Shown: positions 1 to 64,000 of the stretch, piece by piece
Layout: each line of letters begins with the position of its first letter
Position numbering within the stretch: position 1 is the stretch's first letter
Assembly (NCBI GenBank): GCA_000092065.1
Contig: CP000588.1
DNA length: 64,000 nt
Direction: 5' to 3' (one strand)
DNA from: Ostreococcus lucimarinus
Lineage: Eukaryota
Program-made: the position numbers and the translations under genes
Notes under the pieces: model-generated
What the model was told of the DNA's origin: nothing
The model's input: the letters and a program-made list of their open reading frames with translations, nothing else
Database searches by the model: none

Positions 1-186
1 CAAGAAGAACCCGTACGACCCTTGATCGACGCACGCCGCGTCGCCGTCCACGCCCTCGCGCTGTCCCCGTCGATGCGCTTCGAACACCCTTTCGCAAATC
101 TCGCTCCCCGCGATCGCGCCCCAGTGCTTCACCGCGATCAGCGATTCCGTGCGATTGTTCACGACGAACAGCGAGTCGATCCCCAT
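1..186 (-). CDS. 5' exon or 5' part of a small longin/adaptor-sigma/TRAPP-like protein; the gene continues beyond the window start
   Basis: The minus-strand ATG at about 186-184 opens MGIDSLFVVNNRTESLIAVKHWGAIAGSEI..., which fits the N-terminal pattern of small vesicle-coat and TRAPP subunits. The reading frame is open to the window edge. It was assigned by motif memory only. Confidence 0.25.
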   Translation of the reverse strand, partial: MGIDSLFVVNNRTESLIAVKHWGAIAGSEICERVFEAHRRGQREGVDGDAACVDQGSYGFFL

Positions 187-264
187 CGCGCGCGTCGACG
201 GCGGCGCGGTCGCGGCGCGGTGCGCGCGAGGAGCGTCGCGAGTGACGCGGGGTAGCGTCAAAGT

Positions 265-1836
265 GTGACGCTCTCGGCGGGCGCGCGGCGCGCCATGTCG
301 ACCGCGAGCGTCGACGTCGCGCGCGTCGCGACCATCGTCGCCGCGCTCGCGCTCGTCGCGCACTGCGCCTGGGTCGCGTGCGTCGAGCGCGCGGTGCGCG
401 CGGCGCGATCGTGCGCGAGCTGGTTGCGGCGAGAAATCATCCTCACGACGGGCGGCGCGAAGCAAGCGGCGCGCTACGTCCCGGTACTCGGACACACGGT
501 GGCGCTTTTTAAGGCGGTGGGGTCGTATCCGTGCACGTGGGACCTGTTCGCGCGATGGGGGGCGAGCGCGGCGCCGAAACCGGCGCGAGTGCAAATCTTT
601 CAGAGACACTGCGTCGTCGTCGCGGATCCGGATCTCGTCAAGCGCGTGATGCAGGTGAATTTGAAGAATTATAAAAAGGACACGGAGTTTTCGTACGAAC
701 CGTTCCTGGAGATATTGGGCACGGGGCTGGTGACGAGCGAGGGGGAGACGTGGCGGGAACAGCGACAACGGATATCGAGCGCGTTGCGGGTGGAGATTTT
801 AGACGACATCATAGCCATCGCGACGCGCGCGGTGGACAGATTGTCGGAAAAGTTGGAACGGGTGCGTGGGAAGAATGAACCCGTGGAGCTCGCGGAGGAG
901 TTCCGATTGTTGACGTTGCAAGTGATCGCGGAGGCGATTTTGAGCCTCACCCCAGAGCAAAGCGACGAAGTCATGCCGAATTTATATTTGCCAATCATGG
1001 AGGAGTGCAATCGACGTAGCTTGGAGCCGTGGCGCAAGTATTTGCCCACGCCAGAGTGGTTCGCGCATCGCAAGCGCGTGGCGATGCTGAATGAGTACAT
1101 CGTCAATCTCATTCGCGGTCGATGGAAGAAGCGCACGTCGGGTGAGGCGAATGAAAACCCGGACATTCTCGATCGCGTGCTCGCGTCCGTGGAGGTCGAG
1201 GACTACGGCGCGGACATCGAGGAGCAAATGTGCTATGAGATTAAAACTTTTCTGCTCGCCGGTCACGAAACGAGCGCGGCGATGCTGATATGGACGACGT
1301 GGGAGTTGGTGAATAACGAAGAAAAGATGGCGAAAGCCGTCGCGGAGGCAAACAAGGTACTCGGCAAGGTGAAACCCGGTCGACTTCCCACGCGAGACGA
1401 GCTCGCACATCTTGATTACAACGTTTCCGCGCTCAAGGAATCGCTCAGGCTGTACTCGGTCGTTCCAGTGGTCACCAGACGCGCCATCGCTGACGACGTG
1501 TTGGGCGGATGCCGCATTCCAAAGGGCACGACGGTTATCATTAGCTTGCAAGGCGTGCATCATCGCGAGGATTTATGGCCAAACCCGTTATCTTTCGAAC
1601 CTGAACGCTTCTTAGACGGTAAGAACGACGAACTCGGCAACTACGCGTACTTGCCATTCATCCAAGGACCGCGTAACTGTCTGGGACAATATCTGGCGCT
1701 GCTCGAGGCGCGCGTCGTGCTCGCGACGCTCATCAGACGATTCAAGTTCAAGAGCGCGAGCACGAAGAACGGTGCTAAGCACACGAAAGCGATTCCCATC
1801 GCCCCCGCGGATGGTATGTGGTTTACCGTGGAGTAG
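265..1836 (+). CDS. cytochrome P450 monooxygenase
   Basis: A 523 aa ORF with a hydrophobic N-terminal anchor, the oxygen-binding motif FLLAGHETSAA, an ExxR motif and the heme-binding Cys motif PFIQGPRNCLGQ near the C-terminus. The P450 family is not assigned. Confidence 0.8.
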   Translation: MTLSAGARRAMSTASVDVARVATIVAALALVAHCAWVACVERAVRAARSCASWLRREIILTTGGAKQAARYVPVLGHTVALFKAVGSYPCTWDLFARWGASAAPKPARVQIFQRHCVVVADPDLVKRVMQVNLKNYKKDTEFSYEPFLEILGTGLVTSEGETWREQRQRISSALRVEILDDIIAIATRAVDRLSEKLERVRGKNEPVELAEEFRLLTLQVIAEAILSLTPEQSDEVMPNLYLPIMEECNRRSLEPWRKYLPTPEWFAHRKRVAMLNEYIVNLIRGRWKKRTSGEANENPDILDRVLASVEVEDYGADIEEQMCYEIKTFLLAGHETSAAMLIWTTWELVNNEEKMAKAVAEANKVLGKVKPGRLPTRDELAHLDYNVSALKESLRLYSVVPVVTRRAIADDVLGGCRIPKGTTVIISLQGVHHREDLWPNPLSFEPERFLDGKNDELGNYAYLPFIQGPRNCLGQYLALLEARVVLATLIRRFKFKSASTKNGAKHTKAIPIAPADGMWFTVE

Positions 1837-1894
1837 ACGCAAAGTAGATGAGATGGCGCGTGTTTTAATTGCAACTCAGATTTCCAGATTTAAC

Positions 1895-2953
1895 TCACTC
1901 GTCGTCGGGCTTGCCCAGGTACCCGTATGGATTCGCGCTCGCCCACTTCCACTGATCTTTGCAGCAGTCTTCGATAGTGCGCTCGGCGCGCCAGCCGAGA
2001 ACTTCAAACGCCTTTTGCGTGGCGCCGTACACCTCCGCGGCGTCGCCCTCGCGACGCGCGACCATCTTGCACGGAATCTTTTTCCCAGACGCCTTTTCAA
2101 ACGCGGCGACGAGCTCCAACACGCTCGTGCTCGTCCCCGTCCCGAGATTCACGGTGATCAACCCCGCGTTAGGATCGGTGGTGAGCTTTTTCACCGCCGC
2201 GACGTGCCCATCCGCCAAATCGACGACGTGAATGTAATCCCGTCGTCCCGTGCCGTCCTTCGTCGGATAGTCGTTTCCGAACACGCTCAACTCCGCTCTT
2301 CGCCCCACCGCCACCTGCTGCACGAACGGCATCAAATTATTCGGAATCCCCTTCGGATCCTCCCCCAGCGTTCCGCTCTCGTGCGCGCCGACCGGATTAA
2401 AGTACCTCAACAGCGCCACTCGCCACTCGCCGTCGCTCTTTTGCAAATCGCTCAGAATGTGCTCGATGAACAATTTCGTCCGTCCGTACGGATTCAGCGC
2501 CGCCGTCGGGAAATCCTCCGTGCACGGCACCGACGCCGGTTCCCCGTACACCGTCGCGCTCGAGCTAAAGCACAGCGTCTTGCATCCGTGCCTCGCCATC
2601 GTCTCGCACAGCGTCAGCGTGCTCCGAATGTTATTCTCATAGTACAGCAGCGGCTTCGCCACGCTCTCCCCCACCGCCTTGAGCCCGGCGAAGTGGATCA
2701 CCGCGCGCACCGTCCCGCACGTCGCGAACACGTCCTCCAGCGCCTCGGCGTCGCGGCAATCGCACTCGCGAAACGTCAACCGCGCGGCGCGCCGCTCGCC
2801 GACGATCGCGCGCACGCGCTCGACCGCCTCGGCGCACGAATTGTCAAAGTTATCGATCGCCACGACGGACGCGCCGGCGAGCAGGAGCTGCACGCACGCG
2901 TGCGTGCCGATGTACCCGGCGCCGCCGGTGACGAGGACGCGGACGTCGTCCAT
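1895..2953 (-). CDS. UGE: UDP-glucose 4-epimerase (short-chain dehydrogenase/reductase family; GalE/UGE)
   Basis: Starts [18 protein letters not shown] (Rossmann GxxGxxG fold) and is colinear end to end with GalE: YxxxK region, NPxG, YGxxK, and the C-terminus [11 protein letters not shown]. The start is placed at the ATG at 2953-2951 that precedes the NAD-binding fold; the ORF upstream of it is Arg-rich junk that overlaps the neighbouring gene. Confidence 0.88.
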
Positions 2954-3087
2954 CGCGCGCGCGATCGGTGGACGCGCGTCGAAGTGCGGATGGCAACGTT
3001 TGGATAACGCGACGCGACGCATCGTCGACGACGCGCCGTCGACGACGCACCGTCGACGACGCGCGGGCAAAGCGACGCGCGCGCGCG

Positions 3088-4419
3088 ATGGCGTCGGCGT
3101 CGGCGTTCATGGCCGTGCCGTCGTTCGACGGCGACGGCGACGACGTCGCGTGGGCGCCGCCGGCGGCGGGACGCGCGGCGACGCGCGACGACGACGACGA
3201 CGCGACGGCGGTGGCGCGTCGCGACGGGCGCGGCGACGCGAGAGACGCGCGCGTCGCGACGGCGTCGACGGCGGCGCGCGGGAAAACGACGCGGAAGCGC
3301 GGCGCGAGGAGAGGGGAGGGGAGGGAGGACGACGCGCGGGACGCGCGCGGGCGGGAAGACGCGCGCGGGAGGGACGACGAGGGCGCGGCGTCGACGAGCG
3401 GACGAGCGCGGGAAGGGAAAGGCGCGAGCGTGAGCGGGAAAGCGCTCGGACGCAGGCGACGGGCGGCGGAGAAACGGCGGAGGTTGGCGGAGGCGAAACG
3501 CGCGGCGCGGGACGACGGCGACGACGGCGCGAGAGCGAAGAGGGCGAAGCGCGAGGAGAAACGCGTCGTCGAACGCGCGCCGGCGGCGGTCGAGGACGCG
3601 GAGTCGAGCGATTACGACGAGGAGTTGCTGCCCGAACCCGCGATGGCGCCGAATGAGCCGGTGAGCGATGATGAGTCGGCGTCGGCGTCGCGAGACGCGA
3701 GGACGCGCGCGCCGGCGGCGACGGCGTCGTCCGCGTTTATGAATAAGATGCGCGCCAAGCTGAGCGGTGGGCAGTTTAGGATGCTGAACGAACGCTTGTA
3801 TACCACCACGGGGGACGAGGGGTTGGCGCTCGTGAAGGACTCGCCCGAACTCTTCGAGGCCTACCACGCGGGCTTTCGTTCGCAAGTCGAATCGTGGCCG
3901 ACGAAGCCCGTGGACGTCATCGCCGGCGCGCTTAAAAAGTCCCCGAAATCTTGGGTCGTGGCCGATTTCGGATGCGGCGACGCCGAGCTCGGGCGCGTGA
4001 TCGAGCAAAAGTGCCACTCTTTCGACTTACAAACCCCGGAATGCGCTCCCGAAGTCATCGCGTGCAACATGTCCGACGTCCCGCTCGGCGACGCCTCCGT
4101 CGACTGCGCCGTGTTCTCGCTCAGTCTCATGGGCACCGACTACGGCTCCTTCCTCGAGGAGGCCCATCGCGTGTTAAAACCGGGCGGTTTATTATGGATC
4201 GCCGAGGTTCGCTCCCGATTCGACGGCAAAAACGGCGCCGCCACCGTGTCTTCCTTCGTCGCCGCCCTCGGCGCGCTCGGCTTCAGGCTCGGGCGCGACC
4301 CGGACGAGCGCAACACCATGTTCTTCACCGTCGAGCTCTTGAAGACGTTCGCCACCCCTCGCGCGTCTGCTCCCATTCGTTGGCCTCCTTTGAAGGCGTG
4401 TTCGTACAAGCGTCGATGA
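3088..4419 (+). CDS. RRP8: rRNA-processing protein 8 (RRP8/nucleomethylin-like SAM methyltransferase)
   Basis: A charged K/R/D/E-rich N-terminal region is followed by the Rrp8 methyltransferase core: [82 protein letters not shown]. The start is taken at the ATG at 3088, because the ORF upstream of it overlaps the divergent UGE start. Confidence 0.7.
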
Positions 4420-4587
4420 TCCATCGTTGTATTCCCAGCGACTCGCGCGTCGTCCCGCCGCCAGCGTTTTATCCACGCTGGCGCTCGCGGTTCGCGCGTC
4501 GCCATCTCGCGGCGTCGCGCGCCGCGCACCGCGCCTCGCCTCGGAGCGCGACGCGCGAAACGCGCCCGTCGTCGTCGTCGACGCGCC

Positions 4588-4676
4588 ATGTCGCGTCGCC
4601 TCGCGCGCGTCGCGCGCTCGAGCGCGCGCGCGCTCGAACGCGCGCGCGGCGGCGACGCGAACGCCGCGCGCGCGCT

Positions 4677-4707
<31 letters not shown>

Positions 4708-5445
4708 CGCGCGATGGCGACGCGCGACGGTGATTCCGCGACGGCGCGCCTGCTGCGGGAGGACGAACGCGCGCGAATCGCGCGAGATTTGCGCGCGATG
4801 GCGACGCGGAAGCTGGACGGCGACGCGTCGGCGCACGGACGACGCGTCGCGTTGGTCCCGCTGGGCACGTATAACGAAGATCCGTGCGTGGTGGTGACGG
4901 TGAGCGAGGATATGATGCGACGGGGGAGGGCGTGCGCGCTGCCGAGCGCGGCGGTGGAGGAGTGGACGCTGTTGGAGAGCGCGAGCGTGGCGACGACGAG
5001 CGCGGCGAAGCGAGCGAAGGAGGCGTTGTTCGGGAAAGACGATAAGACGGTGGTGGAGATGTTGGGGGCGACGCACGACGTGTTAGACGTTCGTGGTCGA
5101 ACGGTGGTGACGCCCGTGTTGGCGTACATGGGCGAGATTGGAGAGAAAGTTCGTGGAAGGAGCGACGTGGCGGCGATTTCGTTGTCGACGCTCATGTCGC
5201 TCGACGGCGTGGCGCCGGATGCGAAGAACGGCGGCGTGCGGTTCATCGGCACGCTCGCGGCGGCTGGATTGGAGGGGTACGAAGCCGCTGCGCTGCACGC
5301 CGCGCTGCGCGTCGTCGCGGGTCCGCGTTTGGAGTACAAAGAGGCGCTTTACGATCAATTCGTCGCGGGATACAAACGCCGAGCTCCGCCGGCTCCGCCG
5401 GGGGCCAAGCCATCGACGCCCGAGGACGACCGCGCCACGGGTTGA
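4588..5445 (+). CDS. hypothetical protein with an Arg/Ala/Thr-rich presequence-like N-terminus; function unknown
   Basis: A 285 aa ORF in host-like GC-rich codon usage with a globular C-terminal part (VALVPLGTYNEDPCVVVTVSEDMMRRGRACALP...LAYMGEIGEK...). Its last about 80 nt and its stop codon lie inside the 111 bp direct repeat. Confidence 0.4.
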
Positions 5446-5474
5446 GCGCGTTGAATTATTGAGTTTATGACTTC
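5364..5474. repeat. 111 bp direct repeat, copy 1; covers the 3' end and stop of the 4588-5445 gene plus the start of its 3' UTR
   Basis: This copy is identical, base for base, to 8266-8376. Two ORF-track entries (5138..5470 and 8046..8372) end in the same 34-residue peptide, and the offset between copies is exactly 2902 bp. Confidence 0.85.
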
Positions 5475-5816
5475 AGCCACGGGCATCACGGACTGAAATC
5501 ACGGAAACTTTTTTTTGAAAACGGAACAGCTCTTCGGGAAAAATTTCAAGCTTCGTTTGCAAATAAACAAGGTCTCGGGATTGCATGATTCGGGTTGCAG
5601 GATGATTGATGATGAAATGTCAGTGAGCTCTTATGAAAATTGGGGCAATAGCAACACTTGTAAATCATATTTCATTACGCGTTTCGGTTAAATATAAGTT
5701 GCTTGAATTTTGGATTTCCGTGGGACACCAAGTGCTCGAAGCGGTTGTTAGATCAGTTTCGGAGCCTGCAATAAGTTGCACGCGGTTGTTGCAGTACATA
5801 CAATAAGAGGCTTTCG

Positions 5817-6627
5817 CTATTTGAAGCCTGCGTTGGAGAGCTGCTTGCACCAGTTCTTTGCACGTTCTTCACTCTTGTGACTTTCATTGTCTTCATCAAG
5901 AGGGAGACCAATAAACACACCATCAACAAGAGCCTTACTGTCGGCGAAATCGTAGTCATCTTTAGAGACGTTTCCACCGCACATTTCTGCGCCAGTATCT
6001 CGGAAAGCCGAGTGAAGTTCTTCGATGGCGTCGCAAAAGTATTCACCGTAAGCAGAACTGTCACCAACACCAAAAACAGCAACTTTTTTGCCGCTCAAAT
6101 CTAGCGACCGGATATCACCGTACGCTTCATCCCATGCGGTTCCACTTCTTCCTTCGTCAGCACCAGTATGCCAGGTCGGGGCTCCAACAATGAGAGAATC
6201 GTAACTTGACAGATCACTCACAGCAACGTCCGCAATGTCCATTGGTTCTGTGATCTCTCCATAGGGTTCGAATGAACTTTGGATCCATTCCGCACAGTAT
6301 TCGCAGTTTCCTAAGGCGTCAGTTGCACGTCAGTCGTTGAGCAAGTTGGAATTAGAACAATTCAACAAAGTTGAGTAACTTACCCGAAGTCGTACTGAAG
6401 AAGAGCCCCACTTTAGCCTGTGGTGCTTTGGTGTACACTGTTCGCCGGTCGTTTGTGCGCGCTTTTGGGCGCGCCCCGAAAAAGCTCGATCGCGTAAGAA
6501 AGCTATTCGTCTGGAACATATCCGCGGGAATTGCTGTGGCGCCGTTGTGTGTGCGCAAATGAATGTTCACTCGCCGATTAGTCGTAAATAACAGACGCGT
6601 GTCGGAGTGTGCTTGGCACGCGCCCAT
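5817..6627 (-). CDS. long-chain flavodoxin with an N-terminal organelle-targeting presequence; two exons (about 6627..6384 and 6310..5817) and a 73 bp intron
   Basis: Exon 1 encodes a presequence of about 70 aa followed by KVGLFFSTTSG. A consensus donor GGTAAGT follows, and the branch motif ACTGAC occurs twice before the acceptor CCTTAG. Exon 2 continues NCEYCAEWIQSSFEPYGEITEPMDIADVAVSDLSSYDSLIVGAPTWHTGADEGRSGTAWDE...KKVAVFGVGDSSAYGEYFCDAIEELH...FIGLPLDEDNESHKSEERAKNWCKQL. This matches FMN-binding flavodoxin (T/SxTGxT phosphate loop, GxPTW, FGxGD). The phase is conserved across the intron. Confidence 0.8.
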
Positions 6628-6716
6628 CGAGAGCAATCACCCAGCCCTAATTACTAAACCCTATAATTACATATTTTCGCTCAGGTTCCACTAGAAGCGT
6701 GTAAAAAATGGACCTT

Positions 6717-6766
6717 TTCTGAAACACGTGTCCTTCTGAAACACGTGTCCTTCTGAAACACGAAGG
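6717..6766 (-). promoter_or_regulatory. tandem 17 bp repeat carrying two CACGTG palindromes, about 90-140 bp upstream of the flavodoxin ATG
   Basis: The sequence is TTCTGAAACACGTGTCC x2 followed by a degenerate third copy, GAAACACGAAGG. CACGTG is a G-box/E-box-type site for bHLH or bZIP factors. Confidence 0.4.
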
Positions 6767-7089
6767 CGAGAAAACATTTAGCACAACTTACATGCCAGGA
6801 GTTGGTCCTTCGCTATGGTTTGTCAAGCAAATAAGCAAGGAACACGACTAAACAGTAGTGTTCGCGGTTTTCTTGCGCAGCGAGTTCGGCAATGGACGCT
6901 TTCGCGATTATCGTTGCGTTGCGCTTCGTTTTGTTAGCCTTCATCTATGGCAGATACTCGGCGTTGAACGTTTCAGGGTCCTTCATCTTTTTGATTGTCA
7001 AATACTCGCTGAACTTGGGCGTATGCGTGCCCCGTGGAAGAAAAATGCACAGTAGTGGATGATGCCTGAAAAGTGCGTGTATGTTATGT

Positions 7090-7941
7090 TCATGGATAAG
7101 GAATAACAAATAGTAAAACTAGGAAAGGTATTGAGCAGCAGTATGCTAGGATCCATTCAGTATCGATGCTCACGTTGCAAGAATTTGTTGGGGCCACGTT
7201 GGTTGTCTCTTGAGGCGAAAGCTCTGAAACATTTTGCGAATCGTACTTTGTGCGAGCCGGGATTTTCTTCGGTACGCGAGAAGCCAATGCCACCGCGCGT
7301 TCGTCCTTAGTATCTCGGAAGATTTTCCAGCGTAGCAATGGCACACAGTCCTCGTTCATTTCAGCGGCAATTAATGCAAGTCGATACGCTCTCTGCAGAC
7401 GATCTGCCTTGAGTTCTCGTAGTGCCAACAGTTGAATAAATAATCCCGATTTTTCGTGGTCGTGCACACTTACGGCTGCACCACGCTGCAATGCTCGTCG
7501 GCTTGCTTTTGTATCGCCTAAGTTTTCCTCGAGCATTCGAGAATAGGAGATCCATACCACAGGTTCATCTATGTGCACTGCACATGCCTCTTCAAAGCGA
7601 CTTATCATCTTCTTTCCCTCATGTTCAAACGCACGTAAATTGCCTGCTTTCTTTAAGGCCCGCGTTCGATGCGCGCTTCTACGTGCCGTTTGATAATGCT
7701 CACAGTTGCTCAAACTGTAGCTACGTCTGTCGTCGAGGTGTACGGCTTGGTGCGATTTTGCATACCGCACGGTGGACACTTTGTGGGTCACCTCGATTGT
7801 GTCAATGTGTGCGCGCGGCTGCTTGTTCCAATTTTGACACAACTTCATTCGATTCGCCGTCCCCTGCGACATCGGGGCGCCGTCGTCTAACGTTACTAGC
7901 AAACGGATGTCGAGGTGAAACGACGCGCGCCTGTCGGCCAC
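7090..7941 (-). CDS. hypothetical ORF inside the AT-rich island with a HAT/TPR-like helical repeat signature; possibly a gene fragment or pseudogene
   Basis: A 283 aa ORF in low-GC codon usage. The segment VVWISYSRMLEENLGDTKASRRALQRGAAV...LLRWKIFRDTKDERAVALASRV resembles half-a-TPR repeats. It has no clean ATG start (the track start is GTG) and a low-complexity hydrophobic tail. Confidence 0.3.
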   Translation of the reverse strand: MADRRASFHLDIRLLVTLDDGAPMSQGTANRMKLCQNWNKQPRAHIDTIEVTHKVSTVRYAKSHQAVHLDDRRSYSLSNCEHYQTARRSAHRTRALKKAGNLRAFEHEGKKMISRFEEACAVHIDEPVVWISYSRMLEENLGDTKASRRALQRGAAVSVHDHEKSGLFIQLLALRELKADRLQRAYRLALIAAEMNEDCVPLLRWKIFRDTKDERAVALASRVPKKIPARTKYDSQNVSELSPQETTNVAPTNSCNVSIDTEWILAYCCSIPFLVLLFVIPYP

Positions 7942-8265
7942 GCGCTCGTTGAATGCAAAGTAAAACGACCCTTAGCGAAACTATCGCGTATAGTAAATAC
8001 GATGAGAGTATGAAATATTACTATTTTTCTCGATATGTAGCTTAAATGAAAAATTGGCGCGTGGCGCTGCCACGGGTTCGGAAGATGCCAGTCAAACGCA
8101 GATTGTGTAATCCGAACGTCGCGCGAACGTCATCTCAGGCAAGAAACCCGAGCTTACCACCGTTAGCTTTTGCTCGTCGAATCAGTGATTGCTTCATCTT
8201 CGTATCGATCCCGAACTCGGTACAGAAATCTCCGATGACTTGGGAGTGTAGTGCGATTGCTTTAC

Positions 8266-8376
8266 CGCGGGATACAAACGCCGAGCTCCGCCGGCTCCGC
8301 CGGGGGCCAAGCCATCGACGCCCGAGGACGACCGCGCCACGGGTTGAGCGCGTTGAATTATTGAGTTTATGACTTC
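8266..8376. repeat. 111 bp direct repeat, copy 2; a duplicated 3' end and stop of the 4588-5445 gene with no gene body upstream
   Basis: This copy is identical to 5364-5474. Immediately downstream the sequence returns to high GC content and host-like composition. Confidence 0.85.
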
Positions 8377-8425
8377 GCCACCGTTCGCGTGTACCTACTG
8401 ATGTTTGTTTAATTTCTACCGTTTT

Positions 8426-9190
8426 CTAGTCCATCCCGAGAAGTCGCTTCGCCTCGTCGACGCTCGACTGAATTTCATCCACGCGCGACACGACGCGCGA
8501 CAACCGCTCGCTCAGCGACTTCCCTCGCACCGCGTCCCGCGCGCTCACCGCGGGAATCGACGCCATCGCGAGCTCTACGTCCCCCCGCCGCGTCCCGAAC
8601 GCGTCCGCGAGCGTCGGCGTCGCCCTCGACCGCTCGCGCCCTCGTCTCGGCGCCTCCACCTCATCCACGTACCGCGCGCGCCACATCTTCGGCGCGTCCC
8701 GCGCGCGCATCGCCGCGCCCGCGTCGCCGTCGTCTCCATCGCGCGCGTCGCCGTCGCGCGCGTCCATCGCGCGCGTCGTCGCGCTCGCGCCGCCGTCGCG
8801 CGCGTCCATCGCGCGCGTCATCGCATCCAGCTCCGCGTCCAGCGCCGCTTCTTCGTCGTCGAGCGCGCGCGCGTCCGTCGCGTCCGTCGCGAGACGTCTA
8901 CCCGGCGTCGCGTCGTCGTCGTCGTCGTCGTCGTCGCGCGTCGACGCGGCGCCGCGCGCGCGCGACCGCGCGAACGATTCGACGGTTCGAGCCGCGTTCG
9001 CGCGCGCGCGCGTCGTCGTCGCGCGCGCGCCGCGATTTTTCGTCAGCGCGCGAACGACGTCGCGCACGCTCTCATCGTCGTCCATCTCGCGCGCGCGCGC
9101 GCCGCGGCGCCGTCTCGCGCGCGCGCGCGACCCGGCGACGCGCGCGCGCGCGCACATCAATCTACACGCGCACTGTTTGTACATACACAC
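8426..9190 (-). CDS. hypothetical low-complexity acidic/Arg-rich protein
   Basis: A 254 aa ORF with poly-Asp encoded by a (GTC)n run at about 8897-8935, and internal tandem repeats MTRAMDARDGG/TTRAMDARDGD. The C-terminus VSRVDEIQSSVDEAKRLLGMD looks coiled-coil-like. The start is uncertain and this could be ORF noise. Confidence 0.3.
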   Translation of the reverse strand: MCMYKQCACRLMCARARVAGSRARARRRRGARAREMDDDESVRDVVRALTKNRGARATTTRARANAARTVESFARSRARGAASTRDDDDDDDDATPGRRLATDATDARALDDEEAALDAELDAMTRAMDARDGGASATTRAMDARDGDARDGDDGDAGAAMRARDAPKMWRARYVDEVEAPRRGRERSRATPTLADAFGTRRGDVELAMASIPAVSARDAVRGKSLSERLSRVVSRVDEIQSSVDEAKRLLGMD

Positions 9191-9423
9191 TCAAATCTAT
9201 ATACACACACACTCAAACATACATACCCGCATGTCCGAAGTGTATACATATATCGAGCCTCATCCCGACGCGTCGCGCGCATACAGGCCGACGCGGAGGC
9301 GATGTGCGCGCGCGCGCGCGGCGCCGCCGGACGACCGCGGAACGCCGCGCGCGCGATTCCGCGTCACCCGCGCGCGCGCGTGACGCGAGCGCACACGCGG
9401 GCGACGCGACGAGGACGAACCGA

Positions 9424-10887
9424 ATGTCGCGATGCGCGTCGGCGCGCGCGCCCGCGCGCGACGCGCGACGACGCGACGCGCGCGCGTGGACGCGTCGCGC
9501 GCGGACCCTCGCGACGACGACGCGACGACGCGACGGCGCGCGCGCGACGCGACACCGCGCGACGACTCGAGCGCGCGCGACGACCGGGGATGATCCCGAC
9601 GCGCCCACGGCCGGGTTCGCGGCCGTCGCGGACGCGCTCGAGGACGTGGCGAAGGGGAAATTCGTCGTCGTGCTGGACGACGAGGACAGGGAGAACGAGG
9701 GGGACTTGATTGGGGCGGCGGATAAGATGACGGCGGAGTCGCTGGCGTTCATGATTCGACACACGAGCGGGTTGGTGTGCGTGAGTCTTGAGGATTCGAG
9801 GGCGGACGCGCTGGATCTGCCGCTGATGGTGGATTCGCAGAGTAATAAGGATGCGATGAAGACGGCGTTTACGGTGAGCGTGGATTTGGCGACGAGCACG
9901 ACGGGGATATCGGCGAGCGAAAGAGCGATGACGATCAACGCGCTGGGATCGGATGAGACGACGGCGGCGGCGTTCGTGAGACCGGGACACGTGTTTCCGT
10001 TGAGATATCGCGCGGGTGGGGTGCTGAAACGGGCGGGACACACCGAGGCGGCGGTGGACTTGGCGCGCATGGCGGGGTCGTCCCCCGTGGGCGTGTTGTG
10101 CGAAATCGTCAACGACGAGGATGGGTCCATGGCGCGGTTGCCTCAGCTCAAAGTTTTCGCGGAGAAGCATGGGTTGAAGATGGTTCTCATCTCTGATATG
10201 ATTCGGTATCGTCGCGCGCGAGAAAAGATGGTTGAGCGCACCGCCGTCGCGCGGTTGCCCACCGAGTACGGCAACTTTACGTGCGTGTCTTACAAGAACA
10301 CTCTCGATGGTCACGAGCACGTGGCTTTTCTGTACGGCGAGCACGAAGGCGACGTATCCGGTGCTGTGGGTGAAGACATGCTCGTGCGCGTGCACAGCGA
10401 GTGTTTGACTGGGGATATTTTCAAAAGCGCGAGATGCGACTGCGGCAACCAGCTCGACATGGCGATGCGACGCATCGCCGGCGAGGGCAAAGGGTGCATC
10501 GTGTACTTGCGCGGACAAGAAGGTCGTGGTATCGGTCTCGGTCACAAATTGCGCGCGTACAACTTACAGGATGAAGGACGCGACACGGTTCAGGCGAACG
10601 AGGATCTCGGCTTTCCCGCAGACACGCGCGAGTACGGCGTCGGCGCGCAAATTTTACAAGATCTCGGCGTCACGTCTCTTCGCTTGATGACCAATAATCC
10701 GGCCAAATACAACGGTTTGAGCGGTTACGGTTTGAAAGTCACCGGTCGCGTGCCGCTTTTCGCTCCAGTCACGATGGAAAACAAGAGATACATCGACACG
10801 AAGAGAATGAAGATGGGTCACTTGTTCGAGATGCTCGAAGGCGTCGAACCGTCGCAAGCGGAGTCCGAACAAAAGCCGTCGCGATGA
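9424..10887 (+). CDS. RIBA: bifunctional riboflavin biosynthesis protein RIBA (3,4-dihydroxy-2-butanone-4-phosphate synthase + GTP cyclohydrolase II) with an organellar presequence
   Basis: The DHBP synthase part reads FVVVLDDEDRENEGDLIGAADKMTAESLAFMIRHTSGLVCVSL...VRPGHVFPL. The GTP cyclohydrolase II part reads VRVHSECLTGDIFKSARCDCGNQLDMAMRRIAGEGKGCIVYLRGQEGRGIGLGHKLRAYNLQDEGRDTVQANEDLGFPADTREYGVGAQILQDLGV...MTNNP. An Arg/Ala-rich presequence precedes them. The start may be the upstream ATG at 9304. Confidence 0.8.
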   Translation: MSRCASARAPARDARRRDARAWTRRARTLATTTRRRDGARATRHRATTRARATTGDDPDAPTAGFAAVADALEDVAKGKFVVVLDDEDRENEGDLIGAADKMTAESLAFMIRHTSGLVCVSLEDSRADALDLPLMVDSQSNKDAMKTAFTVSVDLATSTTGISASERAMTINALGSDETTAAAFVRPGHVFPLRYRAGGVLKRAGHTEAAVDLARMAGSSPVGVLCEIVNDEDGSMARLPQLKVFAEKHGLKMVLISDMIRYRRAREKMVERTAVARLPTEYGNFTCVSYKNTLDGHEHVAFLYGEHEGDVSGAVGEDMLVRVHSECLTGDIFKSARCDCGNQLDMAMRRIAGEGKGCIVYLRGQEGRGIGLGHKLRAYNLQDEGRDTVQANEDLGFPADTREYGVGAQILQDLGVTSLRLMTNNPAKYNGLSGYGLKVTGRVPLFAPVTMENKRYIDTKRMKMGHLFEMLEGVEPSQAESEQKPSR

Positions 10888-11066
10888 GGAGGGGAGAGAG
10901 TTTAAAGCACAAAATTATTTTTTAATAACGCTTCCTTGCTTGCTTCCTTGCTCGCTTGCTGGCTTGCGTAACGTACTTTAGTAGATGATTTGTGAAGGAA
11001 GTTACTATATTACAAAAACGTTTCGAATGTCGGCGTCGCGAAAAATTGAGGCGATAGCGTGGTCGT

Positions 11067-12885
11067 TTATTTTGACAAATACCGCGACCCTTCGTGCCAA
11101 GACGACGCTACCATATTGTTGCTGATACTCAGCGATCTACGTATGCTGCTGGCTTCGTGTTCGTGTCGATCTACGGACACGCGCGAAGCCGAGTTAGGGT
11201 GTACCTGAGACTTGTCGCCTCCGCTACTTGCGGGCGAAATGGACGCGTTGAGCGAACGCAGCTCTTTGGACAGCGAAGAAAATCCTAACATTCCGCCACC
11301 CGCTTTCACCACCTTCGATATTTCATCGGATTTCGGCGTGGGCGAGCGCGGTGGGGTAGGAATTCCGTTGGGGTCCTTTTCCGAGCCGAGCTCGGACAGG
11401 CTCCCCGTGCGCCGAACAGCTTTCTTCGTCGGCGAAAGCGCTGGATGCATGCCTTCGAGATTCACCTCGGACGACGTTCTCGCGCTTTTATCGAAACTTA
11501 AGATCGTGTCGCAAAGTTCTTCGAGACATCTGAACTCGATCTCCAACACCGGCGAGTCGCTCGAGTTCGGTCTCTTGGACGGCGAGCACGGCTCGTGCAT
11601 GGGATCGCCCGGGCGTTTGCCTTCGTTCAGACTTCGCAATAAATCTTCTCGCGTGCATCGTCCTTTGGTCGGTCTCGTCGGATGAGCGACAATCATGCAA
11701 TTCGGTGGGCACAGCTGCCAGTTTGCCAGTCCCGTCATGCTCAGCGGTTCGCTCGAAACCAACAGCGACTGCGTCGCAAAAATCTTCTTTTGCAGAATGG
11801 TTTGGAAAGCCGGATTTCGGCGCTGACGCGGACCGCCCGTATTTCTGTGAATGTCCCTATCGACCAAACGATCGAACCCGGCTAAACCTTCGGCGTTATC
11901 TAAATCCCAAGCCTTCTCCCCCGGCATCGGACCGAGGTGAAAATACAAACTCGGCGGCTCCTCGTGCGACGAGTTGCGATAACGCGTGGCGATGATGGTT
12001 TCCCCATCCGTCAACGCGATATTTATCGAGTTCGCCTGCCCTTTGTTCGCCTTGATGATGATGCATATCGCCTTAAACACCGCTTTCTCCAACGTCTTCG
12101 GCTCACACTTTTCGTACACGCTTGGCAGCTCGTTCAAAATCAAAGAAAACACCAACTCGCTATCCGTCGTGCCGCTGATTTGATCAAACAAGTCGTCTCG
12201 CAGGTGCCCTAACAGTTTCCGCCGAATCGACTTAAACTCCGCCACATCGCCGTTGTGCATGAACATGTACCGTCCCCTGACGAAAGGATGACAATTATAC
12301 TGATGCACGCTCGCCCCCGGCCCCGCCGCGCGCACGTGTCCGAACAACAACGACGCGTTGAGCGACTTGCTCAGCGACCTCAAATTTCTATCGTGCGACG
12401 GCGCGCACACCGTCGTGTACACCGCCGGCCTGCAGTACGCGTCCAATCCGTTCTTATCCACCATCCCACACCGCGTCGCCGCGTACCATCCGATCCCTGT
12501 TCACCGTCGTCGCGCGTCGCGTTCGTCAGTCCTTCGTCCCTCGCCTTCGTCCGTCCTTCGCTCGCGCGCGCGTCCCGCCCCCGTCCCGCGTCCCGCGTCC
12601 CATCCTCGTCCGTCGTCCCGCCGTCATCGCGCGCTCGCCGAGCGCTCGAGCCGCGCGACGCGGAGTCTCTCCTCGCGTTCGCCCCGTCGTTTTCGCGCGC
12701 GCGCGCCTCGTCGTCGCGTCACGCACCGCATCCGTGCACGTTCACCTCGTGATTCCGCTCGGCGTCGCGCGCGCATCCCGGCGTCCATCCCGCGCTGTCC
12801 GCCATCGTCGCCAGCCCGTGGGAGGCGCCGTAGATGAGCTTGGAGATGCACACCTCCTCGCCGTAGTAGAAGATCCATCGGCACA
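11067..12885 (-). CDS. class-II (N-terminal nucleophile) glutamine amidotransferase domain protein, YafJ-like; two exons (about 12885..12726 and 12496..11067)
   Basis: Exon 1 reads MCRWIFYYGEEVCISKLIYGASHG...NHEVNVHGC, beginning with the catalytic Cys-2. The donor is G|GTGCGTGA and a GACTGAC branch motif lies 25 nt before the ACAG acceptor. Exon 2 reads GIGWYAATRCGMVDKNGLDAYCRPAVYTTVCAPSHDRNLRSLSKSLNASLLFGHVRAAGPGASVHQYNCHPFVRGRYMFMHNGDVAEF. The splice restores the conserved GxGWY motif in frame, which is a strong check. The long C-terminal half is Ser-rich. Confidence 0.65.
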
Positions 12886-12954
12886 TCGCGCGCGCGGCGG
12901 CGAGTGCGGGCGCGGCACCGTCGGCAGAGCGCGACGCGGCGCGGCGCGACGACG

Positions 12955-12966
<12 letters not shown>

Positions 12967-13023
<57 letters not shown>
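12967..13023. repeat. (GAC)n trinucleotide microsatellite, about 19 units, in the bidirectional promoter between the amidotransferase and SURF2 genes
   Basis: A perfect gacgacgac... run. Shorter (GAC)n/(GTC)n runs recur at about 40876-40912, in RAD51 intron 1. Confidence 0.8.
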
Positions 13024-13026
<3 letters not shown>

Positions 13027-13049
13027 GGACGCGCGACGCGACGCGCGCG

Positions 13050-13895
13050 ATGCGCGAGGCCGAGGACGACGCCGCCGTCGCGCGACTTCGGCGCGAGTTC
13101 CCGCGCGCGACGCTCGCGATGCGACGCGACGGCGACGACGACGACGCGCGGACGACGGTGACGTGCGAGGAGACGTCGCACGCGGTGTCGTGGACGGGCG
13201 AGACGCGCGAGGTCGGGGAGCGAGCGATGCGCGCTCACCTGGGCGGGAAAAAATTCGCGAAGGCGACGGCGAGGGCGGCGCGCGAGGCGGATTTGAAGCA
13301 GTACGAACCGCACATCGTGCCGAGCGCGTACAGGAGTGGATACGTGTTTTGTAGACTCACGGGAGCGCGCGTGCGGGCGAGCGAGGAGGCGGTGGTGAGA
13401 CACGCGAGCGGACGGCGGTTCGAACGAGCGCACGCGGCGGCGGCGGCGGGACGGACGACGCCGTTGGAGGAGAAGGATCCGGTCGTCGAGGAAGCGGCGC
13501 GCGAGGCGGATCGAGAGGCGCAACTCGCGCGGGCGAGTGTGAATAAGGCGGCGAAGGAGGCGCGCGCGGAGAAGATGCAGATGGAGAAGGAGGCGAAGAA
13601 ATCGGAGAAGGAGGCGGCTCGCAGACGCAAGCGCGAAGCCGGCGGCTTCGACGACGAGATGGGGTGCTGGGTGCCGCCGAGTCACGTTATCGACAGCGAA
13701 GACGACGACGAGAGCGAAGACGACGACGAGGACGACGAGGACGAGACGCACGGGCAGAATGATTTAGAGGATGACTTTTACGAAGACGCGAGCGATTCGA
13801 GCGACGAAGACGACGACGACTTAGCCGCCATCGTGGTCGCCCCTGGGTCGAGAAAGCGCGCTCGCGAGACGACTACAACAACGGCGAAAAAATAG
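13050..13895 (+). CDS. SURF2: Surfeit locus protein 2 (SURF2)-like protein
   Basis: The segments GGKKFAKA...QYEPHIVPSAYRSGYVFCRLTGARV...VVRHASGRRFERA are colinear with the conserved SURF2 core (GKKYQRL...EFEPHIVPS...LFCKLT...HTQGRRYQRA). The C-terminus is an acidic Asp/Glu/Ser tail. Confidence 0.55.
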   Translation: MREAEDDAAVARLRREFPRATLAMRRDGDDDDARTTVTCEETSHAVSWTGETREVGERAMRAHLGGKKFAKATARAAREADLKQYEPHIVPSAYRSGYVFCRLTGARVRASEEAVVRHASGRRFERAHAAAAAGRTTPLEEKDPVVEEAAREADREAQLARASVNKAAKEARAEKMQMEKEAKKSEKEAARRRKREAGGFDDEMGCWVPPSHVIDSEDDDESEDDDEDDEDETHGQNDLEDDFYEDASDSSDEDDDDLAAIVVAPGSRKRARETTTTTAKK

Positions 13896-14051
13896 TCGCG
13901 ATCGATTGTCATGCGCGCAGCGCGCGCCGGTGTGGAGGTAGAACTTCATGAATAGTATCGCGACGCCTCGTAGAAATTTCTTCAACCGCTTCGCATTCGC
14001 GCGTCTCCTCATTCCGCTGCGCGCCGACCGCGCCGACGGCGGACGCGCGCG

Positions 14052-17000
14052 ATGCGTCTAGACGAACTGCGCGTCCCGCCTCTCGGCCTCGTCCTCGCCT
14101 TGGGGCGTCCAGATTTGCACGAAGAGTGCGCGCGCGTTCTCAGAAATCTCAAGCCTCCGCTCGGATTAACGACGCGCGACGACATCGCGGACGCCCCCGA
14201 TGCGTTGAAAGCGCGCGCGCGCAAGCGATCCGTCAAGGTGTCGCTGCGCGAGCGCGTCGGGCCGGGCGGCGGGGCCTCCGGTGATGCGCTGCAGTCGTCT
14301 GGTAGGGACGATCGCGGCGCGGCGACGGCGACGGCGACGACGACGGCGAGCGGCGGATTCCGTCGAACACCCGCGCTTCCGGGAATGATAAAGCGGTCGT
14401 GGTTGAAGAAACATAAAGATGAACGCCCGGTTGTGGTGATGGCGCTGATCGATAACGAGGCGTTGGAAAATTCGTCGACGACGAGACGAGCGCTGGAGAG
14501 CTCGCTGGAGAAGCTGTACGGATACGCGCACAACGCAGGGGCGTCGTGCTGCGTCGTCGTAGTAGCGTGTGGGCCTGGATTGCCGGAAACGTTACCGGAG
14601 GATAAAGCGGCGGTGATTCGACGGGTGCTACGCGTGGAAAATCGCGCCATCGTGACGCTGAATACGGCGCACGGTCGCGACGCGGCGTGGAGCAAAGCGG
14701 CGAGGGTGGCACAAGAATTGGCGGTGAAGAATTATGAGAGCGAGTGCGAACGTCTGACATTGCTTGCAAGTGAGTCGACGTGTCCTCGGGGGTTGAAAGT
14801 GCGGTACGCGTTCAAAGCAGGAGTGTACGCGGAGTTTAGACAGGATTGGACCACGGCTGTTCGGCGATATCGCTTGGCGTATGATTCCATACCAGACGTG
14901 ACTCCAGACGTGACGCCGCAAGATGTGATTGAAACACTTGAAGTGAGCCAAGTGCTACACGTGAAACTGTGCGTTCTACTATTACACAGTGGTTCGTCGG
15001 TGGAGGCTGTGCATCAAATCGAGGAGCACATGCGCCGATGGTCGACGGCGCCTCTCAAGGCGTTACCGCGAGAAGCTTTGCCGACGTTTCACCGCTGGCG
15101 CTCTCACCAGTACGACGTGTTCGGTGATTTGCTTAATGGACGTTTACCCGCACCAGCTCCCGTTGGTACACCGCGCACGCATTTGCCGGCGTTTTACTTT
15201 CACGCCGCAGCGCACTGTTCCATTGAGCGTCGACAAGCTTTCGACGACGTAGTCGACTCGAACGAAGTGCCCGAGATGGAAGTGAAGGTTGAACATGCAT
15301 CATTCGTCGGGCAATTAAAAGTCGCCGGCACGGACGATGAGCCTTTGACTGCAGAGCAATACATGACGTACCTTCGTGTCAAGGACACGCGCGACGACAT
15401 CTCTCGCGAGACGATCGAACTTTTGACCAAAGCACATGATCATTACAAGACAAACTCGGCGGGTACCGCGGGTGGACGCACGTTCGCAACGCTCATTCGC
15501 GAACTCGCAAACGAGTATTTGCACGCGGGAGACTATGAAAGCGCACTCAAGCTGTTCAAAACCGTTGCCGTGGTGTATAGACGCGAAAAGTGGAACGAGT
15601 TGCTGTGCTCTGTGCTCATGAATCTCAAGACGTGCGCCAAAGCGCTTCGAGACAACGAAGAGTACTTGAACATTTGCCTCGAGATGGCTGCTTTGCACGA
15701 AGCCACCGACGAGCACGCGCCTTCTGCGTTTGCGGCTGCGCTCGCGGCTATGAACGAACCGCGCGGGGAAGATGAAGACGCGCCGACGATTACCTGCGAA
15801 GACAACCTCAGCCATACATTCATACTCAAGGCTGGCTTCTCGACGAGCGATTGCGTCCCGGGAGAGCCGGTCAAGTTCCACGTCGCCTTAAGATCAAACT
15901 TTGCGGGTGATCTGGACGTCACTCACATCGATGTTGATTTCACCGAACTGGACGCGTACGAATTGAGCGATGCAACTCCTCGAACGTTGCGCTCGAATGA
16001 ATGGTTGAAAATCGATTTCGAAGTCATCCCAAAGTGTGGGTACGTGTGCGAGGCGAATTCTTTGACGATCACGACGGTGTCAGGGTACGAACTAGTTCTT
16101 CCGTTCACAACGCAAACGAGCGATTGTTCAGTGATGAATGCAGATTACGAATCCCTGCCTGCGTCAGTGCTCAAGATGAAAATCAAGACGCACATCCTGG
16201 ACGTGAGCGACGCACCTCCGCGTGCGTCGATTTCAATGAGAACGCCTGATGGTCCGGCGCTCGTGGGTGAGATGTCGCGTGTAATCATCACCGTTTTAAG
16301 CGTTGCGGATGAAATCGAGGAAGGTGAACTCGCGTTGGTCGTCATAGAAGGCGACAAACCGTCTAAGAATGTTCAGATTCTTACGGACTCAGGCGACGTG
16401 ATTAAGGATGGTAAAATTATCGTCGGCGACATCGCACTTCGCGAGAAATGGACAGGGATGATTTGTTTGCGATGGACAGGTGAATGTCCGCCCGCCGCCC
16501 TACACGCGTCGCTCACGGCGAAACGAACAGGGGCGCGAATGACGGAGCTCTTCAAGGACAAGCCGCGCACGGCGCCCGTGGAGAATGTGGCGCAAATATC
16601 TTGCGATGCACCTTTCACTGTCAAGCGCGCGTATCTTCCGGCGTACCGACAATCGCCATTAGTCCTTCAGGAAGACAAGTGCTCCAAGTCGCCGCCGGTG
16701 GGTGTCATGCTCGCCACGCTTCACGTCGGCGGACCAGCTGAGATAACCCTCGACGGCGTACAGAGTCACGACACCAAGGATCCCACAAACACGATGGCGC
16801 TCGCAACGACGGAGACGAGGTCTGACGCCACGCTTTACGATGGCGATGCATTCTTGCACGTGATCCCGCTCCGTTCACACGAACACGGCGAAGACGCTAT
16901 TCGCGTCATGTGGCATCGCACTCACGGAGATTCCAGATGTGTGAAAGGCGTTCCGACGGTAATTTTAAACGAGTACTGCTTGCCAAACGTCACTGGTTCG

Positions 17001-17330
17001 CAACCGCCCCTTGTGGTGGAGCTCAGGTGTCCGCCAAAACTTTTCGTTGGCGATCCATTCACGTACGAAGTACGCGTCTCGAACGCCACGACGGCGAACT
17101 ATGACATTAAGATATCCGTTACGGATAGCACGGGGTTTGTGTTCGCAGGAATAAAGCGCGGTACAATGTACGTGCCTCCGTTGTCCACGGCGTCGTTTTA
17201 CTTTTTACTTGTTCCGATTGTCACCGGAAGCGCCATCCTTCCCGAGTTGTCGCTCGGCGCCGAGCGCTTCTCCGCGACATTCGTGCCGCCCATCGAATCG
17301 CGTCGAGTGATCGTGCGGCCGAAGTACTAG
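14052..17330 (+). CDS. TRAPPC11: trafficking protein particle complex subunit 11 (TRAPPC11/foie-gras/Gryzun family)
   Basis: A 1092 aa single ORF. The N-terminus LRVPPLGLVLALGRPDLHEE...VVVMALIDNE, the motifs YRLAYDSI and YDVFGDLL, and the C-terminal beta-rich region are all colinear with TRAPPC11. Confidence 0.7.
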   Translation: MRLDELRVPPLGLVLALGRPDLHEECARVLRNLKPPLGLTTRDDIADAPDALKARARKRSVKVSLRERVGPGGGASGDALQSSGRDDRGAATATATTTASGGFRRTPALPGMIKRSWLKKHKDERPVVVMALIDNEALENSSTTRRALESSLEKLYGYAHNAGASCCVVVVACGPGLPETLPEDKAAVIRRVLRVENRAIVTLNTAHGRDAAWSKAARVAQELAVKNYESECERLTLLASESTCPRGLKVRYAFKAGVYAEFRQDWTTAVRRYRLAYDSIPDVTPDVTPQDVIETLEVSQVLHVKLCVLLLHSGSSVEAVHQIEEHMRRWSTAPLKALPREALPTFHRWRSHQYDVFGDLLNGRLPAPAPVGTPRTHLPAFYFHAAAHCSIERRQAFDDVVDSNEVPEMEVKVEHASFVGQLKVAGTDDEPLTAEQYMTYLRVKDTRDDISRETIELLTKAHDHYKTNSAGTAGGRTFATLIRELANEYLHAGDYESALKLFKTVAVVYRREKWNELLCSVLMNLKTCAKALRDNEEYLNICLEMAALHEATDEHAPSAFAAALAAMNEPRGEDEDAPTITCEDNLSHTFILKAGFSTSDCVPGEPVKFHVALRSNFAGDLDVTHIDVDFTELDAYELSDATPRTLRSNEWLKIDFEVIPKCGYVCEANSLTITTVSGYELVLPFTTQTSDCSVMNADYESLPASVLKMKIKTHILDVSDAPPRASISMRTPDGPALVGEMSRVIITVLSVADEIEEGELALVVIEGDKPSKNVQILTDSGDVIKDGKIIVGDIALREKWTGMICLRWTGECPPAALHASLTAKRTGARMTELFKDKPRTAPVENVAQISCDAPFTVKRAYLPAYRQSPLVLQEDKCSKSPPVGVMLATLHVGGPAEITLDGVQSHDTKDPTNTMALATTETRSDATLYDGDAFLHVIPLRSHEHGEDAIRVMWHRTHGDSRCVKGVPTVILNEYCLPNVTGSQPPLVVELRCPPKLFVGDPFTYEVRVSNATTANYDIKISVTDSTGFVFAGIKRGTMYVPPLSTASFYFLLVPIVTGSAILPELSLGAERFSATFVPPIESRRVIVRPKY

Positions 17331-17385
17331 AATAGCAGTTTAGACATAGTGTAGCGATAGTATCACACGCGTCCGTAGAGGTGTT

Positions 17386-18600
17386 CTACGCGAATTCGAC
17401 GAAAGCCGTGACGCCAGTTTCAGTGGGACTCGCGATGACGACTTCGCCGTCGACGTTATTAGCTCTAGAAGCCGCCATCATGGCGTCGGCGACCATGGAC
17501 GCCTTAAACGTGCCTGCGGTATCGTTTTCGACCGATCCACCGTGCCCGCCGACGACGGCTAACACCGTCGGACCCGCGCCGCTCATGAAGCAACCCTGCG
17601 CGCCCGCCTTGAGCGCCGCGTCGATCAAGCCGTCCAAACCGAATGGCTTCCCGCGAATGGGCTGGTGAATCACGTCTTGCGTGGCGTATCGCAACAACTC
17701 GAGGTTGCCCGTCGCGAACGCGTTCACGAGTAAACCCGCGCGCGCGATGTTGTGCACCGCGTCCGCGATGGGAAGCGTCGGCGACAGTTGCGCGCGCGTC
17801 TCCGCCGTGAGCGATTGAAACTTGGGAATAAAAAGCACCGTTTGCACATCCTTCGGGCACGACACGCGTTGCGTGATCCATTGATTATCGTCGTTGATGC
17901 TGATTTGGAATCCGCCGTAGATGGCCGGCGCGACGTTGTCCGGATGCCCCTCGATGTCGCTCGCCAAATTTAACAAAATTTGCTTCGTGCGCGGTGCATC
18001 CACATCCATCCCCCCCAGCGCGAGCCCGCACGCGAGCCCGCTCACGAGCGCCGCGCTGCTACTCCCGAGCCCTCTCGCCGGCGGGATTCGATTCACGCTC
18101 GTGAATCGCAAATCCTTCGGCAATTTCATCCCCGGTCGCGCCGCCTCGAACCCCGCCCGCACCGCGTCGTAAATCGCGTTCGTCTCATCCCTCGGCAATT
18201 CCTCCCTTCCCTCGCCCTCGATCTCGATCGCGAACGTCCCTCGCTCGACGATCAATTCGTTTCGCACGTCCACCGCGAATCCAAAGCAATCGAATCCCGG
18301 TCCCATGTTCGCGCTCGTCGCCGGCACGCTCAGGATCAGTCGCTCGCCCGCCTCCAGCGCGCAGTCCGACCCCTCGATCACCCACGCGTCGACGTCCGTG
18401 GACCATCGGTGCGCGGCGATCGTGCTCTTCGTCGTCCCGCCCGCGCGCGCGACGTGCAGCGCGCCGCGCGCGCGCGCGACGGAGACGGAGACGGCGCGCG
18501 GCGGCGTCGAGGTTGAGGTTTTCGTCGCGGACGCGCGACGGCCGAGCGCGGCGCGAGGCGCGCGAGGCGCGGCGCGAGGACGCGCGGCGAGCGATGGCAT
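17386..18600 (-). CDS. HSK: homoserine kinase (GHMP kinase family) with an organellar presequence
   Basis: The start is the ATG at 18600 (MPSLAARPRAAPRA...). The GHMP motif PPARGLGSSSAALVSGL is present, and the N-terminal block SVPATSANMGPGFDCFGFAV is typical of ThrB. The 5' part of the track ORF is an Arg-rich read-through. Confidence 0.85.
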   Translation of the reverse strand: MPSLAARPRAAPRAPRAALGRRASATKTSTSTPPRAVSVSVARARGALHVARAGGTTKSTIAAHRWSTDVDAWVIEGSDCALEAGERLILSVPATSANMGPGFDCFGFAVDVRNELIVERGTFAIEIEGEGREELPRDETNAIYDAVRAGFEAARPGMKLPKDLRFTSVNRIPPARGLGSSSAALVSGLACGLALGGMDVDAPRTKQILLNLASDIEGHPDNVAPAIYGGFQISINDDNQWITQRVSCPKDVQTVLFIPKFQSLTAETRAQLSPTLPIADAVHNIARAGLLVNAFATGNLELLRYATQDVIHQPIRGKPFGLDGLIDAALKAGAQGCFMSGAGPTVLAVVGGHGGSVENDTAGTFKASMVADAMMAASRANNVDGEVVIASPTETGVTAFVEFA

Positions 18601-18746
18601 GGCGCGCGGCGCGCGGGCGCGGCGTCGCGGCGCGCCGAGGCGGCGGCGTGTGCGGCGCGACTCGGACGCGGCGACGGCGGCGAAGCGGCGAAGCGCCGCG
18701 GCGGCGAAGCGAACGCGCGGGGATGCGTGCTGATTCACAGACCGAG

Positions 18747-19913
18747 TCACGCGTCGCGAGCGCCGGTTTCGAGGGCGACGACGTGGCGCAGACGCGCGCG
18801 GAGCGCAGACGCCGCGCGCGGGTCGTCGAATGTGAACAAACGCCTCTGGACGGCGACGTCGGCGGACGCGTCGGCGGCGTCGGCGTACCAAGACGGGTCG
18901 ATGCCCGCGCGCGCGCGGTCGTCGTGATTGAAAGGACCGCGCAGCGCGTCCGGCGCGAGACGTTGAATGTACGCGCGGAACGTCGCGGCGGCGACGTCGT
19001 CCGCGCGCGCGTCGTCGTCGTCGTCGCCGAGCGCGGCGCACACGGTGCGAAACCACGTCGCGCCGACGGCGACGTGTGCAATTTCCTCCTCGCTGATCCT
19101 CGCGACGATCGCCGCGCTGCGCGCGTCGCCGTGCCCGACCAACCGCTCCACGAGGCGCGGACCGGCGTCCAACCCGCGCGCCTCCTGCATGCACGGCACC
19201 ACCGCGAGCCGCGCCAGCGGGTCGTCGCGCGTCGCCTCGCACCCCTCCCACAGCACGTCGTGCGCCGCCACGTCCCCGTACGCCACCCCGAGCTCCTCCA
19301 GCCGCTGCAGGCACCACAGCAAGTGCCTCGACTCGTCGTCCGCGACGTGCGCGAAGTCCACGAAGAACTGATCCGGCAGCGCGCCTCGCAAATCCGCGAA
19401 CCGTCCCACCGTGTCCCACGCCAAATCGATCGCGTTCAGCTCGATGTGCGTCACCGTGTGCATCGCGTGCGCCGCCGCCCCCAGCGGCGAATTTTTCGGC
19501 GACGGCACCTCTTTCGGCGGCACCAGTCTCGGTTTCGCCGGTCGCGCCGGTCGCGTCGGCATGTCGCTCGCGCGCGTCGTCGCGTCCGCGATGTCAATCT
19601 TCCCTCTCACTAATAACCCATACGCCACATGGCTCAGTCGCGCCTTCTCTCTCGGGCACGCCGTCGCGACGATCTCGCGCGCGCGGCTCGCGAGCGCGCG
19701 CGCGTCGCCCCCGTCGTCGCGCGCGCGCGCGTCCGCCGTCGTCGTCGGTTCGTCGCCGTCGCCCCACGCGCGTCGCGCGTCGAGCGCTTTTTCGCGCCAT
19801 CGCTCGAGCCCGTCCCATTGCGCGCGCGACCGCGCGCGTCGGCGCCGTCGCGCGCCGTCCGCGGCGCCGTGACGCGCGGTCGCGACGACGCCGCGCGACG
19901 CCGCGCGGCGCAT
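18747..19913 (-). CDS. DUF455 ferritin-like (di-iron-type) family protein
   Basis: The segment HIELNAIDLAWDTVGRF...FFVDFAHVADDESRHLLWCLQRLEELGVAYGDVAAHDVLWE carries the conserved ExxH di-iron-like motifs of DUF455. The start is assigned to the ATG at 19913 and is uncertain. Confidence 0.55.
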   Translation of the reverse strand: MRRAASRGVVATARHGAADGARRRRRARSRAQWDGLERWREKALDARRAWGDGDEPTTTADARARDDGGDARALASRAREIVATACPREKARLSHVAYGLLVRGKIDIADATTRASDMPTRPARPAKPRLVPPKEVPSPKNSPLGAAAHAMHTVTHIELNAIDLAWDTVGRFADLRGALPDQFFVDFAHVADDESRHLLWCLQRLEELGVAYGDVAAHDVLWEGCEATRDDPLARLAVVPCMQEARGLDAGPRLVERLVGHGDARSAAIVARISEEEIAHVAVGATWFRTVCAALGDDDDDARADDVAAATFRAYIQRLAPDALRGPFNHDDRARAGIDPSWYADAADASADVAVQRRLFTFDDPRAASALRARLRHVVALETGARDA

Positions 19914-20022
19914 GCCTGCCGCGCGCGCCGATCGCGCGCGTGCGCGGCGTCGTCGAGTGGCGAACGAACGCGTCGTCGACCGCACTCGACGGCGCGGATC
20001 GCGGCGCGCAGTGGGACGGACG

Positions 20023-20274
20023 ATGCGGGACGACGACGACGACGAGGCGCTTCGCGCGCTCGCGCGACGGCGCGCGATGGCGCGCGTGGCGATGCGCGCG
20101 AGCGACGGCGGCGCGATGGCGGCGCTCGTGCGAAGGCAACGCGCGCTCGAGGACGACGCGGATCGAGCGCGCGCGGCGTTTCCGACGGCGTTCGGGCGAG
20201 GCGGGGGGGCGGGCGCGACGGCGAGGGACGTCGTGGACGACGGCGCGCGCGCGACGGCGGCGCTGGGCGCGAGG

Positions 20275-20325
<51 letters not shown>

Positions 20326-21921
20326 GCGGACCGGGGAAGCGGCGAGGAGGAATACGAGGAAGAGGACGCGATTCCGCGCGCGGCGGAGGCGGTGATGGAG
20401 GGATTTAAGAAACCGGCGACGTGCTGCGCGGTGGATCGATCGGGGGCGCGAATGGCGGCGGGATCTTCGGACGGCGTCGTGCGGTTGTACGATTTCAACG
20501 GGATGAAGCGGGATTTACAACCGTTTCGGTCGATCGCGCCGCGCGAGGGGTACCCGATACACGCCGTCGATTGGTCGCCGACGGGGGACATGTTCGTCGC
20601 GGCGAGCGGGAGCTGGCAGCCGACGGTGCACGACAGAGATGGGGTCGAATTGGGGGAATTCGACAAGGGCGACATGTACATCAGAGATTTGAGGAATACC
20701 AAAGGACACGTCGCGGCGACGACGGACGTGAAGTGGAACCCGCTGGATAAGGAGACGATTTGCACCGCGGGAGAGGACGGTGCGCTGCGTTTGTGGGACG
20801 TCACGTACCTGGGCGACGCGCGCGGGTCGCAAAAGGCGGTGCTCAAGCCGCAGCAAGTCAAGCCGGGGCGCGTGCAAGTGACGTCGTGCGCGTACTCGCA
20901 CGACGGAGATTTGATCGCGGGTGGAATCACGGACGGTAGCGTGCAAATCTTCTCGTCCAAGGGCTCGCAGTATAAATCCGCAACCATCGGCTTGGTCCTA
21001 CCGCCTTCGCAGCAGTGCAAACTCGACAACCACTGGACGTTCAACGGACGACCGAGTCATCTCTTCAAAGGCGCGCATCCGGCGGGCGAGGAGGTGACGT
21101 CGCTTTCGTTCGGTAGGGACGGTCGCACGCTGCTTTCGCGTTGCGAAGACGGTACGCTAAACGTGTGGGATCTGCGCAACGTCAAGGCGCCCTTGAAGCG
21201 GTTCGAAGATTTACCGACGCGCCACAGCGAAACCACGGTGGGTTGGTCGCCAAACGACGTGTACTTCTTCACCGGCGTCGACGCCGAGCGCGACTCGCGC
21301 GGCGGTAACACGCAGGGCGGTCTCTGTTTCTTCGACAGAGAAAAGCTCGAGATGGTGCATCGCGTTTCGACGCCGACGAATTGCATCGCGGCGACTTGGC
21401 ATCCGCGTCTGAACCAAATCTTCGTCGGCTGCGGCGACGCCAAAGGCGGGGAGTTGCGCGTGCTCTACGACCCCAAAAAGTCCATGGGCGGCATCACGCA
21501 GGCTGTGGGTAAAGCGGTGCGTAAAAAGGCGGATGATTTCGTCCGCATCGATGTGCAAGAAATTTCTTACACCCCGAACGCGCTACCAGCGTTCAAGGAA
21601 CAAATGCCGGGCAAACGCAAGCTCGACTCGACGGACATCGCGCGCCAGGCTCTGCGAAAGAACCCGAGCAAGGCGGTGACGAATATGGACAAGAGCGGTG
21701 TGTTGACCGGGGGCACGGGAGCATCGCTTCTCACGCAGCACATAATGCACAACAACGAAGAGCTCGGCGAAAAGAACTGGATGAAGACGGACGCGAGAGA
21801 GTCCATCCTGCGGCACGCCGAGAAAGCCGCCGCGAATCCGATGTTTACGAAAAAAGCTTACGAGCACACGCAGCCGAAAGAAATCTGGCGCGAGGAAGAA
21901 AAAGAAGGAGATTCCGATTGA
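20023..21921 (+). CDS. WDR70: WD-repeat protein 70 (WDR70)-like
   Basis: An acidic/Gly-rich N-terminus (GGC-repeat-encoded poly-Gly at about 20281-20320) is followed by WD40 blades: GMKRDLQPFRSIAPREGYPIHAVDWSPTGDMFVAASGSWQPTVHDRDG...KGDMYIRDLRNTKGHV...GALRLWDV, and the conserved C-terminus KKAYEHTQPKEIWREEE. An alternative start at 19912 overlaps the divergent DUF455 ATG. Confidence 0.7.
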
Positions 21922-22006
21922 TTAGCGCGAGGAGAATCCGATTGATTAGCTTGGCCTAGCGCGCGTGGTAATTTACACATTCTTCTACAGCGACTCGAAT
22001 CGCTTC

Positions 22007-23071
22007 TCAGCGCCGACCCATCAGATGGCCCATGAGTTTGTTCGTGACGGCAGCCTTCTTTTGCGCTTGCGTCTTTTCGGGCTCGGCGTCATCCAACGCG
22101 AGATTCGATCCATTTTCTACGACCCGCACGGTTGGTTTCGCGGGTTCCGCCGCGAGCGCTATCAAGTCGGCGCGCAACAGCGCCTCGGCGTCTCGCGCCG
22201 ACGCGAAGGACGTCGCGCCCTTCGCTCCCACGCGCACGCGCGCCGCGGGCGCCATCCCCGCGCTCAGCAGCGTCGCATCGTCGTTTCGAGAGAAAACGCG
22301 CTTTGGTGGCGTCACGAACAATTCCACGCTCTCGGCCACCGCTCGATCGCGCGCGCATCGCGCGACGAACTCGTACAAGTCTCGCACGCGCTCGCTCGCC
22401 GCGAACGACGCCTCGACGACCAAATCGCTCGGCGGTGGCAGCGTGAACCGAATCGCCGCGCGCGTCGGTTTCGGCTTCCCCATCGCCGCCGCTTCTCGCA
22501 TCTTCTTCGTCATCAACACCGGCTCTTCCCTCGACCTTTTCATCAGCGCCGCCGCGTCCGTCGTCGTGAGCTCGTAAAACGCCTCGGGCAGGTCCTCCCC
22601 CGCGTCGTTCGGCCCCTCCTCGATCTCCACCTCCCGACGTATCACCCTGAACGCCCGTCCCAGCGCGTCCAGCGCGCGCGCATCGCCCGTCCCATCGCCC
22701 GTCGCCTCGACCGCCTTCTCCGTCGTCGTCGTCGTCGTCGTCGTCGTCGCGCGTCTCGCCGTCGTCGCGCGTCTCGCCGTCGTCCGCGCGCCCTCCTCTC
22801 GCCGCCGCGCCTCCACGCGCGCGCCTCGCGGGTGATTGAGGTACCGAATCGCCGTTCGCAGGTCGTCGCTCGACGCGCGTGCGCCGTCGACGGTGACCTC
22901 GTGCGTCGGCGCCGCGCCGTCGTCGGTCGTCTCGATCGTCATCGTCGTCGTCGCGCCGCGCGTCGCGCGCAGCTTCGCCGCGCACGCCGCGACCGCGTCG
23001 CCGAGCGTCATCATCGGCGTCGCGTCGACGACGACGCGCGCGCCGTCGACGCGCGCCTCGAACGGCGGCAT
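22007..23071 (-). CDS. UBX domain-containing protein
   Basis: The C-terminal UBX fold reads TRAAIRFTLPPPSDLVVEASFAASERVRDLYEFVARCAR...VELFVTPPKRVFSR. The start is a guess (MPPFEARV...), because the ORF is open further upstream. Confidence 0.5.
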   Translation of the reverse strand: MPPFEARVDGARVVVDATPMMTLGDAVAACAAKLRATRGATTTMTIETTDDGAAPTHEVTVDGARASSDDLRTAIRYLNHPRGARVEARRREEGARTTARRATTARRATTTTTTTTTEKAVEATGDGTGDARALDALGRAFRVIRREVEIEEGPNDAGEDLPEAFYELTTTDAAALMKRSREEPVLMTKKMREAAAMGKPKPTRAAIRFTLPPPSDLVVEASFAASERVRDLYEFVARCARDRAVAESVELFVTPPKRVFSRNDDATLLSAGMAPAARVRVGAKGATSFASARDAEALLRADLIALAAEPAKPTVRVVENGSNLALDDAEPEKTQAQKKAAVTNKLMGHLMGRR

Positions 23072-23199
23072 CGCGTCGCGGCGTGCGTCGTCGAGTGCGG
23101 ATTCGGATTCGGCGACGCGCCGCAGATTCCGACGCCGCGCGCGACGGCCCGCGACGACGCGCGCCGCGACGCGCACCGCGACGCGCCGCGCCGCGCGCG

Positions 23200-25807
23200 A
23201 TGGCCAAGCTCGGGAAGCGCGCGAAGAAGTTTCAGCGGAAACACCTCGACGCCGAGCTCCGCCGCCGGAAGACAAGGAAGATTAAAAAACAGCGCGATGG
23301 CGCGCGCGCGCGACGCGCGGAGGCGCGAAAGAGCGATGAAGGTGCGTCGGCGCGATGCGGCGAACGAATCGCGGGCGCGGACGGGGACCGGACGCGGGGG
23401 GGGCGAGGGATGGGTGACTGACGCGAGGGACCGGGTTCGGGGCGACGCGCGAACAGAGAGCGACGACGACGAGGAGAGCGAGGAGAGCGACGCGAGCGAG
23501 GGCGAGGCGCCGGGGGGGGGTGGGAAGAAGAGGGTTGAGGATATGTCGATCGATGAGTTTTTGAATCAGAGCGATTTCGAGGACGAGGACGAGGAGGAGG
23601 AGGAGGAGGAGGACGACGAGGCGGCGGCTGAGAGCGAGAGCGAGAGCGAGAGCGAGGACGCCGGGACGGATGAGGACGAGGAGGAATCTTCGGATGAGGA
23701 CGAGGAGGACGATGATTTGAAAGGGGTGACGCGTGAGAACGGTAAGATGCGGGAGGACGTGAAGTCGCACAAAAAATCGTTGGAGAAGCTCAAGGAGACG
23801 GATCCCGAATTTTATGAGTTTTTGCAAGAGGAGGATCAGGACCTGCTCGAATTTGACGAAGACGAAGACGAGGACGATGAGGACGATGAGGACGAAGACG
23901 AAGATTCTGGTGATGAACGTGCAGAGCGAAAGAAGAAAAAGTTGCGAACGCTCACGACGGAAATCGTCAAGAAGTTGTGCGCCAACGCCGAAGGAGGGAA
24001 ATCTCTGGGCGGCGCGAAAGCTTTATTCCAGGCGTATAGAGCGGCGTGTCACTTTGGCGACGATGAAAACGATGGTGATGAGTCGAGCGTGCGTTTGGCA
24101 TCTTCGAGCGCGTTTCATGAACTCGTTCAATTCACTCTGATGAATGGCGACGGCATCCTCAGAGCATTGCTCGGGGTACAGGACGACGAAATCGACGACG
24201 GAAACCGGTCTTTCAAACCTCACACCAACGCCAGATGGAAGAAAGTTCAACCGTTAGCGAAATCGTTCGTTGGAAATACTTTGCACTTGCTCGGCAACCT
24301 CACCGATGCCGAAATGACGGGCATGGTGCTCCGACAACTGAAAGCTTCAACTCCATTCATGGCGACGTTTGAGCGTTTAATCAAACGAGTCACGCGTACT
24401 GCGTTACACTGCTTCGGTAGTGGTGAACCTTCCGTGCGAGTTCAAGCTATTTTACTCCTTCGAGCACTAGCGGTTGGCTTGCCACCGCCGGCTCTGGAGC
24501 GAGTCGCCAAGGGTGTTTACAGAACGTTTGCATCAAACGCCAAGTTTGTCAACGCCGAGTCTGTGGAGCATATCGCGTTCATGTCGACGTGCGTGGTCGA
24601 AATCTTTGGTCTCGATCAGCAACAATCCTATCCGTTAGCGTTCACGTACATAAGACAGCTCGCTTCTCTTCTTCGCGGTGCGCTGACTGCGAAGAGTAAG
24701 GAAGCTTTCCGAAACGTGTACTGCTGGCAATACGTGAACTGCCTGGAGTGTTGGGAACGCGTGTTAAGCGCACACGCGCGAAGCGAGGATGCCCCGTTGA
24801 GACCTTTAGTGTATCCTTTGGCTCAAGTCGCCCTCGGTGCCGCGCGTTTGTTGCCTTCGGCTCGTTATGCTCCGCTTCGGTTGCGACTCGTGGCTTTGCT
24901 CAACCGTTTGGCGGCGAGCACCGGGCGTTTCATCCCGATTGCGCCTTTGCTCATGGAACTTCTTACTTTTAGCGAGCTCACAAAGCCGCCGGTGTCATCC
25001 AAAGCGCACCCTCCGGATTTCACGATAGTGCTTCGCCTAGCGAAGCAAGATTTGCGTCTACCAGGAGTCCAGGACATCATCGTTGAGTCGTCCATGGAGG
25101 CGCTCGCTGAGCACTTACACCAAAACGCCTACTCTCCAGCGTTTCCTGAGCTTGCGCACATCCCGACGCGAGAGCTTAAGAAGTTTTGCAAATCTGTCAC
25201 GGTCACTCGGTTCAAAAAGTCTGCTCGAGCGGTTATCGATGCAGCTGAGCGGACGAGTGACTGGGTCATTCGCAAGCGCGACAACGTCGACTTTGCGCCG
25301 AAAGATTTAGCAAAGGTGCAAAACTTTTTGAGCGCTGAGAAAGCCGAAGGCAAAGCGCCAGTGTCTCGTCTGGCTAAGACGCTTCATGAGAAGGCTGCAC
25401 AACGCATTGCTGCGCAGCAAGCGACGGAAGTGAAGCTCACGCGCGGTCAGAAAGCATCCACTGGCGCATCCGATAGCGATGAAGACAACCAAGACGAAGA
25501 CGAGCCGGCGGACGAACCGATGGACGGTAACGACGACGAAGAAGACGGAAGCGAGGAGTTTGGCGGCAGTGATAGCGATTCCGACGATGTCATGATCGAC
25601 GGTGACGAGGCGTACGCGGAATTCAAGAAGCGCAAATCCAAGACAAGCGACCACGACGACCTCCAAGGCGACGAGGACAAAGTCGAGGACCTGCAGCTTT
25701 CGTCGGACGACGACGAAGATGACGACGACGCGCCGCCGCGTAAGTCCTCGAAGTCGGCTTCGAAGTCGGCTTCGAAGAAGTCGGCTTCGAAGAAGCGGCG
25801 ATATTGA
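23200..25807 (+). CDS. NOC2: nucleolar complex protein 2 (NOC2) homologue; two exons (23200..23341 and 23457..25807)
   Basis: Exon 1 reads MAKLGKRAKKFQRKHLDAELRRRK...KSDE. The donor is G|GTGCGTCG, a TGACTGAC branch motif is present, and the acceptor is ACAG. Exon 2 carries acidic tracts and the Noc2 signature HKKSLEKLKETDPEFYEFLQEEDQDLLEF, followed by the helical Noc2 body. The phase-1 junction joins two different ORF-track frames consistently. Confidence 0.75.
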
Positions 25808-25948
25808 AAATCGTAGTTTTGTAATTATGAATTTGTGAATTCCTGAGGAAGAAAACGAAAAGGGAGACGGCGGGACGCCCAGAAACGCTCGCACGCGCGC
25901 CGTCGCCGCACAGCGTCGCGCGCCGTCTACCGAGTCCGAAGAATCATC

Positions 25949-27331
25949 ATGCATCTACGTAGACGCGCGCGCAGCGCGATCGTCCTCATCGTCGCGCTCG
26001 CGCACGTCGCGCGCGCGACGGCATACCAATCGCCGTTTCGACGCCACCTCCTCGAGGAGCGCACGTGGCTAATGAACAAGTTCGGCGTGCCGCCCGGCGA
26101 AGAAACGTCGTGCGTGGAAAAGCCTTATAGGTCCACGTGCACTTTGGGCATTAATTGGGACGTAATGTGCGCGCACAGAGTGGATGTCGGCTCGTCGACC
26201 GATCCCACGGAGTGCATCTGCACGCACTGCCCGACCACGTGCGCAGACGTGAACGGGGTGACGGACAGTGCTGATTCGCTGACGGGCACAGTCGACACGT
26301 GCACTGAGATCTATAACTGTACGGAGTTTCTGATGGGTATGAATTGGCATCTCATCGGAAATCCGGACAGTTACCCGTGGAATGAAACTGATTCGTACGG
26401 TTGCGGATGCGGCGTGAGCGTTTGTCCAAGCCCGCCGCCGAGTCCGCCGCCGAGCCCACCGCCGAGTCCGCCGCCGAGTCCGCCGCCGAGTCCGCCGCCG
26501 AGCCCACCGCCGAGCCCACCGCCGAGCCCACCGCCGAGCCCACCGCCGAGCCCACCGCCGAGCCCACCGCCGAGCCCACCGCCGAACCCACCGCCGAGCC
26601 CACCGCCGAGCCCACCACCGAGCCCACCGCCGAGCCCACCACCAAGCCCACCACCGAGCCCGCCAGTGCCAATCGACCGCATTGTTAACGCGACATCCAC
26701 GCTCGTGGGCTATTCATCAAGCGATTTTGACGCGAGTCGGCGCGCGTTCTTTCGCGTGGGTATTGCTAGCGCTCTGTCCGCAATCGACTCGGATGATGTT
26801 GGAATCACGAGCATTACGGATGTCATCGCTAAACGCAGAAGGCGCCTACTCCAATCCATGGCTGTGGATATAGATTACTACGTCTTTGTCGATTCCTTGA
26901 CCAATACGACACTCGTAGAAGTCTCGTCGACGCTAAACACGGCACCACTGCTCACATCTTTACAATCTAGCGGATTGGTTGCCGTGACGGCGGTATCGAC
27001 CGCGGTGCGTGCGCTTCCTTCACCGCCGCCATCACCGCCTCCGGCGCCATCAATCTCTGGTTCCGCCTCGCAAAACATTTCTGCGAACGCTACTTTGACG
27101 GTTGCTGAACAAGATCCTGACTTTTCCGGAGCGCGTGTGGCCGGACTATTTGCCGGTGCGGCCGCAATGTTGTTCACATCCGTCGCGTACCAGTACAGAC
27201 AAAGCATGTTCAACTTATTTCAAACGCGTGCGTCCAAACCAACCAACACCGCCGGCGGTTCGAGAAAGTCCGCATTCGACGATAAGTCATCCAACGCCGC
27301 CGAAGACTTCATCACAAAGGCCTGCGAGTGA
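25949..27331 (+). CDS. extensin-like hydroxyproline-rich glycoprotein: signal peptide, Cys-rich module, (SPPP)n, Ser/Thr-rich stalk, C-terminal transmembrane helix
   Basis: The signal peptide reads MHLRRRARSAIVLIVALAHVARA. A Cys-rich module with about 14 Cys follows, then about 22 tandem SPPP units, a second short SPPPSPPP, and a C-terminal hydrophobic helix GLFAGAAAMLFTSVAY. Confidence 0.6.
   Translation: MHLRRRARSAIVLIVALAHVARATAYQSPFRRHLLEERTWLMNKFGVPPGEETSCVEKPYRSTCTLGINWDVMCAHRVDVGSSTDPTECICTHCPTTCADVNGVTDSADSLTGTVDTCTEIYNCTEFLMGMNWHLIGNPDSYPWNETDSYGCGCGVSVCPSPPPSPPPSPPPSPPPSPPPSPPPSPPPSPPPSPPPSPPPSPPPSPPPSPPPNPPPSPPPSPPPSPPPSPPPSPPPSPPVPIDRIVNATSTLVGYSSSDFDASRRAFFRVGIASALSAIDSDDVGITSITDVIAKRRRRLLQSMAVDIDYYVFVDSLTNTTLVEVSSTLNTAPLLTSLQSSGLVAVTAVSTAVRALPSPPPSPPPAPSISGSASQNISANATLTVAEQDPDFSGARVAGLFAGAAAMLFTSVAYQYRQSMFNLFQTRASKPTNTAGGSRKSAFDDKSSNAAEDFITKACE
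26427..26670 (+). repeat. tandem 12 bp coding repeat (AGCCCACCGCCG/AGTCCGCCGCCG), about 20 units, encoding (SPPP)n
   Basis: The units are near-perfect and differ mainly by synonymous substitutions in the Ser codon. The opposite strand reads (GGLG)n. Confidence 0.85.
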
Positions 27332-27523
27332 TTGCTAATGAATGAAATAATCAAGACATTTTATTAATAACACGCCGGAGAGCCATGGCGGCTCCCAGAA
27401 CGAAAGAATAGAGATCGAAATACATATATGCGCGCCAAGCTCGATGGTGTTAAAAGTAAAAGGCGGTATACAACTCTTCTGGAAGAGAATTCGGAAAATT
27501 GAATTTATTGATTTGTGACGGTT

Positions 27524-30190
27524 TTAGTTCGGTGGTTCGGAAGATCCACCACCCAAGGTGTCCAATGCCTTCATGAACGCCTCGTGGGCCTGAGGCGTTC
27601 CCGGTCCACGTGACGGGGCGCCGCTCGGCTGAACGCTAGAACCAAAACGATTCATCATCGATAGCCAAGCTGGGTTCATGGGCTGATTCATCATCGGGTG
27701 GGCACCAAACATGTTCATAGCCATTCGCGGTGCTGCCATGGATGGTGTAAAAGCACTTGTCAAGGCGGGTTGAAATCCAGACGCGGATGATACTGGAGTC
27801 ACGCGCGAGGTTTGCCCTTGCGTCCAAGGCATGGCGGATGCGTTGCTTGCTCCAGAACCTTGAGGCTGCGGTTGCGAGCCGCTCGCCGACGGTCTTTGCA
27901 CGGTCACTGCGCCCACTCTCGCACTCGCAGCTTGACGGGCGTTCCCATCATCTACGTATTGCAAGTCATTCAGCCAACGTTGCGTCACCTGCGTCTGCAG
28001 TGCCTGAACGCTCGCAACAGTAGCTGGTTCAGCCTTGACTCCGGTCAAGGTGGAATTGGACTTCGCACTCGTCGCGCTCTTTCCACCATTTTCACCCGTT
28101 CCGCCAGAGCCTCCAGAGTCAGAGTCGTTCGTCGGCGATTTCCTCGAAAGTTCCATAGTTTTCACCTGTTCGGAAACCTCGCGAACAAGCGCGTTGGCCA
28201 AAAATGGCAACTGCGTGGAAATCAAAGACGCAATCTCGGCCTGATTCAAGCCTTGACTTACTGCAGCGGTGGCGACAGCTGAAACGGATATTCCGATGCG
28301 CCATCCCGTGGTTTTGGCTAATGTCACAGCGATTTCTATCGCTTCTGAGCTATGACCAAGATTTTGGAGCACGATTTGCGCGACTTCTTCTCCAGCGCGC
28401 GACGCTACCATCCCGGCGTTATTCGCCGCATGGTCCACATCGAAGCCGACAACTTGAGTCATGAGTACCAATATCGCGCGTTGCATCTCGTTTTGTGCGT
28501 TGGCACCGTGCGCGATAGCAGCGGCGGTACTCAAAGCGTTTTTCTTCGCGGCATCTTTCACGGGAGCGGTGAGCGCTGCCGCACCGTCGGGTCGTTCTAC
28601 CCTTCTGCGACCACTTCCCTTTGGTAAATTGCGCTGCGTTCCGCCCTCGGTCCAGTACCTTTGGCACGATCGACAGTAATGTCGAGGTTGTGTCGGTAAC
28701 CCATTGTTGTAGTAACAAAATCGTGTCTTTTCCGAACCGCATCTTGCACACGGGCGATGCGAACTTTCCACCGGCTTGGAACCCGCGTCGACGGCGTTGA
28801 CGCCAGTCGTCGTTCGATCCTGCGTCGTAGTCGTTTTCCCCATCGCTTCCGCAGCAACTGCTGTGTCGGTTTTTGTTGACTCGTGCGCTTTCGTCCCCGT
28901 CTGCGTGCCTCGCGCCGGTGATAGCTGTTTTGTCGTGTTCCTGTCCGCCGGAGCCGCCTTATCCACTGTGCTCTTTTCTTCTGCGTCGTCGGCGACACCT
29001 TGTCTCGAGGCGTCGCTCGAGCCGTTGTTGCTGTTACCACCACTACCATTGTCACTCGTACCGGTCTTTTTCGGTGCGACCGCTGTCGCACCAGACGCGG
29101 TAGCGCCCGGTCGCTTCGAACTATTGCAAGGCCCGTCGGCGCGCTGCGAGACGTATCGTTGTTCGTTACCCGAATCCCCGCTCGATCGCGCGTCTGGATC
29201 TGCGTCGCTATTCGATCCCTTGCGACCGTTTTGGTCGCTTGACCCATCGTTAGAGCCGCCGTGTTTGCCATCGTCCGAAGTCGTGTCGCTGCTCGACACC
29301 GGCAGGTGCGAACGCTTCGTCCCGTGAGGATCCAGCTTTGCGGCGTTCGCCGCGCCGATGGCTTGCAACTCGGCGGCACTCAAGCTCGGCGCCATGCGCA
29401 TGGATTCAAAAATCGTGGCCAGCTTGGACATTGAAGTCGGTTTATCGACGTGACAGTCAAATGCCACAGAACTGGCGTGTTCTTTGAGCTCTTGGTCCGT
29501 GAGCGACGTCACGGCGATGATGGGCATACGCCTGAGCGCCTGCTTCTCCTCCATCGCTCGAATCCCCGTCGCGATTTCGTATCCATCCATCGTGGGCATC
29601 ATCAAATCCATCAAAATCCCTTGAATCTCCGCGTGATTTTCTCCGTACAATCGCAACGCCTCCGCGCCCTCGCCCGCCTCTATGCTTTGATAACCCATCT
29701 TTCCGATTTGCCCCGCCTGAAACTTTCGCACCGACGCCACGTCGTCCACGATCAACACCGACTTCCGATCATCCGTAGTCGTCGTCGCCGTCGCCGTCGC
29801 GCGCGTCGCACGTCTCCCCGTCGAAACCACGGGCGTCGTCATCGCCACCTCTCCCGTCCCTTTCCCTCCTTCCTCCTCGCGCGTCGGCAATCGCCCCTCG
29901 TCCCTGAGCGCCGCGAGCGCGTCTCGCAGCCGCCCGAGCGCGAAGCTCCCTCGCCCCTCGGGATCGACAATCTTTTCGCACCGTCGCAGCATATCGTCTT
30001 CGTGCGCCCCCACGTGCGCCCCGAGCGCTCTGACGAGCGCTCCCACGCGCGACGTCGGAATCTCCCCTCGCCGCGCGCGCGCGCCTCCGCGCGCCCCCGC
30101 GCTCGACCCCAACAGCGTCGCCGCCGCGCCGTACGCCCCCGCGATCTCGCGTTCGCTCGGCGCCTCTCCGACATCGCTCGCGCGCGCCAT
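27524..30190 (-). CDS. two-domain regulator: response-regulator receiver (REC) domain fused to a Dof-type C2C2 zinc finger
   Basis: The REC domain reads [30 protein letters not shown]...[14 protein letters not shown]...MPIIAVTS, with the acidic pocket and the phospho-acceptor Asp present. The Dof finger reads [44 protein letters not shown] long Ser/Gly/Thr-rich linker separates them and the C-terminus is Gln/Met/Pro-rich. The ATG at 30190 was checked. Confidence 0.7.
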
Positions 30191-30630
30191 GACGCCGCGA
30201 AATCATTTCTCCCTGTCTCCACCGATCGCGCGTCGCCCTCACCCCGTCGCGCGTCGCGCGCCGCCGTCGAATCGAATCGAATCCCCGACGCTTTTCGCCC
30301 GTCGCGCGGGTGCCGCGGACGAATGAATGCGCGCGCCTTCCCGCGCGCGACCGCCGTCGCGCCCGCGCCGATCCCTGAATCCGACGCGTGAATCTTTTCT
30401 CCGCGCACCGTCGCGTCGTCGCGTCGTCGTCGCGCGTCGCGCGTCGCGCGTCGTCGTGTGCGCGGTGACGCGCGCGAAAAAGCGCGCGCCGCGCGCGCGC
30501 GACCACGAAAAAGCGCGCGCGATCGCGCGCGCGCGAGATTGTCGTCGACGGCGTTCGCGCGTGTCTTTATACGAGTCTTTATCCGCGCCGAGCCATCCGA
30601 GCCCGTGCGATCTCATCCGATCGCGGCCGC

Positions 30631-30707
30631 GTCGAGACCCACGCGTGGCGACGCGCGGAGACCCACGCGTGGCGACGCGCGTCGAGACCCACGCGTGGCG
30701 ACGCGCG
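30631..30707. repeat. three tandem copies of an about 25 bp unit GAGACCCACGCGTGGCGACGCGCG(TC), about 70-145 bp upstream of the ArgRS start
   Basis: Each unit carries the palindrome CACGCGTG (ACGCGT core). It lies in the 5' flank and 5' UTR of the 30776 gene. Confidence 0.6.
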
Positions 30708-30775
30708 TCGATCGACGCGCGGCGGCGCGCGCGAGACGGCGACGCGCGACGCGCGACGCGCGCGAGACGGCGACG

Positions 30776-33182
30776 ATGACGGCGCGCGCGGACGATGCGA
30801 TCGAAACGCTGGACCTCGCGGACGGCGCCGACCCGCTGCGCGCGGTGCTCGACGCGTGCGATCGCGAACTGCGCGCGTTCCTGACGCGAAAGTACGCGAG
30901 CGAAGCGCTCGACGCGTTTCCGAGATGCGCGCGGACGAAGAGCGCGGACGCGTGCGTGCAGTGGGCGCAGTTCGCGTCGAAGCGGAAGATGAATCCGAAG
31001 GAGGTGGCGGAGGAGGTGGCGAGGGAGTTCGGGGAGGAGGTGGCGAAGCGGCCGCGGCGAGGCGCGATCGTCGGGTGCGAGGCGGCGGGGGTGTACGTGA
31101 ACTTGAAAATGAATCGACCGATGGTGTTCGAGGCGACGATGAAGGCGGTGGCGAGACGGGGAGGAAAGTTTGGGCACACCGATGCGGCGAAGGGGAAGCG
31201 GGTGATCATCGAACACACGAGCTCGAACCCGAACGCGCCGCTGCACATCGGCAACCTGAGAAACGTCATGATCGGCGCGCACTTGTCGAGGATGATGAAG
31301 GCGTGCGGACACGACGTGAAGGAGGCGTTTTACGTCAATGATTTGGGCGCGCAAATCGGGTTGACGGCGTTGGCGTATTCGAGGATTTATGACAAGATGA
31401 CGCCATTCATGAAGATTGACCACTGGATCGGGGCGATGTACGCGGTGATGAACACGTGTCAAGAGTTGCAACAAGTGGGCGTGAAACCGGGCGAGCTCGA
31501 GGTGCGTGCGCGATCGAGATGCGCGTGATGTGCGTTCGCGTCGCGTGTACGGCTATGATTAATGTGTTTTTTAACTCTCTTTCTTACTTGAACCGTGGAG
31601 AAAAACCATATTCACCTCTGACAATATGAGCCGTCGACGCGTCGCGAGACGAGGCGAACCGTTATGCGGACGAGTCGGGCCTTGACGAGAAAAATGTTTT
31701 TGACTAACGATGAATACGTTTTCGATATCACCGCAGGACGCGTGCAAAGCCGGGCAAGAAGCGGTGGACGCGCTCTTGAAGACGTCGCTCGCGGCGGTGG
31801 CGGGCGACGAGAAGAAGGAGAAGGGCGTCGCTGAATACTTTGATATTTACCAAGATCTTCGCGGACGATTCGAAAAGATGATGGTCGTCATGCTCGAAGA
31901 CATTCGCACGATCGACGATATCAAGGTTGAGGCCGGTAAGCTTAACTTGGCGTACGAGAAGCAAGAGCCTTGGGCTATTAAGATTTTCCGCAAAATGGTG
32001 TGCGACTGTCTCACCGGCGTGCAAGAAACGCTCTCGACGTACGGCGTGCAGCACGATCGATTCGACTTCGAGTCCGAACTCGGCTGGGAGGGCTCGAATG
32101 CGAAAGTATTGGAGATCATGCAAAATAGCGACTATTACGTGCCGCAGACGCAGAGCAACGAAAAGGGCGTGCCGCAAGGCGCGTACCTCGACATGGCTGG
32201 CTTCATCACGGATATGGGTTTCAAGGTTGGTAAGGGGGGGTACCAAAAGGAGTACCCGCCTCTCTACGTCCTCCGTCCCGACGGATCGACGCTTTACACC
32301 TACCGTGACATCGTGTACTCGTTCAAGAAGGCTTCGATGAGCGATTTGATTTTGAACATTATTTGCAGCGAGCAAGATTTGGCGCAGCAAAAAGTGTCGT
32401 TGGCCATGGCGATGATGAACCCGGCAATGGAGGGTCGCCAATACCACTTATCATACGACCTCGTAAAGCTCACCACGGGGAAGATGAGTGGTCGCCGCGG
32501 TCGCTACTTGTTGGCCGATGACTTGTACGAAGACCTCAAGACGGTCATTCGTGAAAAGATGGACAAGAAGTACAAAGAGAAGGGCGAGGTCATCTCCGCG
32601 GAGATGTTCGACACGGTGACGCACGAAGTATCTACGGCAGCGATGAAATACGCGCTTTTATCAGTGAGTTGCATGACGCAAATTAACTTTGACATCGCAA
32701 AGATTACCGATTTCGAAGACGCTTCGGCGCCGTTCATCCTGTACAACTCCACCCGCCTCACCTCTGTCATTCGCAAGTTTGACGAACGTTCCGCCGCCGG
32801 TGTGTTGGAAAAGCTCTGCCCTCTCGATGAAGTAGACTTCACCAAGCTTGACGACGATCGCGAATGGGCCTTGCTCTTAGACTTTGTCCTGCCCTTCGCC
32901 AGTATGATCACCGACGCGGCGATGCCGACGTTACCCAAGCCCCCGGCTTTACCCTCGTACGGCATGCACAGGGTGTGCGATTTCCTCAACATGTTCGTTC
33001 GCGCCCTCTCGGGTTACTACGGCCCCGCGGGCGTTCGCATGATGCCCGTTCAAAGCCAACTCGACGCCGGCTGGAACGAGACACCCTCGATGCACGCTCG
33101 CATCCACGCGTGCAAGTGCTTCAAGCAGGTCATCGACAACGGTTTGCGTTTGCTCATGATCGAGCCACTCGAGCGCATGTGA
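30776..33182 (+). CDS. arginyl-tRNA synthetase (class I); two exons (30776..31501 and 31737..33182)
   Basis: The HIGH-type motif is PLHIGNLRN and the KMSKS-type motif is GKMSGRRG. The C-terminal anticodon-binding DALR region is present. The intron donor is GAG|GTGCGTGCG, a CTAAC branch lies 30 nt before the CCGCAG acceptor, and the phase is 0. The ATG at 30776 was checked against the track. Confidence 0.85.
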
Positions 33183-33365
33183 TTCCATCGCACCTACTCA
33201 TTCGTTGTCATTCAATCAATCACAATCGATCATTCGCCGCCCGCGTTCGCCGCTTCGATTTCCTCTGCTTAAACGGTAGACGCTAGGGTTGACGATGTAA
33301 TTTGACCCTCCGCATGACGTCCCGCGCGTCGTCGTCGTTCGCACCGCCTCTAAGCGACGCGCAAG

Positions 33366-34460
33366 ATGCAGATTTTCGTGAAGACTCGTGCGTGACGAAG
33401 CGAAGCGAACGAACGATGCGATCGCGAACCGCGCGTCCGCGTCGCGCGCGCGTCGTCGCGAACGACGCGGAGAGACGCGACGCGATCGACGAAAGCCCTA
33501 AAGTCGCGGTGGACGACGAAACGGCGACGAGACGGTCGATGCGACGCGCTTACGGCGTGTCGTGGACGCGAAAACGATTGTGGATAATGTTTTTTGCCGT
33601 TCTCGCGCTATCGTGGAGATGGAGAGGGTGGTGGCGCGGGCGGGGGTTTGGGAGACGTGGTCATGCGATCGGGGGCGCGGCGCGGCGCGCGAGGACGAAG
33701 ACGAGAGACTGACGGTGGATGATGATGTTCGCGAACGCAGTGACGGGTAAGACCATCACCTTGGAGGTGGAGTCCTCGGACACCATCGACAACGTGAAGG
33801 CGAAGATTCAAGACAAGGAGGGTATCCCGCCGGATCAGCAGCGTTTGATCTTTGCGGGGAAGCAGCTCGAAGACGGTCGCACGCTGGCGGATTACAACAT
33901 CCAAAAGGAGTCTACGCTCCACTTGGTGTTGCGCTTGCGTGGTGGTATCATCGAGCCGTCCCTCGTTGTGTTGGCGAAGAAGACGAACGCGGACCGGGCC
34001 GTGTGCCGCAAGTACGTATATTCGAGCGACGGGGTTTTGATTTTTTCTCGGCGCTCGCCCGCTCGAAGGGGCGGCGACCTCACTCTTGCGCGCGCGCTGT
34101 CCGTTGGATTCGTCTAGCGATGTGTGCGCGTCGAGCAAGCTGCCCGAGATTTATTTCACTCCATTCACTTTGCCGGCGACGAGACTTTAACTCGTACTCG
34201 GTCATTCGCGTGTGAGACATTTGACTTTGAGCTCGTACTGACCTTTTTGTTTCTTTCTCAAACCAGGTGCTACGCCCGCCTTCCGCCGCGTGCGACGAAC
34301 TGCCGCAAGAAGAAGTGCGGTCACACCAACCAATTGCGTCTTAAGGTACGTTGTTTTGGACTTGGGAAACTCCTCGCGCGAACGCGACGGCGCCGCCGAT
34401 GAAAGGAGACTGACAATTTTCTCGCCCGATTTTTCCGCTGCTCAGAAAAAGTTGAAGTAA
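33366..34460 (+). CDS. RPL40: ubiquitin-ribosomal protein eL40 fusion (UBA52-type); four exons (33366..33387, 33741..34011, 34267..34345, 34446..34460)
   Basis: The spliced product is 76 aa of ubiquitin ([76 protein letters not shown]) plus 52 aa of eL40 ([52 protein letters not shown]). The donors are GTGCGT, GTACGT and GTACGT. The phases are consistent, 128 codons in total. Confidence 0.85.
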
Positions 34461-34587
34461 CCGTGTTGTCGAGCGAGGCGGATAGAACGCGTACACACAC
34501 ACACATTCTAGTTAGCAAGGAGATGGGGTTGTCGTTGTAATGTGACAGGGATATCCTTCATAAAATGATGCAGTCGCTAACGGAGCT

Positions 34588-35832
34588 CTACTTGACGCGA
34601 ATAGTCGCTGCGAGCATGATGTGATCACTCGGCTCTGTCGCCGCCGGGAACGGACCCTTGACTTGGTCACGATGGGGCAAATCGAGCACATCCACAACCT
34701 CGACGTCGTCGGTAACGAAGATGTAATCGAGCGTATCGATGAAAGGGTCGTCGTCCTTGATGCGCGCGTGGTTCGTAAAGTTTGGTTCCTCACCATTGAC
34801 GCGCACGTACGCGCTCTCCATCTTCTTTTGCGGCTTCACATTGAATGGCTCTCCCGTGTATCCGGCGGGCATGATCGGATACCCCTCGTGCGACTCGTCG
34901 AGATCGCCCGTAGTGATCAACGTGTGCCCGGCGTCGCCCGGCTTCAAGTTGAAGTCGCCCATCAACACCGTCGGCAATCCCTCTGACTGATTCAGCGCGT
35001 ATTGCGCCGCGATGCCAGCGTGGATCACCATCACTCGACGATCAGCCGCCGTGCGAAACATGCAAGGCATGTGATACGTCGATACCCCGAACTGCACGTT
35101 CGTCTTTTTGCACTTGAGCGTGGCGTACAGAATCGAGTTGAACCGCCCTCTCGCCGTCTGCCATTCATCGCTCGGCGGTCTGTAATCCCTCAACTTCCGC
35201 CACAAATTCACCGGTGTTTGCACCAACAAATTATAAACCGGCGTCAGCGGTCCGAGATTCACCTCCTCCTTCTTCGCCCTCGGAAACTTTGCCGTATCGC
35301 TCAGCCTCGCGATGTCGCTCTTCACCACCTCGTACGCGTCCGTCGGCACCGCCAATCCAACCCCCATGTAATTATTAAACGGTTTCCCGTACAGCGACAC
35401 GATGAACGCGTATCCCCTCTTCGCAAAGTACGCGTGCAGCGGTCCCGCCCACGTCATGCTCACCTCTTGCAATCCCACGACGGCGCGTCGCTCGACTTCG
35501 GGTTCCAACTTTTCAATCACCCTTCGCAGTCGCGTCTCCGCCCTCAGGTCGTTCGCGTCGCAGTGCGTGAAGTACGTCGGCTCCGCGAGGTGCGAGCTCA
35601 GGACGTTATACGTCACCACGCGCGCGTCGCGCGCGCCGTCCTCGCTCGCTCGCGTCGTCGTCGTCGTCATCCTTCCCTTTGTCGCCGTCGCGCGTCCGCG
35701 CGCCGCGCCCTCGACGCGCGCGCGCGCGCGCGACGGCGCCGCGCCGACCGCGCGTGCGCTCGATCGCGCGTCGATCGCGAGCGCGCGCGATCTCGCGACG
35801 ACGCGCGCGAGGCCGACGGTCGACGCGCGCAT
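34588..35832 (-). CDS. endonuclease/exonuclease/phosphatase (EEP) family protein with an organellar presequence; deadenylase/phosphodiesterase-like
   Basis: The segments VVTYNVL...VGLQEV, LMGDFNLKPGD and the C-terminal SDHIMLAATIRVK form the EEP catalytic signature. The N-terminus is Arg/Ala-rich. Confidence 0.6.
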   Translation of the reverse strand: MRASTVGLARVVARSRALAIDARSSARAVGAAPSRARARVEGAARGRATATKGRMTTTTTRASEDGARDARVVTYNVLSSHLAEPTYFTHCDANDLRAETRLRRVIEKLEPEVERRAVVGLQEVSMTWAGPLHAYFAKRGYAFIVSLYGKPFNNYMGVGLAVPTDAYEVVKSDIARLSDTAKFPRAKKEEVNLGPLTPVYNLLVQTPVNLWRKLRDYRPPSDEWQTARGRFNSILYATLKCKKTNVQFGVSTYHMPCMFRTAADRRVMVIHAGIAAQYALNQSEGLPTVLMGDFNLKPGDAGHTLITTGDLDESHEGYPIMPAGYTGEPFNVKPQKKMESAYVRVNGEEPNFTNHARIKDDDPFIDTLDYIFVTDDVEVVDVLDLPHRDQVKGPFPAATEPSDHIMLAATIRVK

Positions 35833-35879
35833 GCGCGCACTGACGACAGAGCGCGACGCGCGCGCGAACTCGCGTCGAC

Positions 35880-37874
35880 ATGGCGCGGGCGACGACGGCG
35901 CGCGCGCGCGGACGAACGCGCGCGAACGCGACGCGGCGGCGAGGCGCGCGCTGGATCGCGATCGCGGCGACGATGGCGGCGACGGCGACGCGCGGGGCGA
36001 TGATGGCGCTGGCGAGCGATTACCAAGCGAGCGACGCGGCGCTGGTGATGCCGTTCGAACGCGCGGGAGAGCGCGCGATGAAAAGAAAGGTGAGCCTCGA
36101 GGAGACGGAACACGCGCGGACGACGGCGGTGGGAGATAAGGTGCGAGGACCGGAGCGGAGCGCGCGGGCGCTGGGGGTGTTGGCGTCGCTCGCGCGGAGA
36201 CACGAGCGGGCGGCGGCGAACGCGGCGAGCGAGGAAGAGCGCGAGGCGTGCCTGGAACAATTAGAGATAGTGCGGCTCGCGATGGAGTCCGCGCGCGCGA
36301 GGGCGCCGCGAGGGATGGAGGAGAGTGGACGGGCGTTCGCGGCGTTGGGCGCGGCGGCGACGGCGGAGGAGGACGTTTGGGAAGGCTCGGGCGGATTGAT
36401 GGACTCGATTCCGCTTCACGGGGGCGTCGTTCCGGGGACTGCGGGCACGCGTCGTTTTGGGCCTTTGACGACGAAATCGTCGAACGATGACGCTGATGCG
36501 GTGAAGAGATTTTTAGCCACGCGGCGAACGGGCGCCGCGGCGCCCGCGGAGCGGCGTCCGGCGGCGAGAGAACGTCTCGCGCCAGCCGCGCCGTGGTTCA
36601 AGCGAAAGCAGCCGGACGTTTACTGGGACGTTGATTTAGAAAAGATTCAAGGCGCGCGGGAATCGATGGACGCCAAGCGATCGGACGCGGATGATTTCGA
36701 CTTTGAAATCACGGACATGCCGATCAAGGCACGCAAAACCGCGGCGCTCGGCTCCAGTGGCGAAGACGAAAGCGACGTCGAAATCGTTCGATCGACAACG
36801 ATAAGCGACGAACCATCCAACGCGACGGTCGGTATCGACGAGCTCTTTTCTCAACAGGTTGACACGTGGACGAAGCGAGCGATGAAGGGCTTCCAAGAAG
36901 CGAACAAAAAGGCGCGTCAAACGATCGCCACCATCTCTAGGCAAGCGGTGCGCGCTGAGGAGGAGTTACTGATGAAACGAATCGATGTCCGCATGTACGT
37001 TGATTTCGCCGATCCATACTCGCTCGAACTCATGCTCGGGTCGTACCAAAGGCTCGCGTCGATGCCGCTAGGACCGGTCGACTGGAACATCGTGCCCTTC
37101 GTCAACGTAGGCCAGGAAAGGAACAAGTCCGCCAACTGCTTATACAGTGGACACGCTCGGCACTTGAGTTGTACGACAAACGCTATCGCCGCATGCGCGG
37201 TTGAGAACATCGGAACTTTGAGTGGTGGCATGCGAGCGTTTACGTCATGTTACGGAATGCAGCTTCTCAAGCTTGAATCACAAGACGCGTTCAAGTACGG
37301 TCGTCACGAGGAAGCGCTTAGCAAGATCGATGAACGATGCTGTCGAGCTGTCGCTGATGCGGTTGAGCACGAAGAATCGTCCGAATCCGAATCCGACAAA
37401 GAGACGGACAAAAATACGCTGCAACGGTTGGGAATGTCGAGCGCAAACTCACAGATTTGCGCCGCTCAAAAGAAGTGCGCGTTCCACGGCGCCGGGTACG
37501 ATTTGTTGAAAAGCAACGAAGCTGAACTTGGATCAATTCATCCTCGGCATAAATGGCTTCCTTGGGTCACGATCGACGGTGAAGTCGCGTGTCGCAGGAA
37601 GTGCAACTTGCAAGCGACGGTGCGTCGACGAATTTGCAACCTGCGGACTTCGCTTCCGGAAGGATGCCCAAAATTTCCGTGGGCGGAGGCGTGGTACGAC
37701 GAGCCAGAGATTTCTTTCGGAGGTCTCATCGTTACGTGCGCGGCGGTCATGCTTGCGAGTGTATCTCTATTCGTCCTCATGCGCGAAGCCGGGATGAATC
37801 CGCTCGGTCTTTACAAGGACAACGCGAATGAGGGAGCAATCGAAGCGGAGCGAGTCGGGCTACTGCCTAAGTGA
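35880..37874 (+). CDS. hypothetical protein with a GILT-like (thiol reductase family) C-terminal domain and a C-terminal transmembrane helix
   Basis: The region MYVDFADPYSLELMLGS...VPFVNVG...CLYSGHARHLSCTTNAIAACAV...WLPWVTIDGE resembles the GILT domain. The N-terminal half is low-complexity. The start is uncertain. Confidence 0.4.
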   Translation: MARATTARARGRTRANATRRRGARWIAIAATMAATATRGAMMALASDYQASDAALVMPFERAGERAMKRKVSLEETEHARTTAVGDKVRGPERSARALGVLASLARRHERAAANAASEEEREACLEQLEIVRLAMESARARAPRGMEESGRAFAALGAAATAEEDVWEGSGGLMDSIPLHGGVVPGTAGTRRFGPLTTKSSNDDADAVKRFLATRRTGAAAPAERRPAARERLAPAAPWFKRKQPDVYWDVDLEKIQGARESMDAKRSDADDFDFEITDMPIKARKTAALGSSGEDESDVEIVRSTTISDEPSNATVGIDELFSQQVDTWTKRAMKGFQEANKKARQTIATISRQAVRAEEELLMKRIDVRMYVDFADPYSLELMLGSYQRLASMPLGPVDWNIVPFVNVGQERNKSANCLYSGHARHLSCTTNAIAACAVENIGTLSGGMRAFTSCYGMQLLKLESQDAFKYGRHEEALSKIDERCCRAVADAVEHEESSESESDKETDKNTLQRLGMSSANSQICAAQKKCAFHGAGYDLLKSNEAELGSIHPRHKWLPWVTIDGEVACRRKCNLQATVRRRICNLRTSLPEGCPKFPWAEAWYDEPEISFGGLIVTCAAVMLASVSLFVLMREAGMNPLGLYKDNANEGAIEAERVGLLPK

Positions 37875-37962
37875 GAAATCATATAGCCATCAATTTTTTA
37901 ATGTAACATGTACTTCAGCGGCAAAGGCAAACGCGCAGATTACAGTCAGCGCGACGACGACG

Positions 37963-38940
37963 TCAGAAAATCACGCCGCCCGCGGCTTCGAAGGCGTCTT
38001 TCGAATCTATCGGGATTAAGTCACCCACGGTCAAAAGCTCGAACGATGGCGCGGGCGCGGCTAGAATTGCGCTCCATTCATCCTTTGAAAAGTCCCGGCG
38101 AGAAAACGTGGTCTCCGTAAACTCGCCGTCGGCGTCCACTATATCCTCTACTGGTCCTCTAGATACCGTGATCCAGTGTCTATCTTCATTCACGGCATCA
38201 TCAACGATCGGTGGGAACGCTTGCATGTGAAAAGACCAATCGTTTCTTGACTTCCCATCCACCGACACGCTCGCCGTTGACCTCGCCGCGTCGATGTCAA
38301 ACTCGCACCGCCTCAAATCCATCCCGAGTCCCACCCCGATCGCCTTCACGTGCGCCTCCTTCAGGCTCCAGTGCTTTCTAAACAACTCCTCTCCCGCGCG
38401 TTCTCCGTCCCTCGCCGCTACACCCGCGATCGACGCCCGCTCGCGATCCGTCAGGACCGACGAAAACGTCTCCAACAACTTTCCCACGTCTCGCTCCGCG
38501 CCCCCCCCTCCCGTCACTCGTCGCACCTGTCCCGGCGCCGCCACGTCCACTCCCACCACCGCGTGCGTTTCACTCGCCAGCACGACGTAATCACCCTCGT
38601 GCGAGACGTTATAATTAAAATTCGGCGCCCCCGCGACGCTCGCGCGCGCCCCGTGAAACGGCTTCGACCCTTTGGTTCTCCGCACGTCCAGCGCCTCCAC
38701 GCGCGCGTCTCGCCACCGCGCGTCCTCCGCGCTCGCACACGCGCGTTTAATCGCCGCGCGTTGCATCAATCGCGACAGCAACGCGCGCTTACGGTCTTCA
38801 AAGCGATGAAATCGCGTCACTTCTTCGCGTTCGTGCGTCGGGAGGATCGTCAAGACGAAGGCGAACTCGTCGACGCCGGGGCGCCACGTCGTGGAGTTGA
38901 CGATCCAGCGCAGGCGCAGGTGATCGGCGGTGTCGAGCAT
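37963..38940 (-). CDS. 4'-phosphopantetheinyl transferase (Sfp/AASDHPPT type)
   Basis: Motifs FNYNVSHEGDYVVLA and WSLKEAHVKAIGVGL (the PPTase W/FxxKEAxxK signature). The start is the ATG at 38940 (MLDTADHL...). Confidence 0.65.
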   Translation of the reverse strand: MLDTADHLRLRWIVNSTTWRPGVDEFAFVLTILPTHEREEVTRFHRFEDRKRALLSRLMQRAAIKRACASAEDARWRDARVEALDVRRTKGSKPFHGARASVAGAPNFNYNVSHEGDYVVLASETHAVVGVDVAAPGQVRRVTGGGGAERDVGKLLETFSSVLTDRERASIAGVAARDGERAGEELFRKHWSLKEAHVKAIGVGLGMDLRRCEFDIDAARSTASVSVDGKSRNDWSFHMQAFPPIVDDAVNEDRHWITVSRGPVEDIVDADGEFTETTFSRRDFSKDEWSAILAAPAPSFELLTVGDLIPIDSKDAFEAAGGVIF

Positions 38941-39140
38941 GGCGCCCGAAGGCGCGGGAAGCGCGACGGGGCGCGATGTGCGGCGCGCGCGCGTCGATGT
39001 CGAGTGCGAGCGTTTTCTGGCGGTTACACATCCGTCGACGAGGCGACGCGACGAACGCGGAGGAGAGGTACGAATACATATGAATACATCGCGCGCGACG
39101 CGTTGAACCGAGTTGGATTTACGAATCGAATCTCGCCGTA

Positions 39141-40454
39141 TCAAATCTCGCCGTTCAGGATGCCCTCGCGAACGCGACGCATCTTATCGCCCATGTGATA
39201 CAGGTTGTGCTCGCTCGCCAAGGACCAAGCGAGCGGTTCGTTGGCGCGATCGAGGTGATGAAGATAGCCCAAGGTGTGCTTGGTGCAGAGCGTGCACTCG
39301 CACTCTTCGCACGCGGGTTCGGTGCTGGTTCGGAATTCGGCGCGACGGAAGTTTATGCGTCCGCGAGAGCGCGTGAATAGCGTGCCGTGTCTCGCCACTT
39401 GAGTCGGGTAGCAACTGTCGAACGTGTCGACGCCGTTCGCCACCGCGTGCTCGATGTTTTCCATGTCAGCGATCCCCAGGAGGTGATTCGGCAAGTGTTT
39501 CGGAAGGAGAGGCATCAAAAACTCGAGCAAAGCGCCGAGTTCGGCGGCGTCGCGGCCGAGAGAACCGCCAATCGCGAGCCCGTCGAACGGCAGGGCGCTC
39601 AGGTACTCGACCGACATCCGTCGTAGCTCGCGATCCACGCCTCCGTGCACGACGCCGTACATCGCCTGTTGACGCACGTCCTTCAAGTGCGTCTCCAAAC
39701 TCCTCGTCATCCATCGATGCGACCGATGCACGCTCTCCTCCAACGTCTCGCGATCGATGTCGTACGGCGGCAACTCGTCGAGCGGAATGATGATGTCCGC
39801 CCCGATTTGTTTCTGACTCAACACGCTCGACTCCGGCGTGAGCGTCATCTTCGTCCCGTCCCTGTACGACCGAAACGTCGCCCCCTCTTCGCTCACGTCG
39901 ATCAATAAATTCTCCCGTCGATGCTTCGTCGCCTTTCTGCTCTTCAACTCCTTCGTCTTCCCCTTCGCGTTCGCCGAGCGGTCCGGCGTCCCGAGCGAAA
40001 ACACCTGAAACCCACCGCTGTCCGTGATCACCGGCCCTCGGCGTCCCATGAACGCGTGTATCCCTCCCATCGCCTCCACCGTCGCCGCGCCCGGCTGCAG
40101 CATCAGGTGATACGTGTTCGCGAACATCAAATCGATCCCGGCGCGCCGCAGCGCGTCGCCCCGCACCGCCTTCATCGCCGCGTTCGTCCCGACCGCGACG
40201 TACCCCGGCGTCGCGATCGTCCCGCGCGGCGTGTGAATCATCCCCGCCCGCGCGTTCGAGCGCGTCGACGCGCGCAGGACCTCGAACCGGAAGCGCGGCG
40301 ACGCCGGCGACGCCGCCGGCGCCCGCTCGAGACGCGCGTCGGTCGACGCGCTCGAACGCGCCGACGCCGACGCGTCGCGCGCGCGCGCGCATCGCGACGC
40401 GCGCGCGACGCGGTCGAGGACGCCGCGCGCGCGCGCGACGCGCGCGACGCGCAT
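39141..40454 (-). CDS. queuine tRNA-ribosyltransferase (tRNA-guanine transglycosylase catalytic subunit)
   Basis: The protein is colinear with TGT: FEVL...ARAGMIHTPRGTIATPGYVAVGT, DSGGFQV, LLGIADMENIEHAVANGVDTFDSCYP, and the zinc motif CECTLCTKHTLGYLHH. The N-terminal extension is Arg/Ala-rich, so the start may be 40454 or further upstream. Confidence 0.8.
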   Translation of the reverse strand: MRVARVARARGVLDRVARASRCARARDASASARSSASTDARLERAPAASPASPRFRFEVLRASTRSNARAGMIHTPRGTIATPGYVAVGTNAAMKAVRGDALRRAGIDLMFANTYHLMLQPGAATVEAMGGIHAFMGRRGPVITDSGGFQVFSLGTPDRSANAKGKTKELKSRKATKHRRENLLIDVSEEGATFRSYRDGTKMTLTPESSVLSQKQIGADIIIPLDELPPYDIDRETLEESVHRSHRWMTRSLETHLKDVRQQAMYGVVHGGVDRELRRMSVEYLSALPFDGLAIGGSLGRDAAELGALLEFLMPLLPKHLPNHLLGIADMENIEHAVANGVDTFDSCYPTQVARHGTLFTRSRGRINFRRAEFRTSTEPACEECECTLCTKHTLGYLHHLDRANEPLAWSLASEHNLYHMGDKMRRVREGILNGEI

Positions 40455-40496
40455 CGCGTCGCGATGCGCCGCGCGCGCGACCGTCGCGCGCGCGTC

Positions 40497-40642
40497 CGAC
40501 CGACCGCACATTACACGACTGTTTACCCACACACAGACCGCCATCGCGTCCGACCGACCGCACACACCGCACTGTTTACCCACACACAGACCGCCATCGC
40601 GTCCGACCGACCGCACACACCGCACTGTTTACCCACACACCG
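40497..40642. repeat. about 2.6 tandem copies of a 56 bp unit in the divergent TGT/RAD51 intergenic region
   Basis: The unit is about CCGACCGCACA(N9)GTTTACCCACACACAGACCGCCATCGCGT(CCGA). The minus-strand ORFs 39141..40625 and 39466..40572 both begin MRCVRSVGRDGGLCVGKQ, which reflects the repeat. Confidence 0.7.
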
Positions 40643-40699
40643 ATCCGCGTCCACCCGGTGACGCGCGCCGTCGCGGCGTCACCTCGCGACGCGATCGCG

Positions 40700-40870
40700 A
40701 TGTCGGCGTGCGCCGTCGACGACCGCGCGCTCGCGCGAGACGACGACGTCGCGCGCGACGAACCGATCGCGACGACGACGCCGATCGCCGCGCTCGAGGT
40801 GCGACGACGCGCGACGACGCGCGCGAACGACGACGCGAACGACGACGCGATGCGATTCGAACGAGTCGTT

Positions 40871-40915
<45 letters not shown>

Positions 40916-42110
40916 ACGCGCGACGAGGGACGCGACGGACGACGCGCGACGGCGCGTTCGCGCGGATGACGACTGACGACGAACGAACGGCGACGCCGAA
41001 CGGACTCGGACGACGCAGGAATCTGGGATCGCGGCGTCCGACGTGAGCAAGCTGCGCGACGCGGGCGTGCACACGGTGGAGGGACTCGCGGCGGCGTCGA
41101 GGAAGCACCTGCAATCGATCAAGGGGCTGTCGGAACAGAAGGTGGAGAAGCTGAAGCAAGCGGGTGCGAGCGAGGCGCGAGGCGAGGCGACGCGAGCGAA
41201 CGCGCGAGGACGCGGGGGGGGCGCGACGCGCGAGGGCGACGCGAGAGGTGCCTCGTTTGATGGATTGAAAGCGAGCACCCGAGGAGACTGACGAGAGACG
41301 CGACGACGCGCGAGCGACGCAGCGAACGCGATCGTGCCCGCGGGATTCACGACGGCGAAGATGATCGATCAGCAGCGTCAGGATACGATATATATCACGA
41401 CGGGTTCGGCCAAGGTGGACGAATTGTTGCAGGGGGGGATCGAAAGCGGGAGCGTGACGGAGATTTACGGCGAGTTCAGGACGGGGAAGACGCAGTTGAT
41501 GCACACGCTCGCGGTGACGAGCCAGATGCCGATCGAGCACGGTGGTGGCGAGGGTAAGTGTCTGTACATCGATACCGAAGGCACGTTCCGTCCGCAGCGG
41601 TTGATTCAGATCGCCGAGAGATTCAACATGGATCCCTCGGCGGTGCTGGATAACGTGGCGTACGCCAAGGCGCACAACGTCGAACATCAGAGCGAACTTT
41701 TGCTCGCCGCCGCAGGAATGATGGCGGAGACGCGATTCTCGCTCATGATTATCGACTCCGTCACCAATCTCTACCGCACCGAATACGAAGGTCGCGGTGA
41801 ACTGAGCGCGCGTCAGATGCACCTCGGGAAATTTTTGCGCCAACTCGCCCGTCTCGCGGATGAGTTCGGCGTCGCCGTCATCGTATCGAACCAAGTCGTC
41901 GCTAACCCTGAAGGCGGACCATTCGCGGGAGCGAATGCGCTCAAACCCATCGGCGGGAACATCATGGCGCACGCGAGCACGACGCGATTAGCCCTTCGCA
42001 AGGGGCGCGGAGAGAACAGAGTGATGAAAGTCGTGTGTTCTCCCGTGCTGCCGGAATCGGAGGCGCAATTTTCCATCAGCGAGTTTGGTATCGAAGACGC
42101 CAAGGATTAA
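40700..42110 (+). CDS. RAD51: DNA repair/recombination protein RAD51; three exons (about 40700..40798, 41019..41163 and 41323..42110)
   Basis: The spliced N-terminus ...[70 protein letters not shown] is colinear with RAD51 (PISRLEQ/GINANDVKKLEEAGFHTVE/KLVPMGFTTA). The Walker A motif is [27 protein letters not shown] is present, and the GGGEGK insert indicates RAD51 rather than DMC1. The donors are GTGCGACG and GGTGCGAGC, both introns carry a GACTGAC branch, and the phases were checked. The start may be 40658. Confidence 0.8.
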
Positions 42111-42168
42111 AGCGAGCGAAGACGTTTCCATGTATTTCATAATTTTACAACTTTCGTTCCACTACGTC

Positions 42169-43107
42169 TCAGCGCAGCGTCGTCGAGTACCACGCAACAC
42201 CGCACGCTATGGCGACGCCGCCGCAGATTTGTAAGCCCAGCCTCAGTTTTTCGTAGTCGAACTTTTCGCGCGCCTCTTGACCGTACTGCTCTTCCAACGT
42301 TTTTTCTCGCTTCTTTCGCCCACCGGATGCGCTCGCCTTGGCACCGGTCGACCATTTATCGCTGTACGGAGCGAACGAATCTGGATCGCGCAGCAACGGC
42401 ACCTCCACGCGTTCGTTCGCCGCAATCTCCATTTTCGGCGCTTCAAGAATGAACCGCAACTCCTCCGCCTGCTTCCGAATAGACTTCTCCGGATGTACGC
42501 TCTCCAGGTACTTGTAAATCTCCAACGCCTTATCCCCTTGGCCGTACGCATCCAGCGCGAGCGCCTTGTAAATCTGAATCCGTCCGCCGAGTAGACTCGT
42601 CTCGCTAGTCTCGTCTTCGGCCGCCTTAAACCACTTCACCGCGTCGTCGTACATACCACGACCGTACGCATACACCCCAGAATCATACATTTTCGTCGCG
42701 CTCTCGATCTCGCCTCGCAGCGTTCTCGCGTTTGACTCCAACTTCTCCGCGATTTTCTCCGCGTACTTTCGCTGCGCCTCGGGCGCTTCGGCCAAGCTCG
42801 AGTACCCCAGCGCCTTCGCGACCGTCGTCTCGAAGTCTTCGCCCGCCTCGAACGCTTCTTGAAACCTCTGCGTCGCCTTCAGCACCTTCGCCGCGTCGGC
42901 ACCGGTGGGAATGAGCGCGCGCCGGACCTCCTGCAGCAGCGCTTTCGACGCGTTGTTTGCTGGATTGCTGCTCACGACGACGGGTTTGGAGGCGATTATC
43001 GCGTCGTCCGCGCGCCGTTCGGAGCTCGAGCGCTGCGCGGTGCGCGAGCGTCGCGCGCGTCGCGCGTGCGCGAGGTTAGGGAGGACGGCGCGCGCGAGGG
43101 CGGGCAT
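42169..43107 (-). CDS. TPR-repeat protein with a presequence and a C-terminal transmembrane segment
   Basis: Tetratricopeptide-like helices (AYGRGMYDDAVKWFKAA, YKALALDAYGQGDKALEIYKYLESVHP) and a C-terminal helix GLQICGGVAIACGVAWY. Confidence 0.5.
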   Translation of the reverse strand: MPALARAVLPNLAHARRARRSRTAQRSSSERRADDAIIASKPVVVSSNPANNASKALLQEVRRALIPTGADAAKVLKATQRFQEAFEAGEDFETTVAKALGYSSLAEAPEAQRKYAEKIAEKLESNARTLRGEIESATKMYDSGVYAYGRGMYDDAVKWFKAAEDETSETSLLGGRIQIYKALALDAYGQGDKALEIYKYLESVHPEKSIRKQAEELRFILEAPKMEIAANERVEVPLLRDPDSFAPYSDKWSTGAKASASGGRKKREKTLEEQYGQEAREKFDYEKLRLGLQICGGVAIACGVAWYSTTLR

Positions 43108-43199
43108 GAGTCGCGCGATGCAGTGACGTCGAAGTCGGTAAATATTTCAAGCTCTGATTTTACAACGGCGTCGCGACGACGCGCGCGCGCGAATCCGGG

Positions 43200-44753
43200 C
43201 TACGATTTATCGCCGGGAAGAGCGATCGATTTAGGCTTGCGCTGACGAACTTTTTTCGACTTTGGAACCGTCGCCGGGACGCTGTTCGCCGGGCGCTTGG
43301 CGCCTGCGGCGGCGCCGGCGGAGACGACGCTACCGCTCGACGTCATCCGACGGACGACGACGCTGACGGATCGATCGGTGGAATCGAGCGGTAAGGCGCG
43401 AGACTTCTGCGCGCGACCGATTGCATCTTTCGTTACCGCACCGTCGAGACGTTCGAACGCGTCGTTGGCGCGTTTGGTGTCGGTAAACGTGACGAGGCAG
43501 GAGGTGGTTTTTTTGCCGCCGAGAGCCGCGGAGTCCGTCGTCGTCGCATCGAGAAAGCTTCCCTGCACGCTCTCGATGTGCGCTCGATCGGTTTCTTCGA
43601 ACACCATCTTCAACGCCTCCGCGCTCGTCCCACGCGGAATGCGATGGATAAAAAGCTTGCACAGGTCCTCGGCGTCCACTTTGTGCGGCGGCGCGTCCAC
43701 CTCAAAGATGGGTTTCGCCTCGCGAACCGCCCATAACACTAAGTCTAATGCCGCTTTGGCGTCCTCGACGGAATCGTGATAGCCCGCCTCAGTTTGTCTC
43801 ATCTTTCGTTTGAGCAAAGTTTCGCACAAAATCGCCAAGCTCGGCGTCGACCGAGGGAGATTCTTGTAACGAAACAACATTCCAGTGTCGATGACGGGTT
43901 GATGGTCAATCTTTAAAGACTTCAAATCATGCATCAACGAATGACCCACGAGCACAGTTCCCGGTTTACACAACTCCACGAGTCTATCCTGCACGTCGCT
44001 CAACGTCGTCGGCGCCGCGAGGACGTTCTCCGCCTTCAACCCAGTAATCTCCGTTCTCATGTCGACGATGTTCCCCGGCGGCTTCACGAGCGTCTTCAAC
44101 AAAATATTTCCCTCATCATCCACCACGGACACCCCGACGAGCGCTCGCGTGTCGTCATCCGTCTCACACATCTCACAATCCACCCCCAACAACCTCGGCT
44201 TCATCTCTTTCTCCACGCACCAACGCACGGGTCGATACTTTGTCCGTCGCCACGGCGGTTCGTGCGACGGCAACCGATAATACGCCTCCGCGAACCCCTC
44301 ATGCTTTCGCGTTCGTCGCACCAGCGCCCACGCTCGATCACCCTTCGCATCGACGACCTCGTCGTCGCCCCACTCGTCCCACTCCGCGCGTTTCTTCCGC
44401 CATTGATCGTGTTTCGTCAGCGCCGTCACGCGCGCCGTCCCGAGCGCCGTCCCGAGCGTCTCCACAAACTTTCTCAGCGTCTCCGCCGTGTGCCGGCTCG
44501 GATCGCCTCGTTGGTTCTCCGGTCGCTTCACGTTCGCCTTGAGCCACGCCTTGAAGTCGCACCCCGGGTGTTCGCTCGGCGCGGCGGTGAATCGACGCTG
44601 CGCATCCTTGACCACGCGCACGAGCGCGGCGAATTCCTGTTCGAGACGTGACCGCGTCAGTCCACAGCGCGCCTCGCGACGACGCGCGCCATCTTCCACG
44701 CGCGACGAACGACGCGACGCGCGCGCGCGCCGCACCTCGGCGCTCGTCGGCAT
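43200..44753 (-). CDS. DEDDh 3'-5' RNA exonuclease (REX/SDN-like) with a C-terminal RRM-like domain
   Basis: Exonuclease motifs LLGVDCEMCETDDD (Exo I), LVGHSLMHDLKSLKIDH (Exo II) and HDSVEDAKAALDL (Exo III). The C-terminus CKLFIHRIPRGTSAEALKMVFEE is RRM-like. Confidence 0.65.
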   Translation of the reverse strand: MPTSAEVRRARASRRSSRVEDGARRREARCGLTRSRLEQEFAALVRVVKDAQRRFTAAPSEHPGCDFKAWLKANVKRPENQRGDPSRHTAETLRKFVETLGTALGTARVTALTKHDQWRKKRAEWDEWGDDEVVDAKGDRAWALVRRTRKHEGFAEAYYRLPSHEPPWRRTKYRPVRWCVEKEMKPRLLGVDCEMCETDDDTRALVGVSVVDDEGNILLKTLVKPPGNIVDMRTEITGLKAENVLAAPTTLSDVQDRLVELCKPGTVLVGHSLMHDLKSLKIDHQPVIDTGMLFRYKNLPRSTPSLAILCETLLKRKMRQTEAGYHDSVEDAKAALDLVLWAVREAKPIFEVDAPPHKVDAEDLCKLFIHRIPRGTSAEALKMVFEETDRAHIESVQGSFLDATTTDSAALGGKKTTSCLVTFTDTKRANDAFERLDGAVTKDAIGRAQKSRALPLDSTDRSVSVVVRRMTSSGSVVSAGAAAGAKRPANSVPATVPKSKKVRQRKPKSIALPGDKS

Positions 44754-45037
44754 CGCCTCGCGAAGTGCGGCGCGCGAGGCGGCGGCCGCGCCGACGCCCC
44801 GACTCGACCGACGCGTTCGCTACCACAACCTTCGATTATAATACAACGCATCGAGCGATGACGCTCTTTAGAATTCAACGCACCGTCCGTTCGCGCGTCG
44901 TCGCGTCGCCCTCGCGCGTCGCTCGACCTCGCGTCGTCCTCGCGCGCGTCGCTCGCTCGACCTCGCGTCCCTCTCGCCCCGCGTCCCTCTCGTCCCGCGC
45001 GCGTCGCGCGTCGCCGCGCGCTCGCCGACGCGCGCGC

Positions 45038-45337
45038 TCACTTACTCCCCGCGCGCTTCCCCTCGCCCTTCTTCGGCGGCCCTTTCCCTCGTCGCTTCAA
45101 TCGCTCGAGTTTCACCTTGCGTCGCGTCTCGTCCGGCGCCGTGAACAGCGGATCGAGCGCCGCCATGGTCTTCGGGTAGTACGCCGCGAGCCGTTCGCCG
45201 ATCAGCGGCGCGCGCAGGATTTTTCTCCCGCTCGGTCGACCGTCGCCGAGGTGCGCGCCGAAGACGCGCGCGGCGACGCGCGCGATCTCGGTCGCGGTCT
45301 TCGCGACGCCCGGCATCGCGGCGTCGTCTGACGACAC
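45038..45337 (-). CDS. mitochondrial ribosomal protein S33 (MRPS33/S27-like) small protein
   Basis: A 99 aa protein with IARVAARVFGAHLGDGRPSGRKILRAPLIGERLAAYYP, colinear with the MRP-S33 family, and a basic C-terminal tail. Confidence 0.45.
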   Translation of the reverse strand: MSSDDAAMPGVAKTATEIARVAARVFGAHLGDGRPSGRKILRAPLIGERLAAYYPKTMAALDPLFTAPDETRRKVKLERLKRRGKGPPKKGEGKRAGSK

Positions 45338-45371
45338 ACGACGGCGACGCGAACGACGAACCGCGACGACG

Positions 45372-45820
45372 ATGAGCGACGACGAGGACGTGAAGAAGGA
45401 GGTGAAGGAGGATCACATCAACATCAAAGTTCGGGACATGGTAAGACGGCGCGAAGACGGCGCGAGGGCGGCGAAGACGCGCGCGGGATGGATGGATGGA
45501 TTTTAAACGTCATCGCGTCGACGTCGAGGGAACGACGCGCGAGGCGCGCGCGAGAGGCGAGCGAGGCGAGAGAGGACTGACGATCGAACGCGCGGCGCGG
45601 CGATGGGCAGGATAACAACGAGGTGCACTTCAAGGTGCGACCGTCGACGAAGTTTTCAAAGGTGTTCGACGCGTACTGCCAACGCAAGGCGTTGCAGCCG
45701 AACGCGGTTCGATTTTTGATGGACGGTGAGCGGTTGCGGCCGGATCAAACGCCGGAGGAGATGGACATGGAGGATGGCGATTGCATCGATGCGATGATGG
45801 AGCAGGTGGGCGGGGGCTGA
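45372..45820 (+). CDS. SUMO: SUMO (small ubiquitin-like modifier); two exons (45372..45440 and 45611..45820)
   Basis: Exon 1 reads MSDDEDVKKEVKEDHINIKVRDM. The donor is GTAAGA, a GGACTGAC branch motif is present and the acceptor is GGCAG. Exon 2 reads DNNEVHFKVRPSTKFSKVFDAYCQRKALQPNAVRFLMDGERLRPDQTPEEMDMEDGDCIDAMMEQVGGG, which ends in the diglycine motif. Confidence 0.8.
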
Positions 45821-45943
45821 GCGGGGAACGCGGGGACGACGCGGACGCGGACGAGACGCGATTTAGGATCAAACGCCATAATGTGATAACGATGCGCATC
45901 GACTCTTGATTTCATTCTGCTACGTCTATTACTGGTGCTTCGC

Positions 45944-48460
45944 TCACTGGTACTCCGCTTGCGCGCGTTGCATCTTGCCTTGTCGACTTCTGAACACGTC
46001 TTTGACTGGTGGCTTGCTCGACGCCGAGGCGCGAGAAGCCGTCAACGCGGGATCGTCGATGAGTTCGATGGCTTTTCGCTTCTCGCCGCCTTGGTAACCC
46101 ATTTCGTCGAGATATCCCTCGATGGCCGCCTCGCTCAGATCGGTGCTCTTCAACGCGTCTAAGACGGCATCGACGCGAGGCGGAGGGAACTTTGCGAAGG
46201 CAACAGGTCCTGGAAGGCTGGTGAAGAACTTGCCGAGCGCGCCGGGAAGCTTTTTCTTCTCGATCGGCGGAGGAGGAGGAGGTTTCGCGGAACGCGTCGG
46301 TGCGCCCGTGGGCGCGGCGGGTGGTGGCACGGCGGCCATGGCCGCCACTCGCGCGAGTCGTTCTTGGCGCAGCGTTGCGAAGGAAATGCTCGAAGCTTCG
46401 ATTCTTCGCATGGGCACGACGGCGCCAAGCGACGCGAAGTAATCGCAGTATTCTTCGCTCGCGGGTCGAATGTCCATGCACGTGTGTCTCCCTAACAACG
46501 AGTTCAAGAGATTCGTTTTAATGACCGTCGCCCCGCACGCGGCATTACGCCGTGCCTCCGCATCTAAAATCGTATCCACTGTGCCATGCGAACGCTCAAA
46601 ATCGACAAACATATCCCAAATCTTCATCGACGGCGATTCACTCAGGGAACGTTCAAACAAAACTCGGGCATTGGCAACATCGTTCACGCCAATCAAGAAC
46701 TCGGCATAACGCTCGACGTAGTCTGGCGACGTCAAAAATTTCTTAAGCCCGAGCTCAAAGATGTTTCTCGCCGGTTTATCGCTCTTATCGTACTGCCATT
46801 CAATCATCGCGGAGTTTGCGTAAATTTCCCACGTCGCCCCGGGCGCCTTACGGGCTCGCATGAAAGCTTTTCGACTCGAATCTTGATCTCCAACACGACG
46901 CGACGCGCGAACGTATTCGCAGTACGTTAGAATTATATCCGAGGGCATCATTATCTCCTCACCTCGCTCGATGGCTTCGTCAGCGCTCTCTTCATAGGCG
47001 TCAAGCACGGACTCGTAGATGGCTCTACACGCGTCGGCGTCGCCGCGAGTCTCTTCGATATCCGCCGACGCAAAAGTGATAAGCGTGCAATACGGTAACG
47101 CCTCCCGCGCTCGCTGTAAAACTTCCACCGCCTCGTCTGAACGATTCTCGCTCTCGTGCCAGTGCGCGTACTCTAGCCAAAACTCAGGTGTCTCACCGAG
47201 AGACAGACCTGCTAATTCGTAGGCGTGCTTCACGCGCGCATAGAGTTGTGGGGACGGTTCATTCGGCGTTGCACCTTCAAGCTTTTGCACGTTTGACTTC
47301 TCAAAATCGATAATCTCTGCCCATTGAGCTGCGCACGCCGTGGGTGATGCCGCAAGAAGCGCGTATCGTCCACTCTTGCAGGCCTTCGCCCCGTGCGCTG
47401 GCGAGCCGCAAAATTTACATTCGTGCGCGCGCGCACAACCTCTACACCCAGCGGCATTGAACGCGGGACAAATAATCGAAGTCAACCCATCCGCACCGCG
47501 CTGCACTGGATCAACACACACCGCGCCCACGACGACGTCGGCGAGCACCTTCTTCCTCTTACCGAGCGCCGTGCGTGTGAGCAACAACTTTGGCGCTATT
47601 TCCTGCAACAACGCCCTCGCGAGCGCCTTGTTCTTCTCAAGCTCAAACGCTTCGTAAACCTTGTAAACTGCATCTAATTTGTGCATCGGCACTGAAATCG
47701 CCTTCTGGTACGTCCTGCGAACGATCATATCTCTCGCACTCGGCGCTTGCTCCACAGCGACGTCGGTGACAATCAGCGTCGCCTCGGTGCTGCGCAAGAA
47801 CTGACAATAGTCCATCCAAAGATCACCAGCGTCCGCGTCCTCGCCGACGACGTCCACGGAGTACTCGTACACCGATTTCATTGTGTTCACCCCCTCTTCT
47901 GTCGTCACATCGTTCGTGCTCGCCATGTACGACGCGTATCTTCGCCAGAGCAACGCGCTCGGGCACGGTATCAAGCACTTCCCGAAAATGGCGCGGATCG
48001 CTTCGTCGTCCGGCGTCCCCGCATCGTTCTTCGAAAGCTCCGCGTCGACGTACCAGCACCACGCCAACGATGATCGAGGGAACTGTTCGGTGATGGCGTC
48101 GAACAGCGGTCGAGCGCTCGGAATCGTCGTCGCCAACGCCAGTCTCGCGCACCGTTCCCACCCGGCGGCGTCTGACGGATTCTCTCTTAAATGCGTCAGC
48201 AAATCATCGTGATCGCCGCTCCCGTCGGTTTCGACCGCATCCACGTCCGCATCTTCTAACTTTGCGTCGTCGGCGTCCGTCGCGACGACGCGTTCGGGCG
48301 CATCGCCGGCGTCCGGGGGCGAAGAATCTTCGTTTGACGCTTGATTGAGTAATCTTCCCACGAGATCGGCTTTCGTGCCGCTATCGTCGAGCCCAGCGTC
48401 GGCGCAGCGCTTCTTGAGATCGACAGCCTTCAATCGCATGAGCGATTTCTCGGTGCTCAT
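45944..48460 (-). CDS. CSTF3: cleavage stimulation factor subunit 3 (CstF-77/Suppressor-of-forked-like HAT-repeat protein) with an N-terminal SAP motif
   Basis: The N-terminus MRLKAVDLKKRCADAGLDDSGTKADLVGRL is a SAP motif. HAT repeats run along the body (WCWYVDAEL, WLEYAHWHE, EIYANSAMIEWQYDK, VERYAEFLIGVNDVANARVLFERSL). The C-terminus is Pro-rich. A Cys/His cluster CPAFNAAGCRGCARAHECKFCGSPAHGAKAC is inserted among the repeats. Confidence 0.7.
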   Translation of the reverse strand: MSTEKSLMRLKAVDLKKRCADAGLDDSGTKADLVGRLLNQASNEDSSPPDAGDAPERVVATDADDAKLEDADVDAVETDGSGDHDDLLTHLRENPSDAAGWERCARLALATTIPSARPLFDAITEQFPRSSLAWCWYVDAELSKNDAGTPDDEAIRAIFGKCLIPCPSALLWRRYASYMASTNDVTTEEGVNTMKSVYEYSVDVVGEDADAGDLWMDYCQFLRSTEATLIVTDVAVEQAPSARDMIVRRTYQKAISVPMHKLDAVYKVYEAFELEKNKALARALLQEIAPKLLLTRTALGKRKKVLADVVVGAVCVDPVQRGADGLTSIICPAFNAAGCRGCARAHECKFCGSPAHGAKACKSGRYALLAASPTACAAQWAEIIDFEKSNVQKLEGATPNEPSPQLYARVKHAYELAGLSLGETPEFWLEYAHWHESENRSDEAVEVLQRAREALPYCTLITFASADIEETRGDADACRAIYESVLDAYEESADEAIERGEEIMMPSDIILTYCEYVRASRRVGDQDSSRKAFMRARKAPGATWEIYANSAMIEWQYDKSDKPARNIFELGLKKFLTSPDYVERYAEFLIGVNDVANARVLFERSLSESPSMKIWDMFVDFERSHGTVDTILDAEARRNAACGATVIKTNLLNSLLGRHTCMDIRPASEEYCDYFASLGAVVPMRRIEASSISFATLRQERLARVAAMAAVPPPAAPTGAPTRSAKPPPPPPIEKKKLPGALGKFFTSLPGPVAFAKFPPPRVDAVLDALKSTDLSEAAIEGYLDEMGYQGGEKRKAIELIDDPALTASRASASSKPPVKDVFRSRQGKMQRAQAEYQ

Positions 48461-48580
48461 GACGCTCGCGATGGACTCACGCGGTCGATGACGCGCTCGA
48501 GAGTGAGGCGGCGGCGGGACGAGAGGCGACGACGGCTCGGCTCGCGGCGGCTGCGACGCATATGATATGATGTTTCGAAT

Positions 48581-50665
48581 CTAAGATTTATTCGCCGCGC
48601 GCGCGCGAATCCAGGCGCGAATGTTTGGTAAGTTTGACTTTTCTCCGCGCTCGAGGGTTGCTCGATTGGGCACGCGCGCCAAGGGCGCGCAGGTCGGTCG
48701 GCCGTGCGCGCAGGCGAACGGCATTTGGGTCAGACGCAAAGCGCGAACAATCGCTTCGCACTCGTCGCGATTCAAGGTGTCTCCGAACATGATGGCGCCT
48801 CTGCACGCTTTACTCGCGAGTAATCTGTGAAGCGGTCTCGGAGCCTGCTTCGTCGACGTCGACGTCGTTTGTAGCTGAAACAAATACTGTCGAAGTGCGT
48901 CGCCACCCAACGACGTGCCGCGAATCGTCGGGACTCGAGTGAGGTAGACGACCGTCTCATTGTTGTCGTCGTTGTCGTTCCGCCAATCCCAGCCCCAGCG
49001 ACGCACGAGTGCGGCGTTTGAATTCAAAGTATTGAACTCTTCCACGCTCACCGGCGTCGCCCAGAGCACGGAGGATTGAGTTTCTTGCGTCGGTACGTGC
49101 ACGTCGTCGCTGAGCACGCGTGCCCAAAGCTCTTCGAGTGATATCCTCTCGTCAGCTGCGTGTTGATCGAATGCAACTATGATATCGTCGTCCAGAACCG
49201 TCAAGATAAACTTCTTTCCCACCTGGTCGATGACTCGAACTCTCTCTTCTCCGTCGCTCATTGAAAGCAGGCATTCTCGCGAAAGCTCCGGTGGGGGACG
49301 AAGCGCAGAACTCGCGGCTGTCTTTTCGATTGAAAGAATCGGGACCTCAGAATCAAAGACCGGGTTCGACCATGTCTTCAAGGCCGCCGCCGCGTTTGAC
49401 GGCGAACGAGGTGGCTCGGTGTCTCGCGACAGACGTCGCAGCATTGATTTCGCAAATGGTCCTTCTCCGTCGTTCGGGCAGCACTCGCATCGTCCCCGTT
49501 CACTCATCTTGCGCCGATTTCTCGGTGGATCAACAACTGAATTCATATTTGGTGGTGGGTCGTCGTTTGGGGAATCGTCGCGAATCGGCCATGCGTGCTC
49601 GTTCACGCACGCTTTGCGAAGAACAGAAAGAACCGTGTTCCAATTTTCAAACTCAATCAACGTCGTCTTCGGATCAAACGTCACTTCGAATGCGTCTTCC
49701 GGGCACTCGATCGATATCAGATATGCTGGAAATCCTTTCCCTATGTTTCTTGCGCCGTGGCCTAAAAAGGCATCGGCCTCGATGCGAATCATCTCTCGAT
49801 GCAGCGCGTTTGATTTGCCGCGGATGAAGTCTCCGTTGACGTACACGTACTGCAACTCAGCCGACCCAAGCCGACGATCGGGCGCGCTGACATATCCACG
49901 AACGCGCAAGTCATCGGAATCGTACTCCACCGGACGTAAATATCTCACGACGTCGTCACCGAACGCTCGACCCAACCCATCCAGTACGCTCGATCGGTTC
50001 CCTTCCACGCGCTCGACGACGGCATCGTCCACGCGAAGCGTTATGCCCAGATTAGGCCTCAAAAGGCACGCGTGGAACACGATAGACCGCATCTCCATCA
50101 CGAACTCAGTCTTTCTTTCACTCAATCGCTTCATCGCGACGCTGTTGTTCCAAAACACGCCCTCCAACCTCACGGTCGTCGCGTCCTCGTCAAACGCGCG
50201 CAGACTCGTCTCCAATCGCGCGCCCCCGTCCCCGTTCCCGTCTTCATCCCACGCGTGCGTCAACTCCATCGCCGGCTCGCTCGACCCTCGCGCTCTGGAT
50301 ATTATTTTCAACACTCTCACCGCTCCCGCGATCGCGACCAGCGCCCTTCCGCTCCGGTTTCGTCCCCCGCGCGTCGCGCCGCCGATTCCGGAAGCAGAAC
50401 CGGCACTTTCTTCTCGGCCTTCTCGGAGCGCGAGACACAGCTCGCGCGCGTCCTCGCGCGTCATCCCGTCGCCGTCGTCCGCGACGACGACGCGCACGTT
50501 CGCCTTCGCGCCCTCGCATCGTCCCATCGCGACGTCGACGCGGATCGAGCGCGCGCGCGCGTCGACGGCGTTCGCGACGAGCGCGGCGATCAGCGTCGGG
50601 ACGTGCCCACCGGCGCGGTTCGCGCCGATCGCCGCGGCGTCGCGCGCGGCGAGCGGACGGAGCAT
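48581..50665 (-). CDS. MutL homologue (MLH3/PMS1-type mismatch-repair/crossover endonuclease)
   Basis: The N-terminal GHKL ATPase reads MLRPLAARDAAAIGANRAGGHVPTLIAALVANAVDARARSIRV...ADDGDGM. The C-terminal endonuclease motif DQHAADERISLEEL (DQHAxxExxxxE) and FACAHGRPT are present. The start is the ATG at about 50665; the ORF upstream of it is antisense to the next gene. Confidence 0.7.
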   Translation of the reverse strand: MLRPLAARDAAAIGANRAGGHVPTLIAALVANAVDARARSIRVDVAMGRCEGAKANVRVVVADDGDGMTREDARELCLALREGREESAGSASGIGGATRGGRNRSGRALVAIAGAVRVLKIISRARGSSEPAMELTHAWDEDGNGDGGARLETSLRAFDEDATTVRLEGVFWNNSVAMKRLSERKTEFVMEMRSIVFHACLLRPNLGITLRVDDAVVERVEGNRSSVLDGLGRAFGDDVVRYLRPVEYDSDDLRVRGYVSAPDRRLGSAELQYVYVNGDFIRGKSNALHREMIRIEADAFLGHGARNIGKGFPAYLISIECPEDAFEVTFDPKTTLIEFENWNTVLSVLRKACVNEHAWPIRDDSPNDDPPPNMNSVVDPPRNRRKMSERGRCECCPNDGEGPFAKSMLRRLSRDTEPPRSPSNAAAALKTWSNPVFDSEVPILSIEKTAASSALRPPPELSRECLLSMSDGEERVRVIDQVGKKFILTVLDDDIIVAFDQHAADERISLEELWARVLSDDVHVPTQETQSSVLWATPVSVEEFNTLNSNAALVRRWGWDWRNDNDDNNETVVYLTRVPTIRGTSLGGDALRQYLFQLQTTSTSTKQAPRPLHRLLASKACRGAIMFGDTLNRDECEAIVRALRLTQMPFACAHGRPTCAPLARVPNRATLERGEKSNLPNIRAWIRARAANKS

Positions 50666-50885
50666 GCGTCGCGGACGCGCGCGTCGACGCGATCGCGCGC
50701 GCGCGTCGTCGTCGGGACGTCGACGCGCGAACGAATGAATCGACGCGAATCGAATCGATGCGACGAAACGACGACGAGTGCGGCGGCAGGGCGCGACGCG
50801 CGCGCGTCCGACGAGAGCCGACGCGCGCGAGTCGACGGCGCGCTCGACGAGGCCGCGCGCGGGCGAGACGACGCGCGCGCGCGCG

Positions 50886-52079
50886 ATGGCGTCGCTGCGC
50901 GCGAAGCTGCGCGCGCTCGAGTCGTTTGAAAATGACGCGACGACGTCCGAGGCGACGACGACGGCGACGACGACGGCCAAGGCGCGACGCGAACGGAGTG
51001 GATCGCCGCGGACGCCCGCGAGCGGGACGTGGAACGCGTCGACGCGGGTGACGGGGAGTCGAGCGCCGAACGACAGCGCGAGAGCGACGGCGGGACGGCG
51101 GTGGCGAGACGCGGCGCGGCGGACGCGGGACGCGACGGCGGAGAGAGATGAGGGAGACGGAGGGCGCGAGGGAGGAATGCGGTCGGTGGTGTCGCGCGCG
51201 CGCGCGATGCGGGGATTCGCGGACGTGGTGGAGGCGGCGGCGGCGGGTCGAGAGGCGAGGCGAGGCGTAACCGTTTCGCCGGAGGACGCGGCCAAAGCGG
51301 AAGCGACGACGACGACGGCGACGACGACGACGGCGGCGAAACGAACGCCGCGGGAGATCATACTGCAGCGAAGTCTCGCCATGCGGCGCGGACGTCTCGA
51401 TGGGGACGTCGAATCGACGAAAGCGCGGGCGGCGACGGAGGAGGTCTTCAAGCTCAAGAAACGCGAGACGAATGACGTGGAGGAGGAAGTATTGAAAATA
51501 TTGCGCGATGTGGTGGAAGAGACCAGAGATGAACGCGCTCGTAGTAGTAGAAGTAGTGGGAACGAAGGGACGGCGATGATGACGGCGACAGCGGCGGCGG
51601 GCGGAGCGACGATTGCGCCGGCGCCGACGCCGACGCCGAACGAGAGTGAGAGAGCAAAGAACAAGTCGAGCATCGGGATCGCGGTAGTCATCATCTCTGC
51701 GCTGATCGGCGTTTTGTGCGGATGCACACTGACACTCGCGCCCACCTCGGGCGTCGCCGACGCGGTCGTATCACCTCCAGCGGTAACGCCCAGCGCGACG
51801 TTTGATCTCGCCGGAGCGGATCTCGACGCGTCCTTGATGGCTCAGTTAGACCGTGCTAGATTGGTTCACGACGCCTTGACTGACGAATCTCACCGTAAGC
51901 GGATTCGAGTCGCTGCGAAGCGCGCATCTCTGGCGCGTCGTGCCGCCGCTGAGCGCATTGCCGCGAGCGTCGGCGGCGAAGCCGATCCAGCTGGCGAGCA
52001 AATCCAACTCGCCGAATCGACGTGTCGAGCCGTGCGCGCCTTCTCCGAGCTTCACCGCGCGATAGACGACGTGGGTTAA
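50886..52079 (+). CDS. hypothetical protein with one predicted transmembrane helix
   Basis: An Ala/Thr/Arg-rich low-complexity N-terminus, a helix IGIAVVIISALIGVLCGCTLTLA, and a short structured C-terminus. Weakly supported. Confidence 0.3.
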   Translation: MASLRAKLRALESFENDATTSEATTTATTTAKARRERSGSPRTPASGTWNASTRVTGSRAPNDSARATAGRRWRDAARRTRDATAERDEGDGGREGGMRSVVSRARAMRGFADVVEAAAAGREARRGVTVSPEDAAKAEATTTTATTTTAAKRTPREIILQRSLAMRRGRLDGDVESTKARAATEEVFKLKKRETNDVEEEVLKILRDVVEETRDERARSSRSSGNEGTAMMTATAAAGGATIAPAPTPTPNESERAKNKSSIGIAVVIISALIGVLCGCTLTLAPTSGVADAVVSPPAVTPSATFDLAGADLDASLMAQLDRARLVHDALTDESHRKRIRVAAKRASLARRAAAERIAASVGGEADPAGEQIQLAESTCRAVRAFSELHRAIDDVG

Positions 52080-52200
52080 CTTATGACGTTCACTCTGAAC
52101 GTCGCATGACGGCGTACCCTAGCCCACACCGAGTTGTGATAAAAATTTCATGGTCGCTCTCGACGTCGTTGTCGCGCGCGCGACGTGGGAACTTCAAACC

Positions 52201-53241
52201 ATGCCTCGCGCCACGAAACGTAAGCGCACCGCGCCACGCGCGAAACCCACGAAACCCGCGAAAGAGGACAACATCGACGCGTCCGCGCGCAAGCGTCGTC
52301 GCACGACGAAGAAGCCACCGCGCGCAGACGAAAACCGGGGTTCTTACTTGCCGAACGATGTATGGAGCATCATCTTGGACAAACTCGTGCACCAGGCGTT
52401 TGGCCCGATCAAGCGCACGGTTTTCGAGGGTCCCGCGGACGTCCCCGTGGCGCGTGAAGTCGATCGAAGCGCGACTGTGTTTAAAGCTCGAGCCAAGGCG
52501 CTGCTCGCGCTTCGATGCGTGAATAAACAGTTGCGCGCGCTTCTCGGAAGCGACTTTGGCGAGACGCTGTACGCGACGTGCAACGAGAGAGCGCGACATT
52601 ACACGGATGTGCTCGATAGCCGCGATCTTCGCCCTGCGAGTATGCTTGAGCGACATATGTGTTATTTCGCGCACACGACTGGATGCCAGAAGTGCGACAA
52701 GCACCGGACCATGCGAAAGCCAAATTTTACATTTGGCGTTCGCATGTGCAAGGAATGCTTACGGAAACGCACGGTCATCGATCGCGAGTTAGAAAATGAG
52801 TATTCGCTCTGGGCTTACTTGAACGAAATCTTCGCACGATTACCGCACGATGTCGTCAAGGGATGGTCTGCGTACTACAAGGAAGAGTACTACATGAAAA
52901 GGCTCTGGCGCGCGAGCGTGGCGAATCTCGTCGACGAGCTCCGTCGTCCAAAGGCCGCGCCCGCCGCGCATGAAACCGCCCGCGCGAAGGCCAAGTCCGC
53001 CAAGACGCGCGCGCGCGCGCTCACGGACGACCAAAAGCGCGCCGAGCGTAAGGCGACGATCGACGCAATCTTGGCTCCGCTCGCGAAGCCCGGCGTCGAT
53101 TTCGCGCGCAGCGCGCTCTACCGCGCGCAAATCGCCGTCCCGCGGCTCCTCGCCTCCGTCGACGCCTTCGCCTGGCGCCACGCCCCGCACATTCTCGACG
53201 AGCTCGCGAGCGACGCCTCGCCGTCCGACGCCGACGCGTGA
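52201..53241 (+). CDS. hypothetical protein with a basic N-terminal nuclear-localisation-like patch and an F-box-like segment
   Basis: The start is MPRATKRKRTAPRAKPTKPAKED. The F-box-like segment is LPNDVWSIILDKLV. A Cys/His cluster CYFAHTTGCQKCDKH...CKEC follows. Confidence 0.35.
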   Translation: MPRATKRKRTAPRAKPTKPAKEDNIDASARKRRRTTKKPPRADENRGSYLPNDVWSIILDKLVHQAFGPIKRTVFEGPADVPVAREVDRSATVFKARAKALLALRCVNKQLRALLGSDFGETLYATCNERARHYTDVLDSRDLRPASMLERHMCYFAHTTGCQKCDKHRTMRKPNFTFGVRMCKECLRKRTVIDRELENEYSLWAYLNEIFARLPHDVVKGWSAYYKEEYYMKRLWRASVANLVDELRRPKAAPAAHETARAKAKSAKTRARALTDDQKRAERKATIDAILAPLAKPGVDFARSALYRAQIAVPRLLASVDAFAWRHAPHILDELASDASPSDADA

Positions 53242-53738
53242 GTCTCACGCGCGACGTCTCTTCCGACCGACGACTCTTCTGACGACCGACCGACCGACCG
53301 ACCGAGATCGCCGCCACGTCAGCGTGCCCACGCCGGGATCTTTATCTCGCCGCGCGCGGCACTTTTTCCCATATATCCGCGCGACGAATCTGTTTTACGA
53401 CGAAAAGTGAACACAAAAATCGCGACCCCGGACGCTTTTTCAGACACCCGGATTAAACCGGAAAAACCCGCGCCGGAGACCCCGCACTGCATCTCGCGCG
53501 TGCGTCGCGTGCGAACATCCCGACTCGCGCGGTGCGGTGCTGCCGGACGAAACATATTGTCCACGCGCGCGCGCGCGCTTTTGAAGCGCTGACGATCGCG
53601 CGTCGACGCGAATTCGCTGAGAATTCGAACGCACATCCGCGCGGGACGAACGTGCACTTTTCGCGCGAGTTTTTCGTCGCGCGGCGGGTGTGGCGACCGC
53701 GCGCGGACGGTGCGCGCGGGTGAATCGGACGCGGGAAT

Positions 53739-54955
53739 ATGACTTCGCCGATTCTCGTGCCGGGCGCGCACGGAGGAGAGTCCGCGAACGCGATGGACGG
53801 CGCGACGTCGCCGCCGCAACTCGGCGCGCCGCGAGAGGTTTGCCGCGATTTTTTAAAGGTGGGTCGTCTTGAGTCGTGACTCGTCGTTTTCGCGAAAAGA
53901 CCCTTTCGAGCTCGAGCGAGAAAACGGTCGATCTGGCGATCGATCGACGCGAATCGAGCGATGTGGTCGTGAAGATACTGACGATGGTGTGCGCGCTTCG
54001 CTTCGCGACGCAGGGAGCGTGTTTCCGGGAGAATTGTCGATACGCGCACGACGCGGCGGAGGGCGCGGCGGTGCCGACGCAGACGACGCAACCGGTTTGC
54101 AGAGACTATCAAAACGGTCGATGCTTCCGAGCTTCGTGCAGGTTTTATCACGGTTCCAACGCTGAGCAAGTAGCGGTGCAGCTTGGCGCGGGTAATCGAA
54201 TGTTCCCTGGATCCATCAACGGCGCGCAAGGGATGTACGGCGCCGCCACTGGCGACTTGTTGCACAACAAGAATCCGCAGTTGCACATGATGAACAGGAC
54301 GATGAATCTTCCCATGAACATGGTGGGCAACCCCGATCCCGCGGCTTTGCTTGGCGCCGACGCGAGTACTGCGGCTTTACTCGGAGGCAATTTGAGCTTG
54401 GAACAAGCGCTGTTTTTGCAAACGGCGATGGCAAACGGGACGGCGTACGATAATAACGCCGCGCTCACCGCCGTGGCCATGGCAAACGAGATTCTCCGAA
54501 GAAACGCCGCTGGACAGCAAGCACCGAACGGTAATTACGATATGAGCTCGATGTACGCGCAGCAAATGGCGACGGTGGTTGCGCAGCAGCAAGCGGCACT
54601 CGCACAGCAAATGGCTGCGGCGAATGGTCAATTGACAAACGGCGGCTTCGCCCCTCTCAACAACGGAGAGAAATTGTCGAAAGATGCCGGTGTTGGCGGT
54701 GCGTACCAACAAGCAGTTGCAGCAGCGAGCGCAGCGATGAACAATCCATCTGCCCCCGGTGAGCAATTTTCTTGGACTGGGATCGAATACGCCACAAACG
54801 GAGTCCACCAACAAAATCAATTTAAGCCAGTCGACTCCATCGCCGCGCTTCCGGATTCATTAGTCGACAATGATCTCTTTGGATTTGTCAACTCGGAAAT
54901 GTCAAACGCAGCCGCCGCGTTTGTTCCTGGATCTGCTTTGGGGAACCTCCAATGA
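53739..54955 (+). CDS. tandem CCCH zinc-finger protein (two C-x7-C-x4-C-x3-H fingers); two exons (about 53739..53858 and 54014..54955)
   Basis: Exon 1 reads M...PREVCRDFLK. The donor is GTGGGT and the acceptor is CGACGCAG. Exon 2 reads GACFRENCRYAHD...VCRDYQNGRCFRASCRFYHG, so finger 1 spans the intron. The C-terminal half is Gln/Ala/Asn/Met-rich low complexity. Track coordinates were used to fix a one-base ambiguity here. Confidence 0.55.
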
Positions 54956-55402
54956 CACAGCTCGCAGCTGCCGCGCGCTGTTGGATTTATTTTTCTCCGT
55001 GGTCGAGGCACTAACGTTTTGTTTGTGCGTGCACTTTTTGAGAGCCTCGATGACCTTGATACGATGAATTTTTGTGTATATTTAAGAGAAACCGGACTGG
55101 TACTGATACACGGCACTGGATTACATCCATTGTCCGAGTCAGTACGTCGTCCCATGGTTCGCTCGAACCGCCCGCTTCGCTGGCCCGTCGCTCAGCTCAT
55201 TTCCCTTAAAGATTAGTTTCATAGCCCCACTATCACGCGTAGCTCGTTAGTGGTGTCAATACAATTTTGTACAGTTTTGCTCCAAAACGCGGCGCGCGAT
55301 CGATGCATAAAGGCGACGTGTTGAATAAATGTGTTTGGTTATTTCCGAATTGTGGCTAATCTATCGCGCAGAAAGTTGATTCAAGCAAACAAACCTTCCT
55401 CT

Positions 55403-56483
55403 TTAAGCAGACAAGGCGGCGACTTCATCGCGCGCTTGCGGCACATCCACTTGCACGGACGGGCCCATGCTAGACGCAATGTACATGGAGCGCCAGTAGA
55501 CACCCTTAGCACCGACCGGACGGTTCGCGTCAATCGCGCCGACGACGGAGAGAAGGTTCTCCTTCAAGTCGGCGGCGCTGAAGCTGAGCTTACCAAACGG
55601 AACGTGCACGATACCTTGCTTATCCGCGCGGAACTCAACCTTACCCCCCTTGAACTCATTGACAGTCGTCGTGACGTCAGTAGTCACCGTACCCGCCTTT
55701 GGGTTCGGCATGAGACCCTTCGGGCCGAGCTGACGACCGAGCTTGGCCACCTTCGGCATCATATCCGGAGTGGCGACGAGCAAGTCAAAATCCATCATAC
55801 CGCCCGCAATCTCGTCAACCAAGTCATCATCACCCGCAAAGTCGGCACCCGCCGCTTTCGCCGCGGCGATGTTGTCGCCCGCGCACAAAACAGCGACGCG
55901 AACGTTCTTGCCCGTGCCCTTCGGCAACGCCACAGTCGCGCGCAACTGCTGGTCGTTGTACTTCGGGTCGATGTTCAATCGAATGTGCAGCTCGGCCGAT
56001 TCGTCAAACTTGGCCGTGGCCGAGCTCTTCATGAGTTCAATCGCCGCGCTCGCGCCCTGCGTCTCCAGGCGCGGCGGCACGGACTTTTGCGCGGCGCGGA
56101 ATCGCTTAGACTGCTTGGCCTCCTTGGAGCTCAAGCCATCCTTGCGAACCGCGCGCGTCGGCGCCGCCGCCTCTTGTTCGAGCTCAGAAAAGTCCAAACC
56201 CGCGGCGCGCACGACTATTCGTTCGAAAAAAGCAAAACATGCCGTTTAAGGTCAGTCTCTCATCGTCATCACTCGACGCGCGCCCCTCGATCCCCCCCCC
56301 CTCCGCGCTCGCCCCGTCGCGCGCGTCTGGGTTTTCACCCAGTCCAGGTTTAGGGTCTCCACCGACCCATCGTCGCCCGTCCCACCCCTCGCGCGCGCTC
56401 GCGCGCCCTCCCCGCCCCCTCGCGCGCGCGCCGTTCGCGCCGTAAAATTCACCACCACCACCCCTCCCTCGCGCCGTCGCCAT
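55403..56483 (-). CDS. organellar (bacterial-type) 50S ribosomal protein L1; proposed two exons (about 56483..56339 and 56214..55403)
   Basis: Exon 2 encodes the uL1 core [47 protein letters not shown]...[15 protein letters not shown]...FGKLSF. It has no in-frame ATG and is preceded by a pyrimidine-rich AATAG acceptor in phase 1. A candidate exon 1 ([10 protein letters not shown]...PKPGL) ends in phase 1 at a G|GTGAAAAC donor 124 bp upstream. The exon 1 choice and the start are uncertain. Confidence 0.55.
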
Positions 56484-56621
56484 CGCGTCGACGCATCGCG
56501 CGTCGCGCCCCTCGTCGTCGCCCCGTCGTCGCGTCGCGTCGCGGTCGCACCTCGCGTCCTCGTCGTCGTCCTCTTCGTCGCCGTCCCTCGCGCGGTCGTC
56601 GCGAGGGCGGAGTACTGCGTC

Positions 56622-57989
56622 GTGAGCGCGAACATCGTGCGTCGCGATCGGCGATCGGCGCGGTCGGCGCGTCGTCGAGTGCGGCGTCGGCGCCGTCGCG
56701 CGCGCGCGGAATCGATAACGTGGCGGCCCGTCGAGGGGGACTCGCGCTCGAGTCGGGACCCGTCGTCGAGCCCCAGCCACGTGCGCACAATCCAGGATGG
56801 GGTTTTGTTATTTCGCGACGCCCGCGACGCCGCGCGGCGACCGCGCGCGCGACCGCGACGCGCGCGATGCGCGCCGCGTCGAGGACCGCGCTCGACGCGC
56901 GCGCGCTCGCGACGCGCGCGGCGACGGGACGAGGACGACGACGCGACGCGACGGCGACGGCGAGCGTCGAAAAGATTCCGAGAGGAGGTGCGACGCGCGA
57001 AGACGCGCGCGCGACGCGATGCGAACGCGAGACGCGATGCGAGCGCGGGAAAAAAGGGGACTGACGATGCGACGCGCGCGCGCGAATCGCGCGCAGCGGG
57101 AGCGACGGGAGAGCGGACGCTCGCGGTGTGCCTGGGGAAGTTTGACGCGATGCACCGGGGACACCTCGCGCTCGCCGAGCGGGCGGCGACGAGGGGCGAC
57201 GTCGTCGTGGTGTCGTTTTCGGGGATGGCGGAGACGTTGGGGTGGGAAACGCGGTTGCCGATCACGGCGCCGAGCGATCGATCGCGCGTGTTGGCGATGT
57301 GGAGCGGGACGACGGGCGCGGCGGTGAGCGAGCACGCGTTGGCGTTCGGCGACGTGCGAGAGCTGTCGCCGGAGGCGTTCGTGGAGATGTTGGCGCGAAT
57401 GGGCGTCGGTGCGGTGGTGACTGGGAAAAATTATAGGTTTGGTTACAAAGCGGCGGGAGACGTCGAGGCTTTGAAGAGGTTTGGCGAGGCGAACGGGCTG
57501 ACGGTGGACGTCGTGGATTTGGTGCCGGCGCGGCGACCCTCGTCGGCGGGCCTAGGTGACCAAGTGAGCAGTTCGCGCATCAGAAGCGCGCTGAGCGCCG
57601 GTGATATCGACGAAGTGAACGAAATGTTAGGCCGTGAGCACAGAGTGGTGTGCGATATGACGGGAGAGCGCGCGGCGAACGCGCTTCGAGCCGCCGTCGA
57701 TCGCAACTTGGACGAGATTAACCTCTCGCTCGAATCCGCGGAAAATCAGCCCCCGAGCGACGGCGCGTACTCCGCGCGCGTGTACGTCGATCCAGTTTCT
57801 ACTGACACCGCCGTGTCCCCGCGAACGGTCTCCGTGAAGGTATCTTACGGCCGACTCTCCATCGACCGCGCCGACGTTCCCGAAATCGTGAGCGCCCGCG
57901 AGCGCGTCGCCATCGATTTCATTGCCCGCGAGAGTAAAGTCCACGCTTTCAGCGTCTCCGGTCGCTGGAACCCTAACGATCGAACCTAG
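56622..57989 (+). CDS. FAD synthetase (FMN adenylyltransferase, RibF N-terminal-domain type) with a long basic presequence
   Basis: The segment LAVCLGKFDAMHRGHLALAE (nucleotidyltransferase H-x-G-H) together with VVVSF, VTGKNYRFGYKAAGD and SSSRIRSALSAGD is colinear with bacterial or plastid FADS. The frame is open from 56622, but the true start or an upstream exon is unresolved. Confidence 0.6.
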   Translation: MSANIVRRDRRSARSARRRVRRRRRRARAESITWRPVEGDSRSSRDPSSSPSHVRTIQDGVLLFRDARDAARRPRARPRRARCAPRRGPRSTRARSRRARRRDEDDDATRRRRRASKRFREEVRRAKTRARRDANARRDASAGKKGTDDATRARESRAAGATGERTLAVCLGKFDAMHRGHLALAERAATRGDVVVVSFSGMAETLGWETRLPITAPSDRSRVLAMWSGTTGAAVSEHALAFGDVRELSPEAFVEMLARMGVGAVVTGKNYRFGYKAAGDVEALKRFGEANGLTVDVVDLVPARRPSSAGLGDQVSSSRIRSALSAGDIDEVNEMLGREHRVVCDMTGERAANALRAAVDRNLDEINLSLESAENQPPSDGAYSARVYVDPVSTDTAVSPRTVSVKVSYGRLSIDRADVPEIVSARERVAIDFIARESKVHAFSVSGRWNPNDRT

Positions 57990-58127
57990 CGGCCCAGCGT
58001 GCGGTTCTTTGAGATTTTAATCCTCGCGCTCGCTCACAATTTGTTCATTCATTCTTTTTTATTCAACATCGTAACGAAACGCCCTTTCGTGTCCCGTCCC
58101 GCACTTTGACACCCGCGGCGCGCCGCC

Positions 58128-60899
58128 ATGACCGCCACCGAAGGTGACGCGGAAGACAATAAAGTCTTCGTCGCCGTGCGCGTGCGTCCGCTGAACGCGA
58201 GCGAGCGCAACGCGAGCGCCAGCGCATGGAACGTCGTGTCGACGAACGCGATTGCGCCGCAGGTGCGTCGAAAGAAAAGAAACGAATCTAACGTCGTGAA
58301 CCGCTGCTTCCGCCGACGTTGCGCCGATGACGCTCGCGCACTCGTATGATGGGTCTCGAGCGTGAGCTACGGCGACGCGCGAGCGCGAAGGCGCGCGATG
58401 AAGACGCGCGATGATGAACGCGCGCTCGGGGGAACCAATCAGAATCTGACAAAGGCGCGCGCGGATGATTTTTACGCACGGCAGGATGGCGCGTCGACGA
58501 CGTACGCGTTCGATCGCGTGTTTGATGAAACGAGCGATAATAGAGCGGTGTACGAGGCGACGACGTCGAAGATAGTGCAGAACGTAATCGGGGGATTTAA
58601 CGGAACGGTGTTCGCGTACGGGCAGACGTCCAGCGGGAAGACGCACACGATGCACGGGACGAAGGAGGAGTTAGGGGTGATACCGCTCGCAGTGCGCGAT
58701 GTGTTTGATGCGGTACGAAGACACGGGAGCGATCGAGAGTTTTTGATTCGAGTGAGTTATTTGGAGATTTACAACGAGAAGATGATGGACTTGTTCGACG
58801 GCGCCGGAGAAGATGAAGAGACGTCAAAGTTGTCAATTCGTGAGGATAAAGAGCGAGGGACGTACGTGATGGGTCTGCGAGAAGAGGTCGTGACGACACC
58901 ATCGCAAGTGCTAGCGCTTCTAGAGCTCGGGACGACGCGCAGGCACGTCGGGGCGACGAATATGAACGCGCACTCGTCTCGTTCGCACACGATTTTCCGA
59001 ATGATCGTCGAGTCAAGGGCGATCAGTGGGGGGATGCAGGGCGGTGCCGACGACGGCGCTGCGGTTTTAGTGTCCACTTTAAACTTGGTCGATCTCGCCG
59101 GGTCCGAGCGCATGTCAAAAACGGGTGCCGAAGGGCAGCGTGCCAAGGAGGGCGCGCACATCAACAAGAGTTTGATGACGCTCGGAGTCGTCATCAACAA
59201 ACTTTCCGAAGGCGTCGAGTCCAAGGGAGGTCATATTCCCTATCGTGATTCAAAGTTGACTCGTATTTTACAGCCTGCGCTTGGTGGGAACTCCAAGACC
59301 GCCATCGTGTGCGCGATGACCCCGGCGGCGTCGCACTGCGAAGAGACGCACTCGACGCTGAAATTCGCCCAGCGCGCCAAACGCGTCGTCAACAAGGCGA
59401 CTAAGAACGAGGTCGCCGCGAATGGTGCCACGAATGCGATGCTGAAACGTCAACAGAAGGAAATAGCCGCGCTTAAAGCGCGTTTGGAAGAGGAAGGGTG
59501 CGCCAAAGTGGACGACAAAGCCATCGAGGCTTTGCGAAGGCGTCTAGCCGAAGCCGACCGTGAGAAGAATCTCATGGCGCTCGCCCTGGAGGACGGGGAA
59601 GAGAAGGCCAAGGAGCGCGAGGCGAAGATTTCCGAGCTCGAGGCAAAAGTAAAGGAGCTCAACGACGCGTTGAACGAAGCAAAGGCGCGAGACGAAGAAG
59701 AAGACCCACACACGGTTGAGGTGCGTTTGAATTCAAAACGCCTTTCGCCGGAACAGCAGTCACTCTCCGCGATGACGCCTGACACCCTTCAAGCCGTGCG
59801 GGCGTTCGAAGCGAAGATTGCGGCACTTGAAAAGGATCGCGATGAGCTAAAGTCCAAGGCGAGCGATCTCGAGCGCTCAGAGAAGCGTCGAGAGGAGCTC
59901 GAGCGTCAACGCCTGGATGCAGTGCGGGACATCGCCTCACTCAAGGAGGAAATCGCCGAAATAACCGCCGCGATGGTGGATAGCGATGGCACGAACGGCG
60001 CCGGGGATGTTCAAATACTTCTTGCACAAGCTAAACGCGCTCGTGCGCGCGCGGAAGACGAGCTTTCGAGTATCAAGGCGGAGTTTTTCGAGGAAAAGTC
60101 CCGGCGCGCCGTCGCCGAGGCGGAGGCCAAGCGTCTCGACGACAAACTTACGTCTTTACTCGAATCACAAAAGGACGGTGGGAATGCAGCGCACAGCAGT
60201 GATGTTGATTCCAAATCGTTGGCTCATTTGGCCCTGCGCAAGCAAGTCGTCAAGCAAAACGAAACCATCTCTTTGCTTGAGGCGCGCGTCAAGGAATCCG
60301 ACCAAATGCTTGACGAAGCCATCAAGGTGTACGAGGAGGAGGTGGCGAAGAACAAGCGGCTGATCGAGGCAGGTGTTGCGACGCAAGGTGATGAAATTCT
60401 AGCCGATCTTAACGCTGATGTCGATACGGACGCCGCCCTCGAAGCTTTAGAGGCGGAGCGACGCGCGAACGATGACTTGACCAAGCGGTGCGCAACGCTG
60501 GAGAAGAAATATTCCGTCGCCAAGGCTGCATTTGCCAAGCTCTCGAGTGAAAAGACAAAGGAAAATGACAACGCCAGCGATAAACTCAAGCGCGAAAACA
60601 AGGAGCTAAAGCGTCAAATGCACAAGCTCACTGAAGTCTACGCCCGACTGCGCGAGAAGTTTGCCGCGGGTGGTGACGCATTCGACAAAGTCAAGGACGC
60701 GACCGAGCTGAAGTACGATCTCCAGGCGCTCGAAAGAAAGCGGCAGATCGAGAAACAAGCACTCTTAGCGAAGATCAAGGAGTTCGAGGACATCGCCGCG
60801 TCGAACGGCCACGTATCTGAGCAAGGATCAGCGAAAAGGGTGAAGCGCGACTCGGGCGTCCCGCTCGCCGACGGCGCGAATCGACACCGAGTCGAGTGA
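58128..60899 (+). CDS. kinesin (N-terminal motor, CENP-E/kinesin-7-like, long coiled-coil tail); two exons (58128..58262 and 58443..60899)
   Basis: Exon 1 reads MTATEGDAEDNKVFVAVRVRPLNASE...NAIAPQ. The donor is CAG|GTGCGTCG and the acceptor is AATCAG. Exon 2 carries the P-loop GQTSSGKTHTM, switch I NAHSSRSH, switch II LVDLAGSE, and about 500 aa of coiled coil. The phase was checked against the track. Confidence 0.85.
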
Positions 60900-61071
60900 A
60901 GCGCGATAGAAATTGATGATTAATTTGTAATGACTACGAGCGATGATTATTTGATTGGTATCTTGCTGAAACTTCGAGTTCGCGCGCGGCTAGATGGACT
61001 GATGACAAAAATCGAGGTCGAACTACTCACCGCCGGTTTAGTCGTCCGGTGTACATCTTTCGCAAAGAGGT

Positions 61072-61088
61072 GGTGTTAAATGAACACC
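61072..61088 (-). terminator. putative histone mRNA 3' stem-loop (6 bp stem GGTGTT/AACACC, 5 nt loop) in the H2A 3' UTR, followed by a purine-rich element
   Basis: The sense-strand sequence TGGTGTTCATTTAACACCACCTCTTTGCGAAAGAT lies about 98 nt downstream of the H2A stop. A near-identical element sits downstream of H2B. Confidence 0.45.
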
Positions 61089-61185
61089 ATGTTTTTTTGT
61101 GAAACACGGCGAGAGCCCGATAATCGTGCCGGGCTTTTTTCGCTATGATCTATTTTTGAAAGCCTAAAGTAACGATTTAAACCGT

Positions 61186-61551
61186 TTACTTCTTGGACTT
61201 CTTCGGCAACAAGACCGAGTGGATGTTCGGGAGAACACCACCGGCCGCGATCGTGACGGTGCCGAGGAGCTTGGAAAGCTCTTCGTCGTTGCGGATCGCG
61301 AGTTGGATGTGGCGCGGCACGATGCGCGACTTCTTGTTGTCGCGGGACGCGTTGCCGGCGAGTTCAAGCACTTCCGCGGCCAAGTATTCGAGCACGGCGG
61401 CCAAGTAGACCGGCGCACCGGCACCGACGCGCGTGGCGTACTTGCCAGCCTTCAAGTAGCGGGCAACACGGCCAACCGGGAATTGCAAGCCCGCCTTGGC
61501 GGATCGGCTCGTCGCCTTCTTGCCAGTCTTTCCTTTACCTCGTCCGGACAT
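61186..61551 (-). CDS. H2A: histone H2A
   Basis: [97 protein letters not shown]... is a canonical H2A. The gene has no intron. Confidence 0.95.
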
Positions 61552-61919
61552 CGTGAGTTGTTTGTATTCGCGTGATGGAATGACGCCGGGGCAGACGCCA
61601 ACCGTCGCGACGACGAAAATTTCGCGAAAATCGACTCATCGCCTCACGCGATGTCGCCGTCGCGAGCCAATCAAAACGCGAGTGTACCCGGGGTACATTT
61701 CTAAAACGACCGATCATGATTCAAAATCGTGCGCGCAATTTCTTCATTTACACGTAATCTCGCGATTTGATTGGCTAAAAACGCGAGAGTCACTCCATTT
61801 GACGAGTCATGACCCCTAGATTGTGCACGAAAAATGCGTGAGTCGATTTCGCGAAATCGGCGCTCGTGCGCGCGCGACGACGGCGGCCGGCGTCATTCCA
61901 CGACACGAATACATTCAAA
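61552..61919. promoter_or_regulatory. bidirectional histone H2A/H2B promoter with mirrored TTTCGCGAAA palindromes and CCAAT boxes
   Basis: GAGTCGATTTTCGCGAAATTTTCG lies on the minus strand at about 61608-61635, and GAGTCGATTTCGCGAAATCGGCG on the plus strand at about 61838-61860. Each lies about 60-80 bp upstream of its ATG. CCAAT/ATTGG boxes are at about 61665 and 61762. Confidence 0.55.
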
Positions 61920-62258
61920 ATGGCCAAGAAGCCCGCGCAAAAGAAGCCCTCGGGCGCCAAGAAGGTTGGACGCAAGTCCAAGTCCGAAACCTACAAGATC
62001 TACATCTACAAGGTCTTGAAGCAAGTGCACCCGGACACCGGTATCTCCTCCAAGGCGATGTCCATCATGAACTCGTTCATCAACGACATCTTCGAGAAGA
62101 TCGCCACGGAAGCCGCCAAGCTCGCGCGATACAACAAGAAGCCGACGGTCACGTCCCGCGAAATCCAAACCGCGGTCCGATTGATCTTGCCGGGTGAACT
62201 CGCCAAGCACGCCGTCTCCGAAGGCACCAAGGCCGTCACCAAGTTCACCTCCGCGTAA
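61920..62258 (+). CDS. H2B: histone H2B
   Basis: [112 protein letters not shown] is a canonical H2B. The ATG at 61920 was checked. Confidence 0.95.
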
Positions 62259-62351
62259 GCGTTTTGAACTGGGACGTCTGTCACACTTAGAAATCAAAAA
62301 AAACCAAAATCATAGACCGCTTCTCGACCGAGAGTCTGTCTTTAAACATTT

Positions 62352-62367
62352 GGTGTTCATTAACACC
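62352..62367 (+). terminator. putative histone mRNA 3' stem-loop (GGTGTT CATT AACACC) in the H2B 3' UTR, followed by a purine-rich element
   Basis: TTTGGTGTTCATTAACACCACCTCTGAGCGAAAGAT lies about 94 nt downstream of the H2B stop. The architecture (6 bp stem, 4 nt loop, then ACC, then a GAAAGA-like purine element) mirrors the metazoan histone stem-loop plus downstream-element arrangement. Confidence 0.45.
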
Positions 62368-62514
62368 ACCTCTGAGCGAAAGATCCGTGCCTACATAAAA
62401 CTAAACCGCTTCACCGCGCCAAAGTAAACAATTTGGCGACGCGTTTGAATTCAAAATATCCGCCCCGAGTCGCGCGCACTGCCCTATGTAAGTGTTACAT
62501 GTCTTCTACGTTGT

Positions 62515-64000
62515 CTAACGTCGCGCCACGCGATCGATTTCCTCCCCTGCGCGCGCGCAAAAGTCTACGAACCCGTCGTAGGCGCCCGGGGCGAACTCGC
62601 TCTCGAGTTCTTCCACCAAGCGCGCGTCCACAGGGGATGGGTCGTCCGCGCCTCCCAAGCGCACGTGCGTCACGCGAGGCAAAAACGTGCCCTCGAACGA
62701 TTGCTCGCGGATACGACGAATCTCGCGATCGAGCGCCGAGCCATGAGCGGGCGGACACGACGCAACGGCTTCGGGGCCGATGTAAGCGACGACAACTTCG
62801 TCGTCGCCTCGAATGAGGAGGACGCCGTTGGCTGCTTCCACCTCCTGCCGGCGAAGAGGCATGCGGCCTTTCGAGAATAATGATGACGACCCGTTGGTAC
62901 CGTCGATTGCATTTTCCTCACCTTCATTGCATTCCTCGAATGCGCGTAATTCTGGATACGCGTACGTTGCGGAGTCGTCGGCGTCGAACCGAAGCAAACG
63001 CGAGCGCGCTGCAACGCGAGCGTCCGGGTGCGAACCCATCGGATGGAGAATTTTCGAGCGCAGCAACCCGTAGACGAGTCTTGGAACGACATCGGTGACG
63101 AATTCAAATGTATTTGACGTCTTTCGCGCAGCGCTGGAGAACGCGATGAACCAATCCACGAGCGCTCGGCGTGCCTCGGTGGAGCCTTCTTCATCCGCCG
63201 TCATTAACGCTTGCCGAGCGAGCACACACATCACCGCGTTCGCGTCTACGTGCTTGTAGACGTCTCGCGCACTTCTTGCGATGTTTGCTCTGCATGAGTG
63301 TATGCGTCGGCGTCGACGACGATGCACGACAACCTCACCGGTGGCTCGATCGACGTCGCGTGTGATGCACGTATACTCGAATGCGAGTTGTATTTTGGGG
63401 TAACCACCGTTCAGGTCTTCCTCTAACCCCGCGCTCGTGGCGTAGTCGAAGTCGAACGCAAAAGTATCTTTTGTCGCACACGAAGCGATGTGATAAAGCC
63501 CAGGATAAGCTTTGTCCGCGTGTAACGATCCGTAAGCGTTGGCAATTTCCAAATCCGCCGTCGAACGGATGCGCAAAGTAGCGTTGATTGCCTTCTCGTT
63601 TCGAAGCAATCGATAGATATCACCGACTATTGGGATGTTTTGTGCATTTGGGTAGAGCAAGAAGGTACCCCCACTGCGCTCTGCGAGCGGCGCCAGAGTG
63701 GTCAAATCGTTGAAATCATCGCTCGTCACGACGACATCGACCTCCACACCTCGTATCAGGCATCGCTCACCGACACTTTCGTAGTGGTCGTGTGCGGGTA
63801 TCATCAAAGAGTCGGCCTCGCGAGAGGCGAATTCAAAATCCTCCATTGTCGGTCGAGCGTTTTCATGCAATAAAACGTCGGCGACAGACTTAGAGAGTCG
63901 ACCGACGTCGCAACTCCCGACACCTCGGCTCGGACCACCGCGAAGAAACGCTAACACTCGCGCACTCGAAATGAATCCATCGTCTACCGCTTGCTCGATA
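62515..64000 (-). CDS. Sec23/Sec24-family COPII coat protein (trunk, beta-sandwich, helical and gelsolin-like regions); 5' end lies beyond the window
   Basis: The frame is open to the window edge. The trunk region reads SSARVLAFLRGGPSRGVG, the beta-sandwich reads IQLAFEYTCITRDVDRATGEVVVHRRRRRRIH, and helical and gelsolin-like C-terminal parts follow. Sec23 versus Sec24 paralogy is not resolved. Confidence 0.55.
   Translation of the reverse strand, partial: IEQAVDDGFISSARVLAFLRGGPSRGVGSCDVGRLSKSVADVLLHENARPTMEDFEFASREADSLMIPAHDHYESVGERCLIRGVEVDVVVTSDDFNDLTTLAPLAERSGGTFLLYPNAQNIPIVGDIYRLLRNEKAINATLRIRSTADLEIANAYGSLHADKAYPGLYHIASCATKDTFAFDFDYATSAGLEEDLNGGYPKIQLAFEYTCITRDVDRATGEVVVHRRRRRRIHSCRANIARSARDVYKHVDANAVMCVLARQALMTADEEGSTEARRALVDWFIAFSSAARKTSNTFEFVTDVVPRLVYGLLRSKILHPMGSHPDARVAARSRLLRFDADDSATYAYPELRAFEECNEGEENAIDGTNGSSSLFSKGRMPLRRQEVEAANGVLLIRGDDEVVVAYIGPEAVASCPPAHGSALDREIRRIREQSFEGTFLPRVTHVRLGGADDPSPVDARLVEELESEFAPGAYDGFVDFCARAGEEIDRVARR

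What the first reader, a model, noticed from the sequence alone, without database searches (positions are those of the whole stretch)
61060..62385. Conserved 3' stem-loop plus purine-rich element on both histone mRNAs, and mirrored TTTCGCGAAA palindromes in the shared promoter
The divergent H2A/H2B pair shares an about 370 bp promoter. It contains two inverted copies of GAGTCGATTT(T)CGCGAAAT; the core TTTCGCGAAA is a palindrome that overlaps the E2F-type TTTSSCGC consensus. One copy faces each gene at a similar distance from its ATG. Each gene then carries, in sense orientation about 95 nt after its stop, the same 35-nt element TGGTGTTCATT(T)AACACCACCTCTNNGCGAAAGAT. This forms a 6 bp stem with a 4-5 nt loop, followed by ACC and a GAAAGA-like purine tract about 10 nt later. 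That is the architecture of replication-dependent histone 3' processing signals (stem-loop plus U7-type downstream element), although the stem sequence differs from the metazoan consensus GGCYCTTYTNAGRGCC. It suggests S-phase-coupled transcription and non-polyadenylated 3' end formation in this alga.
Basis: partly seen in the sequence, partly recalled or inferred. Interest (0 to 1): 0.6.

Follow-up and report, generated by a model that had tools for sequence, protein, structure and literature searches.

The report
Green-algal histone mRNA 3' end signal
Both histone genes in this Ostreococcus lucimarinus window carry the green-lineage form of the histone mRNA 3' stem-loop followed by a conserved AAAGAU element; this kind of signal is already known in green algae and mosses, though the AAAGAU part looks like an animal U7-type element and has not, to my knowledge, been described in algae.

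Summary
The window is Ostreococcus lucimarinus CCE9901. H2A (61186-61551, minus) and H2B (61920-62258, plus) are divergent. Each has UGGUGUU-CAUU(U)-AACACCA-CC 92-96 nt after its stop, then AAAGAU 11 nt after the stem. A covariance model finds only these two sites in 64 kb.

The same stem-loop lies in sense orientation after H2A, H2B, H2A.X, H3 and H4 genes in several Ostreococcus-type species. It also follows histone genes in Micromonas-like contigs (one compensatory pair change), other chlorophytes and AT-rich plant-like (probably moss) contigs. Surrounding UTR sequence is unalignable. Rfam Histone3 aligns in exact register but far below threshold.

It is most likely the SLBP-type 3' processing signal of replication-dependent histone mRNAs. 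This kind is known from Volvox, Chlamydomonas and moss, so it is a new member of a known kind.

AAAGAU begins 8-13 nt after the stem in 18 of 21 distinct Ostreococcus-type elements and in 0 of 21 control windows. It is a real second element. A U7-like partner is only inferred.

The mirrored GAGTCGATTT(T)CGCGAAA motif is real. It matches TTTSSCGC at 7 of 8 positions and is not conserved outside O. lucimarinus, so the E2F assignment is unproven.

SLBP, U7 and transcript 3' ends were not testable here.

The parts
61186..61551 (-). Histone H2A gene (121 aa), identical to O. lucimarinus XP_001419342
61920..62258 (+). Histone H2B gene (112 aa), identical to O. lucimarinus XP_001419128 and XP_001420602
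62351..62370 (+). H2B 3' stem-loop UGGUGUU-CAUU-AACACCA followed by CC. In the canonical reading it is the 6-bp stem GGUGUU/AACACC, a 4-nt loop and the ACC flank. It begins 92 nt after the stop.
   Evidence: covariance model R1 scores 40.3 bits; Rfam Histone3 aligns in register at 11.7 bits
62379..62384 (+). H2B downstream element AAAGAU (within GCGAAAGAU), starting 11 nt after the 6-bp stem
61069..61089 (-). H2A 3' stem-loop UGGUGUU-CAUUU-AACACCA followed by CC, with a 5-nt loop. It begins 96 nt after the stop.
   Evidence: R1 scores 43.7 bits
61055..61060 (-). H2A downstream element AAAGAU (within GCGAAAGAU), starting 11 nt after the 6-bp stem
61620..61637 (-). H2A-facing promoter motif GAGTCGATTTTCGCGAAA (core palindrome TTTCGCGAAA), ending 68 nt from the H2A ATG
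61840..61856 (+). H2B-facing promoter motif GAGTCGATTTCGCGAAA, ending 63 nt from the H2B ATG. It is conserved at the same distance in the paralogous H2B promoter (L013).
61665..61687 (-). H2A-side CCAAT-box module; the + strand reads AGCCAATCAAAACGCGAG. It mirrors 61754-61776.
   Evidence: (I3, 23 nt, 87% complementary)
61754..61776 (+). H2B-side CCAAT-box module (CGCGATTTGATTGGCT). It is conserved in the paralogous H2B promoter.
61558..61589 (-). H2A proximal module and probable 5' UTR; in H2A sense it reads CCGGCGTCATTCCATCACGCGAATACAAACAA. It contains GCGTCA (close to the plant histone hexamer ACGTCA) and the initiator-like TCATTCC.
   Evidence: (I1, 32 nt, 84% complementary). The initiator and hexamer readings are inference.
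61887..61918 (+). H2B proximal module and probable 5' UTR (CCGGCGTCATTCCACGACACGAATACATTCAA). It mirrors 61558-61589.
   Evidence: CGTCATT also lies about 30 nt before the ATG of an O. mediterraneus-like H4 gene
62400..62408 (+). ACTAAACCG, shared with the H2A 3' region (61034-61042, minus), 15-16 nt after AAAGAU. Function unknown.
   Evidence: ACTAAAC also follows AAAGAT in L064 H4
61034..61042 (-). ACTAAACCG, the H2A copy

Best explanation
The two 35-nt elements are the 3' end-formation signals of replication-dependent histone mRNAs, in the form used by the green lineage.

Proposed mechanism: the nascent H2A and H2B transcripts fold into the hairpin GGUGUU-CAUU(U)-AACACC, flanked by an A/C-rich 5' side and ACC on the 3' side. 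A stem-loop-binding protein (SLBP family) recognises this hairpin mainly by sequence. The pre-mRNA is cut a few nucleotides after the stem, within or just after ACC. The mature mRNA then ends in the hairpin instead of a poly(A) tail, which couples its stability and translation to S phase.

AAAGAU lies at a nearly fixed 8-13 nt after the stem. It is a second recognition element that positions the cleavage factor. It works like the animal histone downstream element, either by pairing with a U7-like small RNA (which would carry AUCUUU) or by binding a protein.

Transcription comes from two back-to-back promoters built from the same ordered modules: a CCAAT box, then GAGTCGATTT(T)CGCGAAA, then GCGTCATTCC (initiator and 5' UTR). 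The CGCG-core palindrome may be an E2F/DP-type cell-cycle site.

What is shown: the sequence, the structure, restriction to histone genes, sense orientation, and conservation across histone classes and species. What is inferred: SLBP binding, the cleavage position, the absence of poly(A), the U7-like partner, and E2F binding.
For: Identity of the window: O. lucimarinus CCE9901.

Specificity:
- The element occurs twice in the window with none expected.
- Covariance model R1, run over the whole window with filters off, finds only these two sites (43.7 and 40.3 bits). Apart from their antisense echoes (18.0 and 17.3 bits), the next hit scores 8.5 bits.
- Five exact hits in 596 Gb of bacterial genomes all lie inside coding sequence (reading GVFINTT) and none is next to a histone gene.

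Paralogue: the second O. lucimarinus H2B gene (L013) has the same stem-loop 118 nt after its stop, followed by AAAGAAU.

Orthologues retrieved by protein, so not biased by the motif:
- Another Ostreococcus species has the identical stem-loop plus AAAGAU after H2B, H2A and an H2A.X gene, while the rest of each UTR differs.
- Micromonas-like contigs have UGGUGAU-AAAUA-AUCACCA, a compensatory U-A to A-U change. Another has UGGUGUU-ACUAAA-GACACCA. In three of the four elements a purine-rich tract follows (AAAGAAAGAA, GCGAAAGCGAA).

H3 and H4:
- A metagenome scan for the element 48-108 nt after H3 or H4 C-terminal codons returned 26 loci. tblastn confirmed H3 or H4 genes in 25 of them.
- One group of these contigs encodes a response-regulator protein that clusters at 90% identity or more with an O. 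mediterraneus protein.
- An O. tauri-type H4 has the stem-loop plus AAAGAU. Its neighbouring gene clusters with XP_003082040.

Structure: all 31 aligned elements pair at all 7 positions, and RNAalifold predicts only this stem.

Relation to the animal signal:
- Rfam Histone3 (RF00032) is the best-scoring family at the window's H2B element. It aligns the 6-bp stem, the 4-nt loop and ACC in exact register.
- It scores 24.8 bits on the same element after a chlorophyte H3 gene.

Downstream element: AAAGAT starts 8-13 nt after the stem (mode 11) in 18 of 21 distinct Ostreococcus-type elements, or 20 of 21 counting AAAGAAT and AAAGAGAT. It occurs in 0 of 21 control windows on either side.

Literature:
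- Poly(A)-less histone mRNAs with stem-loops, and SLBP genes, are reported in green algae, moss, fern and a cycad (PMC13130582).
- Chlamydomonas replication histone genes give non-polyadenylated transcripts that peak before cell division (PMC8226298).
- Non-polyadenylated histone genes were described in Chlamydomonas and Volvox (Fabry 1995, as cited in PMC5054213).
Against: No transcript 3' ends were available for Ostreococcus. Core histone genes of O. tauri were reported as induced in RNA-seq from poly(A)-selected RNA (PMC5790953). That same dataset also contained rRNA reads.

The element does not reach the Rfam Histone3 gathering score: 11.7 bits against 34, and no hit at all in the whole-window scans. 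The first loop base is C or A, not the U of the animal consensus.

One of the four O. lucimarinus H2A/H2B genes (H2A-2 in L013) has no intact stem-loop.

I could not check whether O. lucimarinus has SLBP, Lsm10, Lsm11 or a U7-like RNA. The H3, H4 and H1 genes of O. lucimarinus itself were not retrieved; the evidence for H3 and H4 comes from congeners.

Covariation is thin: one stem pair changes, in one lineage. The stem is otherwise invariant, and most H3/H4 examples were found with a pattern that fixed the stem sequence.
Confidence: 0.78

Rival explanations
1. The hairpin is a conserved protein-binding element that controls the stability or translation of histone mRNAs, but it is not the 3' end. 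Transcripts are cleaved and polyadenylated further downstream, as reported for some histone genes that carry both signals.
For: Core histone genes of O. tauri were reported as induced in RNA-seq from poly(A)-selected RNA (PMC5790953). One H2A paralogue manages without the hairpin. From my own recollection, Davila Lopez and Samuelsson (RNA 2008) describe polyadenylated histone mRNAs that also carry stem-loops; I could not retrieve that paper.
Against: The tightly spaced AAAGAU element 8-13 nt after the stem is what a cleavage-positioning signal looks like, and nothing further downstream is conserved. The neighbouring convergent genes stop only about 155 nt (kinesin, stop at 60899) and 130 nt (Sec23-like ORF, stop at 62515) beyond AAAGAU, which leaves little room for a downstream site. 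Green algae with closely similar elements give poly(A)-less transcripts. The poly(A)-selected libraries in PMC5790953 also contained rRNA.
Confidence: 0.12
2. The downstream AAAGAU is not a U7-type element. It is a binding site for a protein component of the cleavage machinery, or part of the cleavage site itself, and no U7-like RNA exists in this alga.
For: [quoted passage not shown] Other chlorophyte contigs have a different downstream motif (GAAACC / AAAACC), and some have none. One Ostreococcus-type H4 has AAAAGG instead. Rfam finds no U7 in the window, and a pattern search of 173 kb of Mamiellales DNA found nothing convincing.
Against: The sequence (GAAAGA core) and the nearly fixed spacing from the stem match the animal element closely; the comparison with sea-urchin CAAGAAAGA is from my own knowledge. 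The searches for U7 covered only about 1% of a genome, so they say little.
Confidence: 0.5
3. The similarity between the two 3' UTRs is a local accident: a recent gene conversion, an inverted duplication or a dispersed repeat with no function.
For: In this locus the identity between the two UTRs is longer than the conserved core (CCTCTNNGCGAAAGAT plus ACTAAACCG). Some local homogenisation is therefore plausible.
Against: The core is found after unlinked histone genes of five classes in many species, always in sense orientation. It is nowhere else in the 64-kb window.
Confidence: 0.01
4. The promoter palindrome TTTCGCGAAA is not an E2F site. It binds some other factor, or it is a lineage-specific motif of O. 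lucimarinus H2A/H2B promoters.
For: - It matches TTTSSCGC at 7 of 8 positions, and its CGCG core is 2 bp shorter than in palindromic E2F sites (the second point is from my own knowledge).
- TTTSSCGC itself is not enriched in the window: 30 found against 36.6 expected.
- In another Ostreococcus species only one of three sequenced versions of the H2A-H2B spacer has GCGCGAAA at the equivalent place. A Micromonas-like spacer has neither form.
- An O. mediterraneus-like H4 promoter has no such site.
- An MCM gene in L013 uses the canonical TTTCCCGCC.
- The motif always comes with a GAGTCGA flank, which E2F does not explain.
Against: The motif sits about 40-50 bp upstream of the likely start site in a TATA-less promoter. 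It is conserved in three of four O. lucimarinus H2A/H2B promoters. The fourth has two canonical GCGCGAAA sites instead. Ostreococcus has the Rb-E2F pathway (PMC2873908).
Confidence: 0.55

Closest known systems
Metazoan replication-dependent histone mRNA 3' stem-loop (Rfam RF00032 Histone3) with the U7 histone downstream element
   Same: It lies in the 3' UTR of core histone genes in sense orientation. It has a 6-bp stem that begins GG and ends CC, a 4-nt loop with U at the third position, an A/C-rich 5' flank and an ACC 3' flank. A purine element with a GAAAGA-like core follows at a nearly fixed distance. It is present on H2A, H2B, H3, H4 and H2A.X genes. The Rfam model aligns in exact register.
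   Different: The stem is GGUGUU/AACACC, not GGCUCU/AGAGCC. An extra U-A pair can extend the stem to 7 bp. The loop starts with C or A and may be 5 nt, or 9 nt in one species. The element scores 11.7 bits against the 34-bit gathering threshold. No U7, Lsm10/11 or SLBP was examined here.
3' palindrome of Volvox and Chlamydomonas histone genes, and the poly(A)-less histone mRNAs of green algae, moss, fern and cycad (Muller 1990; Fabry 1995; PMC13130582; PMC8226298)
   Same: The lineage is the same (Viridiplantae). The genes are arranged as divergent H2A-H2B pairs. A hairpin stands in the 3' UTR. The stem GGUGUU/AACACC followed by ACC is identical in chlorophyte and AT-rich plant-like metagenome contigs, where Rfam Histone3 gives 19-25 bits. 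Chlamydomonas also has a minority of histone genes without the signal that are polyadenylated, which parallels O. lucimarinus H2A-2.
   Different: The Ostreococcus loop is CAUU(U), where the other chlorophytes have AAUU or AUUU. Ostreococcus-type species add the AAAGAU element, which the other chlorophyte contigs lack; several of them have GAAACC or AAAACC instead. I could not read the published Volvox or Chlamydomonas palindrome sequences, so identity with them is not verified. I found no published description of the signal for Mamiellophyceae in the searchable library.
E2F/DP sites and plant histone promoter elements (CCAAT box, hexamer ACGTCA)
   Same: The promoter is TATA-less and carries a CCAAT box, a CGCG-core T-flanked palindrome near the start site, and a GCGTCA / ACGTCA-like motif next to the likely initiator. 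Canonical GCGCGAAA sites stand in the paralogous H2A promoter.
   Different: TTTCGCGAAA departs from TTTSSCGC at the last position. It is tied to a GAGTCGA flank and is not conserved beyond O. lucimarinus.

Membership tests
Histone 3' UTR stem-loop (Rfam RF00032 Histone3) | Lies in the 3' UTR of core histone genes, in the sense of the mRNA | tested here: met
   Both window copies and all related copies examined lie downstream of a histone stop codon in sense orientation.
Histone 3' UTR stem-loop (Rfam RF00032 Histone3) | 6-bp stem starting GG, 4-nt loop, A-rich 5' flank, ACC 3' flank | tested here: met
   The Rfam alignment registers GGUGUU / CAUU / AACACC / ACC against GGCUCU / UUUa / AGAGCC / ACc. 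The H2A copy has a 5-nt loop.
Histone 3' UTR stem-loop (Rfam RF00032 Histone3) | Scores at or above the family's gathering threshold (34 bits) | tested here: not met
   11.7 bits at the H2B element when only 81 nt are searched. No hit in the whole-window scan or the 1.5-kb scan. Related chlorophyte and plant-like copies score 24.8 and 19.3 bits.
Histone 3' UTR stem-loop (Rfam RF00032 Histone3) | Shared by all replication-dependent core histone classes of the organism | tested here: inconclusive
   In O. lucimarinus, three of four H2A/H2B genes have it. Its own H3, H4 and H1 genes were not retrieved. Congeners, including O. tauri-type and O. mediterraneus-like contigs, have it on H3, H4, H2A, H2B and H2A.X.
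Histone 3' UTR stem-loop (Rfam RF00032 Histone3) | Bound by SLBP (PF15247 RNA-binding domain protein) | not testable with these tools
   No O. lucimarinus proteome was accessible. SLBP homologues are reported in green algae generally (PMC13130582).
Histone 3' UTR stem-loop (Rfam RF00032 Histone3) | Mature mRNA ends a few nucleotides after the stem and lacks poly(A) | not testable with these tools
   No transcript data were available. It is shown for Chlamydomonas and moss. O. tauri core histone genes were reported as induced in RNA-seq from poly(A)-selected RNA.
U7 snRNP-dependent histone downstream element | Purine-rich element at a fixed short distance 3' of the stem-loop | tested here: met
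   AAAGAT starts 8-13 nt after the stem in 18 of 21 distinct Ostreococcus-type elements and in 0 of 21 control windows. Purine tracts are also present in Micromonas-like copies.
U7 snRNP-dependent histone downstream element | Base-pairs with the 5' end of a U7 snRNA carried by an Lsm10/Lsm11 Sm ring | not testable with these tools
   No U7 family hit in the window. A pattern search of 173 kb found nothing convincing.
E2F/DP binding site | Match to the TTTSSCGC consensus | tested here: not met
   TTTCGCGA matches 7 of 8 positions. TTTSSCGC is not enriched in the window.
E2F/DP binding site | Conserved in orthologous or co-regulated promoters | tested here: inconclusive
   The motif is conserved in three of four O. 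lucimarinus H2A/H2B promoters, and the fourth has canonical GCGCGAAA twice. It is variable in another Ostreococcus species, absent from Micromonas-like spacers, and absent from an O. mediterraneus-like H4 promoter.
Green-algal histone gene organisation (Volvox / Chlamydomonas type) | Divergent H2A-H2B pair with a short shared spacer and a 3' palindrome on each gene | tested here: met
   O. lucimarinus divergent pairs are also noted in PMC8226298.

The most novel reading that the evidence does not exclude
Ostreococcus-type picoalgae, and perhaps all Mamiellophyceae, process histone pre-mRNAs with a true downstream-element ruler. AAAGAU, held 8-13 nt after the stem-loop on every histone class, would pair with a still undiscovered U7-like small RNA carrying AUCUUU. 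If so, U7-type histone 3' processing predates animals and is not a metazoan innovation.
Probability: 0.22. Interest if true: 0.7.

Novelty: new member of a known kind. Interest (0 to 1): 0.36.

Why it matters
The finding extends the histone stem-loop 3' end pathway, known from animals, volvocine algae and mosses, to the smallest free-living eukaryotes. It also shows that the green lineage keeps one nearly invariant hairpin (GGUGUU/AACACC followed by ACC) from prasinophyte-grade algae to plant-like contigs.

In practice, Rfam's Histone3 model misses these elements. Histone 3' ends in Mamiellophyceae genomes will therefore go unannotated, and poly(A)-selected transcriptomes may under-count histone mRNAs.

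The fixed-distance AAAGAU element gives a concrete, testable handle on an open question: does a U7-like guide, or some other downstream factor, exist outside animals? O. tauri is transformable and can be synchronised by light, so the question is experimentally tractable there.

Tried and rejected
- Rfam on the whole window at gathering threshold, and on 1.5 kb at E up to 10, gave no Histone3 or U7 hit. Only an 81-nt search brought Histone3 up, at 11.7 bits.
- Hairpin stability is not significant against shuffles, with z between -0.9 and -1.6. I did not use energy as evidence.
- The viral contig scan found nothing.
- The bacterial and archaeal genome scan gave 5 chance hits inside coding sequences.
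- An extended helix pairing AAAGAU with upstream U-rich sequence appears in the single-sequence folds of both window UTRs. It is not conserved, and RNAalifold does not predict it. Rejected.
- I tried to show that L041 (H4 with the element) is O. lucimarinus. Its neighbouring dipeptidase is only 78-79% identical to the nearest large clusters (one of which holds the O. tauri protein), so it belongs to another Mamiellales species.
- I checked the GC-rich chlorophyte H3-H4 spacers for the Chlamydomonas promoter motifs (TGGCCAG, CGTTGACC, as I recall them from the Fabry 1995 abstract). They are absent, so those contigs cannot be tied to Chlamydomonas.
- A pattern search for a U7-like RNA (ATCTTT, then an Sm-like site) in 173 kb gave two unconvincing hits.
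- Davila Lopez and Samuelsson 2008 (RNA 14:1), the most relevant survey, is not held. No supplements are held for PMC13130582.
- Literal searches for the hairpin sequence in the paper library found nothing.
- An SLBP search was not attempted. Any query would return only animal SLBPs among the 120 hits listed.
Full report
**What is in the window**

The region holds a divergent histone pair. H2A is at 61186-61551 on the minus strand and H2B at 61920-62258 on the plus strand, separated by 368 bp. Both proteins are identical to predicted proteins of Ostreococcus lucimarinus CCE9901. The window's G+C content is 60.7%. The same locus, flanked by a kinesin gene and a Sec23 gene, recurs at 99.5-99.8% identity in many marine metagenome assemblies. 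There are no other histone genes in the 64 kb.

GGTGTTCATT(T)AACACCACC occurs exactly twice, each time downstream of and in the sense of a histone gene. None is expected in shuffled sequence. The two 3' UTRs align only over this block and a later 9-mer. The shared block is TGGTGTTCATT(T)AACACCACCTCTNNGCGAAAGAT. It starts 92 nt (H2B) and 96 nt (H2A) after the stop codon.

The hairpin has 7 possible pairs, or the canonical 6 followed by ACC. The loop is 4 nt in H2B and 5 nt in H2A. Its folding energy is unremarkable against shuffles, so the case rests on conservation.

In the promoter, GAGTCGATTT(T)CGCGAAA occurs twice in inverted orientation, ending 63 and 68 nt from the two ATGs, with none expected by chance.

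**It is specific to histone genes and not a dispersed repeat**

I built a covariance model from 30 related elements and ran it over the whole window with filters off. It finds only the two sites, at 43.7 and 40.3 bits, plus their antisense echoes. The next hit scores 8.5 bits. A scan of 596 Gb of bacterial and archaeal genomes gave 5 exact matches, about the number I estimate by chance. All lie inside coding sequence and none is near a histone gene.

**Paralogues and orthologues**

O. lucimarinus has a second H2A-H2B pair on another chromosome (L013, L015, L018). Its H2B carries the identical stem-loop 118 nt after the stop, followed by AAAGAAU. Its H2A has no intact copy.

Loci fetched through related H2B proteins are not biased by the motif. 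They show the following.

- A second Ostreococcus species (H2B 93% identical) has the identical stem-loop followed by AAAGAU after H2B, after H2A and after an H2A.X gene (C-terminus SQEY). The rest of each UTR is unrelated.
- Micromonas-like contigs have UGGUGAU-AAAUA-AUCACCA. Here one U-A pair is replaced by A-U.
- Another Micromonas-like contig has UGGUGUU-ACUAAA-GACACCA.
- All of these are followed by CCAC, and most of them by purine tracts.

**H3 and H4**

I scanned the metagenome collection for the element placed 48-108 nt after the last codons of H3 (RGERA) or H4 (YGFGG). The scan returned 26 loci, and tblastn confirmed H3 or H4 genes in 25. They fall into three groups.

- Marine Ostreococcus-type contigs have aUGGUGUUCAUUUAACACCACC followed by AAAGAU. 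One group of them encodes a protein that clusters with an O. mediterraneus protein.
- G+C-rich chlorophyte contigs have loops AAUU or AUUU and no AAAGAU.
- Contigs with 40-43% G+C encode the plant H4 protein and have loop CUUU. I take these to be moss from their composition and my recollection of the sample type; this is not verified.

I then followed synteny from a neighbouring dipeptidase gene. This led to an O. tauri-type H4 with the stem-loop plus AAAGAU; its neighbour clusters with O. tauri XP_003082040. It also led to two further species. One of these has a 9-nt loop and AAAAGG in place of AAAGAU.

I did not obtain the H3, H4 or H1 genes of O. lucimarinus itself.

**Structure**

Across 31 aligned elements all 7 pairs form in every sequence. 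One pair shows a compensatory change in two sequences, and the other six never vary. RNAalifold predicts only this stem and no pairing that involves the downstream element.

Invariance of the stem sequence is what one expects of a site read by a sequence-specific protein. It also means covariation support is thin. In addition, the H3/H4 examples were found with a pattern that fixed the stem.

**Relation to the known animal signal**

Rfam Histone3 (RF00032) does not reach threshold anywhere in the window. When only 81 nt are searched it is the best-scoring family at the H2B element, at 11.7 bits against a gathering score of 34. It aligns the 6-bp stem, the 4-nt loop and the ACC flank in exact register: GG at the base, U as the last 5'-arm base, U at loop position 3, A opening the 3' arm, then CC and ACC. 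The same element after a chlorophyte H3 gene scores 24.8 bits, and after a plant-like H4 gene 19.3 bits.

The element therefore works like a histone stem-loop and is almost certainly homologous to one. It fails the curated score test, and I report it that way.

**The downstream element**

In 18 of 21 distinct Ostreococcus-type elements, AAAGAT begins 8-13 nt after the 6-bp stem (mode 11). Counting AAAGAAT and AAAGAGAT, the figure is 20 of 21. The hexamer is absent from 40-nt control windows on both sides in all 21. These elements sit on H2A, H2B, H2A.X, H3 and H4 genes whose UTRs are otherwise unalignable, so this is selection and not shared descent of neutral sequence.

The sequence and spacing resemble the animal histone downstream element, for example sea-urchin CAAGAAAGA (my own knowledge). 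A U7-like partner is only an inference. The literature I could read calls the U7-dependent mode a metazoan innovation (PMC5054213). The window has no U7 hit. My small pattern search of 173 kb was negative.

The G+C-rich chlorophyte contigs have no AAAGAT. Several of them have GAAACC or AAAACC 12-20 nt after the stem instead.

**The promoter**

Read in the sense of each gene, the two halves of the spacer share three modules in the same order.

1. A CCAAT box (TTTGATTGGCT).
2. GAGTCGATTT(T)CGCGAAAT.
3. CCGGCGTCATTCCA..CGAATACA, just before the ATG.

The third module contains an initiator-like TCATTCC and GCGTCA, which is close to the plant histone hexamer ACGTCA (interpretation from my own knowledge). 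CGTCATT also precedes an O. mediterraneus-like H4 gene.

On the E2F reading of the second module:

- The paralogous H2B promoter keeps all three modules at the same distances. The paralogous H2A promoter instead has two canonical GCGCGAAA sites.
- TTTCGCGAAA matches TTTSSCGC at 7 of 8 positions.
- The consensus itself is not enriched in the window.
- The motif is not kept in another Ostreococcus species, in Micromonas-like spacers or in the congener's H4 promoter.
- An MCM gene in L013 uses a canonical TTTCCCGCC.
- Ostreococcus does have an Rb-E2F pathway (PMC2873908).

An E2F role is therefore possible but unproven.

**What is known already**

- Non-polyadenylated histone genes with 3' palindromes were described in Volvox and Chlamydomonas (Muller 1990; Fabry 1995, as cited).
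- Chlamydomonas replication histone genes give non-polyadenylated transcripts that peak before division. A few 'emergency' histone genes are polyadenylated (PMC8226298). That paper also notes divergent histone pairs in O. lucimarinus.
- A 2026 atlas reports poly(A)-less histone mRNAs with stem-loops, and SLBP genes, in green algae, moss, fern and a cycad (PMC13130582).
- I found no description of the signal in Ostreococcus or Micromonas in the searchable library.
- The most relevant survey, Davila Lopez and Samuelsson 2008, is not held and may cover it.
- As a caution, core histone genes of O. tauri were reported as induced in RNA-seq from poly(A)-selected RNA, although rRNA reads were present in that dataset too (PMC5790953).

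**Verdict**

It is the green-lineage version of the histone mRNA 3' processing signal, which makes it a new member of a known kind. Its sequence is divergent enough to escape Rfam.

The part that goes beyond what I could find described is the fixed-distance AAAGAU element of Ostreococcus-type algae. It makes the question of a U7-like factor outside animals directly testable.

The E2F label on the promoter palindrome should be treated as a hypothesis.

Noticed in passing
L013 2990-3125 (minus strand), the second O. lucimarinus H2A gene; the same in L015 and L018: This H2A paralogue (2 substitutions, T9S and A58C, relative to the window's H2A) has no intact stem-loop. About 52 nt after its stop is what looks like a decayed copy, GGTCTGTATCATACCAACCACTAGCGAACAT. 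Upstream of that is a G+C-rich imperfect hairpin. Its partner H2B keeps the signal. It may be a polyadenylated gene of the 'emergency' type described in Chlamydomonas.
   Followed up: partly
L022 1642-1672 (minus strand): In a related Ostreococcus species, an H2A.X gene (C-terminus SQEY) carries the same stem-loop plus AAAGAU 51 nt after its stop. It sits in divergent orientation to an H2B gene.
   Followed up: partly
L034, L038, L042, L046, L049, L057 (G+C-rich chlorophyte H3, H4 and H2B contigs), 12-20 nt after the stem-loop: These contigs lack AAAGAT. Several have a recurrent GAAACC / AAAACC / TAAACC motif downstream of the hairpin, for example TTGGAAACC after both H3 and H4 of L049. This may be a different lineage-specific downstream element.
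   Followed up: no
window 62400-62408 (+) and 61034-61042 (-); L064 about 113-119: ACTAAACCG is shared by both window 3' UTRs 15-16 nt after AAAGAT. ACTAAAC also follows AAAGAT in an H4 gene of another Ostreococcus-type species. It is absent from most other copies. It could be a third element or a product of local homogenisation.
   Followed up: partly
L059 849-873 (and L060, L061): The H4 stem-loop of one abundant Ostreococcus-type species has a 9-nt loop (CAAAAAAUU) on the same stem, and AAAAGG in place of AAAGAU. This is a natural variant that would test loop-length tolerance.
   Followed up: no
window 53869-53897: The only other TTTCGCGAAA in the window is preceded by GAGTCGTGACTCGTCG. This resembles the GAGTC-rich flank of the histone promoter motif. 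It lies just after a possible 5' splice site of an unrelated gene. A cluster of canonical TTTCGCGC sites lies at 52238-53666.
   Followed up: no
L038 99-217 and L046 1-100: A 5S rRNA gene (96.5 bits) lies directly beside the H3 gene of a divergent H3-H4 pair in a G+C-rich chlorophyte contig.
   Followed up: no
L013 7845-7860: A canonical E2F-type site, TTTCCCGCC, followed by CATTCG, lies upstream of an MCM-family gene next to the second histone pair. Replication genes in this alga may therefore use the standard site.
   Followed up: no
window 61113-61145: A G+C-rich hairpin (GCCCG...CGGGC) lies between the H2A stop and its stem-loop and is followed by a T run on the plus strand. On the plus strand it resembles an intrinsic terminator facing the convergent kinesin gene. 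The H2B 3' UTR has an unrelated hairpin (CUCUCG...CGAGAG) at the equivalent place.
   Followed up: no
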